The translations under genes and the position numbers were made by a program. From an uncultured bacterium (GTDB lineage Bacteria; Omnitrophota; Gorgyraeia; Duberdicusellales; 4484-171), in the NCBI GenBank assembly GCA_913050175.1, contig CAJXAF010000004.1:1-40973 (forward strand): DNA of 40,973 nt, written 5' to 3'. The notes below the pieces were generated by a model. The model was not told the DNA's origin. It ran no database searches and worked only from the letters and a program-made list of their open reading frames with translations. Within the stretch, counting starts at the first letter, position 1. The number at the start of each line of letters is the position of its first letter. This document shows positions 1-40,973 of this stretch, piece after piece.

Positions 1-604
1 TTTTTAAGAGGTCGCTGCGGTTAAATAAATAGATTCCACTATTGGCTTCCTGATACTCACATTTACCTTTAATTTCACTTTTAGCCAAAGCACTTAACCC
101 GGCCTTCTCAAGTATGGCCCTGACTTTCCCCCTTGGATTACGAACTATAACTCCCGGAGCATTTTCTTCCTTTAGCTTGGCAGTTAAAATGTTACAAGAT
201 GATTTTTTGCGAAGAGAATCTGATATGAATCCTGAAATTGTTTGAGAAGTTAAAAGAGGGGCATCACCACAGAGAACCAAAACCTTAGACTTGCCAACTT
301 TTTTGCTAGCTGATTTAACAGCACTACCAGTTCCTGAAATTTTAGTTTGGTAGACAAATTCAATTTTTAAGCGAGAATTTAATCTGTTTTGCTCAGGAAA
401 AAGGTTTTTTATGGTTTTTTCTACAAGATTACCTTTATAGCCTACAACGATAATAATCTGCTTTATGCTCTTTAAAGCTAGTAATTCTTTAAGAACATAA
501 TAAATAAGCGGCTTGCCCATCAACTGATGAAGGACTTTGGGTACGCTAGAACGCATGCGTTTCCCCTTTCCTGCAGCTAATACTATTACGGTTATTTCTT
601 TCAT
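1..604 (-). CDS. glmU: GlmU-like UDP-GlcNAc pyrophosphorylase, N-terminal part (runs off window; not in ORF track)
   Basis: Manual translation from ATG at 604: MKEITVIVLAAGKGKRMRSSVPKVLH...GTGSAV...LCGDAPLL...EANSGIY; conserved ispE-spoVG-tRNA-Gln-glmU order. Confidence 0.9.
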   Translation of the reverse strand, partial: MKEITVIVLAAGKGKRMRSSVPKVLHQLMGKPLIYYVLKELLALKSIKQIIIVVGYKGNLVEKTIKNLFPEQNRLNSRLKIEFVYQTKISGTGSAVKSASKKVGKSKVLVLCGDAPLLTSQTISGFISDSLRKKSSCNILTAKLKEENAPGVIVRNPRGKVRAILEKAGLSALAKSEIKGKCEYQEANSGIYLFNRSDLLK

Positions 605-631
605 AAAATTAAACCTTATCAATGCTATAAG

Positions 632-703
632 CTGCCCGGCCTGGACTCGAACCAGGAAAGACAGCTCCAAAAGCTGTTGTGTTACCGATTACACTACCGG
701 GCA
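632..703 (-). tRNA. tRNA-Gln(UUG), CCA not encoded
   Basis: Minus strand TGCCCGG TA GTGT AATCGGTA ACAC A ACAGC TTTTGGA GCTGT CTTT CCTGG TTCGAGT CCAGG CCGGGCA G: full cloverleaf, U1-A72 pair, anticodon TTG. Confidence 0.95.
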
Positions 704-878
704 AGAATATTATTGTAATTGATCACCCCTTAGAAGAACCTCTTCGGGATATATATATATTAAAAACGCATCAATGAAAATTACAGGTGAGAAAATAACT
801 CATCTAATTAAGACTAAATGCATCTCGCTTAAATGAAATATAACGTCTGCTCTTTATTAGCTTATTGATGCAGGGTTT

Positions 879-1361
879 TTATGAAACCTCGTCTTTACTT
901 TCAGCAGGACTCTTATCCTCGCTTTTCTCCTCTTGATTTGAAGCCTCTTTTTTGTTTTCAACAGGGCTCTTATCCTCGCTCACTTGACCGCGAGCAGAAG
1001 TTCTTTCGTTCTGATAGGCATCAAGAACTTTACTTTGAAGGTAGTCGCGAAATTCCTGATTGATCGGATGCGCTAAGTCCTGATGCGTAGCTTGTCGACT
1101 CTCTTCTGATTCTTTAGGAGCAGGTGGTAGCTGAACACCACAATGCCCGCAATATTGACTTCCTAAATCACATTTTTTCCCGCAACGTTGACAAAATTGT
1201 TTTAACTTTCTAGCTGGCATTGCAACAAACAACCCATTGTTACCTTCAATAACTTTTATATTTCTAACCACAAAAGAATTATCAAAAGTTATTGTTGCGT
1301 AGGCTTTAAGACGTCTGCCCTCATTATCTCGAAGAGAAACTCTGACCTCTGTGATCTCCAT
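879..1361 (-). CDS. spoVG: SpoVG family nucleic-acid-binding protein with zinc-ribbon insertion
   Basis: MEITEVRV...ITFDNSFVVRNIKVIEGNNGLFVAMP...DLAHPIN; inserted CQRC...CGHC; AAGGAGG RBS. Confidence 0.92.
   Translation of the reverse strand: MEITEVRVSLRDNEGRRLKAYATITFDNSFVVRNIKVIEGNNGLFVAMPARKLKQFCQRCGKKCDLGSQYCGHCGVQLPPAPKESEESRQATHQDLAHPINQEFRDYLQSKVLDAYQNERTSARGQVSEDKSPVENKKEASNQEEKSEDKSPAESKDEVS
910..980. repeat. 14-bp direct repeat CTCTTATCCTCGCT (910-923, 967-980), part of a duplicated SEDKSP in the SpoVG tail
   Basis: Read directly; 57-bp in-frame period. Confidence 0.8.
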
Positions 1362-1375
1362 GAAAGTACCTCCTT

Positions 1376-2287
1376 TTAAAAAGTGTGTGCTTTAAACACA
1401 GTCCACCTCGTTGGAACTAATTTATGTAAATTAATTGATGTCTTTATATTTCTCTTATCTCTAAGTTGCCCAAAAGTATAAAACGCACTTCCACTACCAG
1501 TCATGGCCGAAAACATATCTAATTTTCCCAAAAATGATTTTACTTTTAGCAAGTCCTTACAAACGATTATAGCTCTTTTCTCTAAAGCATTAAATATGTT
1601 TTTCTCAATAAGTGAGGCATCGTTTCGCTTCAAAGCATATCGCAATATCTTAACATTATTAAAAAAATTTGTCAATTTTACTCTCGAGGCTTGATAAACT
1701 TTTTTTGTAGATATATGAATATTAGGCCAGATGATAAAATGGCTAAATTTTCTATTTATTTTTAACTCTGTAACTTCTTCCCCCCTGCCTTTAAGAAGAG
1801 CAAACTGGCTTTGGGAAAGAAAAAAATTAACATCACTGCCCAATTTCTTACCCAGACTATACAATTGAGGCCTTGTGAGTTTAAGCTTAAAAAGATGCTT
1901 TATAGCCAATATGGTACTAGCTGCATTAGAAGAGCCTCCGCCCAAGCCAGAGCCCATGGGGATTTTCTTTTCCAGATGTATACTAAAACCTTCTTTTATT
2001 TTCTCTTCTTTTTTGATTAGACTTGCTGCTTTAAAACAGAGGTTAGCTTTTGTTTCCAGAGACTTTACATTTGAAGAAATTATTATCTGGGGAGATTTCT
2101 TTACCTCAATAGATATTTCATCAAAAAGAGAGATTCGCTCTACTATACTTTCAATACGATGGAATCCCTTAGGATACTTTCCTGTAATATTAAGGTAAAG
2201 ATTGATTTTGGCAGGACTTAAGATCTTGATCTTACTGCCGTATAAATTTGGCTGCTTTTTCAGCGATAGAATTAGCGGAGAGACCAT
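1376..2287 (-). CDS. ispE: 4-diphosphocytidyl-2-C-methyl-D-erythritol kinase (start uncertain)
   Basis: PAKINLYL, KKIPMGSGLGGGSSNAA, LGSDV, MTGSGS GHMP-kinase motifs. Confidence 0.93.
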   Translation of the reverse strand: MVSPLILSLKKQPNLYGSKIKILSPAKINLYLNITGKYPKGFHRIESIVERISLFDEISIEVKKSPQIIISSNVKSLETKANLCFKAASLIKKEEKIKEGFSIHLEKKIPMGSGLGGGSSNAASTILAIKHLFKLKLTRPQLYSLGKKLGSDVNFFLSQSQFALLKGRGEEVTELKINRKFSHFIIWPNIHISTKKVYQASRVKLTNFFNNVKILRYALKRNDASLIEKNIFNALEKRAIIVCKDLLKVKSFLGKLDMFSAMTGSGSAFYTFGQLRDKRNIKTSINLHKLVPTRWTVFKAHTF

Positions 2288-3179
2288 AGAAATCAATTAA
2301 CTCCCCAGGTGGCCCTGATTGTCCAAATTTGTCATTTACACTTATTGACTCCATCAAAACCGGATTACTTCCAACTACAACTTCAGCGACCGCGGAAAAC
2401 AAACCTCCGATTTTCTGATGTTCCTCACAAACTAAAATCTTACTAAAACGTTTGGATAGGTCCTCTATCAATTGGACATCAATTGGTTTTATAGTATGTA
2501 TATTAACTACAGCTGTTGATATACCTTTTTCATCTAAGGTTTTGGCTGCCTGCATGGCTTCATTAACAAGAATTCCGCAAGCAATTATTACCAAATCACT
2601 ACCTTCTTTTACTATATAACCCTTGCCCAGGGAAAATTCTTTCTTACTTTCAAGCGTAGGAATTTTTGAACGGCCCAAACGTATATAAAAAGGACCTTCT
2701 TCTTTGTGGGCAGTTAAAATAGCACTTCTTGCCTCCGGACCATCACAAGGAACTATTATCCGCATATTAGGTATAGATCTAAAAAAACTAATGTCTTCCA
2801 AGGCCTGGTGTGAAGCTCCATCCTCGCCAACAGTAACTCCGCTATGAGTAGCTACGATTTTAACATTCAGTTTATTATAACAGATGGTATTACGAACCTG
2901 ATCGAGCGCCCTGGCTGTGGCAAACATAGCAAAAGTAGATGCGAAAACTATTTTGCCGCTGCTGGCTAGGCCTCCGGCGGTGGCCATCATTCCCTGTTCA
3001 GCTACTCCAAAGTTAAAAAATCTCTCGGGGAATTCTTTGGCAAAGAATGAGGTCCGGGTTGATCCTGAAAGATCAGCATCTAAGACTACTACATTAGGAT
3101 CAAGTTTACCTAATTCAACTAGTGTTTTACCATAAACATCACGTGCATATAATTTTTCAGACATAACTTGCTCTTTCAT
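2232..3179 (-). CDS. tkt: Transketolase, C-terminal subunit
   Basis: LDADLSGST, FPERFFNFGVAEQ, GEDGASHQ, TIKPID. Confidence 0.92.
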   Translation of the reverse strand: MKEQVMSEKLYARDVYGKTLVELGKLDPNVVVLDADLSGSTRTSFFAKEFPERFFNFGVAEQGMMATAGGLASSGKIVFASTFAMFATARALDQVRNTICYNKLNVKIVATHSGVTVGEDGASHQALEDISFFRSIPNMRIIVPCDGPEARSAILTAHKEEGPFYIRLGRSKIPTLESKKEFSLGKGYIVKEGSDLVIIACGILVNEAMQAAKTLDEKGISTAVVNIHTIKPIDVQLIEDLSKRFSKILVCEEHQKIGGLFSAVAEVVVGSNPVLMESISVNDKFGQSGPPGELIDFYGLSANSIAEKAAKFIRQ

Positions 3180-3203
3180 TTAAAAGTATTAATAAAATTA
3201 AAT

Positions 3204-4046
3204 CTACTCTAATCCGCTTTCGTCTTTTTCAATATCCTCTAATTCTTTAAGAGCAATCTCGCACTCTTTTTCTGAAGGCGCATTACCATGAAAATTAACA
3301 ACATGCTCCATAAAAGAAACACCTTTGCCTTTGACGGTATGGGCTATGATAATTGTTGGCTTAAACTTTACTGTCTTAGCCTCAGCAAAGGCTTCTAAGA
3401 GCTCATCTATGTTGTGGCCATCACACTGATGAACATGCCAGCCAAAAGACTCCCATTTATTAACTATAGGCTCTAAATTCATTATTTCTTCTGTCCTGCC
3501 GTCAATTTGAAAGCGATTGTAATCAATGATTGCACAAAGATTATCAAGTTTATAGTGGGCTGAAGCCATGGCTGCTTCCCAGACATTTCCTTCCTGAGTC
3601 TCACCATCGCCCATGAGACAATAAACTCTTGAGTCTATCTTATCCAATCTATTAGCTAAGGCCATGCCTAAGCATACTGATAGCCCCTGGCCTAAAGATC
3701 CACTGGCAACTTCAATACCGGGAGTTTTTTTATCAGGGTGACCTTGTAGTAATGAACCTAGTTTTCGCAAGGTCATTAATTCTTCTTTAGGAAAGTACCC
3801 ACAAAGGCTTAAAGCTGCATAGACTGCCGGGCAGCAGTGTCCTTTAGATAAGTGAAATTTATCTCTTTGGGCCCAATTAGGATCATCCGGCTTATGGCGC
3901 ATTACATCGAAAAAAAGACAAGTAATTATATCAGTTGATGAGAGTGACCCTCCGGGGTGTCCACTCTTAGCTTCAGTCAACATCTTTATAATAAGTTTTC
4001 TGATTTCTGTGGCTTTACTCTTTAGATTCTTTACTTTCTGATTCAT
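3204..4046 (-). CDS. tkt: Transketolase, N-terminal ThDP-binding subunit
   Basis: SGHPGGSLS, LSKGH, LQGHP, GSLGQG, GDGE...N motif. Confidence 0.93.
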   Translation of the reverse strand: MNQKVKNLKSKATEIRKLIIKMLTEAKSGHPGGSLSSTDIITCLFFDVMRHKPDDPNWAQRDKFHLSKGHCCPAVYAALSLCGYFPKEELMTLRKLGSLLQGHPDKKTPGIEVASGSLGQGLSVCLGMALANRLDKIDSRVYCLMGDGETQEGNVWEAAMASAHYKLDNLCAIIDYNRFQIDGRTEEIMNLEPIVNKWESFGWHVHQCDGHNIDELLEAFAEAKTVKFKPTIIIAHTVKGKGVSFMEHVVNFHGNAPSEKECEIALKELEDIEKDESGLE

Positions 4047-4983
4047 ATTCCTCTAACCTTGATTGTAGTCCTGCATTTTCGGGAAAGTATTCTATTCCTA
4101 CTTTATAATATTTAATCGCCTTCTCAAGATCTCCTAACTCTACTGAAACATCACCCAAGTGTTTATAGATATCAGGATCCCTAACAAAACTAATGGCTTC
4201 CTCAAGAAACTTTAAAGATTTCTTCAACTTACCTTGTCGGTAATAAACCCATCCCAAACTATCAAGATAGGCTCCGTTGTCTGGCTCTTTTTCCAGAGCT
4301 TTTTTAATCATTTTCTCAGCATCATCTAATAATATGCCTGCTTCAGCATAGGTATAGCCCAGAGAATTTAATATCGGGGCATGTTCGGAATCAATATCCA
4401 AACCATCCTTCCAGACTTTAATTGCCTGATCTTCTTTGTCGATCTCACTATAGAGGTAGCCCAACCAAAAATAAGCTTCAATATATTCAGGATTATTTTC
4501 TAAGATACTTTCATAAATGTTAATAGCATCTTCATGTTTAGTTTTATAAAAATAAAACTGAGCCAAATATTCTGAAATACTAATGTCGTCGGGTTTTAAT
4601 CTATGTGCATTTTTAAGCAGCTCCTCGTATTCAGCTTCCAGCTCTTTATCTTTCTGAGCGTAAGAGTAGATAAAAATCAAAGTTAAAGAGATCTCAAGAT
4701 TATCGGGATCAAGCTTTTTAGCTTCGAGCAAAGCTTTCTGAGCTTCTTCATTTTTGCCCAGGCGAATTAAAACTGTAGCTATTTTTAAACGGGTATGAAT
4801 TGATTTAGGGTCTTTTGCTTTAGCCTTTTCTAACTCTTTTAAACCCAGCTCATACTCCTCATTCTGGATAAAAAAAAGCCCTTTTAAGTAATTGCTGTAG
4901 AGATTTGCATTAAATCTCTGACTACCTGCAAAAGCCAGAGGTGTCATGATGACAAAAAGAGTGGCTATAAGAAACTTTCTCAT
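4015..4983 (-). CDS. Exported tetratricopeptide-repeat protein
   Basis: Signal peptide (..PLAFA); TPRs including LNSLGYTYAE and YLDSLGWVYY. Confidence 0.85.
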   Translation of the reverse strand: MRKFLIATLFVIMTPLAFAGSQRFNANLYSNYLKGLFFIQNEEYELGLKELEKAKAKDPKSIHTRLKIATVLIRLGKNEEAQKALLEAKKLDPDNLEISLTLIFIYSYAQKDKELEAEYEELLKNAHRLKPDDISISEYLAQFYFYKTKHEDAINIYESILENNPEYIEAYFWLGYLYSEIDKEDQAIKVWKDGLDIDSEHAPILNSLGYTYAEAGILLDDAEKMIKKALEKEPDNGAYLDSLGWVYYRQGKLKKSLKFLEEAISFVRDPDIYKHLGDVSVELGDLEKAIKYYKVGIEYFPENAGLQSRLEEYESESKESKE

Positions 4984-4989
4984 TGAAGA

Positions 4990-5079
4990 CTATTGTGACT
5001 TATGTCTTTGCTGTTTGCGTCTTTTTTTAAACCAGTGTCTTTTTACTTTCTTTAATTTTTTCTTTTTACCACAAGGCAT
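4990..5079 (-). CDS. 29-aa highly basic protein, AURKAIP1/COX24 (mS38/bS22-like) type; not in ORF track
   Basis: MPCGKKKKLKKVKRHWFKKRRKQQRHKSQ*; AAGGA RBS; fills the hisG-TPR gap in the same orientation. Confidence 0.8.
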   Translation of the reverse strand: MPCGKKKKLKKVKRHWFKKRRKQQRHKSQ

Positions 5080-5094
5080 ATATATGTTTCCTTC

Positions 5095-5970
5095 CTAGTA
5101 GATAACTTTATTCAAGGGGTATTCAATTATCCCCTGAGCTCCGTTCTCCTTTAATATAGGTATGAGTCTTCTAACTTCCGCCTCCTCTAAAATCACCTCA
5201 ATAGCATTCCATCCTTTTAAAGTTAGGAAAGAAATCGTTGGCCTCTTTAAAGCTGGAAGAAGTGCCAGTATAGTATTGAGCTTATCTTCCTTTATATTCA
5301 ATTTCAAGCCAACTTTATCACGTGACTGGAGAGCTCCCTTTAAAAGAAGACTAATGTGATCCATCTTCTTAGCCTTTAAGGGGTTTCCGGCAGCCTTCTT
5401 ATTAGCAATAAATACGGTTTTTGATTCACAGATTGTGTCAATAATCCTTAAGTTATTAGCCTTCAATGACGCTCCTGTTTCTGTTATATCGACTATAGCA
5501 TCAACTAAGCCACTGGTAACCTTAAATTCGGTAGCTCCCCAGCTAAATTCAACATCAATTTTTATCTTCTTCTTCTTAAAGTATTTCTTAGTATAATTAA
5601 CCAATTCAGTAGCAATACGCTTTCCTCTCAAGTCCTTTATTGTTTTGATCTTAGAATCAGCTCTGACAGCAACAACCCAGCGTACAGGATTTAAAGTTTG
5701 TTTAGCATAGAGTAACTCAGCTAAAGTAACAACCTTGGAATTATTCTCCAAAACCCAATCTCTGCCAGTAATCCCGCAATCTAACACGCCCTCTTCGACA
5801 TAGCGAGCCATCTCCTGAGCCCTTAAGAGGGTGACTTCAATTCCGGCATCATCAATCGTAGGAAAATATGACCGGGAGCTAACGTAGATATTAAATCCGG
5901 CCATTTTAAAGACCTCTATCGTCTTATTTTGAAGACTACCTTTAGGTATCCCTAATTTTAAAATTTTCAT
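5095..5970 (-). CDS. hisG: ATP phosphoribosyltransferase (long form)
   Basis: LGIPKGSL, LDCGITGRD, DAIVDITETGASL, C-terminal ACT-like domain. Confidence 0.95.
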   Translation of the reverse strand: MKILKLGIPKGSLQNKTIEVFKMAGFNIYVSSRSYFPTIDDAGIEVTLLRAQEMARYVEEGVLDCGITGRDWVLENNSKVVTLAELLYAKQTLNPVRWVVAVRADSKIKTIKDLRGKRIATELVNYTKKYFKKKKIKIDVEFSWGATEFKVTSGLVDAIVDITETGASLKANNLRIIDTICESKTVFIANKKAAGNPLKAKKMDHISLLLKGALQSRDKVGLKLNIKEDKLNTILALLPALKRPTISFLTLKGWNAIEVILEEAEVRRLIPILKENGAQGIIEYPLNKVIY

Positions 5971-6022
5971 CTTTTAATTACCCTTATTGAATTTTATATA
6001 TTTTGAAAATCAAAGCTCAACA

Positions 6023-6051
6023 ATTATACAATGCGCTTTTTGACTTGTAAA
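6023..6051 (-). promoter_or_regulatory. Sigma70-type promoter for hisG operon
   Basis: TTTACA-N17-TATAAT. Confidence 0.6.
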
Positions 6052-6077
6052 GTAAAATATCAGTATAAGAGCAAGCT

Positions 6078-7172
6078 TCAACAAAGATTTTTAAAGCTTG
6101 AAAAAACATCTTTGGGGCTAATATCGCGCAGACATTTCTTATCAAACCCGCAACCGGAAAACTTAAAAGTTTTATAACAAGGTCTGCATTCGACTCCCGA
6201 CTTAAAAACTATGGAACTATCGCTATCAGGATAAGCTCCATATACCTTGTCGTCAACCGGACCAAAAAAAGCGATAACTTTTTTATTCAAAGCCTGGGCA
6301 ATGTGAAAAGGCCCACCATCATTAGTAATAATTGCCTTGCTAATTGAAACCAAGGTAATAAATTCTTCTAAACTTATTTTACCGCATAAGTTAAGTGGCT
6401 TTGTGTGCATATTCTCATAAACATAATCACAGATATTCTTTTCAGCCTTTGAACCAAAAAGTATAATTTGTGAAGCGTACTCCTCTGATATCATTTCAGA
6501 AATTTTTAAAAAATGCTCCTTGGGCCAACGCTTAAAATAAGCTGTTTGCTGCCAGCTATCCCCGGAACCAGGACAAATCCCAATGAAGTCGGCCTCCGGC
6601 TTTAACCCGTAGTTTTCTAAGCTTGCTCTAGCTTTACCTTGTTTATCTTGGGGTACTTCTAAATCGAATTTATATTCTCTGCTCTCTACTCCCAGCAAGC
6701 CTAATAAATCAAGATAGTACCTGGCCACATGCTTATCCTTAAAGCCGTCAACTATCTTAATTTTATCAGTTAAGAATCTGCCTCGATTCTTAAAATCTAA
6801 ACCGAGACGCCTCTTGACCCCGGAAAGTTTAAAGAAAAGACCGTATTGTGAGTTCATTGATAAGTCAAACATGAGATCAAATTTTCCCTTCTTTATCTGT
6901 CTTCTAAATCCAATAAATTTGCCGATAAAGCCAACTTTTGACTCTCTGAGTGACTCTCGCCACTCATCCTTTTCAAAGACAATAACATCTTTTAAGAAGA
7001 CATTATTATCAAGTATTGGCTTTGTTCTTCGATTGCAAAGATAGGTTATAGAACTTTCAGGAAAAGCATCTTTTAAGTTCCTGATAAGAGGGGTAGTAAA
7101 AAGGACATCGCCAATGCCAAAGGGGTTAAAAATAAGAATATTTTTTGCTTTCATAAGTATTTTTTCATTCAT
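6078..7172 (-). CDS. Glycosyltransferase family 9 (LPS heptosyltransferase-like); likely start 7172 or 7154
   Basis: GIGDVLFTTP, KRWP, NDGGPFHIA, FFGP, CRPC. Confidence 0.9.
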   Translation of the reverse strand: MNEKILMKAKNILIFNPFGIGDVLFTTPLIRNLKDAFPESSITYLCNRRTKPILDNNVFLKDVIVFEKDEWRESLRESKVGFIGKFIGFRRQIKKGKFDLMFDLSMNSQYGLFFKLSGVKRRLGLDFKNRGRFLTDKIKIVDGFKDKHVARYYLDLLGLLGVESREYKFDLEVPQDKQGKARASLENYGLKPEADFIGICPGSGDSWQQTAYFKRWPKEHFLKISEMISEEYASQIILFGSKAEKNICDYVYENMHTKPLNLCGKISLEEFITLVSISKAIITNDGGPFHIAQALNKKVIAFFGPVDDKVYGAYPDSDSSIVFKSGVECRPCYKTFKFSGCGFDKKCLRDISPKDVFSSFKNLC

Positions 7173-7184
7173 AAGTTTTAGAAC

Positions 7185-7213
7185 ATTGTAAACTAATGTT
7201 GTTTGCTTGTAAA
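7185..7213 (-). promoter_or_regulatory. Sigma70-type promoter for GT9 gene
   Basis: TTTACA-N17-TACAAT, 12 nt before ATG 7172; argues against the ORF-track start 7229. Confidence 0.5.
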
Positions 7214-7512
7214 GAAAAAGGCTCCTCAAGTAAAATTAACCTTAAAATTATCTGAAAAATTTCTCTTTTCTATCTAATAAAGGAATTCTTTCTAATGTAA
7301 GCGATTTCAGGCCAATACTTATAAGGCCTTGATATATATAGACTTAAAATGTTATTCTTTAGTGTGACCCCTTTTTAGGAGTCAAAGCCACGGGCCCTCT
7401 CCCTATTTTTGGGGGAGGGTGTCTTCATCTAAAATTCTGCCTAAATTAAAATTAAGCTTATAAAATAAGGATTTTTTTTAAATATGAATAGTCTAAGGCA
7501 CCTATCAAGAGT

Positions 7513-8817
7513 CTATTTAGCTGTCTTTGCAGTAGCAGATTTAAACTTTTCCAATTGCTCTTTAAAGAATTCATCTTGAGGATTATCAGAAACTACCTCT
7601 TCTTCAATGACAATTGCCTCTTCAAAACGGCCCATTTTGCATAAAACTTCCGCCTTTGTATCTAAATAATAGGGATTTTCCGGGGAAAGCTCCAGGCCCT
7701 TATTAATTAAAATCAAGGCTTCATTGAGATTTTCACCTTCTTGGCTATAAATCCAGGCTAAATCATTATAAGCATCAGAAAAATCAGGTTTGTTTTCAAT
7801 GCTTTTTAGGAGCAATTCTTCTCTTTGACGGGAATCAAATTTAAAGCCCAGATGCTGATATCTGGCATAATCCGGGTTAAGAGAATAAAGAATTAAAAAA
7901 GGTAGGATGACTAAGGATATGTTGTAAGAATAATGAGCCACTATACTGGGAATAATTGATCCAGTCCAGGCCCTTAACAAGGTTACTGATAAACCCATAG
8001 AAAAAATAGCCAGAAGAGCAAACCAACTGCCCCATATTTGATCCAGATGAAAGAGAGCAAACAAACAAGAAATTAAAATAATGGCAAATAATTTTCCCCG
8101 TAACTTATAGAACACCCGGTAAAAATACCCTCTAAAGATAACCTCTTCAAGCAGGGGAGCAAAAAATATAACCGAAACAATGAATAGTAAGAATGAAACA
8201 ATTGATGAGCCGGTAAGAGCATCTCCCAAAGGTGTAATTGCCTGATCATCTTTATTGTTAAAAAAGAAAAAACTCGAAGAAGCAAAAAAAGCTCCGATTG
8301 CGACCGGCACCAGAAAAGCGTAGAAAAACCACTTCTTTACTTTTTTAAAACTTATTATTTCAAAAAAACTCTCACTCTTATTAGCTCTAACAAGGCAAAA
8401 GATAATTCCTATGGTAAAGAGGTGAGAAACCAAACCCAAAACAACGAATTCCAACAACTTACCGTTTAAAAAAGGAACAAAATAGGATAAAGCCTTATAA
8501 AGAAGAAATGTCCAGTTCAAAAGCAAGAACCAAATCAAGACTACAGTCGTGAAATCAGTAATTAGGGAAAAATTGGTAGTTTTAAAAGAATCAAGGCCTT
8601 CGTTTAAAAATTTTTGCCGACGCCGTTTAAAAAAACGCCTTCGCAGATGGTAATATATAGGAATCAAAACCAGAAAAAAAACAATACTGGCAAGGGCCCA
8701 TATTAATGGCTTCAGACCAAAAATCTCTACATATAATTCTTGGTCTTCATTCTCTAAGGTTTTTGCATCATAGTAAAAAACGCAGAGTACTAAGAAAAAT
8801 ATTACAAAGCTGCCCAT
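7513..8817 (-). CDS. CPBP (Abi/CAAX type II) intramembrane protease with C-terminal TPRs
   Basis: APLLEEVIFRG, FALFH, AHYSYN motifs; YNDLAW and YYLDTKAEVL TPRs. Confidence 0.88.
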   Translation of the reverse strand: MGSFVIFFLVLCVFYYDAKTLENEDQELYVEIFGLKPLIWALASIVFFLVLIPIYYHLRRRFFKRRRQKFLNEGLDSFKTTNFSLITDFTTVVLIWFLLLNWTFLLYKALSYFVPFLNGKLLEFVVLGLVSHLFTIGIIFCLVRANKSESFFEIISFKKVKKWFFYAFLVPVAIGAFFASSSFFFFNNKDDQAITPLGDALTGSSIVSFLLFIVSVIFFAPLLEEVIFRGYFYRVFYKLRGKLFAIILISCLFALFHLDQIWGSWFALLAIFSMGLSVTLLRAWTGSIIPSIVAHYSYNISLVILPFLILYSLNPDYARYQHLGFKFDSRQREELLLKSIENKPDFSDAYNDLAWIYSQEGENLNEALILINKGLELSPENPYYLDTKAEVLCKMGRFEEAIVIEEEVVSDNPQDEFFKEQLEKFKSATAKTAK

Positions 8818-8839
8818 ACTTTTTATTAGTTTTTATGAT

Positions 8840-9948
8840 TTACTCTTTGATTTCCTCTAAAGGTAATGGTTGATATTCACAATCAAGGCTTGTTAAAAAA
8901 TATAAGGAAAAACAGCGGAAAAAAACAGCAAAAGGCAAGTTAACGCTGAGCAAAAGTATCCAGGCTATGAGAAGAAAAGGAATAGCTACAATAATAGCAA
9001 AAACAAAATAGAGTAACTTTGCCTTCAGAAGAATTGCGATAATGACATAAGGTATACCAAAAAGAATTGCTGCAGCTATTAAAACGATTATAACTAAGGC
9101 AAGTATAATCATAGCAGCAATCAGTACACAAAGAATTCCCAAGCCAAAAGAAATCAGTATATAGAAAAGGAACTCCTTAGTATTATCTTTGAAAGCCAGG
9201 AGAAATTTCCGGTAAGCCGGGATAAAAGTGCACTTATCAATTGCCATAATCGGTACAATAAAATGGTCGATGAACATTGATAAAATTACAAAAATTATAA
9301 TACCAGTTAGAAGAGTGATTGCCGGTAAAAACAAAGTTCCTAATATCTCGAGAAAAGACGCCTCAAGACCCTCCCCAAACATACCAGCATCTTTGCCGCC
9401 AAGATAAGCCCAAATACCCACACAACCGATAAAAATAATCAAACAGATTAACAATGTAAAGAGAAACCAAAATAAAGAGTTGCCTTCTTTCTTGTAGCGG
9501 CCAAAAGGCTCGACAACAGAGGCATCATTAGAGATGATGCTTTCAAACCAGATAAATTTAAACCTGGCACCTAACCAGGTGAAAAATATAACTATGCTGA
9601 TAACAAATAAAAAAAGAAAAATAAAAATTATAGTTTCGGGGCCAAAAATAAAACTAGCAAAAGCTTTATTTTTAAATATAACCTTAGGTTGGGCGGATAA
9701 TTGACTATCCCGGGAAGTCGTCTCTAGGTCACTGGAAACATGCTGGAGTTTATCTGGGCTGCTTCGGCTTTCTCCTGGTCAAAACCTCCGCCGCTTCCCC
9801 CACCGTTGCCACCGCCACCTATAGCTCCGGAAAAGATAGCTATGGTTAAGAGAAAAAACCATTTTTTAAGAGAGAACGGTTTAAAAAGGATTAAAGATGT
9901 CCGGGCAATGCTTTTATCTATAATAGTGCCTATGAAAGCTGAACGCAT
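8840..9948 (-). pseudogene. Multi-pass membrane protein split by a single frameshift (about 369 aa if repaired)
   Basis: Frame A from ATG 9948 (AGGAGG RBS) stops at 9724; frame B is open from 9778 to 8840; the frames overlap at 9727-9778. Confidence 0.75.
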
Positions 9949-10044
9949 AAATTATCTCCTCCTAAATAACCTGGCAATAATATTTTAACATATAAAGATA
10001 TAAAAAGCGACCGAAGAGGAGTTAAAGACAGAGAGAGGGGGAAG

Positions 10045-10821
10045 CTATGTCTGTAAAACCTCTAGGAGTTGAGTATGAATTTTTGAATTTGAGGATACGA
10101 TATAAGAAGGTTTGTAAATGCTAAAAGCTTTGCCTTTGTTATCAGTAACTGTACCGCCGGCTTCTTCTATAATTATTTTTCCGGCAGCAAAATCCCAAGG
10201 ACTTAATTTAAATTCCCAAAATCCTGAGACCCGGCCAGAGGCTACATAAGACAAATCTAAAGCTGCAGCGCCTAGACGCCTTAAGCCAAGAATTGATTTT
10301 TTAAAAAACTTCTCAATATTTAATAGAGTACTCTTCATTTCCTTATTACGATCATAGTAGAAACCGGTTATAAGCAAAGAGCCTTTAAGAGTATTTTTTT
10401 TATTAACTTCTAGCTTGTCTGTATTTAAGAAAGCTCCTTTAGATTTTTCTGCAAAAAACAACTCATCCCGGTTAGGATCATAGACAACTCCCAGGAGCAA
10501 ATCATCTCCTTTGGCAAGAGCAATTGAACAGCAAAAAATAGGCAGGCCGGAGGAAAAATTATTGGTACCGTCAAGAGGGTCAATTATCCAGGTGTGTTCA
10601 GAATCGGTTTTATCATATTTATTTTCCTCAGCTAAAAAATTATGATCCGGATAATGCTCCTTAATACAATTAACTACTTCCCTTTCAGCTTCTAAGTCAG
10701 CAATTGTTAAAAGATCAAAAGAAGATGTTTTCTCCTGCAGCTTAATATCACCTTGAAAGTGTTTTAAATGTATTTGACCGGCTTTTTTAGCAGCCTTAAT
10801 AGCAATATCTAAGTAATTCAT
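10045..10821 (-). CDS. suhB: Inositol monophosphatase family (SuhB/HisN-like)
   Basis: LAEE, WIIDPLDGTNNF, WDFAAG. Confidence 0.9.
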   Translation of the reverse strand: MNYLDIAIKAAKKAGQIHLKHFQGDIKLQEKTSSFDLLTIADLEAEREVVNCIKEHYPDHNFLAEENKYDKTDSEHTWIIDPLDGTNNFSSGLPIFCCSIALAKGDDLLLGVVYDPNRDELFFAEKSKGAFLNTDKLEVNKKNTLKGSLLITGFYYDRNKEMKSTLLNIEKFFKKSILGLRRLGAAALDLSYVASGRVSGFWEFKLSPWDFAAGKIIIEEAGGTVTDNKGKAFSIYKPSYIVSSNSKIHTQLLEVLQT

Positions 10822-12641
10822 CTTAGCGGTAAAATGAAGTAGAAAGTAGAACCATGATTTAGTTTTGACTCAACCCAGATTCTTCCTTTATGCTTTTGGA
10901 TAATTTCTCTAGAAATCGCCAGTCCGAGTCCGCTTCCGGCTTCCTTGCCTCCAGCTGGACGCCTGAGCTGTTCAAAGGAACTAAAAACTCTTTCTTTTTC
11001 CTCATCGTTAATACCATGACCTGTATCTATAACCGACACAAGCACGCCCTCCGGGAGTTGCTTGCTGCTAATGGTAATAGAACCTTTATCAGTAAACTTA
11101 ATAGCATTATTAACTAAATTGCTTAAAACTTGCATAATCTTATCGCGGTCAAACTTCAAATCAGAAAGTTCCTCGCTAAGTTCTAATTCAAATTTTAAGT
11201 CTTTCTTCTTGGCTAAAGAAATCATAGCTTTATGGCATTCACTAATAACTTCGTTTATATTATTATCGACCATACGAAAATCCATTTTCCCGGCTTCTAA
11301 TTTTTGAAAATCTAAAACATCATTTATCAAACGGGCTAACCTATCAACATTTCTTCTGGCGGTATCTAAAATATCTTCTTGTTCCTCATTTATCTGGCCG
11401 GCTAAACCGTCTAGAACAATACTAATGCCAGTCTTTATTGCAGCCATTGGCGTTCTTAGCTCATGGGAAACCATTGATGTAAGCTTTGACTTCATTTCAG
11501 CTATTTCTTTAATTTTTTCCTCGGCAATTTTACGCTCAGTAATATCACGAGCAACGCAAATAATATAACTGATATCACCGGATTCATTTATCATAGCCGA
11601 AACGCTGAGAAGAACCGGAATCTCTTTTGTGTTTTTGCGTCGGTAGTAAGTTTCAAAATTTATTAATCTCCCCTGACTAAGACGGTCGAGAAATTCCTCT
11701 TGCGAAAGGATGCTATCTTTTAAAGAGAATATTTTCTTAAAGTGCTCCCCGATTAGCTCTTCTCTCTTATAACCTAAAAGCTTACAAGCCGCATTATTAA
11801 CAATATTAATCTTTAAATTCGGCTCGATAACTATCAAGGTTTCTACTATGCTGGCAATGATATTATCTACGTATTCCTTAGATACAGTTGTTTTTTCTAA
11901 ATCTTCGGCCATAGAATTAAAAGAAGCAGCTAGCTGACCAATTTCATCTTTGGCTGATATGTCTATGCGTGATTGAAAATTACCGGCAGCAATTTGTCCG
12001 GTTGCCTTCCTTAGCTTGGATAAGTTCTTGGTAATAAATTTTGTCAGAAAAAAAGATGCCAGCAAACCAAAGACTACGATTGAAATCTCTATCTTAAAAA
12101 ACCTATCAAGAATCGCGGTAATAATTTCTTCCTGACGCTTAAGATTTTTTTGCAGACTAGCTAATCTCTCTCTTTGCAGGGTTTCTTGGGCATTTTGAAA
12201 CTTATCAAAAAGTTTATTTACAGCAATTATCTGAAGGTTGATTTTATAAGTTGAGTCCAGCTTATCTACCAAACCTAACAAACTGTAAGTTGCCCCGGTA
12301 AGTTCTAAGCTGATATCTGAAATCTCAGCTAAACGAGGCAGGTTCTCTCCCCGTTTTATTAAGGCGACTTCCTGATTGAGATTTTTCGTTGACTCAAGCA
12401 CATCTTCTTTTGCTTCTTCGGTCCTTACAGTAAGATAAAGCTCAAGCTTACTCTCTAAGTCCTTTGCTTTCTCAGTATAGCGCTGGAGAGCACCCATTTC
12501 CTTACTTAAAGGCACAACTGAAGACGACAATACATTAATTTCAGTTAAAGTAGGAAGAGTTATAAAAAGAAATGATGATGAAAGTAAGATCAGAACAAAA
12601 AAGCCGATAAAAATCTTGTGTCCAATTGATATCTTAATCAT
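10818..12641 (-). CDS. Sensor histidine kinase (TM, periplasmic domain, TM, HAMP, PAS, HisKA, HATPase)
   Basis: DEIGQLAASFNSM, ARDITERK, SHELRTP, NNAIKFT, DTGHG, GSGLGL. Confidence 0.95.
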   Translation of the reverse strand: MIKISIGHKIFIGFFVLILLSSSFLFITLPTLTEINVLSSSVVPLSKEMGALQRYTEKAKDLESKLELYLTVRTEEAKEDVLESTKNLNQEVALIKRGENLPRLAEISDISLELTGATYSLLGLVDKLDSTYKINLQIIAVNKLFDKFQNAQETLQRERLASLQKNLKRQEEIITAILDRFFKIEISIVVFGLLASFFLTKFITKNLSKLRKATGQIAAGNFQSRIDISAKDEIGQLAASFNSMAEDLEKTTVSKEYVDNIIASIVETLIVIEPNLKINIVNNAACKLLGYKREELIGEHFKKIFSLKDSILSQEEFLDRLSQGRLINFETYYRRKNTKEIPVLLSVSAMINESGDISYIICVARDITERKIAEEKIKEIAEMKSKLTSMVSHELRTPMAAIKTGISIVLDGLAGQINEEQEDILDTARRNVDRLARLINDVLDFQKLEAGKMDFRMVDNNINEVISECHKAMISLAKKKDLKFELELSEELSDLKFDRDKIMQVLSNLVNNAIKFTDKGSITISSKQLPEGVLVSVIDTGHGINDEEKERVFSSFEQLRRPAGGKEAGSGLGLAISREIIQKHKGRIWVESKLNHGSTFYFILPLR

Positions 12642-13627
12642 AGTTGCTCCTCTAAGCCGATAATTGCCTTAGCATTCCTTAGCATAGCCGGTGTATAAAT
12701 TATATTTAACTTATCAGCAACTTTTAAATTTAAAACAAGGTGTCCTTTCTTATTAAAAACAATAGGTATATCTATAGGCTTTTCCCCTCCGAGAATACGT
12801 AAGGCACTGAGGGCTGCTTGCTCTCCCTGCTCCTCAGAAACTTTAGATAAAGCCATTAAGGCAAATGCCATTAGGTCTTCTGATTCTGTGGCTATGGGTT
12901 TGTTAATATTTTCAAAAATAAATTCTGTAGCCTTATCACTATCCCAACCCTTTATCCCGGCATGACCGGGAACGATAAACATATCAACCTTATCCTGCAT
13001 TTCCAAATAAGCTTTTTTCCAAGATTGGAAGTCCTTAACAAACTCTTTATAAGCATAGCCTCCCTCAATATATTTTTCGTAGTGTTCAGCATTTTTATGT
13101 TCACTTAAAACATCAGGCCCAATAAAACCAACTCTATTGCCCTTAACCAACTTCTTCATATGGTTATACAAGCCAGAAGTGAGCCCAACTTCTATAATCC
13201 CGGTAGTATTGCTATAGGGACCACCATAAACTGAGATATCCCAGTTAATACCACAAAAAACAACCGGCAGATCACTATCGCGATAATAAGGCATAATAAC
13301 ATACTTAAAAGCATTGTCATCAGCAACTATGACAACATCGGGTTTATACGTATCTATAACTTTTTTTGCTCTTATTCCAGCCTGAACTTTAAACTCATCA
13401 GAGGGGTTTATTTTAGTATCCATATGTTCAATTTTAAATTCAACGCCGCTGCCATCTAGAATACTTTTCATTCCTCTAATTTCACCGTCACTCCAAGGCA
13501 GGCCATCGTGGTAAGAATTTATAAGTAAGATCTTTTTACCTTTGTAATTTTTTGCCGGAGAGCTAAATGTAAAGGATAAGGACAGAACGCTGCTGAGGAT
13601 AATTACTAAAAAATAACTTTTTTTCAT
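12638..13627 (-). CDS. Periplasmic ABC-type substrate-binding protein
   Basis: Signal peptide; INSYH..W, MDTK, DDNA, VVFCGIN, ILGGEKP..IPI. Confidence 0.8.
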   Translation of the reverse strand: MKKSYFLVIILSSVLSLSFTFSSPAKNYKGKKILLINSYHDGLPWSDGEIRGMKSILDGSGVEFKIEHMDTKINPSDEFKVQAGIRAKKVIDTYKPDVVIVADDNAFKYVIMPYYRDSDLPVVFCGINWDISVYGGPYSNTTGIIEVGLTSGLYNHMKKLVKGNRVGFIGPDVLSEHKNAEHYEKYIEGGYAYKEFVKDFQSWKKAYLEMQDKVDMFIVPGHAGIKGWDSDKATEFIFENINKPIATESEDLMAFALMALSKVSEEQGEQAALSALRILGGEKPIDIPIVFNKKGHLVLNLKVADKLNIIYTPAMLRNAKAIIGLEEQL

Positions 13628-13715
13628 ATTTATTTGGCTTTCTTTATATATCCTATTTTAACATCCAATAGGTTAAGATACAAAAAAAATCAAGATTAAA
13701 TATCATTAACTCAAC

Positions 13716-13747
13716 AAAAAAGCCGGCTCAAGAGGCTGCCGGCTTTT
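13716..13747 (-). terminator. Intrinsic terminator after Rrf2 operon
   Basis: AAAAGCCGGC-N10-GCCGGCTTTT ending in a U-tract. Confidence 0.8.
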
Positions 13748-13772
13748 AATTTAACTAAGTAACTAATTATCC

Positions 13773-14240
13773 TTATTGAACCCACTCCTCAGAAATGACA
13801 TCTCCCCGCAAGCTAACTACAATACCTTTAAGAGGCACTTTTCTGCTTGATTCATCTAAGGCTTTTTTGGCAAGCCCGAGAAGGCCACTGCAGCAGGGAA
13901 CCTGCATTATTAACACTGTTAAGGTATTAATTTTTGCATCCTCAAACCAGGATTTAATCTTTTCCAGATAAACTTCCTGTTTTATATCCAACTTAGGACA
14001 AGCAATAGCTATAGACTTTCCTTTCATGTAGTCATTGTGAAAGCCGCCCATTGCATAAGCAACACAATCAGCAACCAAGAGCACATCCTTATTCTCATAA
14101 TAAGGCGCTGTCGGGCTAATTAAATGAAGTTGTATCGGCCAATGTTGAAGTTGAGATTGTATCTTAGCTGTAGACCCGGAATCTTTCTTATCATCTTTAT
14201 CATTAAAATCAAACATTTTTGCACCAGGACATCCATCCAT
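13773..14240 (-). CDS. Cys-rich hcp-associated Fe-S protein domain (GCPG/WPIQL/CPKLD/VPCC), without a ferredoxin N-terminus
   Basis: Motifs in the translation; start overlaps the upstream stop (TAATG). Confidence 0.75.
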   Translation of the reverse strand: MDGCPGAKMFDFNDKDDKKDSGSTAKIQSQLQHWPIQLHLISPTAPYYENKDVLLVADCVAYAMGGFHNDYMKGKSIAIACPKLDIKQEVYLEKIKSWFEDAKINTLTVLIMQVPCCSGLLGLAKKALDESSRKVPLKGIVVSLRGDVISEEWVQ

Positions 14241-15031
14241 TACTTCTTCACCTCCTTTGATCCAAACTTAGTTTCTAACTCACAAATAAATTCTTCCTGC
14301 TTTTTAGGATTATCAGAAAATTGTTTATCAACTTCTGCGAATTTAGCAAATAACTCACCAACCACAGTGACAGAAAAAGTTCTGTCCATCCAAGGGTAAA
14401 GTATTTCATCCTCTTTTTTAATATGTTCAATCAATAACTCTCTGTAAGCGGATAAATTTTCTGAAACTTTATTCTCATCCCTTTCCTCAATACCTATAAG
14501 CACATTCTTAACGTAGGCCCTGGCAGTATCGTGGTCAGTATGCATGGCTTTAATAATATCCAGGTTCTCATCAAAGTACTTAAAAAGTATATCCTCTTCT
14601 TTGGCATGGTGATATTTATCAGCATAATTTTTAATAAAATCTATACCTTTTACAATGATTTCTCGACCAGCTTCGCTGTCTAAATTAAGATTGGCTATAA
14701 CCTCCGGGATTAGAGCAGCCCATCTTTTTATTATTTTATGTTCTTGGACCAATTTGTTAATCGGCGGTGAATAGGTTATCTCTTTTGGTTTTTCTTTTCT
14801 TTTAACCTCAGGGATTTTAATATCTCTGTCCGGATAAATAACTTTAGCAATTTTGGAAAAAAGTACTGCCTCATCTTGGCTTGAAAGATTATGTATTTCG
14901 ACAATATCTTTTAAGAGACAAGTACCAACATTGCAGGGACCGCAACCAATGCCATACTCATCTAGAATTTTTTCTACTTGAGGAAACTCATCAATAATAT
15001 CTTTTATACCTTTATTATAATATTCTTGCAC
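14240..15031 (-). CDS. Hemerythrin (HHE) domain protein, Ric/ScdA-like
   Basis: N-terminal GIGCGPC..C domain; EH, HHAKEEDILF, HIKKEDEILYP; GTG start with GAGGAGG. Confidence 0.8.
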   Translation of the reverse strand: MQEYYNKGIKDIIDEFPQVEKILDEYGIGCGPCNVGTCLLKDIVEIHNLSSQDEAVLFSKIAKVIYPDRDIKIPEVKRKEKPKEITYSPPINKLVQEHKIIKRWAALIPEVIANLNLDSEAGREIIVKGIDFIKNYADKYHHAKEEDILFKYFDENLDIIKAMHTDHDTARAYVKNVLIGIEERDENKVSENLSAYRELLIEHIKKEDEILYPWMDRTFSVTVVGELFAKFAEVDKQFSDNPKKQEEFICELETKFGSKEVKK

Positions 15032-15066
15032 GAAAAACCTCCTCTGATTAAAAACTTCCTCCTAGC

Positions 15067-15471
15067 TTATCTCCGGTAAGATAAGGAAGCCATGGAAAGC
15101 GATTTTAATTCAGAACTTATCACTCCTTGTAAGTAGTCTATTTTTTTCTTTAGGATGCAGTGCCTTATATCCGGGCAAATCTTTTTTTTAAAAATACACT
15201 CAATAAGATTGATTGGCCCTTGGAAAATTTTTATTAAATCCAATAAGAGTATCTTATCTGCCGGAATAGCCAGAGAAAAACCACCATTCCTGCCTTCATA
15301 AGCCTTAAGCACCTTCTTTTTATGGAGAATCTGGAGAATTTTCCTTAAAAAATGCTTAGGAATCTCTAACTTCTCTGACATCTCACTTACTGAGACAACC
15401 CCTTCTTTGCTCTCGGCCATATAAATTATAGCCTGCATGGCATAATCAGTGTCTTTATTAATAAGCTTCAT
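15067..15471 (-). CDS. Rrf2 family transcriptional regulator with three Cys
   Basis: TDYAMQA, FLRKILQIL, GRNGGFSLA, C-x6-C-x5-C. Confidence 0.92.
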   Translation of the reverse strand: MKLINKDTDYAMQAIIYMAESKEGVVSVSEMSEKLEIPKHFLRKILQILHKKKVLKAYEGRNGGFSLAIPADKILLLDLIKIFQGPINLIECIFKKKICPDIRHCILKKKIDYLQGVISSELKSLSMASLSYRR

Positions 15472-15484
15472 CTATCCCCCTACT

Positions 15485-15516
15485 AAACTGATACCATATT
15501 AGTATCAGTTTGTCAA
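15485..15516 (-). promoter_or_regulatory. rrf2 promoter with perfect palindromic operator
   Basis: AAACTGATAC-N7-GTATCAGTTT (15485-15511) overlapping TTGACA-N17-TATCAG. Confidence 0.8.
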
Positions 15517-15542
15517 GCTATTTTTCTTTTCCGAAATAGCCG

Positions 15543-17171
15543 TTATTTTCTAATATCTTTGAGGTGAAAATAAGGCGGGAGTGTAGTAAGGCGTTCATCC
15601 TCTAGAGGGCTTCCAATAGTAAAATGATAAAGGCTTTGATACTTACTTGACTTTAATCCCAGGAGCTCATGCATAACATCATCAAAATAACAACCAATCC
15701 CAGTTCCTCTTAGGCCGTGACTTTCAGCCTCTAAGTATAGGACTTGGCCAATTGCCCCTGACTCCCAGAATAGATTTTTATATTTATAAGGCTCATCTCG
15801 TATAATTGGGTCAAAAAGAGCAATCATGCCCAAAGAAAATGCGCTATCACCGGCAATATCCTGCATGCAACTTATATCAGCTGCCTGCTGAGTTACTTTA
15901 GATTTTTTAAGCCTGTAGAGGGGAAGATTATCTCTTACTTGCTCCCAGAGAAAATCGCTCTTAAAAGATGCTTTTAAATCTTGAAAGTGCTTTTTATTGC
16001 GAATAAAAAAGTATAGCCCCTCCTCCAGTTCTCTTACCCGGTGAACAAAAATTGCTAAGTTGATACAGATTTCATTCAAGCCTAAATCAAAAGATGCTCT
16101 ATCACTGTATGGCAAAGTTTTTTCGAGAATGGCTAAAAAAACATCCAAAGCTATAAAAGATTTTTCAGAGATATAAGCTTGAGCACTTCTGCGTTTACGA
16201 ATTAATTGCCCAGCCTTAATATCTGAAGAAAAAAGACTATTGTCAAAAGCTTTCTCATAGATATAATCTTGAGCAGCTACTTTAGGTTTTTTTATGCAGT
16301 CAGATGATTCATAAATTATCTCCCAACAGTAATCGCTCTTGCTTAACTTATTTGGTTTACCTTGGAAGTTAATGTTTTTAAGATTCTCTATAATAGAATC
16401 TGATAGCCCCATGTTTACATTGGTCGCATCCTTAGGAAAAACCCAACAGAGCAGATCAGGCTCTTCTTTATCTAGCTTTGACCATTGGAGCTTATTAAAG
16501 CCGAGGATTGAATCCAGGCTTAAATCTGAAAGACTATTTAAGTAATTGACTTTCCAGCCAAATAAATTTGCTGAGAACCTGATAGCTGCCAAAGCATAGC
16601 CAACATCATGATTGCAGTAACGAAAAGCCCGTTCACCGTACTTCCAGGACTGGCGCCAGTATATAGAAGTTAAGGAGATCAAAAAACCTTTTGAATTAAA
16701 AAATTGCTCTATATCGCTGGATAATGCGCCCGGCAACTCAGCTCTCTGTTCAAGTGCATGGAGAAAAGGATTATAATGATAAACTCCTGCCTCCATATCT
16801 TTTAGTTGCGGCACTATTAAATGGGCCTCGGTTGGGTGCAGATTACCGCTGGATGGGTTCATCCGCAAACACCATTGTGAGCCTTGAAAAGATTTCCAAG
16901 CAGAAAGACCCAAAGATAGCTCTAAGAAACCTCCCAGGGAAATTAAAGAAAAATCTTGAGTATTATTTTCACAAAAATAAAGACCGCGATGATCAATATT
17001 TAAATCACTCTCAAGTAAGGGCATTTCTACTATTGGCGCCTTCTCATAAAAACGAAAAGGGTTCGGCTGATTCTCCCAATCCATACTCCCGGCGCTAGCC
17101 GCATATCTATTGAAGTGATGTTTAGTTACCTGGTGATACTCATATATTTTTTTATAAGCATCCTTATTCAC
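15543..17171 (-). CDS. SagB/ThcOx-like double nitroreductase-domain oxidoreductase
   Basis: YHQVTKH, LRMNPSSGNLHP, WKYGERAFRYC..D.G, RRSA, ESGAIGQVLYL, GIGCYFDD. Confidence 0.88.
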   Translation of the reverse strand: MNKDAYKKIYEYHQVTKHHFNRYAASAGSMDWENQPNPFRFYEKAPIVEMPLLESDLNIDHRGLYFCENNTQDFSLISLGGFLELSLGLSAWKSFQGSQWCLRMNPSSGNLHPTEAHLIVPQLKDMEAGVYHYNPFLHALEQRAELPGALSSDIEQFFNSKGFLISLTSIYWRQSWKYGERAFRYCNHDVGYALAAIRFSANLFGWKVNYLNSLSDLSLDSILGFNKLQWSKLDKEEPDLLCWVFPKDATNVNMGLSDSIIENLKNINFQGKPNKLSKSDYCWEIIYESSDCIKKPKVAAQDYIYEKAFDNSLFSSDIKAGQLIRKRRSAQAYISEKSFIALDVFLAILEKTLPYSDRASFDLGLNEICINLAIFVHRVRELEEGLYFFIRNKKHFQDLKASFKSDFLWEQVRDNLPLYRLKKSKVTQQAADISCMQDIAGDSAFSLGMIALFDPIIRDEPYKYKNLFWESGAIGQVLYLEAESHGLRGTGIGCYFDDVMHELLGLKSSKYQSLYHFTIGSPLEDERLTTLPPYFHLKDIRK

Positions 17172-17235
17172 TTATTCTCACCCCTCCTTAAAGACCAGTA
17201 GGGGCACCTTTTAGAGGCGTCCCCATGTCTATTTA

Positions 17236-17643
17236 CTACACGCTAAATGCAGCTACCCAAAAATCATGCTTATTACAGAAGCTAGTAGCATAAAACTTCT
17301 GACCTGAACCTTTAGGTAATTGGAAAGTAGAAACTGCCTCTGGGTCAGAAGGATAAAAAGTCTTTTCTCCCAGAACTTCTCCCTCTTTAGAAACTAAAGT
17401 ATGCCGGACTATGTAATGTTCCTGACTCATGGAGTGATTTGTGGTTATATTGACTTCATCGCCTTGCAAAGCTACATTGGGCATATGCCCACCAACTTTA
17501 GCAGACCACTTACCGGAATTGTCAGGTGTATAAATAATTCCCGGAAATTCCAATCCTGATCCGGCAAAAGCATTGAATGATGCCGGCATCAGGGCTCCGG
17601 CTGCAACTAATAGTGTGCTCTTAAGGAAATCTCTTCGCTTCAT
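17236..17643 (-). CDS. Tat-exported superoxide reductase (single-iron type)
   Basis: KRRDFLK twin-arginine signal with AFA cleavage site; HMP, HSM...HYI, CNKH ligands. Confidence 0.82.
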   Translation of the reverse strand: MKRRDFLKSTLLVAAGALMPASFNAFAGSGLEFPGIIYTPDNSGKWSAKVGGHMPNVALQGDEVNITTNHSMSQEHYIVRHTLVSKEGEVLGEKTFYPSDPEAVSTFQLPKGSGQKFYATSFCNKHDFWVAAFSV

Positions 17644-17787
17644 CTTGCCTCCTTATTAAACTAAAACTAAAAAACTATACACATCTATGCAAGCATAAAA
17701 ATAATTATATTCTTTTTAGCCGTGTATTCTACACCTAGATCTGAGCCTTAGCAATATTTAGATTGCTACTCTATGCTATAAGTTTAT

Positions 17788-17818
17788 AAAAAAAATCCCC
17801 CTAAAAAATTAGGGGGAT
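17788..17818 (-). terminator. Intrinsic terminator after hcp
   Basis: ATCCCCCTAA-N4-TTAGGGGGAT plus U-tract. Confidence 0.8.
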
Positions 17819-17849
17819 ATTTTTATTGGCTATAGCTTTTAATTAAATT

Positions 17850-19538
17850 CTAAACAGATGCAGCCTCTTGGCTATCCATTATGTCGTCTAAATCTTCATC
17901 TACGGTTGTTATCGGCTTAATATCGAACTTCTCTACTAAAATTTTAAGTACAGCCGGCGAAACAAATCCCGGGAGCCTTGGCCCTAAGCGTATACCTTTT
18001 ACCCCTAAAAATAATAGAGCAAGCAGCACACAAACGGCTTTTTGCTCATACCAGGCAATATCAAAGCTAAGGGGCAGCTCATTAATGCTCTTAGCACCAA
18101 ATACCTCTGCTAGTTTTTGTGCTATAACTACAAGTGAATAGGAATCATTACACTGTCCGGCATCAATAACCCTGGGAATCCCGCCAATATCACCTAAGTC
18201 AAGCATATTATACCTATACTTAGCACAACCAGCTGTAAGGATTACTGCATCTTTAGGCAATTTGTTGGCAAGGTCGGTAAAGTAATTTCTTTCATTGCTC
18301 CTACCATCACAACCAGCCATGACTACAAATTTCTTAATCATGCCGCCTTTTACAGCCTCAACAATTTTATCAGCAACACCTAAAGTTGCTTTATGGGCAA
18401 AACCTATTGTAAGTTTTTTACCTTCCCTTTCTTCTAAGTCACCAAGCTCTATAGCTTTTTTAATAACTGCTGAGAAATCTTTAGCTTTATCAGAAGTTCT
18501 ATCAGCTATATGGGCTACGCCCGGCCAAGCTACCAAACCGGTAGTAAATATTCTCTGCTCATATAATTCAGTTGGCTTTTGTATACAATTAGTGGTCATT
18601 ACAATAGCCCCTTTAAACTCTTCAAACTCTTTTCTCTGAGTATGCCAAGCTGTACCAAAATTACCTACTAGATTCTTGTACTTTTTTAAACCAGGATAGG
18701 AATGGGCTGGCAGCATCTCACCATGGGTATAGATATTAATATTTGTACCTTGTGTCTGCTTAAGCAGTTCTTCTAAATCAAGCAGATCATGACCACTTAC
18801 CAATATAGCTGGTCCGGCCTTAACCCCGGTTGTGACTTCGGTTATTTCCGGATCGCCGTAGACTCCTGTATTAGCTTTATCTAAAAGAGCCATAGACTTA
18901 ACAGAAAATTCACCGGCTTTCATAATAAGAGCAAGCAATTGCTCGGCACTTAAAGTAGGATTAAGAGTTGCTTCCAGTCCTTCTTGGATAAAGGCAAAAA
19001 TACTATCATCTTTTTCCTTTAAAATATAAGCATGATCAGTATAGGCAGCAATGCCTTTAATACCATAAATTAGCAGTTCCTTTAAAGACCTTAGATCTTC
19101 ATTGGTCTCAGATAAGACGCCAACTTTACTAGCTTTATCTATTAACTCCTGCTCATCGCTAGAGTACCAGGCAGCTGCATCAGGAATTGGCTCATCAAAG
19201 GTTTTATTACTCTTTTCTCTATAGGCAGAAAGGAATATATCTTTTATTTTGTTCCTAACAAGAAAAGCTTTTTTTATGAGCTCACTAATACTATCATTAT
19301 CAAAATTGACATTGGTTACAGTGGTAAATAACCCCTCCATAACAAAGACATCAACTTCTTGGCTCTTCTTACCCAGCTCTCTTGCTTTTACCCCGTAAAA
19401 GGATATTCCTTTTAAAAGATAAATTAGGAGATCCTGAAGATTAGCTACTTGATCATCCTTACCGCAAACCCCTTTGACGGTACAACCTTGACCATTCACC
19501 GTCTCTTCACATTGAAAACAATACATCTTGCTATCCAT
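17850..19538 (-). CDS. hcp: Hybrid-cluster protein (hydroxylamine/NO reductase)
   Basis: CFQCEET...C...CGK, SGHDL, THGEMLP, TTNC, GCDG, GCAKYR, GQCND, WYEQKA. Confidence 0.97.
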   Translation of the reverse strand: MDSKMYCFQCEETVNGQGCTVKGVCGKDDQVANLQDLLIYLLKGISFYGVKARELGKKSQEVDVFVMEGLFTTVTNVNFDNDSISELIKKAFLVRNKIKDIFLSAYREKSNKTFDEPIPDAAAWYSSDEQELIDKASKVGVLSETNEDLRSLKELLIYGIKGIAAYTDHAYILKEKDDSIFAFIQEGLEATLNPTLSAEQLLALIMKAGEFSVKSMALLDKANTGVYGDPEITEVTTGVKAGPAILVSGHDLLDLEELLKQTQGTNINIYTHGEMLPAHSYPGLKKYKNLVGNFGTAWHTQRKEFEEFKGAIVMTTNCIQKPTELYEQRIFTTGLVAWPGVAHIADRTSDKAKDFSAVIKKAIELGDLEEREGKKLTIGFAHKATLGVADKIVEAVKGGMIKKFVVMAGCDGRSNERNYFTDLANKLPKDAVILTAGCAKYRYNMLDLGDIGGIPRVIDAGQCNDSYSLVVIAQKLAEVFGAKSINELPLSFDIAWYEQKAVCVLLALLFLGVKGIRLGPRLPGFVSPAVLKILVEKFDIKPITTVDEDLDDIMDSQEAASV

Positions 19539-19574
19539 TTTTCCTCCTCATTTTTAAAGTGGCAATATAAAGTT

Positions 19575-19606
19575 GAAATGATACTAAAATAGTGTTATTT
19601 TGTCAA
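19575..19606 (-). promoter_or_regulatory. hcp promoter with Rrf2-like operator
   Basis: TTGACA-N17-TATCAT; TGATAC-N7-GTGTTA at the same offset as in the rrf2 promoter. Confidence 0.75.
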
Positions 19607-19660
19607 GAGAAATATTTTTTTACTCAAGCCATCAAGAGAAATATTAATTCTTAAAGACAA

Positions 19661-19703
19661 TAGACAATTTAGGTGAAAGTGGTAGAATTATCTACCAATT
19701 TCA
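19661..19703 (+). promoter_or_regulatory. mrp promoter overlapped by a 13-bp inverted repeat
   Basis: TAGACA-N16-TAGAAT with TGn extension; TGAAAGTGGTAGA-ATTA-TCTACCAATTTCA. Confidence 0.55.
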
Positions 19704-19721
19704 TAAAGATAAGGAGTAAAT

Positions 19722-21041
19722 ATGGATAAAATAAATGAAAAAACTATACTTGATTCCCTGCGTCACATAATTGACCCTGATCTAGATAAAGACATAGTAT
19801 CTTTGGGTTTTGTAAAAAACATTGCTATTGATGGTGAAAATATATCCTTTGATATTGAATTAACCACTCCGGCCTGCCCGATAAAAGATGAATTTCAAAG
19901 CAAAGCCAAAGGAGCAGTATTAAAATTAGCCGGAGTAAAAAATGTTAAGATTAATATGACCTCAGTTAAGAAAAAATCTAGCTTCGATACTCTACAAGAG
20001 AATAGCACCTTAAAAGATGTTAAAACTATTATCGCTATATCTTCCTGCAAAGGAGGTGTTGGTAAATCAACCATAGCAGCTCATATTGCCTTAGAGGTTG
20101 CTAACCGCGGCTTTAAAGTCGGGCTCCTGGATACTGATATATTCGGGCCTTCAATTCCTACTTTATTTGATATCGGTAATGATGAGAAAGTTTATGCAAA
20201 TGAGGACAAACAAATAATTCCTATAGAAAAATACTCACTTAAAATTATGTCTTTTGGCTTAGTCTTAGGAGACGGACCGGCAGTCTTAAGAGGGCCTTTA
20301 GTTAACCAGTATCTAATGCAGATTTTACACAATACTGCTTGGGGAGAATTAGACTACCTCTTTATAGATATGCCGCCGGGAACCGGAGATATACAGTTGA
20401 CCCTCACCCAGTCGGTCCAGCTAGATGGTGCTGTAGTTATAACCACAAGACAGTCTCTGTCTTTAGTAGATGTCTCTCGGGGAATTTTAATGTTTGAAAA
20501 TGTAAAAGTGCCTATGCTGGGAATTGTGGAAAATATGTCTTACTTTGCTTGTGAGCAGTGCGGAACTAAAAATAACATCTTTGGTGAAAGTAAAACACGA
20601 TCTTTAGGAGAAAGGTTTGGACTGGATGCCTTAGCCGAAATACCAATCCAAAAAGAGTTCAATGCAAAAATTAGTGAATACAAGAAAAACCAATATTTTT
20701 CCCAAGCAGCAGATAAAGTAATAATGGCAGTAGGCAAGCTCAGTCTGCTTGAGGATAAACTTCCTCAGGTCAATTTTGATAAGAATAGTGTTAACCTTAA
20801 GTGGTCTGACGGTAGAAAAACAGCTATCGACAACAGAACCCTGAGACTAGCTTGTGAATGCGCTCGCTGTGTGGATGAACTTTCCGGAGAGAAAACCTTA
20901 AAAGAATCGGAAGTAAACTCTGATGTGGCTGCTACTGAAGTAACACCCTTAGGAAATTATGCTATCGGCATAAAATGGAATGACGGCCATTTATCAAGCA
21001 TATATTCTTACGATAAATTAAAGAAATTAGTAAATGTATAG
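19722..21041 (+). CDS. mrp: Mrp/ApbC Fe-S carrier ATPase with N-terminal DUF59 and C-terminal DUF971 (HCF101-like)
   Basis: DPDL, LTTPACP, SCKGGVGKS, DMPPGTGD, ENMS..CEQC, LRLACECARC, GNYAIGIKWNDGH..IY. Confidence 0.92.
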   Translation: MDKINEKTILDSLRHIIDPDLDKDIVSLGFVKNIAIDGENISFDIELTTPACPIKDEFQSKAKGAVLKLAGVKNVKINMTSVKKKSSFDTLQENSTLKDVKTIIAISSCKGGVGKSTIAAHIALEVANRGFKVGLLDTDIFGPSIPTLFDIGNDEKVYANEDKQIIPIEKYSLKIMSFGLVLGDGPAVLRGPLVNQYLMQILHNTAWGELDYLFIDMPPGTGDIQLTLTQSVQLDGAVVITTRQSLSLVDVSRGILMFENVKVPMLGIVENMSYFACEQCGTKNNIFGESKTRSLGERFGLDALAEIPIQKEFNAKISEYKKNQYFSQAADKVIMAVGKLSLLEDKLPQVNFDKNSVNLKWSDGRKTAIDNRTLRLACECARCVDELSGEKTLKESEVNSDVAATEVTPLGNYAIGIKWNDGHLSSIYSYDKLKKLVNV

Positions 21042-21056
21042 GGTCTAAACTTATCA

Positions 21057-21539
21057 TTAAAAAAAGAGTTTAGCGTAGTGCATTTTAATTTCTAAGATTT
21101 TTTTGTCGCCAGATACACTAAAACTAGCCTTGCCGTATTCCGGCGGCCCCATTCTTAAGTTATTGTTAGACACCCCCACCCCTTCTCTAGGCTTAGGAAA
21201 GGGGAATTTACGAAAATCTAACTTTTCATTATCATTTTTATCGTGAAAAACAAATAAGGCATAAGAATCACCATAGGATACATCAATAAAACTTACTGAT
21301 AAACCATCCTCTTCCACCTCACTGGCTTTACTCATATATACTTTATCTTTTTTAAGCCAATTATCCTTACCATTATAAAGAGCAAATATAAGGTTACCGC
21401 CTTGGCTGTATTTGATGCCTGTAACTCTTACCTGGAGTAATCCAGTCTTAACTTCATCAGCCGGCAAAAACAGTGAAAAAAACGAGAGGCCAATGATTAA
21501 AGTCAAATAAAAAATACTCTTAGTGCTTTTGCAACCCAC
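21057..21539 (-). CDS. DUF2141-like exported protein
   Basis: YAL.VFHDKNDN.KLD, P.EGVGVSNN, GPP.Y..A.F. Confidence 0.75.
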   Translation of the reverse strand: MGCKSTKSIFYLTLIIGLSFFSLFLPADEVKTGLLQVRVTGIKYSQGGNLIFALYNGKDNWLKKDKVYMSKASEVEEDGLSVSFIDVSYGDSYALFVFHDKNDNEKLDFRKFPFPKPREGVGVSNNNLRMGPPEYGKASFSVSGDKKILEIKMHYAKLFF

Positions 21540-21546
21540 AATAGTC

Positions 21547-21888
21547 TTAAGCCTCTGTCTTATTCTTTAAAAAGATAATTTTTAGTGTCGTGTAATCTCC
21601 CGACTGCCAGGGCCATAACATTGCAATCTTAATAACACCATTATCTTCTTTCTTAAATAAGGTCTGGCTATCATAAACGCCGCCGTAATTATTTGTTAAG
21701 TCCAAATCTTCTTGAGTAGTTTTTACACCTTTGGGCTTTTTTGCCGGGCCAAAGATATCAACAAAGATCTTACTCCATTCATCTAGATCTTTATTGTAAA
21801 AAACTAACTCAGCATAATCATCAGTAATAACCCTTTTTTCATAAAGGTCAAAGATGGTAAAGCGTTCAATTATTTCTTTCAAAGTCAT
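21547..21888 (-). CDS. Hypothetical protein
   Basis: 113-aa ORF with AAGGGAGG RBS; LWPW motif. Confidence 0.7.
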   Translation of the reverse strand: MTLKEIIERFTIFDLYEKRVITDDYAELVFYNKDLDEWSKIFVDIFGPAKKPKGVKTTQEDLDLTNNYGGVYDSQTLFKKEDNGVIKIAMLWPWQSGDYTTLKIIFLKNKTEA

Positions 21889-21900
21889 ACCTCCCTTCTC

Positions 21901-22983
21901 TTAGCTTGTAGTTCTCCTATTAAATATGTGTTTGTTTGCTAAACAGATTTTAACTAGCAAAAGCATTATTGGAACTTCAATCAAAACACCGACAACTGTT
22001 GCCAATGATGCTCCTGAAGAAAGACCAAAAAGCATAGCTGAAGTAGCGATTGCAACTTCAAAATGATTACTCGCCCCGATTAAAGCTGAAGGAGCAGCAT
22101 CCCTATATGATAACTTCAACCACTTAGCTCCGAGGAAAGCTATGGCAAAAATAAGACAAGTCTGGATGAGAAGCGGTATAGCAATCAATAATATAACTTG
22201 AGGCTGACTAACTATAAGTTCTCCTTTAAGTGAAAATAAAAGAATAAGAGTAAGCAGTAGTGCCCCCATAGAAATCGGTGTTAAATAATGGAGAAATTTA
22301 TCCTCAAACCACTCTTTACCTTTTTTTGCTATGATATATTTTCTTGAGTGATAACCTAAGAAAAGCGGCAGGCCAACATAGATAATTACTGATAAAACAA
22401 TAGTATGCCAGGGAATAGGCATTTTATTTATCCCCAGGAGCCAACCTCCTAAAGGAGCATAAAGAAATAGCATCGTAAGAGAGTTTATAGCTACCATAAC
22501 TAAAGTGTGGCCATCGTTTCCTTTGGCTAAGTGTCCCCAGACTAAAACCATTGCTGTACAGGGGGCAACACCTAAAAGAATACACCCGGCGATATAAGAC
22601 CGATACAATTGAACTTGACTTCCCTTTATGATCTCAAACCCCGGTAAAAAGTCTTTGAAGACAACTCCCAGAAAAAAAGTCGCTATAACTAACATAGTAA
22701 AAGGCTTAATGCACCAATTTATAAATAAAGTCAGGACTACCGGTTTAGGGGTCTTACCAGCTTTTATTACTTCGGAAAAGTCAATTTTTACCATAATCGG
22801 ATACATCATAAAAAAAAGACATATAGCAATAGGAATTGATACTTGGTGGATAGAAATTTTATCCAAGTAGAGAGCGGCCCCGGGAAATAGTTTGCCTAAA
22901 AGCACACCAAGGCCAATACAGCCAATAACCCATAGGGTTAAATATTTCTCGAAAAAATTTAAATTTAATTCTTTTTGGCTCAT
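21901..22983 (-). CDS. acr3: Acr3 family arsenite efflux transporter
   Basis: [38 protein letters not shown]. Confidence 0.95.
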
Positions 22984-23074
22984 TTTTAATTATTAGGTTA
23001 TCTATTTAGTTTAAAGCAAAGAAAAATATCTTGCAAGACATTTAAACATAATAGAAATAAAATTATTATTTTAG

Positions 23075-23668
23075 CTAAATTAACTTAACTAGATCTTTAT
23101 AACGAAAGCAGTTAGTTATGTGATCATTGACCATACCGGTAGCCTGCATATGAGCATATATTATAGTAGGACCCATAAATTTAAAGCCACGCTCTTTAAG
23201 AGCTTTGCTTATTTCTTCGGCCTTTTGGGTCTTAGCAGGTATATCAGAAACCTTCTGCCGGCGGTTGCAAATAGGTTTCCCGCCAACAAATCCCCATATA
23301 TACTTAGAAAAGGTACCAAATTCAGACTTAACCTCCAAAAAGTGCTTAGCATTACTTATCGTAGCCTCGATTTTTAAACGATTGCGTATTATTCCTGGAT
23401 TATTCATTAGTCGTTTTAGGTCAGATGCTTTTAATTTGGCAACTTTTTTCGGATCAAAATTAAAAAAAGCTTTCTTATAATTTTTTCGTTTCCGTAAAAC
23501 CGTAAGCCAGCTTAAGCCAGCCTGGGCCGACTCTAGAACTAGAAACTCAAATATTTTTCTGTCTCGATAGACCGGTACTCCCCACTCCCGGTCATGGTAT
23601 TTTTGATAGAGTAGGTTTCCTTCTGGCACCCATAGGCAGCGCTTAATTAATTTATCTGTTTTTTTCAT
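23075..23668 (-). CDS. tag: DNA-3-methyladenine glycosylase I
   Basis: [37 protein letters not shown]...C. Confidence 0.95.
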
Positions 23669-24069
23669 TCGCTAGAAGGTTTTTTTCTTAGCTTCTTCTT
23701 CTCAGACTGAATCTTTTTATCCTTTAAGATCTTTTCTTTAGCTCGCTGGGAACGTTTGCGTTTCTGACGACGAATCTTAGAAATTCTTTGCCTCTCTGCC
23801 TTTATAAAACCTTTCTGCCTGAGTTCAATCTTATCTAAGAGAAGCCGGCGGGCAAAGAAACGGTTTAAACTTTGTGAGCGCTCTTTCTGACACTTAACCT
23901 CAATACCACTCGGTCTATGCTTTAGGTAAACACAGACAGAAGTTTTATTGATTTTCTGACCCCCGGAACCTGAGGCCCGGATGAATTTCTCATCAATTTC
24001 AGTTTCACTAACTCCCAGCCTTTTCATACGTAGCTTTAGTTCTTTTTGCTTTACAGTTGATATAGCCAT
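23665..24069 (-). CDS. arfB: ArfB/YaeJ-like ribosome-rescue peptidyl-tRNA hydrolase
   Basis: [16 protein letters not shown], basic C-terminal tail. Confidence 0.85.
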
Positions 24070-24072
24070 TAA

Positions 24073-24792
24073 CTACTCTTTGTTTTCTTGCCTTTGTTTT
24101 GCTGAGCCAACACCTAAATAAACACTCCTTGGGGCAACTACTGTATTTTTTGCTAGGACTGCCCCGGCAGCTATTATGGCCCGCTCACCAATTTCTGCAC
24201 CGGGGAGAATAACTGAATTTAATCCAATTATAGCTTTTTTGCCAATCTTTACTTTTTTTAAAATTAACCTTCCCCGTTCAAAAGAGTGGCCAATTACTGT
24301 CGCATGTCCGCCAATAACTGCCTTATCGCCGATCTCAAGCAAAGAAAGATCTGCACAATACTTAGAGTTAATTTGAACATTCTTACCAAGCTTAGCCCCC
24401 ATAAGCCGATAGAAAATATTTACAAAGGGGGTAAGTAAAATAAAATCCATAAATGTATTTGATACTATCAAAACCAGTGAATTAGTTAAAGCCCACTTTA
24501 TTGCTCCCCAGGAAAACATAGTGTATTCACCCTCTTTTAAGGATAATCTAAAGATAAAACGCACAATCCCTAAGATAAATATTAAACAAATCCCATAGAT
24601 AAAATAAGCTGCAGTAAGGCAAAAACATAAGAGCAAGACTCTTAAAGACATTGTCTGGCCTAAACTGCTTGCCCAGACATGAAAACAAAGCAACAATCCC
24701 GGATAAATTGCCAGGCCAATTATAATAATACCTATAGCATAGAGAAAAAGCGTAAATAGCATCTGGATAATGGAATCAAGCAGCCATTTCAT
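24073..24792 (-). CDS. Membrane-anchored left-handed beta-helix (hexapeptide) acyltransferase-like protein
   Basis: N-terminal TM helices; YRLMGAKLG; hexapeptide repeats (VKIGKKAIIG, GAEIGERAIIAAG). Confidence 0.8.
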   Translation of the reverse strand: MKWLLDSIIQMLFTLFLYAIGIIIIGLAIYPGLLLCFHVWASSLGQTMSLRVLLLCFCLTAAYFIYGICLIFILGIVRFIFRLSLKEGEYTMFSWGAIKWALTNSLVLIVSNTFMDFILLTPFVNIFYRLMGAKLGKNVQINSKYCADLSLLEIGDKAVIGGHATVIGHSFERGRLILKKVKIGKKAIIGLNSVILPGAEIGERAIIAAGAVLAKNTVVAPRSVYLGVGSAKQRQENKE

Positions 24793-25543
24793 TTCCTACC
24801 TCCTTACTCAGGGTTTTTCTAAACCAGTCGAGAATAAGAACCTTCATCTTCTGAGGATTTTCTTGGAGAAGCCTCTCAGCATGTAAACCACCTTCTATAA
24901 TTTCAATGGCCTTAATACCTGAAGCTGCTTCATAAAGATTCTGGGAGTGATAATCCTTGATAATCCAATCACGACTTCCGTGAATAAAAAAAAGTGGGAG
25001 ATTTTTGATCTTTTTTACCTCTTTAATTGGCTTGAGCTTACCGGTAAAAAAGTGACTCACCCTGGCTCCTTTACCCTCCCAGTCACATTCAAAATTATCT
25101 TTTAAGTCTGATAGCATCTCTGGCTCCCAAAAGTGGTAATTAATCTCCCAAAAACTCATAGGAGAACTGATTAAAATCATAGACTTAATATCATCTCTTT
25201 TGGCAGCAATATTAATTGATACTGCTGCTCCTAAAGAATAAGCTAAGATTCCAATTGATTCATAATTAAAACCCTTAGCAAAGTCAAGAATAGCTTCTAA
25301 ATCACAGTGCTCTTTACCTAGCCAGGTAAATAAGCCTTTACTTTCACCATGGCCGCGAAAGTCAAAAATAAGAGTATCGTAGTCGCTAGATAGAACCTCT
25401 ACAGTATTCTTCATCCAGCGATTCTTTTTGCTATTAAAAAACCCCGGACAGACTACTATTAATGAAGAAAATCCTTTTTTATTGTGTTCATAGGATAGTT
25501 CTACCTTGTCTTTAGTCAGTAGTGTTGCTTTGTTATTTCCCAT
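24776..25543 (-). CDS. Alpha/beta hydrolase
   Basis: FDFRGHGES, AYSLG nucleophile elbow, IHGSRD, GGLH. Confidence 0.88.
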   Translation of the reverse strand: MGNNKATLLTKDKVELSYEHNKKGFSSLIVVCPGFFNSKKNRWMKNTVEVLSSDYDTLIFDFRGHGESKGLFTWLGKEHCDLEAILDFAKGFNYESIGILAYSLGAAVSINIAAKRDDIKSMILISSPMSFWEINYHFWEPEMLSDLKDNFECDWEGKGARVSHFFTGKLKPIKEVKKIKNLPLFFIHGSRDWIIKDYHSQNLYEAASGIKAIEIIEGGLHAERLLQENPQKMKVLILDWFRKTLSKEVGNEMAA

Positions 25544-25586
25544 TGCCAGTTGTTTTCCTAGGAAACATGAATAATAATTTTTATCC

Positions 25587-26228
25587 CTACTTAAGTACTC
25601 CTAAAAGACTTAAGAGAAGGGAAATAAAGGTAAGAATTAAGTAATAGATAATATCAATTACTGGACGCAGGATTCCGGTATAAAGCAAAAAGATTATTAT
25701 GAAAAGCCCAAAGCGTTGGAGGCTGGCAAGCTTATATTTAAGTTTGCTGGGAAGAAACTCCATAAGAACATGAGAACCGTCTAAAGGCGGAATTGGAATT
25801 AAGTTAAAGGCTCCGAGAATAATATTTATTCCGGCCGCTCTTTCAAGCACTGAAGCAAAGACTGTATTGCTAGAAAAAGCTTCAAATTGTAGTAAAAATA
25901 TGGCAAGTGTAGCAATAAGTATATTGGCACCACATCCGGCCAAAGAAACAGCAATAATAGCCTTACGGGAGTGGCTTAAGTTTCTGTAATTTACCGGAAC
26001 TGGTTTTGCCCAGCCAAAGCCCACTAAAAAAAGTACGGCCAGACCTACCGGATCAATATGAGGCAGGGGGTTAAAAGATAGTCTGCCTGAATTCTTAGCA
26101 GTATTATCGCCAAACAATGAAGCCACCCAACCATGAGCTACTTCATGGGCAATTATTGAATATAGCAATACCGGGACTAAGATAAAAAATGCTACTGGAT
26201 CCTGGCGTAATAATGATAATAATCCCAT
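25587..26228 (-). CDS. Site-2 protease (M50)
   Basis: HEVAH, GWAKPVP, NLIPIPPLDG. Confidence 0.93.
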   Translation of the reverse strand: MGLLSLLRQDPVAFFILVPVLLYSIIAHEVAHGWVASLFGDNTAKNSGRLSFNPLPHIDPVGLAVLFLVGFGWAKPVPVNYRNLSHSRKAIIAVSLAGCGANILIATLAIFLLQFEAFSSNTVFASVLERAAGINIILGAFNLIPIPPLDGSHVLMEFLPSKLKYKLASLQRFGLFIIIFLLYTGILRPVIDIIYYLILTFISLLLSLLGVLK

Positions 26229-26248
26229 ATACTTACCTCATAAATTAA

Positions 26249-26821
26249 TTATTCAAACACAGCGCCCTGAGTTTCACCATGCTTAGTACGAAAATCATAA
26301 TCTACTTCTAATTGGTTATATTTAGCTATAATGCTTTGACACAAATCATTGGCATTTTTTTCAAGTTGGTTACTGCTTTTTTGAGGCTTTATGCGGAAAA
26401 TCTTGCTTTCAATTTCCCGGGCTGCTTTTACTCCTAGATCCTTATGACCTCTCTCATGTTCAGCCAAAGCCCGCATATACTTATCCCATCTTTGTCTTAG
26501 TTCAGCCGAGCCCCGGTAAGAATTTTTCCACCTGGGCATATAATAATCGATATCTATATCTGTTGTGATGCTCGTTATTTTATAGAAGTTGTTTGCTTTT
26601 TTATATTTAAAATTCCAAGAAACATACCATTCGGTATGAGCATCATAGGTTTGGCCTCCACTCCTGGCACTACTTTTTTTATCCATCTCCTCTCTGAGTT
26701 TCCCGGCCCTATCGCCATAGATATTATAATACTCGTATTTCTCATTAAGCTTAGGACTAGAGAGGCTCTCAATTCCAAACAATAAAAATAAAACTAAAAA
26801 TGTTAGATAACCAAACTTCAA
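26249..26821 (-). CDS. DUF922-like exported Zn-dependent protease
   Basis: Signal peptide; HERGH; YD..TKHG.TQGA. Confidence 0.75.
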   Translation of the reverse strand: MKFGYLTFLVLFLLFGIESLSSPKLNEKYEYYNIYGDRAGKLREEMDKKSSARSGGQTYDAHTEWYVSWNFKYKKANNFYKITSITTDIDIDYYMPRWKNSYRGSAELRQRWDKYMRALAEHERGHKDLGVKAAREIESKIFRIKPQKSSNQLEKNANDLCQSIIAKYNQLEVDYDFRTKHGETQGAVFE

Positions 26822-26914
26822 TTTATAACCAGCACTATGTATTTATTATTCCTGTTTTAAGTTGACCCTATATTAACACAAATAAAAATCTCCTGCAATG
26901 AACTCTTCTCTGCT

Positions 26915-27610
26915 TTATTTTATCGAAGTATGTATGGCGCAGACACCAAAACTCATATAGGAAAAACTGACCTTGGCAAAACCGGTCTTAGATAATATCT
27001 CTGAAAGTTCTTCTGCAGTGAAAAAACGCGGGATTGTGTAAGCAAGGTACTTATAAGCCTCCTTTGAGCCTGAGATTAAAGACCCGATAGGAAAGACAAC
27101 TAGATTTATGTATAAGTGAAATAACCACTTAAATAGTTTAGACCTGGGTTGGGTTGTCTCGAGAATAATAAACCTGCCGCCGGGTTTTATAACTCTTCTA
27201 AATTCCTGAAAATACCTTAAGAGTGCGTCTCCTCCAGCATTGATATTGCGGGTAGCAAAGGATATTGTTAGAAGATCAAAACTGTTATCTAAAAAAGGAA
27301 GACTATTGGCATTAGAAAGACAGAAAGAAATTTCTTTAGCTTCTGGTTTTGATGTAGCCTCTTTAAGCATCGCTAAACAAAAATCTACTGCCACAACCTT
27401 TGTCCCCTCTTTAGCTAACCTTTGTAATGAAACTGCCATATCCCCAGTTCCGCTGCAAAGATCAAGCCAACACTTACCGCCGGCGCAAGCAGCCTGTTTA
27501 GCTGCACGCCTGCGCCAGATTATATCCAGACCAAGGGTTAAAACGTGGTTAACACATTCATAAGTCTTGCTTACTTGAGAAAATATCTTCTCTACTGACT
27601 TTTCCTTCAT
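26915..27610 (-). CDS. menG: UbiE/MenG family quinone C-methyltransferase
   Basis: N.VLTLG.D..WRR, LDLCSGTGD, LPF.DNSFD, RN, KPGG, AY.YL. Confidence 0.85.
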   Translation of the reverse strand: MKEKSVEKIFSQVSKTYECVNHVLTLGLDIIWRRRAAKQAACAGGKCWLDLCSGTGDMAVSLQRLAKEGTKVVAVDFCLAMLKEATSKPEAKEISFCLSNANSLPFLDNSFDLLTISFATRNINAGGDALLRYFQEFRRVIKPGGRFIILETTQPRSKLFKWLFHLYINLVVFPIGSLISGSKEAYKYLAYTIPRFFTAEELSEILSKTGFAKVSFSYMSFGVCAIHTSIK

Positions 27611-27612
27611 AT

Positions 27613-29151
27613 TCAATTTAGGCTATCACTACTTAAATCAACAATAAAATTACCATCAGAAGAAGGCGCGCATTTTATTAATCGCTTTTCAATACGGCCC
27701 AATACCCACTGACTATCTTTATTTTGTCCTAATTGGGCTTTTAATATGATTCCGTATTGATATCTTTTTGCTTTGCGAACGCTTAAAAAATCTCCCAGAG
27801 AATAGGCCAGAAGTTTATTAATTTTTCCTACTGACTCTATACTCACTGGTTGAGGGCAATGAGAGTGGTGGCCGATAACCGCATCAAAGGTTTTAATCAT
27901 TTCTTTTCCTGCCTTAACTATCTCTGGCCGGGGATATAATTCAAATTCATACCCAAAGTGAGGATAAAGAAAATTAAACGACTCCGGCTTAATTTGGGCT
28001 TTAGCACTTTTTAGCCTAAATACATAGTCAGATTCCCGATTCGACCAAGCTGTACCGGAGATAAGCCTTATATCTGAATTTATATCAAAAAAAGCCTGAT
28101 CCTGCCAACCAAAAACATTAAAACCCTGCTGGTTTAATACTTTTACTGACTTAAAAAACTCCTTCTCACCAAAGTCTCCGGCATGATTATTAGAGACAGA
28201 TATATAAGTTTTCTCAGGAGGAAATAAATCTTTAAGTATTTCAATAATCTCTTCACTATGCCTGCGATCTGAGACTAAGACTAAAGAATTTTTTCTTTCT
28301 TGAGTAATTATTCCTTCAAGGTTTGCTATTAAAAAATCACTGTTACTTAGGAACTCTTTTAATTGGCTGCCTATATCCACATATTGGTCTTGGGTAGGCA
28401 TTAAATCACCAATAAAGGTTAATGTATACTTTGGTTCAATACCTTTATTTAAGATATAAGAGTCAGGGATATTTTTAACGATTCCTTGGTTTTCATTGCT
28501 TAAACCGACAACACTCTTTTTAAGCCAATATATACTTTCAGAGAAATTATAGGGTGTAGCTATAGTTAAAACAATCCTAGCTGTGGGGATAAGAAAAATT
28601 ACAAGTAGAATTATAAGCATACACTTTACCATCTTTTGGCTTGGCATAAAACTTGCTATTAAAAAAAGGCTTATACCCCAGGCACCGCCAATAGCGGCAA
28701 ATAAAACATCCCGTACTTCTCCGACTCGATAAGGCAGCCACCACTGGAAAATCTCATCAAGCGCCCCTATTAAAAAACAAAATAAAAATGAAGTAACAAT
28801 GCTCTTTATTATCTTTTCCTCTCTTCTCATATCTTTAGTTGCCAGCCAACCCAATAAGCCAAACATAATCAGGTGCCACCTCTCCTCGACAATTTCTATT
28901 CCTTGAAAATATATTAGCCCTAAAGCAAAAACTAAGATAAAGGAAAAAATCTTAAAAAAGGAAGGACCCATCCGGCAAAGATAAAGCAAGGCAAAGGCCA
29001 ACCCTAAGAAAAATAAACAAAGAAGTGTAATGGCCACACCGTCTTTACCCATATTTTTTATTAAAAAATTTAAGACCTGACGCATAAATGAAGCGGAAAT
29101 AATAATATAGGAAGCAAAAATTAGAGTAGATTTTCTAAAATTTAAGCTCAA
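27613..29151 (-). CDS. VanZ-like membrane domain fused to CapA/PGA_cap metallophosphoesterase
   Basis: HLIMFG, DEIFQWWLPYR...DV; GDLM, NLEG, NNHAGDFG, HFGYE, GHHSH, YSLGDF. Confidence 0.78.
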   Translation of the reverse strand: MSLNFRKSTLIFASYIIISASFMRQVLNFLIKNMGKDGVAITLLCLFFLGLAFALLYLCRMGPSFFKIFSFILVFALGLIYFQGIEIVEERWHLIMFGLLGWLATKDMRREEKIIKSIVTSFLFCFLIGALDEIFQWWLPYRVGEVRDVLFAAIGGAWGISLFLIASFMPSQKMVKCMLIILLVIFLIPTARIVLTIATPYNFSESIYWLKKSVVGLSNENQGIVKNIPDSYILNKGIEPKYTLTFIGDLMPTQDQYVDIGSQLKEFLSNSDFLIANLEGIITQERKNSLVLVSDRRHSEEIIEILKDLFPPEKTYISVSNNHAGDFGEKEFFKSVKVLNQQGFNVFGWQDQAFFDINSDIRLISGTAWSNRESDYVFRLKSAKAQIKPESFNFLYPHFGYEFELYPRPEIVKAGKEMIKTFDAVIGHHSHCPQPVSIESVGKINKLLAYSLGDFLSVRKAKRYQYGIILKAQLGQNKDSQWVLGRIEKRLIKCAPSSDGNFIVDLSSDSLN

Positions 29152-29957
29152 AACAAAACCTCTCTTCCGTCTGTACGTATTACGATATCACCCTTGTGAT
29201 CTGTTCGGAGAACAGCTATCTTAGAGCTTTTATACTTAGATATTAACTCTTCTGACGGCTCCGGCCACTTACTCGGACCAGTAGATATTACTGCTATTTG
29301 GGGCGCTACTGCTTCAATTAAAGTACTATCACCGCTTTCCCCATGGTGAGGAACTTTTAAAACATTGCTCTTAAGCCTTAGGCCATAATTATCTATTAAG
29401 TTATCAATAACTTTCCGGCCAATATCAGCAGTAAATAAAAAGCTTACTTGCCCGTAGGTAAGTTTAATAACTAAAGAATCATTGTTGCTGTCTCCGCTTA
29501 AGTTACTGGGGTGAAAAACTTCAACTTCTGTCTCCTTAACCCAATCAATAAGATCGCCTCTTCCTATGCGGCTAAATTCAATACCAGAGGCCTCTACTGC
29601 TTTAAAAAGGAGAGCGTACTCTTTGCTCTCGCTTATATCTATATTTGTAAGTATCTTATCAATTGAAAAGTTTTCTATTACTGAAGAAAGCCCTCCTATA
29701 TGGTCAGGATGGGGATGGGTAGCTATAAGCAAATCTATTTTTTCTATATTTCTTTTTTTAAGGTATTGGCAAACCTTGCCCCCATTTTCTTGATCTCCCC
29801 CGTCAATTAGAATGTTTCTTTTATCGGCAAACTCAATTAAGATCGAGTCACCATAGCCAACATCAATAAAGTGAACCAAAAGATCTTCGCCAAAACAAAG
29901 ATTTGAGCTTAGAAGAAATAAAAAAAGGGAAAGGAGTAATTTCTTAATATGCCTCAT
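29148..29957 (-). CDS. Exported ComEC/Rec2-like metallo-beta-lactamase-fold hydrolase
   Basis: DVGYGDS, THPHPDHIGG, NNDS, KVPHHG. Confidence 0.88.
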   Translation of the reverse strand: MRHIKKLLLSLFLFLLSSNLCFGEDLLVHFIDVGYGDSILIEFADKRNILIDGGDQENGGKVCQYLKKRNIEKIDLLIATHPHPDHIGGLSSVIENFSIDKILTNIDISESKEYALLFKAVEASGIEFSRIGRGDLIDWVKETEVEVFHPSNLSGDSNNDSLVIKLTYGQVSFLFTADIGRKVIDNLIDNYGLRLKSNVLKVPHHGESGDSTLIEAVAPQIAVISTGPSKWPEPSEELISKYKSSKIAVLRTDHKGDIVIRTDGREVLF

Positions 29958-30031
29958 AAAACATATTTTATCATATAAGGTAAGAATAGAAAAATTAGAC
30001 AGGAGAGCTTATAATAAACTTAAAAATCCCG

Positions 30032-31243
30032 CTATTTCAATACGTCAGATATCAAGTCTAGGTAATCTGAGACTAGACGGGTGGTAAGGAAATTTTCTCT
30101 GACAAATTCCTTAGCTTTAGCGCCCATATCTTTGGCAAGCTTAGGATCTTTAAGGAGCTTAACAACTCTATCGGCACACTGCTTATAGTTATTAGGTTCC
30201 ACTAAAAATCCGGTTTTACCATCTTGAATCTGATTAGGTATGCCACCAACGTCTCCGGCAACAACCGCTTTAGCCTTCCATAAGGCTTCGGTAACAGTAA
30301 GAGCAAAACCTTCCTTGGTTGATTTCTGTAAGATTACAGCTGAAATCCTCTGAACAGCATTTACAAGTGAATCATTATTACCCATTACAAAGATTACATC
30401 ACCGTTATCGTTGAAACTTTTTGCTTTTTTGTAAACCCGATCGTAAATTTCCATTCCTTCTGGGTCATCTGTAGCTAAGTTATAACAATAGAGCAGACGA
30501 CAGTCTACTTTCTCTTTTACCAGCTTAAACACCTCAAGAACACCTTCCGGGTCTTTCCAGGTATCCATTCTTGAAACTTGAGTAATAATAGGCTTATCAG
30601 TTGGTATGTTAAGTTTATTAATCCACTTCATTATTTCATCTTCTGATAAGTCTTTATTCTTCAAGGCTAAAGGATCTATGGCCGGAGCTATAACTCTTTG
30701 CTCTACCGGCAAATCTGCCTTTTTATACTTTTCGCTTGAAACCACAATTACATCATAAAGAATCATAAACCTTTTCAGAAAATCCCATAATTCGGGATTA
30801 GGATTAGAAATATCTATATGGCAGCGCCATATCCAGGGCTGCTGTTTTCTGTAGAATTTCACCAAAGGCAGTGGTTGAGGATCGTGAACAATTACGCAAT
30901 CATAATTCATATGAGTAAAACCGGCATATTCCTGGTTTATATCAAGATAAAGGGATTTCTTCTCTTCGGTAAGATCTATCGGCCCACTCTGCATGGCATT
31001 ATGAAATGACTTAGTAATATCAAAAAAAGACGGGCTACCATGAATTGTCCGCCACTCAGCGTCACAGCCAACTTCATTCATCAAAGGAACCATTCTTCCC
31101 AGTATTTCAGCAACCCCGCCACCTAAGAAGGTAGCATTAACATTTGCTACTCTCTTACCATAGAGCTTCTTTGCTTTCTTATAAATATCTGAAATAATTT
31201 TTTCACCGACGATATCAACATAGTCTACTACGCTGCGTAACAT
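30032..31243 (-). CDS. treT: TreT-like trehalose synthase (GT4)
   Basis: GGGVAEIL, HDPQP, WRCHID, SRMDTWKDP, EGFALTVTEALWK. Confidence 0.88.
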   Translation of the reverse strand: MLRSVVDYVDIVGEKIISDIYKKAKKLYGKRVANVNATFLGGGVAEILGRMVPLMNEVGCDAEWRTIHGSPSFFDITKSFHNAMQSGPIDLTEEKKSLYLDINQEYAGFTHMNYDCVIVHDPQPLPLVKFYRKQQPWIWRCHIDISNPNPELWDFLKRFMILYDVIVVSSEKYKKADLPVEQRVIAPAIDPLALKNKDLSEDEIMKWINKLNIPTDKPIITQVSRMDTWKDPEGVLEVFKLVKEKVDCRLLYCYNLATDDPEGMEIYDRVYKKAKSFNDNGDVIFVMGNNDSLVNAVQRISAVILQKSTKEGFALTVTEALWKAKAVVAGDVGGIPNQIQDGKTGFLVEPNNYKQCADRVVKLLKDPKLAKDMGAKAKEFVRENFLTTRLVSDYLDLISDVLK

Positions 31244-31354
31244 ATCCTACCTCCATGTTTTTCTGTTTTTACCAAGACGCTTAAAAGATTTTACCAATTA
31301 GTAGGATCAAATCAATAGAAATTTTATTTTTTTCACCCTATCATTCTCCCAGGC

Positions 31355-31390
31355 AAAAAAAATATCCCGGAAAAAAATCTCCGGGATATT
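31355..31390 (-). terminator. Intrinsic terminator after radical SAM gene
   Basis: AATATCCCGGA-N8-TCCGGGATATT plus U-tract. Confidence 0.8.
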
Positions 31391-31433
31391 ATTTCGGTAA
31401 AAACAACTCTAACTACTAAGATCTATCTCTTTA

Positions 31434-32762
31434 CTAATTTTTATGGCATGTATTAGATATTTTAGCCTTAAGCATCCTTTTATAGCTGCTTATCCTTTGT
31501 TGCTTGAATTCAGCACTATAAATCTCCTCTGCTAAATCACGAAAACCTGTCTCAAGCTCACTTACAGACATTTTTTCAGGTTGGAAATTAACATCAAATA
31601 ATGTACACTTTGCCCAATCATTGCTAACCAGGATTCGCTTTTCTTTTTTCAGACGACTATAAAGTGGGGTCCCCGGAAATGCAGTCATAATTGTAATCTG
31701 TACTTCATAGAGTCCGCTTTCTCTTACAAAATCCAATATTTGATTAAATATGTTTTTGTCGTGTCCGTCTAAACCAAGAATAAAACAACCGTTTACCGTA
31801 ATGCCGCACGATTGAATTGTATCAATAGCATAACGATATTTATCCAGTTGTTTTAATTTCCAATTCTTCGATAACTCAAGCCCATTGAGGCCGGCTTGGC
31901 CAGGACTTTCTAGCCCAATAAGGACCTGTTGACAGCCACTTTCTCGCATAAGACTTAAAAGCTCCTTATCATAAGCAACTGATATATCTGTTTCAGTAAA
32001 CCATTTAATATTTTCTTTTCTTAAGTCTTTCAATAGCTCTTTCCAATATCTTTTGTTTACGAAAGTATTATCATCTGCAAACTCAATGAATGGTTTATCC
32101 CATATTTTCTTAATCGTTTTTATCTCTTTTAGCACCTTCTCTGCTGGTTTCTGTTTATATTTACTACAAATAAGAATTGAGGCTCCGCAAAATTCACATT
32201 TATGAGGACACCCCCTACTCGTTTGCACAGTTAAGCGATTGTATTTTTCAGGATTAAGTAGTTCAAATTTAGGCATGGGAGCGTTTACGAAATCAAAATC
32301 ACGTTCTAATGAAGAATAAAATGGTTTTAACCCTCCATTTCTGGAGTCCTTGAGTATTTCAAGCCAAACCGGTTCACCTTCACCAATAACAACTGAATCG
32401 CAATATTTTTTTGCTTCATCCGGGACACAAGTAACATGGGGACCGCCAATAACTGTTTTTACGCCTTTAGCTTTGTATTTATCTGCTAATTCATATGCTT
32501 CAAAAATTTGGGCACTGTAAGTTGAGATGGCAACAAGATCAAATGAATTAGGAGGATCTTCTATATCTTTAACGTCAGAAATCTCAATATATTCAACTTC
32601 GATATCATCCGGGGTCATTCCTGCTAAAGTAAGTAGCCCCAGACTTGGCAAAGAAGCAATTATTTTATTACGATCAACAAACCCAGGAAGAGTTAAGCCT
32701 AACCTTGTTAGCTCTTCATTATAAGCCCGAACCCCACTCATTGCTACTAAACCTACTTTCAT
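31434..32762 (-). CDS. B12-binding radical SAM enzyme
   Basis: LGLLTLA, GGPHVT, GEGE, SRGCPHKCEFC, FADDN, IGLES, PGTPLY. Confidence 0.92.
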   Translation of the reverse strand: MKVGLVAMSGVRAYNEELTRLGLTLPGFVDRNKIIASLPSLGLLTLAGMTPDDIEVEYIEISDVKDIEDPPNSFDLVAISTYSAQIFEAYELADKYKAKGVKTVIGGPHVTCVPDEAKKYCDSVVIGEGEPVWLEILKDSRNGGLKPFYSSLERDFDFVNAPMPKFELLNPEKYNRLTVQTSRGCPHKCEFCGASILICSKYKQKPAEKVLKEIKTIKKIWDKPFIEFADDNTFVNKRYWKELLKDLRKENIKWFTETDISVAYDKELLSLMRESGCQQVLIGLESPGQAGLNGLELSKNWKLKQLDKYRYAIDTIQSCGITVNGCFILGLDGHDKNIFNQILDFVRESGLYEVQITIMTAFPGTPLYSRLKKEKRILVSNDWAKCTLFDVNFQPEKMSVSELETGFRDLAEEIYSAEFKQQRISSYKRMLKAKISNTCHKN

Positions 32763-32774
32763 CTCAACTGCTAT

Positions 32775-33158
32775 TTATTTTATTGAACTAGCCCAGCGAA
32801 TAAATAATAAATTCTTAATTATTCCAACAATACTCAGTATGGAAATTAATAAAAATATTGTTGGAATTCCGTATTTAAAATGCGAATAAACAACAGCTCC
32901 AACAAATGATAATTTCATAAGCAACCGTACTATCACCAAATCAAGATTTCTTAATGGGTTCTTTGCAATCAAAAATTCCCCAATTCCTCCGCAAATAAGG
33001 AATAGGGCAGGTACGTAAATATATCCAGGATGATTAGGCAAGACAATACCTAAAGCTCCGTAAATATTTCTGAAAAACAAAACAAAACCACCCCCTAAAA
33101 GCACATCATAGACACCCACCAGCCGGAAAGAAACTTTAAAGGTCTTTTCCTTATCCAT
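32775..33158 (-). CDS. Small 4-TM membrane protein
   Basis: Four hydrophobic segments; YD..LG, NHPGY, NPLRN; GGAGG RBS. Confidence 0.75.
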   Translation of the reverse strand: MDKEKTFKVSFRLVGVYDVLLGGGFVLFFRNIYGALGIVLPNHPGYIYVPALFLICGGIGEFLIAKNPLRNLDLVIVRLLMKLSFVGAVVYSHFKYGIPTIFLLISILSIVGIIKNLLFIRWASSIK

Positions 33159-33167
33159 GTTTTCCTC

Positions 33168-33581
33168 CTATTTTAATCTATTCCAATATGGCGACAATAA
33201 ATCGTGTTGCACTTTTTCGTGCTCTATAAGTAATCGCCATAATTTGCGATCAAACTTATTATACGATTGAAACCATTGGCTGTAGATTCTTTTTTCTAAA
33301 ATTCTTTCTAGAGAGTTTTTCAAGAACTTATAGGGAAGAATTTTAAAGGTGAGAGCCACTAAGCTTGCGATAGTCTTTTGTATGAATAATGACGAGCTAT
33401 CGGCAATCTCCTTTTCTATATGTTTGCTGGATTGTTGTTCATTCTCTGCTAAGTTTAGGTATATTTCTTTTAAGGCAGCATATTTTTCTTTTAAGGCTAG
33501 CTCTCTATAGAATGATTGCCCGAGCAGTTCAATTAAATATATCTTCTTCAACAATTCTCTATATGATTTATCCTGCCCCAT
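33168..33581 (-). CDS. Ferritin/rubrerythrin-like helical protein with degenerate metal site
   Basis: IE..G..FYRELA...LAENE and LIEHE..QH patterns. Confidence 0.55.
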   Translation of the reverse strand: MGQDKSYRELLKKIYLIELLGQSFYRELALKEKYAALKEIYLNLAENEQQSSKHIEKEIADSSSLFIQKTIASLVALTFKILPYKFLKNSLERILEKRIYSQWFQSYNKFDRKLWRLLIEHEKVQHDLLSPYWNRLK

Positions 33582-33641
33582 ATTAAATATTTTACACTAT
33601 CTGCCACCTGAGGCAATAGATTCAAGAATTTACCAAGGTAC

Positions 33642-33664
33642 TGGTTGAGATCTGATCTCAACCA
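33642..33664. repeat. Perfect 11-1-11 palindrome TGGTTGAGATC-T-GATCTCAACCA
   Basis: Read directly; related hairpin at 36081-36106. Confidence 0.85.
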
Positions 33665-33667
33665 ACT

Positions 33668-33690
33668 GGTGGCCGCAAATTACGGCCACC
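33668..33690 (-). terminator. GC-rich hairpin after spoVG2 (no clear U-tract)
   Basis: GGTGGCCG-N7-CGGCCACC. Confidence 0.45.
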
Positions 33691-33708
33691 TCATCTTTCC
33701 TAAAATCA

Positions 33709-33969
33709 TTAGCTACTCTTTCCATAACTAGAGATAACTGCTTTGCTAAGTGCTTCTTTTGTTTGCGCAGTTAAAGCAAGGGCTTTGCTATACCATTTTC
33801 CATCTTTGGCCTTTTCTCGTGGCGGACTAACAAACAATCCCTCTTTGCCTTCAACTACACGAAATCCCTTTACGATGAATTCTTCACAAATAGCCACATC
33901 ACAGATAGCTTTTGTTACCCCATCACCATCAAACCGGTGAAGCCTTGTAACTTTAAAATCTAAAACCAT
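33709..33969 (-). CDS. spoVG: Second, short SpoVG family protein
   Basis: KAICDV...FIVKGFRVVEGKEGLFVSPP...DGKWY; AAGGAGGT RBS 7 nt before ATG 33969. Confidence 0.85.
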   Translation of the reverse strand: MVLDFKVTRLHRFDGDGVTKAICDVAICEEFIVKGFRVVEGKEGLFVSPPREKAKDGKWYSKALALTAQTKEALSKAVISSYGKSS

Positions 33970-33985
33970 TCTAACCACCTCCTTA

Positions 33986-34028
33986 TTTAATAGACGAGAT
34001 GACTAGACAAATTCTTTCAAAAATTTTT
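33986..34028 (-). promoter_or_regulatory. Putative ECF promoter of spoVG2
   Basis: AAAAATTTT-TGAAAG(34019-34014)-N17-CGTCTA(33996-33991)-TTAAA. Confidence 0.75.
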
Positions 34029-34145
34029 ATTTTTTTATAGTCCGGCCAAAATACGCCCAATCTTTGCAGAACTTGGTCAATAAAGAAGTTAAGCATCAAC
34101 CGTTAGTAAAGTCCTAAAATTGCTTGTTTTAGCTGAAATGAGAGG

Positions 34146-34685
34146 TTATTTATGATAGGATTTAGATCTATCTCTTAAACGTTGAGAAGTTTCATCGTCA
34201 TCATCATGAGAATGCTTTCGCCAGGAATCAAGGACCATAATAAGTGTACGCCCGCTTTCGCTCTCAAAAGCCCAACGCATCCCCAAAATAAGGGTAACTA
34301 CTAAAAACTGCATGAAATACTTAGGAATGAAAAAAGACAAGACAAAAGGTATGATCGCACCTAAAAGAAATAAATTCTTCTTTATTTTCCTATTTTTTGA
34401 ATTTCTATCATCTTTAACTAGATCTTTTGCTGCTTTAATTAAATTGTCCGGCACCGGGATATTGGTAGTTTTATTAATTTTTCCGGCTTCAAACACTAAA
34501 TTCAGCCGGCTAAGACAAAAACCACAACTGGCGATATGCTTTTCTGCCTTATCACAATCTTCTTTATCAAGTTCATGTTGAAAATAATCCATTAAAAACT
34601 CATCACTAAGACAAAAGGGACTTTTTTCGCTATTGCCTAAATTCTGGCCTAAATAATTTTTAATCAACTCTTCGGCTTTATCCAT
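34146..34685 (-). CDS. Zinc-binding (ZAS/zf-HC2) anti-sigma factor with two TM helices
   Basis: C...HIASCGFC (HxxxCxxC); directly downstream of the ECF sigma; ATG 34685 after GGAGAGGG. Confidence 0.82.
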   Translation of the reverse strand: MDKAEELIKNYLGQNLGNSEKSPFCLSDEFLMDYFQHELDKEDCDKAEKHIASCGFCLSRLNLVFEAGKINKTTNIPVPDNLIKAAKDLVKDDRNSKNRKIKKNLFLLGAIIPFVLSFFIPKYFMQFLVVTLILGMRWAFESESGRTLIMVLDSWRKHSHDDDDETSQRLRDRSKSYHK

Positions 34686-34697
34686 TTCCCTCTCCAC

Positions 34698-34740
34698 TTT
34701 AATAGACGAAACATCAGCCTATTTTCTTTCATAAATTTTT
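34698..34740 (-). promoter_or_regulatory. Putative ECF promoter of the anti-sigma gene (-35 overlaps the sigma stop codon)
   Basis: AAAAATTTA-TGAAAG(34731-34726)-N17-CGTCTA(34708-34703)-TTAAA. Confidence 0.75.
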
Positions 34741-35295
34741 TATCCCCTGCTTTGTTAACTCTTTTTTAAGCTTATCTTTAGCCCTAGCAATTGTTGTTGA
34801 TACAGTGTTTACCGGGATATTCATAATACCAGCTATCTCTTTATGGGTTCTGCCCTTTAGAAGGTTTAAAGAGATAATCATTTTTTTTCTAAACGGTAAC
34901 ATATCTATTATATCACTTACTACATTCAGTAAGTCGCCATAGAGTATCTCCTGCTTAAAATTACTGCTGCTTAGTACCAGCATATCAGGAATTAACCTTT
35001 CCCTGTCACGAATTCTGCGACGCATAAAATCAACTGTCTTGTTAAAAGCTGTAATTGCCAGCCACCCGGCAATGGCTTTACCATCCTTTAGCTGAATAAG
35101 TTTATCGCCGTCTAAAATTGATAAAAATACTTCCTGAAAAATGCAGTCAATATCATCCTGGCTAGATTCAAAACTACTTGCGGCTAAACGCTTTCTTATT
35201 GCCCAGTAAATTAACTTTGAATATTTCTGAACAAATAAATCCCAGGCTTTTTTATCCTTTTTTAAACAGCGGTTTATAAGCTTTATTTTATCCAT
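34729..35295 (-). CDS. ECF RNA polymerase sigma factor
   Basis: Region 2 (FQEVFL, WLAITAFNKTVDFMR) and region 4 HTH (HKEIAGIMNIPVNTVSTTIARAK). Confidence 0.92.
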   Translation of the reverse strand: MDKIKLINRCLKKDKKAWDLFVQKYSKLIYWAIRKRLAASSFESSQDDIDCIFQEVFLSILDGDKLIQLKDGKAIAGWLAITAFNKTVDFMRRRIRDRERLIPDMLVLSSSNFKQEILYGDLLNVVSDIIDMLPFRKKMIISLNLLKGRTHKEIAGIMNIPVNTVSTTIARAKDKLKKELTKQGIKNL

Positions 35296-35312
35296 TATTT
35301 AAAATCAAAAAA

Positions 35313-35645
35313 TTAATGATTTCTACGGGCAGCATAGGTAAAGCTTAAAAAGTATCTTTTAAGCGACTCATCTGTTGATGCGTACTGATTGTTGCCAAAG
35401 AAATAATCTACGAGTGCCTCACGCAGGCGAGCGACTTCCTTCAGGCGGGTAAAAATCTTACTGCAATTTAAGGTCAGATCTATAAGTTCAAGGGCACGTT
35501 CAAAGGCTTTTTGAGAATAAGCACTGTTCTCTTTTGCCCGCCAATTAATGGCGCGCTCAACTTCACTTCCAATATTAGCCATTTGCTCTAAAAATGACAG
35601 TTGACTCCAGCGCCCGGCAGCAAGGTTTTTATGTTGAAAATTCAT
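35313..35645 (-). CDS. Hypothetical helical protein
   Basis: RW..LS..EQMANIGSEVERA, ERALELIDLT, EVARLRE; ATGA overlap with the upstream gene. Confidence 0.75.
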   Translation of the reverse strand: MNFQHKNLAAGRWSQLSFLEQMANIGSEVERAINWRAKENSAYSQKAFERALELIDLTLNCSKIFTRLKEVARLREALVDYFFGNNQYASTDESLKRYFLSFTYAARRNH

Positions 35646-35983
35646 CTCTTAATCATTTTTCCAATAATTTCAATAATTTTGTTGCGCATTTCGTCGCTTT
35701 CTACTCCGCGGCTCCTATTATTTTGAGAAGGGCGCATATTAATCATAGAATCAAATTCAACAAATCCATCATCCTGCTCGTCTGGATAAAAATTAACTCC
35801 CCACAGGCTTTCTTGCTTGGAACCATTCTCAATAAGTAAAGCTTCCAGATCAGAATGTAGCTCAGCATTAATAGCAATCAGCTCTTTATCGACGTCAACT
35901 ACAGCTTTCACTAAATCTCCAAACAAAGCAGAAGCCATCTGCTTAATCTCATCTAAAGTTATTGTTTCAGTTATTATTTTCAT
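35642..35983 (-). CDS. DUF5674-like protein
   Basis: VKAVVDV, ELHSDLE, GSKQESLWG.N, EFDSMINMRP.QNNRS (family recalled, not searched). Confidence 0.7.
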   Translation of the reverse strand: MKIITETITLDEIKQMASALFGDLVKAVVDVDKELIAINAELHSDLEALLIENGSKQESLWGVNFYPDEQDDGFVEFDSMINMRPSQNNRSRGVESDEMRNKIIEIIGKMIKR

Positions 35984-36016
35984 TAAAAAATGATTGAGTA
36001 AACTTAAAGTGAAGAT

Positions 36017-36044
36017 ATTATAGCAATCTTTTGGATTAAATCAA
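36017..36044 (-). promoter_or_regulatory. Sigma70-type promoter for DUF5674-hypothetical-sigma unit
   Basis: TTGATT-N16-TATAAT with TGn extension. Confidence 0.65.
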
Positions 36045-36129
36045 CTTTTAAGGCTGGGGGTGTTTTAAGTGTTTATTTCCCTGGTTGAGGTCAAACCTAA
36101 AACCAGCTAAAATAGTCTATTCTTTGCAA

Positions 36130-36158
36130 TTGACTTATGGATAAGGTGATGCTATTAT
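36130..36158 (+). promoter_or_regulatory. Sigma70-type promoter for acs
   Basis: TTGACT-N17-TATTAT with TGn extension; AAGGAGGT RBS downstream. Confidence 0.65.
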
Positions 36159-36198
36159 TTCGCATATACATAAAGACCTATAAAGGAGGTAAGGAAAT

Positions 36199-38160
36199 AT
36201 GGATCAAAAATCAAAAAAAATTGAAACAGTCTTAAGCGAAAACCGGATGTTTAAACCCTCTGAGTCCTTTCAAGCCAAAGCCCACATATCCTCTATGCAA
36301 GAGTATGAAAGTCTTTATAAAAAAAGTATCAAAGATAACCTCGGTTTTTGGGAATCAATTGCCAGTGAACTTACTTGGTTTAAAAAATGGGATAGTGTTC
36401 TTGATGAAAACCAAGCCCCTTTTTATAAGTGGTTTGTCAATGGTAAGACTAATATTTCTTATAATTGTTTAGACCGCCACCTAGATGATGCCACTCGTAA
36501 TAAAGCTGCCCTCATCTGGGAAGGAGAGTTAGGAGATCAACGAACTCTAACATATAATCAATTGTTTCGGGAAGTAAATCGGTTTGCCAACGCTTTGAAA
36601 AATCTTGGTATTCAGCGAGGCGACAGAGTTGCAATCTATCTACCAATGATTCCCGAGCTTGCCATTAGTCTGCTTGCCTGTGCCCGGATTGGAGCTATCC
36701 ACTCTGTTATATTTGCCGGCTTCTCCTCTGAATCGATTCGTGACCGGATCCATGACTGTGAGGCAAAACTTGTAATTACTTCCGACGGCGGTTGGCGAAA
36801 AGGAAACATCCTGCCTCTAAAAAATATTGTTGATGAAGCTGTAAAGGATTGCCCCTCAATAAAACACATTATTGTAGTAAAAAGAAGCCATAGCGACCCC
36901 TTCCCTTGTCATATCAAAGAAGGTAGAGATCATTGGTATCATCGCCTAATAGATGGAGTTTCCGGGGAGTGTCAAGCTGAAGAAATGGATAGCGAAGATA
37001 TGCTTTTTCTCTTATATACCAGTGGTACTACCGGAAAACCCAAAGGGGTAATCCATACCATTGGTGGATACATGACCTATACCTACCTTACAACAAAATA
37101 TGTATTTGACCTAAAACCGGAAGATATATACTGGTGTACTGCTGATATTGGCTGGATTACCGGTCATAGTTACATTGTTTACGGCCCGCTTTTAAATGGT
37201 GCTACTGTCTTCATGTATGAAGGTGCACCCAATTATCCCGACAAAGGTCGTTTATGGAAAATTATCGAAGATTACTCCATAAGTATATTTTATACAGCTC
37301 CAACTGCTATTAGAGCCTTTATGAAATGGGGAGATAACTGGCCTAACAAATATAATCTTTCATCCTTGCGTCTCTTGGGAACAGTTGGCGAATCAATTAA
37401 TCCCGAAGCTTGGATGTGGTACCATCAAATAATCGGCAAAGAGAAGTGTCCGATTGTAGATACCTGGTGGCAGACAGAAACCGGTGGAATCATGATTACT
37501 CCTCTGCCTGGTTGCACTCCGCTTAAACCAGGAAGTGCAACTTTACCTTTTTTTGGCATTGAAGCAGAAGTTGTCTCTGAGGAAGGTAAAGATACCGAAG
37601 CAGGAATACTTGCTATTTCTAAACCCTGGCCGGGAATGCTCCGGGGAATTTATGGAGACTCAGAGAGATACAAAGAGACTTACTGGTCTAAATGGCCTAA
37701 TAAGTACTTTCCCGGTGATGGAGCCAAGAAAGATAAAGATGGCTACTTCTGGATTCTGGGAAGGATTGACGATGTTGTAAACGTCTCCGGTCATCGCATT
37801 GGCACGGCCGAACTTGAAAGTATATTTGTTGAGCACAAAAAAGTAGCCGAATCAGCAGTTATCGGCATTGATCATGATTTAAAAGGCCAATGTTTAATTG
37901 GCTTTATTAGTTTAAAAGACAGTGTCAAAGCCACAGATGATTTAGCTTCCGAGTTAAAAGATTGGATTGGTAAGAAGATTGGTCGCTTTGCTATCCCTGA
38001 AAAAATTATTTTCTCGCAAGATTTACCAAAAACTCGTTCAGGAAAAATTATGCGCCGACTCTTACGTGACATTGCCAGTGGACGCACTTTGGGCAGTGTA
38101 ACTACTTTAGCCGATGCCGGTGTGGTAGAACAGCTAAAAGTAAAATACGAAGAGGATTAA
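36199..38160 (+). CDS. acs: Acetyl-CoA synthetase
   Basis: [42 protein letters not shown]. Confidence 0.97.
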
Positions 38161-38161
38161 T

Positions 38162-38563
38162 CTACTTTCTCGCCTTATTTAAAGCATCTAAAACAGCTGC
38201 TTTTATATTATTGGTGCTTATCGTAGCGGCGGTTATAGCATCTACATCCAAAGACTGTTCATAAATGATTCTCTGAGGAATTTTATTATAAGCGATAGCC
38301 GCGATTGGATAAGTATAGAATTTGTTTATTACCCTTATATCGTCAATTCTGCCACCTTTGAGAGTAACTTCCAACTTTACCTTGCAGATAACATTGCTAT
38401 TGTTGCCAATATACTTACCATCTGCTAATTGAGCAAAGGGTTCTATTTTCTTCATTAAAGCCGTATTTCTTGATATTGCACAACCGGAAATAACTAATAT
38501 CGATATAATGGCAAATACAATTATAATTTTATTTGTAACTAACTTTGAACTACGTCTCCACAC
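38162..38563 (-). CDS. FMN-binding domain lipoprotein
   Basis: ISGC lipobox; DGKYIG; VDAITAATIS flavinylation-type motif; AAGGAG RBS before GTG. Confidence 0.8.
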   Translation of the reverse strand: MWRRSSKLVTNKIIIVFAIISILVISGCAISRNTALMKKIEPFAQLADGKYIGNNSNVICKVKLEVTLKGGRIDDIRVINKFYTYPIAAIAYNKIPQRIIYEQSLDVDAITAATISTNNIKAAVLDALNKARK

Positions 38564-38768
38564 TGTCTCTGCTCCTTAGAACTTTCACTTTTAAAGTTAT
38601 CGAAGACACCGCACAAAAGCAATTAGTTGAATTAACCCCGGCTAAGGTTATTAAAATTATATCATAGCGATGATTATCCCTAAGAGGATATTTAATAACT
38701 GGATTTTTTGGGTGTAGTTTTTTGAAATTGACCATTTTAGAACTTAGAGGTATATTTAACCTATACTT

Positions 38769-39209
38769 ATGAGTAAGACTTTCAAGAAAATACATTTCCT
38801 CATTTTACTAGTTGCTCTAACTACCCCATGCTCAAAAATAGCAAACGGCGCTGGGCTTCCTAAGAATCACCAGTATTTATACCAGTCTTGGCGTCGTTCT
38901 TATGAAGAGGAAACATCAACCGATTTTATCTATATATATCGACTAGAAAGCTATGAATTCCCCCCGAGTAGGTTCCGTGATCACTATATTTTTAGAGAAG
39001 ATGGTTACTGTAAGTGGTATGTTTTAAGTCCTGACGACGGACATTACTTTAAATGGGGCAGATGGGAAACTTCAGAAAACGACGCCCAGGTGATTTTGAT
39101 ATATGATGAAGAAGAACAATTACAGAATTTGAGATCATTTATAATTTTAGATCTACAAAAAGATCTCTTGAAAATCGAACCAGTTGAGCATAAGTGGACC
39201 CCATACTAG
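38769..39209 (+). CDS. Hypothetical exported protein
   Basis: Signal-like N-terminus; TTGACC-N17-TATATT promoter at 38728-38756. Confidence 0.7.
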   Translation: MSKTFKKIHFLILLVALTTPCSKIANGAGLPKNHQYLYQSWRRSYEEETSTDFIYIYRLESYEFPPSRFRDHYIFREDGYCKWYVLSPDDGHYFKWGRWETSENDAQVILIYDEEEQLQNLRSFIILDLQKDLLKIEPVEHKWTPY

Positions 39210-39273
39210 CCCTATGCCTAAACAAGCTGTTTTAATACTTGCCTAGCCTGCCTTAACATGATACAGTCCTATT

Positions 39274-39855
39274 ATGCCTTCCGAAGAAATTCAAACTCTT
39301 AACGCTGAAATTGATGCCTGCCGCAAATGTTCCTTAGGCAACAGCCGTTTAAATTCCGTTCCCGGTGAAGGAAGCTTTAACTCTAGAGTTATGTTTGTCG
39401 GTGAGGCTCCGGGAGCAACCGAAGACAGTCAAGGCCGCCCCTTTTGCGGCAAAGCCGGGGGAGTACTTGATGAGCTTTTGGCAATAGCTAATTTAAAACG
39501 CCAAGAAGTTTTTATCTGTAACATCTTAAAATGCCGTCCCCAAAACAACCGCAATCCCCATGAGACCGAAATCCAAACCTGTACGCCTTACCTTGACCGG
39601 CAAATTGAAATTATAAAACCGAGCCTCCTCTGTTGTCTAGGCAACTTTGCCGCTTCCTATACCATGAAAAAGTTTGGCTTGGGAGCAAAAGTCCAGGGGA
39701 TAACGAAAATACACGGAAATATTTTTATTGCCCCGGTTTCTTACGGAAAGATAAAAATCATGCCTTTATTACACCCGGCCGTAGTAACTTACGACCGCAA
39801 TAAAATGGCAACTCTAAAAGAAGACTTCCTTCAGTTAAAAAATATCCCTAAATAA
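39274..39855 (+). CDS. Family 4 uracil-DNA glycosylase
   Basis: CRKC, GEAPG..ED..GRPF.G, KCRP..NR.P, HPA. Confidence 0.93.
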   Translation: MPSEEIQTLNAEIDACRKCSLGNSRLNSVPGEGSFNSRVMFVGEAPGATEDSQGRPFCGKAGGVLDELLAIANLKRQEVFICNILKCRPQNNRNPHETEIQTCTPYLDRQIEIIKPSLLCCLGNFAASYTMKKFGLGAKVQGITKIHGNIFIAPVSYGKIKIMPLLHPAVVTYDRNKMATLKEDFLQLKNIPK

Positions 39856-40973
39856 TTAAACGTATAAAAGCTGACGTTGATTTTTAATAGCTTCATCAGC
39901 CAGATACTCATCGAAACTAATGTCTATACGGTCAATAGAACCCTTTGGCGTGATCTCAATAATACGAGTAGCTACGGTTTGGACAAGCTGATGATCGTGA
40001 GAAGAAAAAAGAATAGTTCCTTTATACCTTTCTAAGCCGTCATTTAAAGCATAGATTGATTCTAAATCCAAGTGGTTAGTCGGCTCATCAAGAATCAAAG
40101 TATTTGGCTGCATAAGCATCATCCGGGAAAGCATACACCTAACTCTCTCCCCTCCGGAAAGAACATTGACCGGCTTGAATACATCTTCTCCGCTAAAGAG
40201 CATACGCCCGAGGAATCCCCGGATAAAATTTTCATCGCTGTTAGCGCTATACTGGCGAAGCCATTCTAAGATACTTGAATTGGTATTAAAAAATTCTGTA
40301 TTATCCTTGGGGTAATATGCCCTCTTAGTTGATATGCCCCATTTAAAGCTTCCCTTCTCAGCCTGGTTTTTCCCCGCTAAGACCTCAAATAAAGCCGTCT
40401 TAATTAAATTATTGGGGCCGACAAAAGCAATCTTTTCGCCTTTCTCTGCTCTAATGTTTAGATCTTTAAGCAAAACTTTATTGTCTAGGGATATGATTAA
40501 ATTATTAATATCCAATAAATCATTTCCGGCTTCGTTTTCCTGTTCAAAATTAATATAGGGATATTTACGTGAGGATGGCTTGATATCCTCTAAGGTAAGA
40601 TTCTCTAACATCTTTTTGCGGCTGGTAGCCTGCTTTGATTTAGAAGCATTAGCACTAAAGCGGGCGATAAACTCCTTAAGCTCTTTACGTTTGACTTCGA
40701 TTTTTTTATTAGATTCGCTGCGCTGTTTTAAGGCCAGCTGGCTTGATTGGGACCAGAAACTAAAATTTCCCGGATAAAGCTCTATCTTGTCAAAATCAAT
40801 ATCAGCTATATAAGTACAGACCTTATCCAAAAAATGTCGATCATGGGAAACCACAATAGCAGTATTCTCAAACTCAGTTAAGAACTCCTCCAGCCACATA
40901 CTTGTTCTGATATCCAAATGGTTAGTTGGCTCATCCAAGAGTAAGATATCGGGATTACCGAATAAAGCCTGGG
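39856..40973 (-). CDS. ABC-F family ATPase (YbiT-like), 5' end outside window
   Basis: Frame open to the window edge (QALFGNPDILLLDEPTNHLD); two NBDs, linker SANASKSKQATSR, LSGGE. Confidence 0.92.
   Translation of the reverse strand, partial: QALFGNPDILLLDEPTNHLDIRTSMWLEEFLTEFENTAIVVSHDRHFLDKVCTYIADIDFDKIELYPGNFSFWSQSSQLALKQRSESNKKIEVKRKELKEFIARFSANASKSKQATSRKKMLENLTLEDIKPSSRKYPYINFEQENEAGNDLLDINNLIISLDNKVLLKDLNIRAEKGEKIAFVGPNNLIKTALFEVLAGKNQAEKGSFKWGISTKRAYYPKDNTEFFNTNSSILEWLRQYSANSDENFIRGFLGRMLFSGEDVFKPVNVLSGGERVRCMLSRMMLMQPNTLILDEPTNHLDLESIYALNDGLERYKGTILFSSHDHQLVQTVATRIIEITPKGSIDRIDISFDEYLADEAIKNQRQLLYV

Follow-up and report, generated by a model that had tools for sequence, protein, structure and literature searches.

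A putative ECF sigma/anti-sigma switch with a linked SpoVG paralogue in Candidatus Omnitrophota

The Omnitrophota are uncultured, and to our knowledge almost nothing is known of their gene regulation. Several described systems bear comparison with the locus reported here. In Bacillus subtilis, the ECF sigma factor SigW is encoded next to RsiW, a membrane-anchored anti-sigma factor with an HxxxCxxC motif, and recognizes promoters of the TGAAAC-N16-CGTA class; RsiW spans the membrane once, site-1 and site-2 proteases cleave its extracytoplasmic domain, and sigW-rsiW forms an autoregulated operon. Sigma-B is not an ECF factor, and the spoVG gene that it controls is the housekeeping copy in its usual context, unlinked to sigB. 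RshA of Corynebacterium glutamicum is a zinc-finger (ZAS) anti-sigma factor and is soluble. Busche et al. (2012, PMC3489674) described SigH and RshA as cotranscribed from housekeeping promoters, with a separate sigma-dependent promoter for the anti-sigma gene alone that was proposed to permit fast shut-down; the SigH regulon in that account takes in disulphide and heat stress, SOS and proteasome genes.

Here, we describe a locus of Candidatus Omnitrophota that very probably, judging from sequence comparison, encodes an ECF sigma/ZAS-type anti-sigma switch reading two copies of a single promoter motif, P(anti) and P(spoVG2). It lies in a stretch of 40,973 nucleotides from an uncultured bacterium, referred to below as the window. 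The sigma, anti-sigma and spoVG2 genes are all on the minus strand, and the following genes and flanking elements were distinguished:

36017 to 36044, minus strand: sigma-70-like promoter TTGATT-16-TGnTATAAT upstream of DUF5674-p110-sigma (consensus match only)
35642 to 35983, minus strand: DUF5674 gene, first in the probable unit that ends with the sigma gene (PF18924, E 2.5e-37)
35313 to 35645, minus strand: p110, an ORF of 110 aa without a family match, ending 17 nt ahead of the sigma start codon
34729 to 35295, minus strand: ECF-type sigma factor gene, 188 aa (Pfam and NCBIfam profile matches)
34146 to 34685, minus strand: ZAS-type anti-sigma gene, 179 aa, putatively membrane-anchored (zinc-finger residues, hydrophobic segments)
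33709 to 33966, minus strand: spoVG2, a compact 85-aa SpoVG paralogue starting at ATG (PF04026)
33668 to 33690, no strand assigned: G+C-rich hairpin GGTGGCCG...CGGCCACC directly 3' of spoVG2 (8 pairs, 7 of them G-C)

For the anti-sigma gene, ATG 34685 was preferred to the GTG at 34697 given by the ORF list, because the ribosome-binding site GGAGAGG precedes it and the N termini of orthologues match; spoVG2 is taken to start at ATG 33966, where the list gives GTG 33978. The DUF5674 and p110 ORFs overlap by 4 bases, and sigma is probably the third and last gene of a DUF5674-p110-sigma transcription unit in this genome. The p110 ORF found no match in Pfam or NCBIfam profile searches, and DUF5674 was not seen beside the sigma gene in the other 29 orthologous loci. 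The hairpin is likely a terminator that closes the spoVG2 unit; its T-run stands on the plus-strand reading, so it is for the minus-strand transcript that we infer termination. The rubrerythrin-like and membrane genes downstream are not kept beside the module in the 29 other loci and were left out of it.

The sigma factor is a small protein made up of regions 2 and 4 only, with the gene for its cognate anti-sigma factor directly downstream, and both features place it among the ECF (group 4) factors. It matched TIGR02937 at 66.3 bits (cut-off, 42.9), PF08281 at 45.1 bits (cut-off, 25.7) and PF07638 at 27.2 bits (cut-off, 21.1), while the region 2 model PF04542 stayed under its cut-off (16.3 versus 24 bits). 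No NCBIfam subfamily or equivalog model reached its cut-off, leaving the assignment at the superfamily level; the NCBIfam SigW models in particular scored far under theirs (42.3 versus 209 bits and 36.3 versus 243 bits).

The anti-sigma factor contains C25-x24-H50-x3-C54-x2-C57, which fits the class I ZAS motif H/C-x23-26-H-x3-C-x2-C. Across 39 anti-sigma sequences, H50, C54 and C57 (the HxxxCxxC motif) show no variation, and C25 reaches at least 90% conservation. The zf-HC2 Pfam match fell under its cut-off (18.2 versus 22.2 bits; E 0.0027), as did that to the RsrA model TIGR03988 (17.6 versus 62.5). When the sigma factor was modeled with anti-sigma residues 1 to 78, the predicted complex scored 0.82 against 0.00 for the best control. 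In the calibration, 58 of 80 solved complexes and 2 of 110 mismatched pairs attained that mark. Resemblance to ECF sigma/anti-sigma complexes of known structure may account for the score, and the alignments of our own and the zinc ion that were also used lie outside the calibration. The runs shared at least 90% of contacts with a partner pLDDT of at least 83, and the predicted contacts span both sigma domains (sigma residues 28 to 88 and 122 to 180). Four relatives (L030, L031, L033 and L170) encode an anti-sigma factor without the zinc-finger part, and the N-terminal domain is therefore not indispensable everywhere. Further features of the protein are a pair of neighboring hydrophobic segments and a C-terminal tail that is conserved. 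These segments would form a membrane hairpin with almost no outside loop, and in this respect the anti-sigma factor differs both from the soluble RshA and from RsiW, with its one span.

SpoVG2 belongs to the SpoVG family (PF04026, 56.4 bits; cut-off, 29.6) and matched the solved SpoVG structures 2ia9, 2i9x and 2i9z (E 5e-10; for 2ia9, E 4.7e-10 over residues 6 to 82). The name spoVG2 is apt because a second, longer spoVG is present in the window (1361..879, between ispE-like and glmU-like genes); the two proteins are 31% identical over 54 residues. Against the septation regulator SpoVG equivalog, NF009749 (cut-off, 108 bits), SpoVG2 scored 51.9 bits and the long copy 98, so SpoVG2 is regarded as a diverged paralogue to which the function of the named protein cannot simply be transferred. 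As in the sigma-B system, an alternative sigma factor would have a SpoVG protein as a downstream effector; here, however, it is a dedicated second spoVG beside the sigma/anti-sigma pair, and the long copy stays elsewhere.

A sequence-only reading of this DNA had proposed that one promoter motif stands with identical spacing before the anti-sigma gene and before spoVG2. Indeed, TGAAAGAA-N15-CGTCTATTAAA is matched exactly at two minus-strand positions of the window, 34731..34698 and 34019..33986, and nowhere else in it; 100 dinucleotide-preserving shuffles gave no match. With the A/T-rich stretch upstream (AAAAATTTA/T, as that reading had described it), the two candidate promoters are as follows:

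34698 to 34740, minus strand: P(anti), ECF-type candidate promoter AAAAATTTA-TGAAAGAA-N15-CGTCTATTAAA (matrix score, 48.8 bits)
33986 to 34028, minus strand: P(spoVG2), ECF-type candidate promoter AAAAATTTT-TGAAAGAA-N15-CGTCTATTAAA (matrix score, 58.6 bits, the best site of the genome)

The overlap of the P(anti) -35 element with the sigma stop codon, also part of that reading, holds as well: the TGA of the motif, which starts at 34731, is the stop codon of the sigma ORF, which ends at 34729. The anti-sigma ATG lies 17 nt past the CGTCTA of P(anti), and the spoVG2 ATG lies 21 nt past that of P(spoVG2). The genome scan that the reading had suggested, for TGAAAG-N17-CGTCTA, gave four matches against none in the reversed control. 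We then scanned the 1.36-Mb assembly with a position matrix built from 123 related sites (threshold, 12 bits). Only three sites exceeded the threshold (58.6, 51.8 and 48.8 bits), and they precede the anti-sigma gene, spoVG2 and the genome's single ORF6N gene; the same scan of the reversed genome returned nothing above 8 bits. A loose-pattern match at C6:5296, without the flanking features and below 12 bits in the matrix scan, was treated as chance. At the end of another contig, C64:13-37 reads GAAAGAA-N14-CGTCTATTA, with no same-strand gene downstream.

Some conservation in the 123 sites goes beyond the positions used to select them: a T follows CGTCTA in 120 of 123, an A/T-rich stretch lies upstream, and a purine tract lies 8 to 14 nt downstream of the -10 element. 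We infer that the cognate promoter of the focal sigma factor is TGAAAGAA-N15-CGTCTAT after an A/T-rich stretch. The candidate -35 element reads AAG where ECF targets have an AAC-like element; the -10 element contains CGT, the spacing is fixed, and the motif is conserved and co-occurs with the sigma factor. Its overall form, TGAAAGAA-N15-CGTCTA, resembles the TGAAAC-N16-CGTA class of SigW, and the two systems also share an adjacent HxxxCxxC anti-sigma factor, here putatively membrane-anchored; they differ in that no motif lies upstream of the focal sigma gene. A sigma-70 reading of the motif was rejected by inspection, with TTGAAA and TATTAA 22 nt apart and CGTC as the invariant block. A site-specific hairpin joining the purine tract downstream of the -10 element to the pyrimidine-rich spacer was considered as well: pairing energies averaged -5.81 kcal/mol for a site's own partners and -5.40 kcal/mol for swapped partners, whose means had an sd of 0.19. 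Composition explains most of this difference, and a conserved hairpin is therefore not claimed.

The linkage is common to many relatives and not unique to this genome, as the synteny survey called for by the sequence-only reading revealed. In 85 genomes of the order, the exact motif occurs 123 times and its reversed control 4 times. Of the 30 genomes with a sigma orthologue (E <= 4e-50 among the 85), 28 have the motif, as do 4 of the 55 without, and the short type of spoVG is distributed likewise (28/30 versus 4/55); related genomes in this set are not independent, so both counts overstate the support. Two of the four motif-bearing genomes without a sigma orthologue (G039 and G025) contain the same module cut by a contig end, and the module of G019 fails the exact pattern because its sites read CGTCTT. 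A spoVG2-type gene in G018, which has no sigma orthologue, is preceded by a TTGACA-type promoter and no motif. In G057 (91% complete), three exact motif sites were found, and neither the sigma orthologue nor a short spoVG was. At the order level, the anti-sigma gene directly follows the sigma gene in all 28 assessable loci, with the strict motif between them in 26 (not in L032 and L035); 18 of the 28 continue with spoVG2 in the same orientation, 17 of them with the strict motif ahead of it, and nonadjacent spoVG2 genes were found elsewhere with the same promoter (L108, L114, L120, L124 and L142). At the class and phylum level, where the sigma factors are 33 to 55% identical, 17 of 20 loci have the anti-sigma gene next to the sigma gene (contig ends cut the remaining three), spoVG2 directly follows it in 14 of 17, and the order sigma, anti-sigma, spoVG2 is maintained down to 33 to 40% sigma identity. 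The motif drifts with the sigma factor in distant lineages (TGCAAGAA, TGTCTAA and CGTCAT variants), and in the distant f9 family the promoter is kept before spoVG2 and absent before the anti-sigma gene.

In the circuit that we propose, the sigma gene would be transcribed from housekeeping-type promoters. That sigma70 drives this gene had already been suggested from the sequence of the locus, and the comparison favors it: in 30 loci, the 1.5 kb preceding the sigma gene contain no copy of the motif, and sigma-70-like promoters are seen there instead. In the present genome, the candidate at 36017..36044 matches 10 of 12 hexamer positions with a TG before the -10, in a region that held 12 such matches against a shuffle mean of 8.9. 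Since the sigma gene has no copy of its own promoter, positive autoregulation is not expected. The N-terminal zinc-finger domain of the anti-sigma factor would hold the sigma factor, and the hydrophobic hairpin would tether the anti-sigma factor to the membrane; as for the releasing signal, thiol or membrane stress is our guess. Free sigma factor acting at P(anti) would yield additional anti-sigma mRNA, that is, negative feedback and a fast shut-off of the response. The proposal that the sigma factor induces its own inhibitor fits the way in which the motif tracks the sigma factor and precedes the anti-sigma gene in 26 of 28 loci. At P(spoVG2), free sigma factor would yield a monocistronic spoVG2 mRNA, with SpoVG2 taken as a nucleic-acid-binding output, and the third site would drive the single ORF6N gene, possibly with a BNR/sortilin-like gene behind it. 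Thus, the two targets originally proposed, the anti-sigma gene and spoVG2, are supported by the comparative data, and the regulon is wider than these two, taking in ORF6N here and more genes in relatives.

Negative-feedback wiring of this kind has been described before, for C. glutamicum SigH-RshA (PMC3489674). The wiring proposed for the focal locus is the same, while the promoter sequence differs, the phylum is unrelated, and the focal sigma factor reaches a superfamily model only. The targets differ too: in place of the SigH genes, the conserved targets here would be a SpoVG paralogue and an ORF6N gene, with Y1 transposase-like genes added in relatives. SpoVG as a core linked target of an ECF factor was not found in print in our literature searches, in agreement with the sequence-only reading, which knew of no such system; the main text of the ECF classification by Casas-Pastor et al. 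(2021, PMC7826278) mentions neither SpoVG nor Omnitroph. The locus thus offers a sequence-readable promoter, a matching sigma/anti-sigma pair and a small regulon, and a dedicated SpoVG paralogue assigned to an ECF switch may provide a route to the function of SpoVG proteins.

Could the motif be read by another factor, its nearness to the focal sigma gene being incidental? Candidates would be the second ECF sigma factor of this genome (contig C11), which has its own HxxxCxxC anti-sigma factor, or a DNA-binding repressor or activator. The link from motif to sigma factor is drawn from sequence for either ECF factor, and G057 has motif sites with no detectable focal-sigma orthologue. Nevertheless, we consider this very unlikely: the second sigma factor occurs in 22 of the 85 genomes, only 10 of which have the motif, and another 22 motif-bearing genomes lack it, whereas the focal sigma factor tracks the motif (28/30 versus 4/55, in genomes that are not independent) and the motif changes in step with it in distant lineages. 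The two-block ECF layout, the fixed 15-nt spacing and the fixed distance to start codons likewise argue against this alternative. The supposition that only P(anti) works, with spoVG2 served by a sigma/anti-sigma transcript that reads through into it and the second copy left as a decaying duplicate, strikes us as scarcely credible. As read-through would have it, the interval separating spoVG2 from the anti-sigma gene yielded no terminator-like site. However, P(spoVG2) is the top site of the genome at 58.6 bits, and the motif is kept before spoVG2 in 17 of 18 adjacent loci, in the five loci whose spoVG2 no longer lies beside the sigma gene, and in the f9 family, where the anti-sigma gene has no such promoter.

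Another explanation, which we hold to be highly improbable, is that the motif marks the end, or serves as an internal signal, of a mobile or repeated element (such as one associated with Y1/IS200-like transposase genes) and looks like a promoter only as a by-product. Among 70 first ORFs downstream of the motif sites retrieved, nearly all of them away from sigma genes, are 25 Y1_Tnp genes and 3 integrases, and several others are toxin-antitoxin or defence-like. Many motif sites also lie near contig ends, and in some the -10 element sits within an inverted repeat, the strongest duplex reaching -17.7 kcal/mol. Yet the present genome has the motif three times, and a search of this 91%-complete assembly with the PF01797 profile found no Y1_Tnp gene; in five genomes, the exact motif stands directly upstream of only 13 of 43 Y1_Tnp matches. 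P(anti) overlaps the 3' end of the sigma gene and persists in 26 of 28 loci despite divergent flanks, only about 45 to 60 nt are conserved, the orientation relative to the downstream gene is always the same, and spacer and tract pair barely better with their own partners than with swapped ones (-5.81 versus -5.40 kcal/mol). An ECF switch reading P(anti) and P(spoVG2) remains the reading that we prefer.

Many IS200-like Y1 transposase genes of relatives, as well as ORF6N genes and others, a Cas3-like gene among them, likewise have the motif in front of them. One speculative possibility, which we regard as doubtful on present evidence, is that an ECF regulon specific to Omnitrophota and composed of DNA/RNA-handling proteins has the compact SpoVG paralogue as its universal core output; in it, a membrane- or redox-sensing switch would start a DNA-transaction program (recombination, uptake, or control of mobile or defence genes) with SpoVG2 as a nucleic-acid-binding cofactor. 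In a bolder form of the same idea, SpoVG2 would also bind the anti-sigma factor at its conserved cytoplasmic tail and in this way feed back on the switch. If confirmed, the presence of the promoter before Y1 and ORF6N genes would mean that host stress signaling directly controls domesticated or resident mobile-element genes. In some lineages, yraN-comM lies behind spoVG2; a tblastn search of the present 91%-complete assembly with YraN and ComM of relatives gave no match at E <= 1e-5. The members that would fall under such a DNA/RNA-handling regulon are spoVG2 and ORF6N here; Y1/HUH transposase-like, integrase, Cas3-like and toxin-antitoxin genes in relatives; and yraN-comM in the lineages just mentioned.

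The switch appears, as judged from its genes and candidate promoters, to belong to a known kind; its distinctive part would be a dedicated SpoVG paralogue, spoVG2, next to an ECF-type sigma/anti-sigma pair. The features concerned are as follows.

36044..36017, minus strand: sigma-70-like promoter before the DUF5674 gene (10/12 matches plus TG)
35295..34729, minus strand: ECF-type sigma factor, 188 aa (TIGR02937, 66.3 bits against a cut-off of 42.9)
34685..34146, minus strand: anti-sigma factor, 179 aa (sub-threshold zf-HC2 match, 18.2 against 22.2 bits)
33966..33709, minus strand: spoVG2, SpoVG family, 85 aa (PF04026, 56.4 against 29.6 bits)
1361..879, minus strand: long SpoVG, 160 aa, flanked by GHMP-kinase (ispE-like) and nucleotidyltransferase (glmU-like) genes

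In profile searches the ECF-type sigma factor matched PF08281 and PF07638 above their cut-offs, with region 2 under its cut-off. The spoVG2 product resembles solved SpoVG structures (E 5e-10) and is 31% identical to the long SpoVG over 54 residues. The long copy (window 879-1361) is probably the housekeeping one, and open frames of 133-196 aa across nearly all 85 genomes of the order suggest that this long form is the norm there.

The sequence-only reading had described one motif, equally spaced, before the anti-sigma gene and before spoVG2, the first copy overlapping the sigma TGA stop, and this observation is confirmed. TGAAAGAA-N15-CGTCTATTAAA has two exact matches in the window (34731..34698 and 34019..33986), and 0 of 100 shuffles match; the sigma stop codon is the TGA of the first copy, and AAAAATTT(A/T) lies directly upstream of both. 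When a position matrix built from 123 related sites was run over the complete 1.36-Mb assembly, three sites exceeded 12 bits, and none exceeded 8 bits in the reversed genome. Besides the two window copies, these comprised C56:2179 (on another contig), 45 nt upstream of the sole ORF6N gene in the genome, with a BNR/sortilin-like gene behind it.

The same reading had proposed that sigma70 drives the sigma gene, whose product then induces its own inhibitor and a dedicated SpoVG paralogue, and this circuit is supported by comparison across related loci. No GAAA-N17-19-CGTC resembling the motif was found within 1.5 kb upstream of the sigma gene in 30 loci, and several relatives carry TTTACA-N17-TA(G/A)AAT or an extended -10 directly upstream of it. 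Here the start codon of the sigma gene lies 17 nt past the stop of a 110-aa ORF, and the sigma-70-like sequence at 36044..36017 lies further upstream. The lack of the motif there, together with the sigma-70-like promoters, points to a design in which a housekeeping promoter would serve the sigma gene and sigma-dependent promoters would serve the inhibitor and the output. This wiring is the design that PMC3489674 describes for Corynebacterium glutamicum SigH-RshA, where a SigH-controlled promoter serves rshA alone. The 110-aa ORF (without a family match) and the DUF5674 gene, which overlap by 4 bases directly upstream of the sigma gene (window 35313-35983, minus strand), accompany the sigma gene in this genome only among the 30 loci.

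The linkage extends well beyond this genome. In the order, 28 of the 29 other loci were assessable; the anti-sigma gene comes next after the sigma gene in all 28, the strict motif lies between the two in 26, and in 9 the sigma stop codon is again the motif TGA. spoVG2 comes next, on the same strand, in 18 of the 28, and 17 of these 18 have the strict motif ahead of it; where it does not adjoin, a spoVG2-type gene is found at another place under the same promoter (L094, L108, L114, L120, L124 and L142). In a phylum sample of 401 genomes, 28 have homologues (E <= 1e-30), and 20 of these distant loci were fetched (sigma 33-55% identical). The anti-sigma gene adjoins the sigma gene in 17 of these, the remaining 3 being interrupted by contig ends, and is directly followed by spoVG2 in 14 of the 17. 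The motif drifts in distant loci (TGCAAGAA, TGTCTAA, CGTCAT), and in one distant family the spoVG2 promoter is retained and the one before the anti-sigma gene is missing, which marks spoVG2 as the most constant target. yraN and comM come after spoVG2 in three distant loci; queries from distant loci found neither in this assembly.

Sigma orthologues (E <= 4e-50, 45-81% identity) are present in 30 of the 85 order genomes, two weaker matches (E 1e-13 and 1e-16) being classed as other sigmas. TGAAAGAA-N15-CGTCTA is matched exactly 123 times, in 32 genomes, and its reversed control 4 times. The motif occurs in 28 of 30 sigma-bearing genomes versus 4 of 55 without the sigma, given as counts and not as a test because relatedness makes the genomes non-independent. 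Both sigma-bearing exceptions have an explanation: in G019 the sites read CGTCTT, and in G070 a contig end interrupts the sigma gene. Among genomes with the motif and no sigma, G039 and G025 hold the same module interrupted at a contig start, and G023 has a single site with the flanking features missing. G057 has three exact sites (one preceding an integrase gene, another a Y1 transposase-like gene, the third with no gene); neither a sigma orthologue nor a short spoVG was found in its 91%-complete assembly. A second ECF sigma of this genome is present in 22 of the 85 genomes, only 10 of which have the motif. The short spoVG type likewise occurs in 28 of 30 sigma-bearing genomes versus 4 of 55 others; in one of the latter (G018) a TTGACA-type promoter precedes the gene and the motif is missing there.

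The mobile-element-like genes found behind the same candidate promoter in relatives deserve attention. We fetched 80 stretches, nearly all downstream of motif sites distant from sigma genes (three took in known sites next to a sigma gene, and one, on C64, had no strict motif), and 70 of them have a same-strand ORF starting within 300 nt. Among the 25 of 32 Pfam families listed for these 70 ORFs, Y1_Tnp (IS200-like) accounts for 25 ORFs, SpoVG for 8, ORF6N for 7 and phage integrase for 3; single ORFs include 23S-rRNA-IVP, RhuM, BrnT, Phd/YefM, NYN, Fic, a Cas3-like HD/DEAD protein and citrate synthase, among others. Neither recA nor radC appears in that list of families. The exact motif lies directly upstream of 13 of 43 Y1_Tnp matches, in five genomes; a profile search found no Y1_Tnp match in this genome.

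Staphylococcus aureus sigma-B is an alternative sigma but not an ECF sigma. SpoVG is known as its effector; that effector is the ordinary SpoVG copy, whereas here it would be a dedicated paralogue. The earlier statement that no ECF system has been described with SpoVG as its linked target agrees with the literature found: no title or abstract opening among the papers found joined SpoVG to an ECF sigma, or Omnitrophota to sigma factors, and the paper that re-classified ECF sigmas (PMC7826278) names neither SpoVG nor Omnitrophota in its main text.

Across 39 anti-sigma sequences H50, C54 and C57 do not vary and C25 hardly does, giving the zinc-finger pattern C-x24-H-x3-C-x2-C. Beyond two hydrophobic segments (approximately residues 108-143, with PKY between) the protein has a conserved tail, RWAFESE.GRTLIMVLDSWR.HS; we infer a membrane hairpin with both ends cytoplasmic. 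A complex of the sigma factor, anti-sigma residues 1-78 and zinc was predicted alongside 3 controls. It scored 0.82 against 0.00 for the best control; in a calibration that excludes the own alignments and zinc ion used here, 58 of 80 solved complexes scored that high, as did 2 of 110 mismatched pairs. Contacts agreed across runs to at least 90%, with a partner pLDDT of at least 83, and the predicted anti-sigma contacts fall on both sigma domains; the score may reflect likeness to solved ECF complexes. Four relatives (L030, L031, L033 and L170, from G030, G004, G033 and G358) have anti-sigmas of 116-144 aa that lack the entire HxxxCxxC part but keep their N-terminal ~12 residues as well as the membrane hairpin and tail. 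In these the sigma may be unrestrained or otherwise controlled; the three genomes scanned, G030, G004 and G033, have 5-6 exact motif sites apiece.

G066 carries two complete modules (contigs C6 and C2), each with both promoters, its sigmas being 68% and 62% identical to that of the window. In family f9 (L175, L176, L186 and L187) a near-perfect palindrome of 30-40 nt, varying in sequence from genome to genome, replaces the promoter between the sigma and anti-sigma genes. At the extreme start of contig C64 of this genome (C64:13-37) lies GAAAGAA-N14-CGTCTATTA, its spacer one base short and with no same-strand gene downstream; chance, a remnant or a small-RNA promoter may account for it. The 123 sites of relatives have a tract of purines only (consensus AAgGGGG), 8-14 nt past CGTCTAT (33975-33985 and 34687-34697 in the window), even where the start codon is a further 50-200 nt away. 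The spacer is pyrimidine-rich and frequently complementary to this tract, own partners pairing just marginally better than swapped ones. Short intergenic hairpins, (C)TGGTTGAGGTCAnACCTAAAnCCAG or GGTTGAGATCAGATCTCAACC, lie at window 36075-36100 and 33640-33665 and before the C56 promoter (~2125-2150), and related ones upstream of the sigma gene in L015, L019 and L021; all may represent a terminator or REP-like family. Finally, the long SpoVG contains two CxxC pairs (QFCQRCG...YCGHCG) within an insertion of 35 residues that resembles a zinc ribbon, and it ends in an extended acidic and lysine-rich tail.
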